DNA of 18,338 nucleotides from a candidate division WOR-3 bacterium (GTDB lineage: Bacteria; Hydrothermota; Tepidihabitantia; Tepidihabitantales; CAIPLT01): the NCBI GenBank assembly GCA_965649215.1, contig CBFGJZ010000003.1:79504-97841 (forward strand). The letters run 5' to 3'. Made by a program: the position numbers and the translations under genes. Shown here piece by piece: positions 1 to 18,338 of the stretch. A model generated the notes under the pieces. The model saw only the letters and a program-made list of their open reading frames with translations, had not been told where the DNA came from and made no database searches. Position 1 is the first letter of the stretch. Each line of letters opens with the position of its first letter.

Positions 1-619
1 TCTCCACATCTTGCATAAACCATTGTCGAGCTGTATCACCCTGCTTTGTCTTCTGCAAGGACTCACCAAGCGCATCGCTTTCAATACTTGCCAACCAATA
101 GGCATAGGGATTTTGTTTAATCGTATTCGGATTCGCTAATACTTCATTATTTAGTTGACTAATACGACCTTTGATATATAAAGGGATCTTTATTGTATTG
201 CCATTCTGCTTAACTCTCAGTTCGTTTATCACCTCATGATCCGTAACAATTTCAATAGTTTTAATCTTATTTAATATCTTGCACGCAAAATCATCAAACC
301 CAATTTTAACTTGACGATTATGCTCCACACTCAACCAGATATGATTTGGTAAATAAAATAAAGCCGCCAGAAAACTAAAACCCCGAATCGTCTCTTGTTG
401 CTCCTTATCACAGGAGAATTCAAAGGAAACATCTTTTGATTTTTCTTTGTGATTAAATATCGCCACTTCTTGATAAATCGCACAAGATTGGGGACAACCA
501 ATACAGGGCTCTTCTCTATATAACGCATTGGTCGGCAACATCTTCTTAATTGGATAAGCATTACAATACCGAACCACAACTTCTTCTAAAAAGGGACATT
601 TATTCTTTTTCATAGTCAT
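1..619 (-). CDS. Cys-rich N-terminal domain + glycine cleavage H (GcvH)-like domain protein, 3' truncated by window edge
   Basis: Not in ORF track. Manual translation from ATG 619 (alt. ATG 613) is open to position 1: MTMKKNKCPFLEEVVVRYCNAYPIKKMLPTNALYREEPCIGCPQSCAIY...RGFSFLAALFYLPNHIWLSVEHNRQVKIGFDDFACKILNKI...KGRISQLNNEVLANPNTIKQNPYAYWLASIES...ARQWFMQDVE. The motifs H-x-W, IGFDDFA, G-x-I-xx-N-xx-L-xx-P and NPY-xx-WL match the GcvH fold. Confidence 0.85.
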   Translation of the reverse strand, partial: MTMKKNKCPFLEEVVVRYCNAYPIKKMLPTNALYREEPCIGCPQSCAIYQEVAIFNHKEKSKDVSFEFSCDKEQQETIRGFSFLAALFYLPNHIWLSVEHNRQVKIGFDDFACKILNKIKTIEIVTDHEVINELRVKQNGNTIKIPLYIKGRISQLNNEVLANPNTIKQNPYAYWLASIESDALGESLQKTKQGDTARQWFMQDVE

Positions 620-630
620 ATTATATAATA

Positions 631-646
631 TGCAAATTCTATGCCA
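631..646 (-). promoter_or_regulatory. sigma54 (-24/-12) promoter of the GcvH-like gene
   Basis: Minus strand reads TGGCATAGAATTTGCA, matching TGGCAC-N5-TTGCW with exact GG-N10-GC spacing. It lies directly downstream of a sigma54 activator gene. Confidence 0.85.
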
Positions 647-676
647 TAATTAAATTTTATATTATAAGTTCTTTAA

Positions 677-689
677 TAACAATAAGTTA
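677..689. promoter_or_regulatory. Putative IHF site between sigma54 promoter and enhancer region
   Basis: TAACAATAAGTTA matches WATCAR-N4-TTR with one mismatch, in an AT-rich tract about 60-70 bp upstream of the predicted +1. Confidence 0.4.
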
Positions 690-723
690 AATTAAAATAC
701 TGATAACAAAATCTTTTATGGGA

Positions 724-800
724 GTGTTGCAAAATATTACTAAAGGTGTTTAATTTTGTAATTATGGTAGCTAATTTATAATAAAAGTGTATAATTGTTA
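724..800. promoter_or_regulatory. Putative upstream activator (enhancer) sites
   Basis: GTGT/GTAG-headed AT-rich units at 724, 746, 767 and 787 (20-22 bp period), e.g. TGTTGCAAAATATTACT at 725-741, about 105-180 bp upstream of the sigma54 +1. Confidence 0.3.
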
Positions 801-839
801 AGCAATGGAAAGATTGATTGTTTAATGCTTTATGTTGGG

Positions 840-2207
840 TTAGAACTTAAGTTCGTCAAGGTTGATGTTATACTCTTTAATTTTACGATACAAAGTAACT
901 CGATTAATACCTAAAATTTGTGCTGCTTTGCTGATATTGCATTTTGTGCTTAATAATACACTGATAATATGTTCTCTTTCAATCTCTTGTAAAGATTTCT
1001 CTATTTCTTTGGTAGGTTTACTTTCACTTTTTGTAGCATAACAAAAATTGGGCAAAGCTTTTGGTGATATGATAGGCCCTTCGTTTACTATTACCGCGTG
1101 TTCAATTGCGTTTTCTAATTCTCGCACATTGCCGGGCCAATCATATTCCATCAGTATTTGCAAGGCACTTTCTGATATCTTTTCAATATTTTTGCCAGTT
1201 TCGATGCGATATTTGTTAATGAAATGGTTGACCAATAATGGGATATCTTCTTTACGTTCTCTTAAAGGTGGGACGGTTATTGTAAAAACATTTAAACGGT
1301 AGTATAAATCGTCTCGAAACCTACCCTCATTGACCAATTTCTTTAAATCTTGATTTGTTGCCGCAATTATCCGTACATCTACTTTTATCTCTTCAGTGCC
1401 ACCTAACCTTCGAAATGTTCTTTCTTGAAGAAACCGCAATAAATCAACCTGTGTTTTCGCATCAATGTCTCCAATTTCATCTAAAAATAGAGTGCCGTTG
1501 TCGGCAAGTTCAATTTTCCCTTTTTTCTGGCTGACCGCACCAGTAAACGCACCTTTTTCATAACCAAACAGTTCTGCTTCTAATAATGATTGTGGCAATG
1601 CACCACAAGCTAATGCAATGAATGGTCCTTCGGGTCTTAGACTGTTTTCATGAATTGCCCTTGCTACCAATTCTTTACCGGTCCCTGATTCGCCTTCAAT
1701 TAAAACTGTTGATTTAGTCGGCGCCACGGTTCTAATCAATTCAAAGATCGCTTGCATTTTGGAACTTTTACCTATAATATCTTGCATCTGATAGCGGTGC
1801 GACAGTTCTTTTTTAAGTAAGATATTCTCTTTTACTAAATTTTGGTGTTCAATAATCTTTTTAATGATACTACCTAATTCTTCGGGGTGAAACGGTTTCA
1901 CAATATAATCATAAGCACCTTGTTTAATTGCCGCAACCGCGGTATCCACAGTTGCATAAGCAGTAACAATAATCACAGGTATGTCAAGTTTCATCTCTTT
2001 GACCCGTTTGAGAACTTCTAACCCATCCATTTTCGGCATTTTTAAATCCAAAAGCATCACATTGTATTTCTCTTTTTGTACTGCTTCTAATGCTTTAAAA
2101 CCATCTTCAACTGCATCAACCGAATAACCATCCTCTTTAAGCCAGTCGGTTAACGACTCACGCATGATTTCTTCATCATCAACTATTAATATTCTGCCCG
2201 TTTCCAT
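840..2207 (-). CDS. Sigma54-dependent response regulator, NtrC/AtoC family (REC-AAA+-Fis HTH)
   Basis: ILIVDDEE and LLDLKMP (phospho-Asp); Walker A GESGTGKE; GAFTGA loop; Walker B LFLDEI; WPGNVREL; HTH AAQILGINRVTLYRK. Confidence 0.97.
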   Translation of the reverse strand: METGRILIVDDEEIMRESLTDWLKEDGYSVDAVEDGFKALEAVQKEKYNVMLLDLKMPKMDGLEVLKRVKEMKLDIPVIIVTAYATVDTAVAAIKQGAYDYIVKPFHPEELGSIIKKIIEHQNLVKENILLKKELSHRYQMQDIIGKSSKMQAIFELIRTVAPTKSTVLIEGESGTGKELVARAIHENSLRPEGPFIALACGALPQSLLEAELFGYEKGAFTGAVSQKKGKIELADNGTLFLDEIGDIDAKTQVDLLRFLQERTFRRLGGTEEIKVDVRIIAATNQDLKKLVNEGRFRDDLYYRLNVFTITVPPLRERKEDIPLLVNHFINKYRIETGKNIEKISESALQILMEYDWPGNVRELENAIEHAVIVNEGPIISPKALPNFCYATKSESKPTKEIEKSLQEIEREHIISVLLSTKCNISKAAQILGINRVTLYRKIKEYNINLDELKF

Positions 2208-2222
2208 AAATTGTTCCCCTAC

Positions 2223-2250
2223 ATTATAACAAACTAAATTAGCTCGTCAA
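2223..2250 (-). promoter_or_regulatory. sigma70-type promoter of the response regulator gene
   Basis: TTGACG (2250-2245), 16 bp spacer, TATAAT (2228-2223) with an extended -10 TGn. Confidence 0.7.
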
Positions 2251-2267
2251 CAAAAATAGTTGCAAAT

Positions 2268-2816
2268 TTAATCATTTAAGTCTTTACAATTTTGTATTAA
2301 TACGGATAAGCAACTACTACAAAAATTAAGTTCTTTTCTATCAATACCCGTAATGTTTGCTGAAAAATGCATCACACATTCCTTTTCATCGCAATGTAAC
2401 AAGCCAAAAGTGTGTCCTAACTCATGAATTGCTTCTTTGCTGGCACGTTCTAATAAAATCTGTTGATTGGCTAATAAACTATAAAACTCTTGTCGCAATC
2501 GCTTTATTGAGATTACTGCTGCGCAACCATTTAATTGAGCTTCGCCAAACACAAAAGTTAAAACTGGCGTTGCCAAATCAACATCAGTTACGCCCAAAAT
2601 TTTTAATCCATCATTGGGAATTAGTTTTGTTAACTGCTCTAATATACGAGACGAAAAATATTGTTCCCTACGATGTTCATAAGCATATTCTGGATTTGGT
2701 ATCGGAGTTAAAAGACATGTATCTAAATTAAAGGCTAACTTAACTTTCTGCTCAATTTCTTTTAATATGATCTGTTCAATCTCACCCATTGGCAATAAAT
2801 AGATAATTCGTTTCAT
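2268..2816 (-). CDS. Archaemetzincin family (M54) zinc metalloprotease
   Basis: HELGHTFGLLHCDEKECVM...FCSSC fits HExxHxxGxxHC-x4-C-x-M-x17-CxxC; also R-x-Q-Y and TDVDL...FVFGEA. No signal peptide. Start overlaps the kinase stop (TAATG). Confidence 0.93.
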   Translation of the reverse strand: MKRIIYLLPMGEIEQIILKEIEQKVKLAFNLDTCLLTPIPNPEYAYEHRREQYFSSRILEQLTKLIPNDGLKILGVTDVDLATPVLTFVFGEAQLNGCAAVISIKRLRQEFYSLLANQQILLERASKEAIHELGHTFGLLHCDEKECVMHFSANITGIDRKELNFCSSCLSVLIQNCKDLND

Positions 2817-4744
2817 TAACTGCGGTTTTGAGTAATTGGTAATCGAATTGTAAAAGTCGTTCCCTTACCAACCTCACTGTTTACTTCAATTTCGCCATTA
2901 TGTCTGCTGATAATACCATATACAACTGATAATCCCATACCCGTGCCTTTAGGTTTAGTTGTAAAAAACGGCTCAAATATCTGAGTTAAATGCTCTTTCG
3001 GAATACCAACCCCTGTGTCTTTAAACATGATTTGTAACATATTCCGCTCTTTTAATTCTTCCGTGGTAATCGTTAATTTACCCCCTTGTTCCATGGCTTC
3101 AACCGCGTTAATAATTAAGTTCATAAAAACCTGCTGTAATTGAGAAAAATCAGCCGTAATGCGTGGCAATGTTGCAAAATTAGTCTCAACCGTTATATTT
3201 TGTAATCTAATCTTATGTTCCAAGAGATCTAAAGATTCAGAAATTACTAAATTAACATCTACTAACTTCAAATTCGGGTCGCGTTGTCGGGCAAAGTCCA
3301 ATAAATTCTTAACAATAGTTGAGACCCGTTCGGTTTCATTTTCTACTTTATCTAAATATCTTCGAAAGTCGCCATCGGCATCGCTCCGTTTTTCTAATCG
3401 CTTTTTAATCAAGCGAATATAAGTTAAGACTCCGGTAAGAGGATTGTTGATTTCGTGCGCGACACCCGCCGATAGTTGTCCTAACGTGGCCAATCTTTCT
3501 GAACGCATAATCTGTTGTTGAGTATATTCTTTTAGCTCCGATTCTCGTTCTTTTAAAGATTTAATCATCATATTAAAAGCATTAGCTAATTCTCCAACTT
3601 CATCTGAGGTAGTAACATCAACTTTGACATCAAAATTACCATTTGCAATCTGACGGGAGACCTGCACCATTTTATCCAAAGGTTTTAAGATCGTTCGGCC
3701 TAAAAAATGAGCAATAAAAATTGCTACACCCATTCCCATAATAACAATTGCTAAGAAAATGCTAATCGTGCGCTTGCGCATATCTGCGTATTTTTCTTCT
3801 AAAATTCCGACATATAAAATACCGATCACACCGCCGTTAATATCTCGAATCGGTTCATAGGCGGTAAGATACCAATTATTAACGACAAAAGCACGGTCAT
3901 AATAGGATTCACCTCGGCCTAATACTTGGTCATAAACATTCGCTGCAATACGAGTGCCAATTGCTCGTTCTCCATCTTCTCGACGCACATTTGTGGAAAT
4001 TCGTAAGTCGCCCTGAAAGATCGTTGCGGTACCGATATCTTTGCCTTTATATGATTCATTGCCAAAAACAACCTCTTTAATTTTATCCACCAAGTCGTAA
4101 TTCTTATTTAATAAGCGCCCCCCATAGATAACACCGATAAACTCACCTTCTGCGGAAAAAACAGGTGCGGCTGCTAATATCACCATTCCGATCGATGATT
4201 CGTCACGGGCTTCTGTGGTCTTTGCCATTGGTGTCGGAAAAATCTTAATGGTTGCCTTTTGAACTAGCTTTTCATTACCTTCTTTTAATAAATCAGTCTT
4301 TTCTAAAATACAAGTTGAGACCACAACTTCTTTGTTTTTGAGAGCAACTTTGACAATATCATTATTAACCACATCTCCATAACGATGGGGATTTGCCAAT
4401 CTAAATATCACTTTGCCTTGACTGTCAACAATACTTAAAATATCCAACTTTTCTTTTTCTACAACCCAATCCAGTAATTGTTTTAATGCTTTGCGCTGTT
4501 GCGTACTAATTGCTTGTTTCACTAATAAACGCTCAGCATTTAATCGTAACAGGTCAGCAATATCACTGGCATAATCATTATAAATCTCGCGAGCCGCATT
4601 TATATCACTTTTTACCTTTGACTGGGCTTGATTAACAATTCCATTTGCAATAAAACGAATACCCACCCAAGTGGTAGTCACTCCAATAATCAACACTATT
4701 AACAAAAAAGCTAAAGTGAATTTTGCGGTTAACCGTAAAAACAT
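2816..4744 (-). CDS. Membrane sensor histidine kinase (extracytoplasmic Cache domain(s), HAMP, HisKA, HATPase_c)
   Basis: Two TM helices flank a Cache-type region (GTATIFQGDLRISTNV...GERAIGT). HAMP DEVGELANAFN; H-box AGVAHEINNPL; N-box QVFMNLIINA; DTGVGI; FEPFFTTK; GTGMGL. Confidence 0.96.
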   Translation of the reverse strand: MFLRLTAKFTLAFLLIVLIIGVTTTWVGIRFIANGIVNQAQSKVKSDINAAREIYNDYASDIADLLRLNAERLLVKQAISTQQRKALKQLLDWVVEKEKLDILSIVDSQGKVIFRLANPHRYGDVVNNDIVKVALKNKEVVVSTCILEKTDLLKEGNEKLVQKATIKIFPTPMAKTTEARDESSIGMVILAAAPVFSAEGEFIGVIYGGRLLNKNYDLVDKIKEVVFGNESYKGKDIGTATIFQGDLRISTNVRREDGERAIGTRIAANVYDQVLGRGESYYDRAFVVNNWYLTAYEPIRDINGGVIGILYVGILEEKYADMRKRTISIFLAIVIMGMGVAIFIAHFLGRTILKPLDKMVQVSRQIANGNFDVKVDVTTSDEVGELANAFNMMIKSLKERESELKEYTQQQIMRSERLATLGQLSAGVAHEINNPLTGVLTYIRLIKKRLEKRSDADGDFRRYLDKVENETERVSTIVKNLLDFARQRDPNLKLVDVNLVISESLDLLEHKIRLQNITVETNFATLPRITADFSQLQQVFMNLIINAVEAMEQGGKLTITTEELKERNMLQIMFKDTGVGIPKEHLTQIFEPFFTTKPKGTGMGLSVVYGIISRHNGEIEVNSEVGKGTTFTIRLPITQNRS

Positions 4745-4771
4745 TTTATTCAGTTTTACTAAATTTTGTTT

Positions 4772-6667
4772 TTACCGCAATAAGAGAAAGAAAAAGATAG
4801 CGATAATTGCAATCACACCCAGAAATAACCACCCTAAGTAAGTCTGTAAAAGACCACTATGAATCTTTTTACCGACTTTTACGATTTGTCCAATTAAATT
4901 TTTCCCTTGTTCAAAAATATCAAACACCTTTTTGTCAGCTACCCGATAAGCATCCGCCACAATTTTCATATCTTTAACTGATTCATAAAAATCAGCTCCG
5001 CTGTAAGAAGCTTCTTGTTGACTGACTGCGGTCTTATCTGGGCTAACCGCTTCACCACCAATAAACACAGCTGATTCTTTCACTCGTTTAGACTTCATCA
5101 TAAAATATATTATCAAACCAATTATAATTGCTGAGATGATTAAAACAACTGCCCATTTTGCATTAACAACCGGATAAAGTTCGGCCGTAAAATCATAATA
5201 TGTTTGAAAACTTAATTTGTTGATTAAAGACAATGGAAATTTAGCATAGACGCCAAATCCGATTGCCAATATTGATAAAACCAGCATCGGTAAAATCGCA
5301 CTCCATGATGGCTCTTTAATTGCAATTGCCGCTGTGTTTTTTGCTCTGGGCGCCAAAAAAACAGCATAGATCATCTTTAAGAAATAAGCCAAAGTCAGCA
5401 CACTGCCAAACATCGCTGCAATAATAAAAATCACAAAATACCACCCTTGAGGAGAACTACCAATATTAATAATTCCCTGATAAATTAACAATTTTGAAAA
5501 AAACCCGTTTAGTGGCGGTACACCTGAAATTGCTAAAGCAGCAATAAATGAAGTAATAAATGTAATTGGCATAAATCGAGCCAAGCCGCCTAATTTCAAA
5601 AAATCTGTCTCTTTACCTTGGGCTTCAACCACACCTGCGGTAAAGAACAATGAACTCTTATAAATCGTATTATTAAACATATGGAAAATTGCACCAATTA
5701 TGCCTAATGGTAAGGCACTGCCGATACCCAAGACCATATAACCAACCTGACTGATTGTGGAATACGCAAGTAGTCGCAAAAGATTTTTTGAAACCAAAGC
5801 CATCGCACTGCCAATAATAACTGTTAAACCACCGATCGACATCAGGACAATGCTCATTGCCGAACCGCTGTATACAGTAAACCAATCAAGGCAAAGCCGA
5901 GTCAGAAGATAAATACCCAATACTTTATCAATAATTCCAGGATATAAAACTAATACTGGTGATGGCGCACTTTCGGATGCATCCACAATCCAAGTATGAA
6001 AAGGTACTGCTCCGCTTTTAGTTAACACCCCTATTAGCAAAAGAATAAAAGCTAAAATAGAAAGTGATGAATTTAAAGACAGACGAATATCACTTAAAGT
6101 TGCTGAACCTGCTAAATAATAAACCAATGCAGCACCGATCAACATTAAAACATCTGATCCACCAATCATGACCAGTGTTTTATAAGCTGCTTGACTTGCC
6201 CCCGGCTTTCCCATCAATATTAAAAGATATAACAAGATTGCAATTGCCCCCCAAAATACTAATAACACCACCAAATTATCAGTTAACAGTACTATGCTGC
6301 TGGCGGTTAATGTCCATTGAAAATAAGCATAAAATTTATTAAATCGTTGTTCGTCAATCACAAAATTAACCAGATTTAAACTAAAAATTGCCACTAATAA
6401 TGTCAAGCTAAAAAGTACCATTAAAACAAGGCTGGCAAAGAACGACACCATAAAACTTAACGAAATATTAAATATTGAAAGAGTTAAGACATAACTGCCA
6501 TTATGGATAACCGCTAAAAAGATTTTTATGCCAATAATAAAAAGGACCAGGGAGATGATTAAATTAAATATGCGTTTAAATCGTTGAGTTTGGGGTGGCA
6601 GAAAAAATAAAATCACACCGCCAAGAAATGAAACTAACACTGGTAAGAAAAAAATTAAGTTATTCAT
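4772..6667 (-). CDS. Antiporter-like membrane subunit (NuoL/MrpA/HyfB/Mbx-H' type)
   Basis: Highly hydrophobic. TKSGAVPFHTW, LLAYSTISQVGY, HMFNNTIYKSSLFF, GVPPLNGFFSK, FIGGE, and a NuoL-like C-terminal amphipathic helix plus TM (KIHSGLLQTY). Confidence 0.9.
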   Translation of the reverse strand: MNNLIFFLPVLVSFLGGVILFFLPPQTQRFKRIFNLIISLVLFIIGIKIFLAVIHNGSYVLTLSIFNISLSFMVSFFASLVLMVLFSLTLLVAIFSLNLVNFVIDEQRFNKFYAYFQWTLTASSIVLLTDNLVVLLVFWGAIAILLYLLILMGKPGASQAAYKTLVMIGGSDVLMLIGAALVYYLAGSATLSDIRLSLNSSLSILAFILLLIGVLTKSGAVPFHTWIVDASESAPSPVLVLYPGIIDKVLGIYLLTRLCLDWFTVYSGSAMSIVLMSIGGLTVIIGSAMALVSKNLLRLLAYSTISQVGYMVLGIGSALPLGIIGAIFHMFNNTIYKSSLFFTAGVVEAQGKETDFLKLGGLARFMPITFITSFIAALAISGVPPLNGFFSKLLIYQGIINIGSSPQGWYFVIFIIAAMFGSVLTLAYFLKMIYAVFLAPRAKNTAAIAIKEPSWSAILPMLVLSILAIGFGVYAKFPLSLINKLSFQTYYDFTAELYPVVNAKWAVVLIISAIIIGLIIYFMMKSKRVKESAVFIGGEAVSPDKTAVSQQEASYSGADFYESVKDMKIVADAYRVADKKVFDIFEQGKNLIGQIVKVGKKIHSGLLQTYLGWLFLGVIAIIAIFFFLLLR

Positions 6668-6681
6668 TTACCCCCCCAATG

Positions 6682-8193
6682 TTACATCCCTACTTTACTA
6701 AAAACTACTTGGGCATATTGAGTACCCAGAAGAACCGCATCACGGGCTAAATCCAGAGTCCTTTCTCGTAAAGGGGGAATTAACAATACCGCCATACCCA
6801 CACAACAGACTGCTAAAATAACCATCGTTGTTGACATAAACTTAGGAACTTCTTTGATTTCAGATAATAAATCAGGTAAATTACCCATAAACACCTTGCG
6901 TTGGACTTTAATAAACGACGCCAAAGTAAGAATTGCGGCTAAACCTGCAATGCCTGCTAAAATATAATGTTGCGCCTGCACTGCGGCAATTATCAGTATT
7001 AACTTTGACCAAAAACCATTAAACGGCGGCACCCCTGAAGCAGCAAAAGAACCAATAAACCAACTGACACTACTGATTGGCATTTTCGCCTGTAAACCAC
7101 CCAGTTTGTTCATATCGCGAGTGCCCGTTGCATACTCAATCGCGCCCGCATTAAAAAACAGAAGCGACTTAAAAGCAGCATGATTCAAGAGATGAAATAA
7201 ACCGCCTAAAACGCCTAATGGCGTACCAATGCCAATTCCCAACAAAACATAACCAATTTGGCTGATACTGCAATAAGCCAATAATCGTTTAATGTCATTT
7301 TGGCCTAATTGCAATATCACCCCGACAATCATTGATAACCCGGCTAACACTAAAATAATGGTTGAAATACGCTTATCCATTCCAATCACATTATAGAAGA
7401 TGCGAATCATTCCGTATGCACCTAATACCTTTATGACAACCCCTGAAAGCATTGATGAAATCGGTGCTGGTGCGGATGGATGAGCATCGGGCAACCAAGC
7501 GTGAAATGGAATCAATGCTGCTTTAAGCGAAAAGCCAACTAATAACAAAATTGAAACCAAAATTATCACTGTGGCATTTGGATTTTGGGCTAATTTTTGG
7601 CTAATATCTGCCATATTCAAGGTACCCGTACCCGCATAGAGCAAAGCAATGCTCAATAAAATGAATAAAGAACCGATGCTTGCTAAAACCATATACTTAA
7701 ATGAAGCTTCCAGTTCTTCGGCTTCTACCCCAAAGCTAACTAAAACATAAGATGCGATTGCGGAAATTTCAATGAACACATACATATTAAACAAATCACC
7801 AGTCATCGCCACTCCGTTCATTCCACCAATCAGCAACATAAGTAAAGCATAAAACTTATACTTAGCGGTAAACTTCTCCATATAATTTATAGAATATAAA
7901 GTCGCCAAAAACCCAACGCTATTGATAATTAACAACATAAATGCCGAGAGCCCGTCAATTACCAATGTGATGCCAATTGGCGGACGCCAACCACCCATAA
8001 AATAAAGTAAAGGTGAATTATAGTAAACGCTAGCTAAGGTTAACAGAGAAAAGACTAAACAACTGGCGGTAGCAAGATTTGCCCAGATATCGCTGATTAT
8101 TTTAGCACGCTCTTTCAATAAAGAACCCAACAAATAAATAAAAAAAGCTGACCCTAAAGGAATCGCAATAAATAATGGCAAATATTTTTCCAT
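6682..8193 (-). CDS. Antiporter-like membrane subunit (MrpD/MbhH type)
   Basis: GGWRPPIGITLVIDGLS, TGDLFNMYVFIEI, LEASFKY, KAALIPFHAWLPDAHPSAP, SGVVIKV, GVPPFNGFWSK. Start placed at ATG 8193 behind SD AAGGAG. Confidence 0.92.
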   Translation of the reverse strand: MEKYLPLFIAIPLGSAFFIYLLGSLLKERAKIISDIWANLATASCLVFSLLTLASVYYNSPLLYFMGGWRPPIGITLVIDGLSAFMLLIINSVGFLATLYSINYMEKFTAKYKFYALLMLLIGGMNGVAMTGDLFNMYVFIEISAIASYVLVSFGVEAEELEASFKYMVLASIGSLFILLSIALLYAGTGTLNMADISQKLAQNPNATVIILVSILLLVGFSLKAALIPFHAWLPDAHPSAPAPISSMLSGVVIKVLGAYGMIRIFYNVIGMDKRISTIILVLAGLSMIVGVILQLGQNDIKRLLAYCSISQIGYVLLGIGIGTPLGVLGGLFHLLNHAAFKSLLFFNAGAIEYATGTRDMNKLGGLQAKMPISSVSWFIGSFAASGVPPFNGFWSKLILIIAAVQAQHYILAGIAGLAAILTLASFIKVQRKVFMGNLPDLLSEIKEVPKFMSTTMVILAVCCVGMAVLLIPPLRERTLDLARDAVLLGTQYAQVVFSKVGM

Positions 8194-8207
8194 TGACACT
8201 CCTTTAA

Positions 8208-9143
8208 CTAATTTAAATTACTCTCTAAATTTATAAACTCTTGAAGCTCACCAAGGGTCCCAATCGACTTCACAGTTAAAGTGCGATCAATTCGTTTAAC
8301 CAAACCGGCTAAAACTCGTCCTGGCCCAACTTCTAACAAATTATCATAACCCAACTCTTTAAGTGTTTGCACGGTCTGTGTCCATAAGACCGGATTTATT
8401 AGTTGTTCTGTTAATGCTTGTTTGATTTCATCAATATCTTTAGTAAGACGGGCGGTTCGGTTGGGAATAATAGGTATCGTCGGTTCGTGAAAATTAAATT
8501 GATTAAGATATTCTCTAAACTCATTAGCCGATTCAGTAAGCAACGGTGAATGAAATGCTCCGGAAACCGATAATTTGATAGCTTTGATTGCGCCTTCTGC
8601 TAATGCTTTGGTACTGGCCTCTTCTACCGCACTGACTTCACCAGATATTACAACTTGGCCCGGAGCATTAAAATTGGCGGGTACAACAATACCATCAATG
8701 CTTTTGCAAATATCGTATATTTTATTATCATCTAAGCCCATAATTGCTGCCATTGCGCCAGGTTTCTTTAAGCCTTCGCTAAACATTAACTCGCCCCGTC
8801 GTTTTACTAATTTTACGACCGTCTCGAAATCAAAAACACCGGCACAATATAAAGCAGTATATTCACCTAAACTATGGCCGCAAGCAACAATCGGTTCAAT
8901 CTTGTTTTTCCTTAATATTTCACAGACTGCAATCGAATGGATTAAAATTGCTGGTTGGGTAATGTTAGTATTCTTTAACTCAGTCTCGGGGCCGCTAAAA
9001 GAATATTCTTTTAGCGGAAATTGTAATATCTCTTCGGCTCGTTCATATAAATCTTGAATTTCTGGGTAAGTATCAAAAAGATCTTTTCCCATCCCCACAA
9101 ATTGTGAGCCTTGTCCCGGAAAAATAAAACCGTACCTTCTCAT
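8208..9143 (-). CDS. fabD: Malonyl-CoA:ACP transacylase
   Basis: FPGQGSQ, catalytic GHSLGE, NFNAPGQVVISG, SGAFHSP, EVGPGRVL. Start placed at ATG 9143 (MRRYGFIF); the track's 37-aa extension runs across the promoter. Confidence 0.96.
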   Translation of the reverse strand: MRRYGFIFPGQGSQFVGMGKDLFDTYPEIQDLYERAEEILQFPLKEYSFSGPETELKNTNITQPAILIHSIAVCEILRKNKIEPIVACGHSLGEYTALYCAGVFDFETVVKLVKRRGELMFSEGLKKPGAMAAIMGLDDNKIYDICKSIDGIVVPANFNAPGQVVISGEVSAVEEASTKALAEGAIKAIKLSVSGAFHSPLLTESANEFREYLNQFNFHEPTIPIIPNRTARLTKDIDEIKQALTEQLINPVLWTQTVQTLKELGYDNLLEVGPGRVLAGLVKRIDRTLTVKSIGTLGELQEFINLESNLN

Positions 9144-9153
9144 TAATTGCTTA

Positions 9154-9181
9154 ATTTTATACAAATAATATAAACAGTCAA
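9154..9181 (-). promoter_or_regulatory. sigma70-type promoter of fabD operon
   Basis: TTGACT (9181-9176), 16 bp spacer, TAAAAT (9159-9154). Only 10 nt to the ATG and no SD. Confidence 0.6.
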
Positions 9182-9247
9182 TAGTTAGTTTCAATAACCT
9201 TATTATTGGGGGCTTTTGCTTTTCTTTATAAGAATTTGTCTCGGCTA

Positions 9248-9275
9248 TTGACAAAATCGTTATTTGTGTTATAGT
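9248..9275 (+). promoter_or_regulatory. sigma70-type promoter of the beta-barrel gene
   Basis: TTGACA (9248-9253), 16 bp spacer, TATAGT (9270-9275) with an extended -10 TGn. Confidence 0.7.
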
Positions 9276-9281
9276 TTTAAC

Positions 9282-9339
9282 GGCTTTGTGTTAACAAGTT
9301 AAATCACAAAGCCATAAATAAAAGCCATTAAATTATGGC
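9282..9339 (+). other. Structured 5'UTR (two hairpins)
   Basis: GGCTTTGTG (9282-9290) pairs with CACAAAGCC (9305-9313); GCCAT (9324-9328) pairs with ATGGC (9335-9339); SD AGGAGG at 9351-9356. Confidence 0.55.
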
Positions 9340-9360
9340 AAAACAACCACAGGAGGCTCT

Positions 9361-10974
9361 ATGAGTAAAAACAAGTGGTATGTAGTATTAGGTCTAATCC
9401 TAATGGTTTCTCTCGCATCGGCATTCGTTCCGATTTCAATGCGAATGCGCGGTCTTAACCCATCGTTAGTTGGTATTGTCGACGACGAATATTCAGATTT
9501 ATTCTATAATCCTGCTTTCATTAATAAGATTGAAGGCACTCGCATTTATTCTAATCTCTCTAATATCCAAGGCGAGGGCGAAGACATGTTCTTTAGTGGT
9601 TATGATTATTATCCAGTTCGATATGCCAATTTACTTGGCGGAATCACGGGCTATAATGACATGAAGCTTGGGGCAATGATTGAATTGAGTGGTGGTAATC
9701 TGGAAGTGCAAGAGAATGGCCATGCCAAGGAAATTGATGGTAATGAAATTCATCTTGATAGTATGAACTATGATTATCAATATAACGAAACTGAGAACTG
9801 GTTGCATCTCTTTTGGGGTAAGTCATTAACTTCTTTAAATGTTGGTGTTTGGTTTGGTCCTCATTGGTTAAATTACGAAGAACGCGAGAACTATCAGGAA
9901 AAGGGATTTTACTATCGTAACGATTCTTTAATCAATTATGATTATGAAGGTTATGAATATTATTATCAAGGAAAGACATTTGCTTATCCATTTATGGTTG
10001 GGGTAATGAAAGGTAGTGAGGAAAATGAATTATCTGCTAATTTTACATTCGGCTTTGACCGCACCGGAACCGGTGGACCAGTTAATGAACTGGAGGGTGA
10101 AATCTTACACAATCTTAATCAAAATCTTTCCGTAATCAATGAAGACTTTCATAAGTGGGAAAGCAAATATGAGCAGGGTGGCTACTTTCTGGCTTTAAAT
10201 GGCCGCAGTAAAAAGCGTTGCGAAACTCATTCGCTGAGCTTTTTGGCAGGTATTTCAATGGTCAACCAACCGATTAAATCAACTTATTTAGATACTACTT
10301 ATGAATACTTTAGCCCAGTAAATGGTCTAAAAGAAATTGAAATCAGCCGTGCTTATAGTTCTGGTGAAGGTCCCATGAAATATTTCACGCTCTCGTTAGG
10401 CGTTGGCGTTGAGAAATATTTTGATGTAATGAATAAGAAAACCCTCTTCGCAATTGGTCTCCTACCCGCTTATAACAATGGCACAACCACAATGAAAATA
10501 AAGCCGACGCAAATTCACAATTATTATTATAACAATTTAGTCGACACGCTTGAATACACGACAGACATAAATGCAATTCAAGAATTAGAAGTCAAGACTA
10601 AGTTTGGTGGTCTCTCATTATCCATACCTTTGGGTTTAGAAACTTATCTTACTGACCGCTTTGTTTTGCGATTAGGTGTTACCCATGATCTGACTTTGAT
10701 ATTTAAGAATACTTTTGAATCTAATTTTGCCGATTATGGTGATAGTATCACCTACCATCAAACTCTACCCAATGACACCACAATTATTACTCGTCTCACT
10801 GATGACTCTCACGAATACTATAAAAATGAAATCAAAAGCAAGCTTTCTAATTCTACTCAATATTATTATGGCGCGGGCTATAAAATTAATGATAATATTG
10901 AACTGAATTTCACAAACTTCGCCGACCTCACCAATTTACGGACTTGGTTACTCGGTGTCAATATTAAATGGTAA
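9361..10974 (+). CDS. Outer-membrane beta-barrel protein, probably FadL/OmpP1-like
   Basis: Sec signal peptide (MSKNKWYVVLGLILMVSLASA). N-terminal ...DLFYNPAF resembles the FadL-type hatch motif. Aromatic/Gly-rich alternating strands; C-terminal beta-signal LLGVNIKW. Confidence 0.75.
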   Translation: MSKNKWYVVLGLILMVSLASAFVPISMRMRGLNPSLVGIVDDEYSDLFYNPAFINKIEGTRIYSNLSNIQGEGEDMFFSGYDYYPVRYANLLGGITGYNDMKLGAMIELSGGNLEVQENGHAKEIDGNEIHLDSMNYDYQYNETENWLHLFWGKSLTSLNVGVWFGPHWLNYEERENYQEKGFYYRNDSLINYDYEGYEYYYQGKTFAYPFMVGVMKGSEENELSANFTFGFDRTGTGGPVNELEGEILHNLNQNLSVINEDFHKWESKYEQGGYFLALNGRSKKRCETHSLSFLAGISMVNQPIKSTYLDTTYEYFSPVNGLKEIEISRAYSSGEGPMKYFTLSLGVGVEKYFDVMNKKTLFAIGLLPAYNNGTTTMKIKPTQIHNYYYNNLVDTLEYTTDINAIQELEVKTKFGGLSLSIPLGLETYLTDRFVLRLGVTHDLTLIFKNTFESNFADYGDSITYHQTLPNDTTIITRLTDDSHEYYKNEIKSKLSNSTQYYYGAGYKINDNIELNFTNFADLTNLRTWLLGVNIKW

Positions 10975-10990
10975 AATAAGATAAAATATT

Positions 10991-11028
10991 TAAAAGTGCG
11001 GTCTCATAAAAGGCCGCACTTTTATTTT
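10991..11028 (+). terminator. Rho-independent terminator, possibly bidirectional
   Basis: TAAAAGTGCGGTCT-CATAAA-AGGCCGCACTTTTA stem (one G-U pair) followed by TTTT; the 5' flank is A-rich. Confidence 0.85.
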
Positions 11029-11040
11029 ATTAAAGACCTA

Positions 11041-11069
11041 TTGACGAATTATTATTTGTAATTTATTAT
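11041..11069 (+). promoter_or_regulatory. sigma70-type promoter of tRNA-Val
   Basis: TTGACG (11041-11046), 17 bp spacer, TATTAT (11064-11069), 7 nt before the tRNA 5' end. Confidence 0.6.
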
Positions 11070-11076
11070 AAACTAC

Positions 11077-11150
11077 GGGCGATTAGCTCAGTTGGTTAGA
11101 GCGCATGCCTCACATGCATGAGGTCACCTGTTCAAATCAGGTATCGCCCA
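11077..11150 (+). tRNA. tRNA-Val (anticodon CAC), CCA not encoded
   Basis: Acceptor GGGCGAT/ATCGCCC + discriminator A; D arm GCTC/GAGC; anticodon arm CATGC-CT CAC AT-GCATG (anticodon 11111-11113); T arm ACCTG-TTCAAAT-CAGGT. Confidence 0.97.
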
Positions 11151-11197
11151 TTTTTGTTTTGTTAGAAATTAAGAATAACCGTTAGGGATGAAAATCC

Positions 11198-12766
11198 TTA
11201 ATATAATATAATCTTGGCTGTCTCGGTTCTGTAATCTTCAACATTAATTTTTACAAAATAGACGCCTGCTGGTTGTGATGCCTTGACAATATCAATATGA
11301 TTAGTTTCATATTGGGCAATTCTTTGCGGTATAGTTCTTACTAACTTACCATGCAGGTCATAAACTTCGGCTTGATACTTTTTGCCAATGGGTATCTGTA
11401 GTTTAATTCGCACTCGGTCTTTTAATTGGACAACTGATAAATTTGTTTTTAGCATTTGCTGATTGGTCTCTTCAATTGCACTGGCCGCACCCTTAAATGC
11501 ATAAAGTTGATAGGGTTGGCTGTTTTGGTCTTGTAAAGAAACCAACACATCCACTACCCCATCATTGTCAAAGTCAGCGCCACAGGCAACATCATAAACC
11601 CGATCCACAAAAGTATATTGCCAAAGAACTTCACCATTTGCTCCATTCATGACTTTAACATTACGACCATTAACAGCACCGCCAATAACTTCGGGAATAT
11701 TATCGCCGGTAATATCCGGTAAAGTATCAACATTCCAACAATCAGAACCGACGGTTTGTGACCATAAGACCGCGCCAGTTCGGCCTGATAACACTGAAAC
11801 TAACGGCGACCACGAACCAACCACAACATCATCACAGCCATCATTATTAATATCTCGAATCCGACGGATATCATAGATAACCCGTGCTGAACCTAAGTTG
11901 TTTTGCCATATTAAGCTACCATTAGAACCTTCTAAACAATAAACAGTATATGCCCAACCACCACCAACGACATCGGGGATGCCATTATTATTAGCATCAT
12001 CGCCTTGAATTACATATTCAACTGACCCACCGGTCAGATATGACCAAATTTGACTTCCTGTCTGCCCATTCAAACAATAGATCCGATTATCAACCCCATT
12101 ACCGCCGGAAGCCACCAAAACTTCAGGAATCGTGTCGTTATTTAAATCAATGTGCGGACAAATACACATTACCGCATCATTCGGTCGAAAAGTCCATAGC
12201 AATGCACCGGTGTGGCCATTAAAACATTCAGCGCGTCCACGTTGGTCATTGGTCACACCACCAACACCTGCCAATACTTCAGGAAAGCCATCGCGATTAA
12301 TATCAATTGTCGGTCGCACGCTATAGACCCAACCACCATCAGGATAATATGAATAACTCCAAATCGTGGCACTGCTAACTCCATTAATTGCAAAGACAGT
12401 ACGCCCTGGGAACACACCACCTGGTGTACCCATAATAATATCTGGAATTGAATCACCTGAAATATCGGCAATCGTTGATAAACCGCGGTTACCCCAAATC
12501 CCCTGACAATCCGAACGAGTCCATATTGCATTACCATTTGCGCCCGAAACTAAAAATAAGCGAATTGGCGGCGATGGATAAGCACCATAATAAGCTGCAG
12601 CTACCACATCAGCAATGCCATCATTATTATAGTCATAAGTTGGAAAGGCGGCATAAATACCACCTGTGCCTTGCCGAGCCCAAATAATCTGTCCTTGACT
12701 TTGGGCAAAAACAACCGCACCACAGATACAAACTGACAATAACGCAATTATACTTCTATTTTTCAT
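11198..12766 (-). CDS. Secreted FG-GAP/PQQ-like repeat beta-propeller protein with T9SS-type C-terminal domain
   Basis: Start ATG 12766 behind GGAGG; signal peptide. Eight D-x-[N/S/T/D]-x-D-G-like repeats interleaved with G-x-[N/T]-G-xx-[I/L]-W. CTD with VYDLHGKLV...PAGVYFV...KII. Confidence 0.85.
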   Translation of the reverse strand: MKNRSIIALLSVCICGAVVFAQSQGQIIWARQGTGGIYAAFPTYDYNNDGIADVVAAAYYGAYPSPPIRLFLVSGANGNAIWTRSDCQGIWGNRGLSTIADISGDSIPDIIMGTPGGVFPGRTVFAINGVSSATIWSYSYYPDGGWVYSVRPTIDINRDGFPEVLAGVGGVTNDQRGRAECFNGHTGALLWTFRPNDAVMCICPHIDLNNDTIPEVLVASGGNGVDNRIYCLNGQTGSQIWSYLTGGSVEYVIQGDDANNNGIPDVVGGGWAYTVYCLEGSNGSLIWQNNLGSARVIYDIRRIRDINNDGCDDVVVGSWSPLVSVLSGRTGAVLWSQTVGSDCWNVDTLPDITGDNIPEVIGGAVNGRNVKVMNGANGEVLWQYTFVDRVYDVACGADFDNDGVVDVLVSLQDQNSQPYQLYAFKGAASAIEETNQQMLKTNLSVVQLKDRVRIKLQIPIGKKYQAEVYDLHGKLVRTIPQRIAQYETNHIDIVKASQPAGVYFVKINVEDYRTETAKIILY

Positions 12767-12799
12767 AAAAACCTCCAAAATTAATAAATTATCCAAATC

Positions 12800-13678
12800 T
12801 TATTTTAAAAACAATGTTTTTTTAATTTGCTTTTGCCCATCTTGGGTTTGCAGGGTAATAAAATAAATGCCCGGTGAAACCAATTCACCTTTTTCATTAT
12901 CGCCTGCCCAAATAACTGTGTAATGGTCTGCATTTTTGTGAACCGCTGTGATTGTTTTTACTAACTTTCCCGTCGCATCATATATTTTAACTGCTTGAAA
13001 TTTGCCTAAATCAATAGAAAATTTAATCTGAGTCTGATTAAAAAACGGATTCGGTTTAATTTCAAACCGTAACTGATTTCTTGTTATTTCATCTTCCTGT
13101 TCTTCAATAGCGCTGGCATTAAGAAACGAAACGCTGTCAATAAAAATCGTCCCACCCGATGGTGTATTGGCATTAAGACCGTAGGTACGAATAATAAAAT
13201 CCGCATATACCGCATTGAGTGGTGCAGTATCCGATAAAGCGGCTCTGCGCACAACCCGCCATGTTGGAGATGGAATCGTCTCCGTATATTCAGTTGACCA
13301 GGAACTAATAAAACCAGCTGAAGCATTTCGCCAAGTTATGGTAAGACCGCCTTTAACACTATCACTTGTTAAATAATAACGCATACTGGCTACATAACGA
13401 CCACGGCCAGGGATTGTGACACGCTGTAAAATTCCTTTATTGTTACCGGTACCGACTTGGAAACGTTGCATCTTAACCGCATAACTGCCATGAAAAACAC
13501 GCATGCTATCTTTATAGATTTTAGTATAAATAGTATCTTCAACAGTCCAATCCGTAGGTGTCCGTGGATTACCCCAACTTTCAAAACTGGGATTTAATAA
13601 CAAATTTGCTTGGAGCGGTAAGATAACTGCACTCAGCAAACTCAATAGCATAATTTTAATTAAATTTTTTCTTATCAT
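12800..13678 (-). CDS. Secreted protein: CBM4/9-like jelly-roll domain + FlgD-Ig/T9SS-type C-terminal domain
   Basis: Start ATG 13678 behind GGGGG; signal peptide. Domain boundaries NLLLNPSFESW ... IFIDSVSF. CTD with PNPF, IYDATGKLVKT, WAGDNEKGELVSPGIYF. Confidence 0.8.
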   Translation of the reverse strand: MIRKNLIKIMLLSLLSAVILPLQANLLLNPSFESWGNPRTPTDWTVEDTIYTKIYKDSMRVFHGSYAVKMQRFQVGTGNNKGILQRVTIPGRGRYVASMRYYLTSDSVKGGLTITWRNASAGFISSWSTEYTETIPSPTWRVVRRAALSDTAPLNAVYADFIIRTYGLNANTPSGGTIFIDSVSFLNASAIEEQEDEITRNQLRFEIKPNPFFNQTQIKFSIDLGKFQAVKIYDATGKLVKTITAVHKNADHYTVIWAGDNEKGELVSPGIYFITLQTQDGQKQIKKTLFLK

Positions 13679-13712
13679 TATTTCCCCCACCAAAAAATAT
13701 TTCTATTATGAT

Positions 13713-14027
13713 TTAAGATACTTTTATGTCGGTAATTTCTAGTTCGGTCAAGGGTTGTTTATGCCCTTTTAATCGCCGATAATTTTCACGGCGAATAAAT
13801 TTAAAGGTGGTCACTTTCGGCGCTCGGAGATGTCTTAATACTTTGGCATGCACCGACACTCCTTTTACAAATGGTTTTCCGACCATAGCATCTTTATCAG
13901 TCTTTAAAAATAAGACCTCGTTAAAAACCACTTCGCTGTCTACTGATTCATCTAATTTGGGAACAATTATTTTTTCACCTACTTTAACAAAGTGTTGAAA
14001 ACCTTTGATGCGCACAATTGCAAACAT
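13713..14027 (-). CDS. rplU: 50S ribosomal protein L21
   Basis: MFAIVRIKGFQHFVKVG...VGKPFV...FKFIRRENYRRLKGHKQPLTEL, 104 aa. Confidence 0.96.
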   Translation of the reverse strand: MFAIVRIKGFQHFVKVGEKIIVPKLDESVDSEVVFNEVLFLKTDKDAMVGKPFVKGVSVHAKVLRHLRAPKVTTFKFIRRENYRRLKGHKQPLTELEITDIKVS

Positions 14028-14348
14028 TTATTCTCCTCCGCCTTGTTCAATCGGTTGACTTGGCAATGGTTCTTGTTGTGGTGCAGGTGCTTCTTGTTGC
14101 CGCACTGGGGCTGGTGCTTTTGCTCGTTGGGCAGAAATTAAAACCAAACTTAACGAAGTAATCATAAACAGAATTGCTAAACCACTCGTCAGTTTCGTCA
14201 TAAATGGCGCAGCCCCCCCACCACCAAAGATCGATTCTCCGCCACCAAAAACTGACGCAACACCACCTTTTTGGGGCTGTTGAAACAAAACCACAATTAC
14301 CAACAAAATACAGACTATAATATGCAATGCAATTATAAATCCAAACAT
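14028..14348 (-). CDS. secG: Preprotein translocase subunit SecG
   Basis: Two TM segments with a Gly-rich linker (VLFQQPQKGG...FGGGG...TKLT) and a Pro/Gln-rich tail; canonical position after tpiA. Confidence 0.93.
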   Translation of the reverse strand: MFGFIIALHIIVCILLVIVVLFQQPQKGGVASVFGGGESIFGGGGAAPFMTKLTSGLAILFMITSLSLVLISAQRAKAPAPVRQQEAPAPQQEPLPSQPIEQGGGE

Positions 14349-14363
14349 AATCTACTCCTTCTT

Positions 14364-14392
14364 ATCATAATATAAGATATGTTAAATGTCAA
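14364..14392 (-). promoter_or_regulatory. Internal sigma70-type promoter for secG-rplU
   Basis: TTGACA (14392-14387, overlapping the tpiA TGA stop), 17 bp spacer, TATGAT (14369-14364). Confidence 0.65.
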
Positions 14393-15141
14393 GTCAAATC
14401 CCACGCAATTAATTTAACAAACGAATCTATTTTCAAACTAGCTCCACCCACTAACGCTCCGTCAATATCGCTTTGTTGCATTAAACCTTTGATGTTATCA
14501 GGACTCACGCTGCCACCATAAAGAATTCTTGTTTTCTCGGCATACGTTTGACCATACTTTTCCCTTATCAGCTTTCTAATTTCTTGATGAACTTCTTGGG
14601 CTTGGATTGGCGTTGCGGTCTTACCTGTACCAATTGCCCACACCGGCTCATAAGCAATGACTAAATCTTCAATGTTATTAATATCTACTAAACCCTTATC
14701 CAGTTGTCTTTGAATAACCGAAAAAGTTAAGTTGGCTTCCCGTTCGTTTAACAGTTCACCGACGCAGACAATCGGTTTTAAGCCAATTTGTAAAGCAGTC
14801 TTAATCTTTTTATTAATCATCTCGTCGGTTTCGCCAAAGATTGTCCTTCGTTCGGAATGGCCAATAATCACATATTCACAACCAATCTCTTTTATAAACT
14901 CACCTGAGACTTCGCCGGTAAAAGCACCGCTTACCTCCCAATGCATATTTTGAGCACCCAGCTTAACCGGACTATTTTTAATGATCTCGGCAACTTTGCT
15001 TAAAGCAGTAAATGGCGGACAAATTAATACTTCGCATTTCAAATCAGTAGGTATTTGAGCCAATAATTGTAAAACGAATTCTTGAGCTTGGCTGGTTGTT
15101 TTATGCATCTTCCAATTGCCGGCGATTAATTGCTTTCTCAT
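14389..15141 (-). CDS. tpiA: Triosephosphate isomerase
   Basis: AGNWKM, GAFTGE, GHSERR, AYEPVWAIGTG, LYGGSV, LVGGASL. Confidence 0.99.
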   Translation of the reverse strand: MRKQLIAGNWKMHKTTSQAQEFVLQLLAQIPTDLKCEVLICPPFTALSKVAEIIKNSPVKLGAQNMHWEVSGAFTGEVSGEFIKEIGCEYVIIGHSERRTIFGETDEMINKKIKTALQIGLKPIVCVGELLNEREANLTFSVIQRQLDKGLVDINNIEDLVIAYEPVWAIGTGKTATPIQAQEVHQEIRKLIREKYGQTYAEKTRILYGGSVSPDNIKGLMQQSDIDGALVGGASLKIDSFVKLIAWDLT

Positions 15142-15142
15142 G

Positions 15143-16330
15143 TTAATCCTTTTTATCAGTTAGGGCCGCAATTCCGGGCAGCGTTCTTCCTTCTAAAAAC
15201 TCTAAACTGGCACTACCGCCGGTTGATACAAAACTAACTTTATCTTGCAAACCGAACTTCTTAAGACAAGCAGTTGTATCGCCGCCGCCAACAACTGAAA
15301 CCGCACCTTGACTGGTTGCATCGCTAACAGCTTGTCCAATCATTTTACTACCATTGGCAAATTTATCAATCTCAAAGATTCCCATTGGTCCGGCCCAAAC
15401 AATCGTTTTAGCATTTTTAATCTGGCGTTGATATTCTGCAATAGTCGCCTGACCAATATCAACCCCCAACCAATTTTCACCAATCTCATTAACTTTCACA
15501 TTCTGTGTCAAAGCATTGCTTTCGATTTTATCAGCAACTAAAATATCCACTGGGATCTTTAAGTTATGCTCATTAAGTAATTGCCGGGCTTCATCGATCA
15601 TTTCTGGCTCGCAGATTGATTTACCAATCTCAAAGCCTTGGGCTTTAAGAAAATTAAAAACCAGACCACCACCAATCAATAATGTATCAACTTTACTTAA
15701 TAGATTTTTAATCACACCCAACTTATCAGTAATTTTAGCTCCACCAATGATTGTTACAAATGGTCGTTTTGGTGCTTCGATCACATAACTAAGATATTTA
15801 ATCTCTTTCTCCATTAACAGTCCTGCTAAAGCCACGGGAAAATATTTTGTTACACCTTCGGTTGAAGCATGTGCACGATGGGCAGTGGCAAACGCATCAT
15901 TGACATAAAGATCCGCAGAACTTGCCAATTGCTGGGCAAATGCAGGGTCATTTTTTTCTTCTTCGCTATGAAACCGTAGATTTTCCAATAAGATTACATC
16001 ACCTGCTTGGGCTCGATTTATCGCATCGCTGACTTGTTGGCCAATACAATCCGAGACAAAAACAACATCTCTATTCAATAACTTTTTCAAATGTTCGGCA
16101 ACAACTGCTAATGAATACTTCGCCTCAACTTTACCTTTTGGTTTACCCAAATGGGACATTAAAATTACGAGGCACTTTTGTTTTAAGAGATACTCAATGG
16201 TTGGTATTGCCGCTCGAATCCGATTATCGTCAGTAATTTTGCCATCGGCACTTAACGGCACATTAAAATCAACTCGTACCAAAACTCTTTTTTGCTTTAA
16301 ATCAATATCTTTGATGGTCAGTTTGTTCAT
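15143..16330 (-). CDS. pgk: Phosphoglycerate kinase
   Basis: RVDFNVP, SHLGKP, LENLRF, NDAFATAHRAHAS, GGGDT, STGGSASLEFLEG. Confidence 0.99.
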   Translation of the reverse strand: MNKLTIKDIDLKQKRVLVRVDFNVPLSADGKITDDNRIRAAIPTIEYLLKQKCLVILMSHLGKPKGKVEAKYSLAVVAEHLKKLLNRDVVFVSDCIGQQVSDAINRAQAGDVILLENLRFHSEEEKNDPAFAQQLASSADLYVNDAFATAHRAHASTEGVTKYFPVALAGLLMEKEIKYLSYVIEAPKRPFVTIIGGAKITDKLGVIKNLLSKVDTLLIGGGLVFNFLKAQGFEIGKSICEPEMIDEARQLLNEHNLKIPVDILVADKIESNALTQNVKVNEIGENWLGVDIGQATIAEYQRQIKNAKTIVWAGPMGIFEIDKFANGSKMIGQAVSDATSQGAVSVVGGGDTTACLKKFGLQDKVSFVSTGGSASLEFLEGRTLPGIAALTDKKD

Positions 16331-17337
16331 TGTTTTTTAATCATGTATTCAATTAAATCAATAACTCGACTTGCATAACCCCATTCATTATCATACCAGG
16401 CAAAGAGTTTTACCAAGTTATTGTCAATCACGCTCGTTAAGGTTGAATCAAAAATTGCTGAATATGGACTGCCAGTAAAATCAATTGATACCAAAGGCTC
16501 AGTCAGATATTGGACATATTTCTTCATCGGTCCACTACAAGCTTTTTTAAAAGCCGCATTCACTTCATCTTTATTCGTATCCTTATCAACCACACAACTC
16601 AAATCAACTAACGACACATCAGCCGTCGGCACTCTAATTGCCACACCGTCAATCTTACCTTTCAGTTCCGGAAAGACAACGCCAATTAACTTTGCTGCAC
16701 CGGTCGAAGTTGGAATCATCGACATTGCCGCAGCTCGCGCTCGACGCAGGTCTTTGTGGGGCGCATCCAAAATGCGTTGATCTTGGGTATAAGCATGAAT
16801 TGTTGTCATATAGCCCCGTTTAATCTTAAAATTTTCGTGCAGGATCTTGGCAATTGGTACAACACAATTAGTGGTGCAGGATGCATTCGAAACAATGAGA
16901 TCATTCTTGGGATCATAAATTGCTTCGTTGACGCCCATCACAATTGACTTAATTGGTGTATCTCCTTTAGGTGGTGCTGTGATTAAAACTCGTTTTGCGC
17001 CGGCATCCAAATGCAATTTTGCTTTATCATAGGATGTAAACTTACCGGTTGCTTCGCAGACCAAATCAATCTTGAGATCTTTCCATGGTAGTTTCGTAGG
17101 GTCACTTTCCGAAAAAACTTTCACTTCTTCTCCATTTACCAAAAATGATTTATCTAGCGCTTCGATATTGTCTGGCATCATCCGATGCACAGAATCATAT
17201 TTCAAAAGATGTGCCAAGGTTTTAGCATCAGTAATATCATTAACCGCAACGAATTCAATGTTCTTGCTCTTTAAACCAATTCTCAAAATCAACCGGCCAA
17301 TACGACCAAAACCATTAATTGCAACTCTCAATGGCAT
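16327..17337 (-). CDS. gap: Type I glyceraldehyde-3-phosphate dehydrogenase
   Basis: INGFGRIGR, catalytic SNASCTTNC, RRARAAA, WYDNEWGY; ATGA overlap with pgk; SD GAGGAGG. Confidence 0.99.
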   Translation of the reverse strand: MPLRVAINGFGRIGRLILRIGLKSKNIEFVAVNDITDAKTLAHLLKYDSVHRMMPDNIEALDKSFLVNGEEVKVFSESDPTKLPWKDLKIDLVCEATGKFTSYDKAKLHLDAGAKRVLITAPPKGDTPIKSIVMGVNEAIYDPKNDLIVSNASCTTNCVVPIAKILHENFKIKRGYMTTIHAYTQDQRILDAPHKDLRRARAAAMSMIPTSTGAAKLIGVVFPELKGKIDGVAIRVPTADVSLVDLSCVVDKDTNKDEVNAAFKKACSGPMKKYVQYLTEPLVSIDFTGSPYSAIFDSTLTSVIDNNLVKLFAWYDNEWGYASRVIDLIEYMIKKQ

Positions 17338-17427
17338 AAAGCCTCCTCTTGTTTTATATCTTTGTTAGAACTACTCATTTTTCTCTGTATATCTCTGTAA
17401 TAAGTGATAAAAAAACAATTATCCTTT

Positions 17428-17456
17428 AGTATATCATAGAACAAACTAACTGTCAA
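17428..17456 (-). promoter_or_regulatory. sigma70-type promoter of gap operon
   Basis: TTGACA (17456-17451), 17 bp spacer, TATACT (17433-17428) with an extended -10 TGn. Confidence 0.75.
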
Positions 17457-17502
17457 CTCCAACTATGTTTTGCCATTTGGTTTCCTTTGCGATAAAAACC
17501 AC

Positions 17503-17526
17503 AAGTTCTATTTATAAATAGAACTT
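17503..17526. repeat. Perfect 24-bp palindrome
   Basis: AAGTTCTATTTA|TAAATAGAACTT is an exact inverted repeat with no spacer. Confidence 0.9.
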
Positions 17527-17907
17527 ATTTAAGCTAATTATTGTTTCTAACTCTCTCATCACCAACAAGAAATATTCAACTTCCACCTCTCAAGGGGTAT
17601 AGGCCGGTGCTTGAATTAGCAAAGCATTAAATCGTGCAGTTTAGTTATCTTTTCTCTTAAAACTATTTCCTTATAGTTATCTTCTCAGAAATCTATTTAG
17701 CCAATTGCCTCTTATTGTCTGTATTAATAAGCCGCTTATTTTATTTCGCATTAACTCAGTCCTTGTGTGATTCTTCATTTTAATCCTTTCTTGCCGCTCT
17801 AATTTGGGAACTGGCCCAGGCGGTAGATATAGGCCTTTTGATGAATTTTGTTAATTTCAATCATTAATAATTATTAGTTGTAGTTAGCTCATGTGCAGAG
17901 TTGAATA

Positions 17908-17935
17908 TTGATATCTTATTAATTGTTAATATAAT
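17908..17935 (+). promoter_or_regulatory. Putative sigma70-type promoter of the TPR-like gene
   Basis: TTGATA (17908-17913), 16 bp spacer, TATAAT (17930-17935). Confidence 0.5.
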
Positions 17936-17972
17936 AAATTAACACTTTATTAAGCTGTTTGCTTTAAGATAA

Positions 17973-18338
17973 ATGATGCCGATGAGCAAATCATTTTTAA
18001 TTCATAGCATCTTCACAATAATTTCGCTAACGACCAATTTATTTTCAGAAGACACCCTTATCTCAAAAGCCCTTCATTTATTCGAAACGCGCTGGGAAAA
18101 CCCTGCTTATTTAAATCAAAGTGCACAAATATTAGAAAGTGTTATTGCAAAAGATCCAAACAACTTATTGGCTCATTATAAATTGGCTCAGATTTATTAT
18201 ACTCTTGCCGATCGCAGTTTATCGCGAAGCGAAAAATTAAACTATTTTGAGCAAGGCCTTAATTATGCCAAGAAAGCAATTACACTTGACTCCAATTCAG
18301 TTTGGGCACATTTTTGGTATATGGCAAATCTTGGTGGC
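17973..18338 (+). CDS. Exported TPR-like helical repeat protein, 3' truncated
   Basis: Not in ORF track. Open from ATG 17973 (alt. 17976/17982) to the window end: MMPMSKSFLIHSIFTIISLTTNLFSEDTLISKALHLFETRWENP...AKDPNNLLAHYKLAQIYY...FEQGLNYAKKAITLDSNSVWAHFWYMANLGG. Shows TPR-type turn motifs (A-x-x-x-D-P-N-N). Confidence 0.8.
   Translation, partial: MMPMSKSFLIHSIFTIISLTTNLFSEDTLISKALHLFETRWENPAYLNQSAQILESVIAKDPNNLLAHYKLAQIYYTLADRSLSRSEKLNYFEQGLNYAKKAITLDSNSVWAHFWYMANLGG

Follow-up and report, generated by a model that had tools for sequence, protein, structure and literature searches.

A stretch of 18,338 nucleotides from a candidate division WOR-3 bacterium (the whole of which is called here the window) contains an intact copy of a conserved sigma-54 two-component gene set, in which a sensor histidine kinase and an NtrC-type activator are joined by an archaemetzincin (AMZ) and by a GcvH-like protein, termed here GcvL. 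In the literature searched we found no description of this gene set (kinase, sigma-54 activator, AMZ and lipoate-less H-protein look-alike); new here are the formate-type residues of the sensor, an output made up of GcvL and a single antiporter subunit, and a candidate palindromic enhancer shared between promoters. As stated in the original prediction, the genes for the kinase, AMZ and activator are consecutive and co-oriented, all three on the minus strand (Table 1), with an overlap of 1 nt between the AMZ start and the kinase stop.

Table 1. Coordinates of the module and of the neighboring antiporter genes (positions in the window unless preceded by C3).
Feature	Position	Strand	Size	Basis
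Antiporter-like gene after GcvL, outside the window	C3:77354-79255		633 aa
GcvL (GcvH-like)	1..619 in window; gene end C3:79256	-	255 aa in full
Sigma-54 -24/-12 box	631..646	-		exact consensus match
Candidate IHF site	677..689			one mismatch to consensus
Two candidate 17-bp enhancer sites	725..763 (725-741, 747-763)			consensus count
NtrC-type sigma-54 activator	840..2207	-	455 aa	domain matches
Archaemetzincin (AMZ), signaling-linked branch	2268..2816	-	182 aa	NF033823
Sensor histidine kinase	2816..4744	-	642 aa	domain matches
NuoL/MrpA-like antiporter subunit	4772..6667	-	631 aa
MrpD-like antiporter subunit	6682..8199	-	505 aa

Conservation of the gene neighborhood

The kinase and the activator lie within 2.5 kb of AMZ in 70 of the 80 related AMZ loci, and this co-occurrence, which holds across about ten phyla, bears out the idea of one conserved circuit. 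A tailed GcvL is present in 65/70 genomes with the module vs. 0/10 genomes with a stand-alone AMZ. It is not clear in the other 5/70, and one genome (G016) possesses the kinase-AMZ-activator set with no GcvL found; such genomes weaken the case for GcvL as the sole target of AMZ. Conversely, AMZ lies within 4 kb in 24/30 genomes with a tailed GcvL. Distances among AMZs follow those of the activator (rho 0.40) and of GcvL (0.31), as compared with 0.07 between activator and GcvL, in 43 sets that are not independent. Two loci (L108 and L128) carry two modules, each with its own AMZ. Samples that were not picked by the module motif give a measure of its frequency: 7/30 WOR-3 AMZ loci are of the module type and 23/30 are stand-alone, and in the phylum of a Desulfobacteraceae genome the activator accompanies 8/30 AMZ loci and GcvL another 2. 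All ten of these AMZs are devoid of Asn at position 87, vs. 0/20 of the stand-alone type.

Archaemetzincin

AMZ scores 172.8 bits with NF033823 (cut-off 145) and has the complete zinc motif (H131, E132, H135, G138, H141), Cys residues 142/147/166/169 and Met149 of the Met-turn, in keeping with the archaemetzincin motif of HEXXHXXGXXH, four Cys and a Met-turn (PMC3427221). Its closest structures are 2X7M, 4AXQ, 3ZVS and 3LMC. The module-linked AMZs form one branch (SH-aLRT 92, in a tree from a quick search only), whose signature in the window protein is Thr87 and Gln94. In this branch the catalytic His and Glu and the Cys residues are invariant (80/80), and the residues of the S1' wall, fixed in stand-alone AMZs (Phe 33/34, Asn 34/34), are variable. 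The biology of archaemetzincins is poorly understood, and AfAmzA and MkAmzA were inactive in standard assays although their motifs are intact (PMC3427221). With its catalytic residues intact, the window AMZ is a putative protease, and a role within the signaling step would fit the gene linkage.

Activator, promoter and candidate enhancer

The activator comprises a receiver domain (Asp54), a Sigma54_activat domain with the GAFTGA loop and a Fis-type HTH_8 domain with INRVTL, and the genome encodes rpoN (383 vs. cut-off 277). Both kinase and activator stay below all listed equivalog cut-offs (AtoSC, ZraSR, NtrBC, FhlA), with 518/714 for AtoC and 282/646 for AtoS, and the FlhA/FhlA model gives the activator 331 vs. 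a cut-off of 830.

The -24/-12 promoter that had been predicted beside the GcvH-like gene is an exact match to TGGCAY-N5-TTGCW, a pattern found twice in the window vs. 0.07 occurrences expected; the second match (3944-3959) was discarded, as it lies inside the kinase coding sequence. On inspection by eye, a box precedes GcvL in 7/7 WOR-3 relatives whose upstream DNA is available; it is present in 15/69 others vs. 57/3450 random windows. With the lipoyl lysine missing from the encoded protein (see below), the claim that a sigma-54 promoter precedes the gene of a non-canonical H-protein stands. The scan for sigma-70 promoters yielded 4 sites vs. 3.2 expected. The transcript would have its +1 near 620, which, with the ATG at 619, would make the message leaderless or near-leaderless.

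The box is preceded, at distances of 95 and 117 nt, by two candidate enhancer sites of 17 bp, and the module promoters may share this palindromic element. The count in this window alone is not significant (p 0.33), and p<0.05 is reached in only 7/25 other promoters, several of the seven being related; the p-values for WOR-3 promoters are circular, because the consensus was drawn by eye from these same promoters. A candidate IHF site has one mismatch to the consensus, and candidates with 0-1 mismatches occur at similar places in relatives, both being raw counts, uncorrected for chance.

GcvL

The GcvH-like gene expected at the promoter is an open reading frame from 619 whose product matches GCV_H with 33.4 bits (cut-off 22.2). 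GcvL is built of an N-terminal Cys domain, an H-protein fold and a helical tail with a DGG motif. The tail is encoded to the left of the window, the frame running past the left edge into a scaffold gap of 97 N. A contig of a close relative (run X2) bridges this gap with 7 letters vs. 106 in the scaffold, so that nothing is hidden there and GcvL has 255 codons, like its homologue from the same genus; a hidden operon inside the gap was discarded for the same reason. The label "Cys-rich" refers to 7 Cys in the 206 in-window residues, with 5 concentrated in the first 46; most relatives have two more Cys-rich repeats.

The lipoyl-lysine position of the window GcvL is occupied by Gly, and Lys is found in this column in 4/79 proteins of the loci, one of which is a canonical-length GcvH. 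GcvL scores 25 with TIGR00527 (cut-off 116), and the GcvH-related NF045810 (cut-off 150) leaves it unmatched and gives 40.4 and 33.8 for two homologues. The H-protein fold is predicted by a model of the G001 homologue (pLDDT 85), which retrieves H-protein structures with a Foldseek E of 3e-9 and a target TM of 0.7-0.8. The DGG motif is kept in 90-92% of 79 unfiltered tails, its invariance in alignment A6 being there by construction. A canonical gcvH is present elsewhere in the genome, between gcvT-like and gcvP-like genes. The locus scan with the window GcvL as sole query returned no match, and alignment A2 proved too variable to reveal patterns. In the Atlas the first 60 residues had no usable match, a whole homologue leading to GCV_H clusters only.

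Antiporter subunits and the hydrogenase

The output had been suggested to be an energy-conserving membrane complex encoded beyond the left edge. The link to such a complex was retained, but the whole complex is not found there: GcvL is followed by one antiporter-like gene and then by repeats, and the likely remainder of the complex is encoded on contig C6. An antiporter-like gene comes next after GcvL in 7/7 genomes of the order that have GcvL, and the induced unit would be limited to GcvL and a single antiporter-like subunit. The operon on C6 encodes a NuoD-like large subunit in which both CxxC pairs are present (CGIC, CYCC), along with NuoB/C/H/I-like and Mrp-like subunits, and on sequence criteria is a Mrp-linked group 4 [NiFe]-hydrogenase, which the induced unit likely serves. 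MrpD is missing from this operon, the hydrogenase operon lacking it in 3/6 genomes read, and the window encodes one.

The NuoL/MrpA-like gene of the window lies 27 nt upstream of the kinase, with which it is probably co-transcribed, and its product is 47% identical to the 633-aa copy after GcvL. The upstream antiporter pair had been taken as a hint of the circuit's output; three genomes of the same family have kept the pair and lack the module, so the pair alone is no evidence for it.

Sensor of the kinase

The kinase contains dCache_3/sCache_3_3, HAMP, HisKA (His430) and HATPase_c domains. Its sensor is a double Cache, whose second module carries the published formate-binding residues T241, R248, T251, T264 and Y296. 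The motif spans 212-324, directly before the second membrane helix, i.e. it belongs to the membrane-proximal module; formate sites are described from distal or single Cache modules, almost only in chemoreceptors (PMC11804620). The marker residues are invariant in 5/5 aligned WOR-3 kinases (53-61% identity) and recur in the second module of a kinase from an unrelated genome (L128), and the sensor matches just two PDB entries, 8PY0 and 8PY1, both with bound formate. The pocket-floor Phe of formate-binding Caches is replaced with Tyr (Y311), a conservative change shared by 5/5 WOR-3 kinases. We predict that the kinase senses formate. However, the 95%-complete genome yielded neither a molybdopterin enzyme or formate dehydrogenase nor a pyruvate formate-lyase or formate channel, formate-THF ligase being the only formate-related enzyme found, and the absence of the classical formate enzymes and channel speaks against a simple formate story.

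The original view of the Cache sensor as a constant part of the module had to be abandoned: this Cache type occurs in 6/80 partner kinases and a haem-c-like motif in 55/80, besides PAS, GAF, sCache_2 and [FeFe]-hydrogenase-like sensors. Elsewhere, redox modules of HmcB/C-like or Hdr-like type form the output. Since both sensor and output differ between phyla, "Cache" does not define the module.

Proposed mechanism and alternatives

In the scheme that we favor, the kinase would bind formate, His430 would pass phosphate to Asp54, and the activator would bind at 725-763, with IHF looping the DNA. A leaderless message starting at about 620 would then provide GcvL and the 633-aa subunit; the latter would be incorporated into the hydrogenase and form an alternative distal pump subunit there, and AMZ would target GcvL in a feedback or resetting step. 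Taken as a whole, we judge this scheme to have slightly less than an even chance of being right. Its least certain step is put forward tentatively: AMZ, co-produced with the two signaling proteins, would cleave or bind the conserved DGG tail of GcvL once the latter has been induced. The extension to a widespread signaling class in anaerobes is doubtful; in such a class, sigma-54 two-component systems with swappable sensors (haem, PAS, hydrogenase-like or, here, formate) would induce H-protein folds without lipoate as reporters on a redox complex, and a dedicated AMZ would close the loop by cleaving their DGG tail.

An unlikely variant retains the same circuit but directs AMZ at the activator or kinase, for turnover or trimming of the phosphorylated form, and leaves GcvL as a mere accessory that is induced for the redox complex. 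AMZ indeed abuts the activator, at a distance of <200 nt in 74/80 module rows, in both gene orders and often overlapping its start or stop; it persists in genomes where a tailed GcvL was not found; and a sub-branch of 10 AMZ rows from several phyla (support 96) has in common the kinase-AMZ-activator order and, in 8/8 readable cases, an [IM]DRSTL helix. On the other hand, in G286 and G179 AMZ adjoins GcvL and is about 7 kb away from the activator, and AMZ-activator fusions (3/5 long matches) were discarded as single records with garbled stretches, signs of frameshift or a read-through junction.

It is improbable that the signal is something other than formate, either a ligand of the distal Cache or, for the family at large, redox state conveyed by the Cys-bearing GcvL, with the formate residues as a conserved structural relic; the varied sensors, the redox modules elsewhere and the missing formate enzymes and channel agree with this, but not the invariance of the marker residues in WOR-3 or their presence in L128. 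Quite improbable, too, is an AMZ that serves as a binding adaptor, its cleft holding a partner without cutting, in the manner of CarG of Myxococcus xanthus, an archaemetzincin homologue that is devoid of proteolytic activity and acts together with the regulator CarD (PMC3427221, PMC2919716). The variable S1' wall would suit such a role, but the three His and the catalytic Glu, which is Gln in CarG, are kept in all 80 proteins, the CarG-type model NF033824 gives the window AMZ 117 vs. a cut-off of 250, and none of the 81 genomes searched has a match above that cut-off. Finally, an AMZ that is a mere passenger beside an ordinary two-component system is hardly credible, as the stand-alone loci, prevalent though they are in the motif-independent samples (23/30, 20/30), come from other branches, and the module branch retains its neighbors despite gene-order changes, duplications and a spread over about ten phyla.

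If AMZ does cleave the GcvL tail, prokaryotic archaemetzincins would have in GcvL their first physiological substrate, and in WOR-3 the exchange of one pump subunit would let the loop retune an ion-pumping hydrogenase. The system would also be a case of an energy-conserving hydrogenase controlled through an extra subunit of its pump, and the prediction for the sensor, if true, gives a kinase a Cache domain of the formate type. For the AMZ branch, GcvL and the activator stand out as two candidate partners, in a context that stays fixed over about ten phyla. The question of the AMZ substrate so becomes a four-protein experiment, and an orphan protease family acquires a context in which it can be tested. 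The present copy is among the simplest, with a soluble GcvL, no haem kinase and no NrfD-like module, and together with the predicted small-molecule trigger this makes a reporter test practical.

Comparison with known systems

NtrB/NtrC-type systems (best NCBIfam models AtoS/AtoC and ZraS/ZraR) have the same HisKA kinase, receiver-AAA-HTH activator and adjacent -24/-12 promoter, whereas the module has, in addition, an AMZ of its own and an H-protein fold with a tail, neither of which is known to belong to those systems. FhlA of the E. coli formate hydrogenlyase system takes formate as its cue and acts with sigma-54, and likely IHF, on group 4 hydrogenase genes. The proposed circuit would be alike in cue, sigma factor, likely IHF and target, but here a membrane kinase would do the sensing, a single subunit would be induced, and no formate dehydrogenase was found in the genome. 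GcvL has the H-protein fold in common with GcvH, LbpA and GcvH-L and differs from them in the absence of the lipoyl lysine motif, in the N-terminal Cys, membrane, receiver or Fe-S domains added in its family, and in a tail of ~55 aa with DGG to which no PDB sequence match extends.

With the formate-binding Caches (PacF, 8PY0, 8PY1; PMC11804620) the sensor shares the Thr, Arg, Thr(+3), Thr(+16) and Tyr markers, but it belongs to a histidine kinase instead of a chemoreceptor, uses the proximal module of a double domain and has Tyr at the pocket floor. AMZ resembles AmzA (M54; PMC3427221, PMC4681839) in the full zinc motif, four Cys, Met-turn and NF033823 score above cut-off, and is set apart by its separate branch, Thr replacing Asn beside the cleft, the variable S1' wall and the linkage to signaling genes. 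Both CarD-CarG (PMC2919716) and the module pair an archaemetzincin fold with a transcription regulator; CarG is catalytically dead (Gln for Glu) and its partner is of the HMGA type, whereas here the Glu is kept and the neighbor is a sigma-54 activator.

Conservation of the module

We consider the combination of a sensor kinase, an archaemetzincin (AMZ, peptidase family M54) and a sigma-54 activator, often accompanied by an H-protein-like gene (GcvL) with a DGG-containing tail ("tailed"), to be a real and widespread variant of sigma-54 two-component signalling, apparently unpublished, in which the protease has a putative role. The original prediction of a conserved co-occurrence of AMZ with kinase/sigma-54 regulators and GcvH-like genes is borne out by gene neighbourhoods. 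Among 151 WOR-3 genomes, the kinase-AMZ-activator arrangement occurs in 7 of the best 30 AMZ loci. A wider scan with the WOR-3 module AMZs as queries yielded 280 confirmed loci, of which the best 80 were analysed: kinase and activator adjoin the AMZ in 70/80, with a GcvH-like match within the locus in 43/80 and an NrfD/HmcC-like gene in 53, in a set that the query biases toward the module branch and that includes 39 Acidobacteriota; the neighbours were no part of the query. The 10 exceptions among these 80 are Chloroflexota and Thermoprotei proteins carrying the motif of "stand-alone" AMZs, i.e. those without such neighbours.

A second sample was centred on a Desulfobacteraceae genome, picked for having the module, and took in 121 genomes of its phylum. 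Among its best 30 AMZ loci, 8 have an activator within 1.5 kb of the AMZ and 2 further ones have GcvL, and neither gene was found near any of the 20 stand-alone-type AMZs. The 150 matches listed for this sample, which leave out 66 weaker ones, include 30 genomes with tailed GcvL; the AMZ lies within 4 kb in 24 of them and on another contig in 2, and no AMZ was found in 4. Where module genomes have no tailed GcvL at the locus analysed, 23/28 have one elsewhere; none was found in 10 genomes with stand-alone AMZs. Three related Acidobacteriota loci (L109, L125, L131) combine kinase, activator, AMZ and an HmcB/C-like pair with an upstream Crp/Fnr gene, and no tailed GcvL was found in their genomes. 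The WOR-3 module at L066:2126-8517 (genome G126) has a cytoplasmic PAS kinase, and an aconitase gene directly follows GcvL on the opposite strand. The gene set is undescribed in the full-text literature searched, which covers a minority of subscription journals; the present lineage gives the module a specific, testable input and output.

Locus organization and sigma-54 promoter

The window corresponds to positions 79504-97841 of contig C3 in the source genome, G000. Domain and ORF reading confirmed that kinase, AMZ and activator stand in a row on one strand, as had been proposed.

Coordinates of the module genes, other genes of the window and the hydrogenase operon
Feature	Location	Strand	Remarks
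Sensor kinase	2816-4744	-	expected domains present
AMZ	2268-2816	-	expected domains present
Sigma-54 activator	840-2207	-	expected domains present
537-aa protein	9361-10974	+	signal-like start; no Pfam match; on impression only, looks like a predicted outer-membrane barrel
Two proteins with Por_Secre_tail sorting domains	11198-13693	-	one is an FG-GAP beta-propeller
Hydrogenase operon	L220:1624-13236 (G000:C6)		AsrA/AsrB-like and Fdh-alpha-like genes at head; without MrpD

The sigma-54 promoter expected before the GcvH-like gene is also present, with an exact box at 631-646 and the GcvL start at 619. If the usual promoter spacing is assumed, transcription would begin near 620 and the transcript would have little or no leader. 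The same-order relatives, five in number and read by eye, likewise have the ATG 2-6 nt past the inferred +1. The window contains 2 exact boxes versus 0.07 expected, and the source genome (G000; 1.64 Mb, 95%-complete), which possesses rpoN, contains 21, where ten Markov simulations gave 2-11. Seven of the 21 are outside long ORFs; apart from the box at 631-646 these are at G000:C3:50613, C7:14766, C10:48545, C16:15003, C17:36291 and C26:15650, and one other sigma-54 activator is encoded at C3:54348-55850.

A palindrome of 17 bp, TGTTGC-N5-GCAACA, is found repeatedly at 80-190 nt upstream, in many cases as two copies 19-23 nt apart (p<0.05 in 7/25 non-WOR-3 promoters; p 0.33 in the window), and the activators have a common recognition helix (IDRVTL in 45/72 readable). 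This is suggestive of a candidate enhancer site for the activator.

The sensor and its putative ligand

The only PDB matches of the sensor, 8PY0 and 8PY1, are formate complexes, in which formate is liganded by Arg, Thr and Tyr; two further Thr are conserved, and a Phe at the pocket floor excludes acetate (PMC11804620). The kinase carries the formate-type marker residues T241, R248, T251, T264 and Y296, with Y311 replacing the floor Phe, and all six positions are invariant in 5/5 aligned sequences, with the caveat to a formate reading that the motif sits in the proximal sensor module. This kinase type occurs in 7/66 genomes of the order, 6 of which have GcvL as well. A further caveat to that reading is that searches of the 95%-complete genome turned up neither a molybdopterin enzyme nor a pyruvate formate-lyase nor a formate channel; formate-THF ligase is present, so formate could enter one-carbon metabolism. 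The partner kinases across the family are diverse: of 80, 55 have a haem-c-like motif, 6 the formate-type motif and 14 others, and 5 are short or missing. The module kinase at L113:7930-9990 senses through a domain resembling [FeFe]-hydrogenase and bearing Fe-S clusters.

GcvL and the output genes

The region left of the window is interrupted by a 97-N gap, which a relative's contig crosses with 7 letters where the scaffold has 106, giving a GcvL of 255 aa. The assembly shows this artefact again in canonical gcvH (L022:1142-1758, G000:C1), where a scaffold gap of 97 N, its flanks duplicated, interrupts the gene. In the predicted structure of the 255-aa homologue from genome G001 (pLDDT 85), the H-protein core is modelled well and the N-terminal Cys region less so, and the tail is helical; Foldseek at E<0.001 retrieved only H-proteins. 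The lipoyl lysine is missing. Of the 79 GcvL proteins from the loci, 90-92% retain D, G and G in the tail; the N-terminal parts differ (Cys repeats, membrane helix, receiver or Fe-S domains). A profile search returned 522 representatives at E<1e-30. Individual variants include fusions to a receiver domain (P0069) or to 2Fe-2S/4Fe-4S domains (P0061, P0076, P0090, P0145) and a tandem duplication (P0073).

The whole membrane complex anticipated past the left edge was not found there: GcvL is followed by a single antiporter-like gene, encoding a NuoL/MrpA-like subunit of 633 aa (47% identical to 4772-6667), and then by repeats. These (L001:15385-16303; 108-203 nt) have inverted arms around a short ORF, which we take to resemble a GIY-YIG fragment.

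On contig C6 lies an operon for an Mrp-linked [NiFe]-hydrogenase in which both CxxC pairs are present. The operon also includes sulfhydrogenase-like diaphorase genes, and the Fdh-alpha-like gene at its head has no molybdopterin match. In G012, G013 and G016 the hydrogenase operon includes a NuoL-like and an MrpD subunit of its own; MrpD is absent from it in G000, G005 and G011, where a fabD-MrpD-NuoL-like (G000, G005) or MrpD-NuoL-like (G011) unit lies elsewhere. A detached unit is also present in the module-less G002, G003 and G009. One branch (support 98) unites the copies after GcvL with the detached copies and excludes the operon-internal ones. Antiporter genes number four in G000, G005 and G011, which have the module, versus three in G002, G003 and G009; the GcvL promoter therefore likely supplies an extra distal pump subunit. 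All 16 readable NuoL-like subunits, operon-internal included (e.g. 4772-6667 and L001:16355-18256), have WG in place of the WE of E. coli NuoL, and may differ in how they pump or may lack pumping altogether. Modules elsewhere have HmcB/C-like or Hdr-like outputs, and the Hdr-like genes follow a sigma-54 box and GcvL. G012 and G016 have HdrA-like genes close to the module; the source genome has one at L221:1357-5072 (G000:C21), with neighbours that we take to resemble HdrB/C and MvhD.

Archaemetzincins of the module

In a quick tree of 80 rows the module AMZs form one branch (SH-aLRT 92). HExxHxxxxxH and four Cys are kept in 80/80, and Thr or Ser occupies position 87 in 78/80, versus Asn in 32/34 stand-alone AMZs. 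The counterparts of two S1'-wall residues of AfAmzA, Phe136 and Asn138, are fixed among stand-alone AMZs and free in the module branch. The kept zinc motif, together with the changes at position 87 and in the S1' wall, fits an active enzyme of altered specificity. The AMZ abuts the activator in 74/80 rows, and its distances also track those of GcvL, where the activator's do not. A second AMZ of the source genome (L034:1465-2031; G000:C4:84897-85289) has HTLGR for HELGH and has thus lost the catalytic Glu and one His; judged from these residues it is a probable non-proteolytic copy, which in lacking the catalytic Glu recalls CarG.
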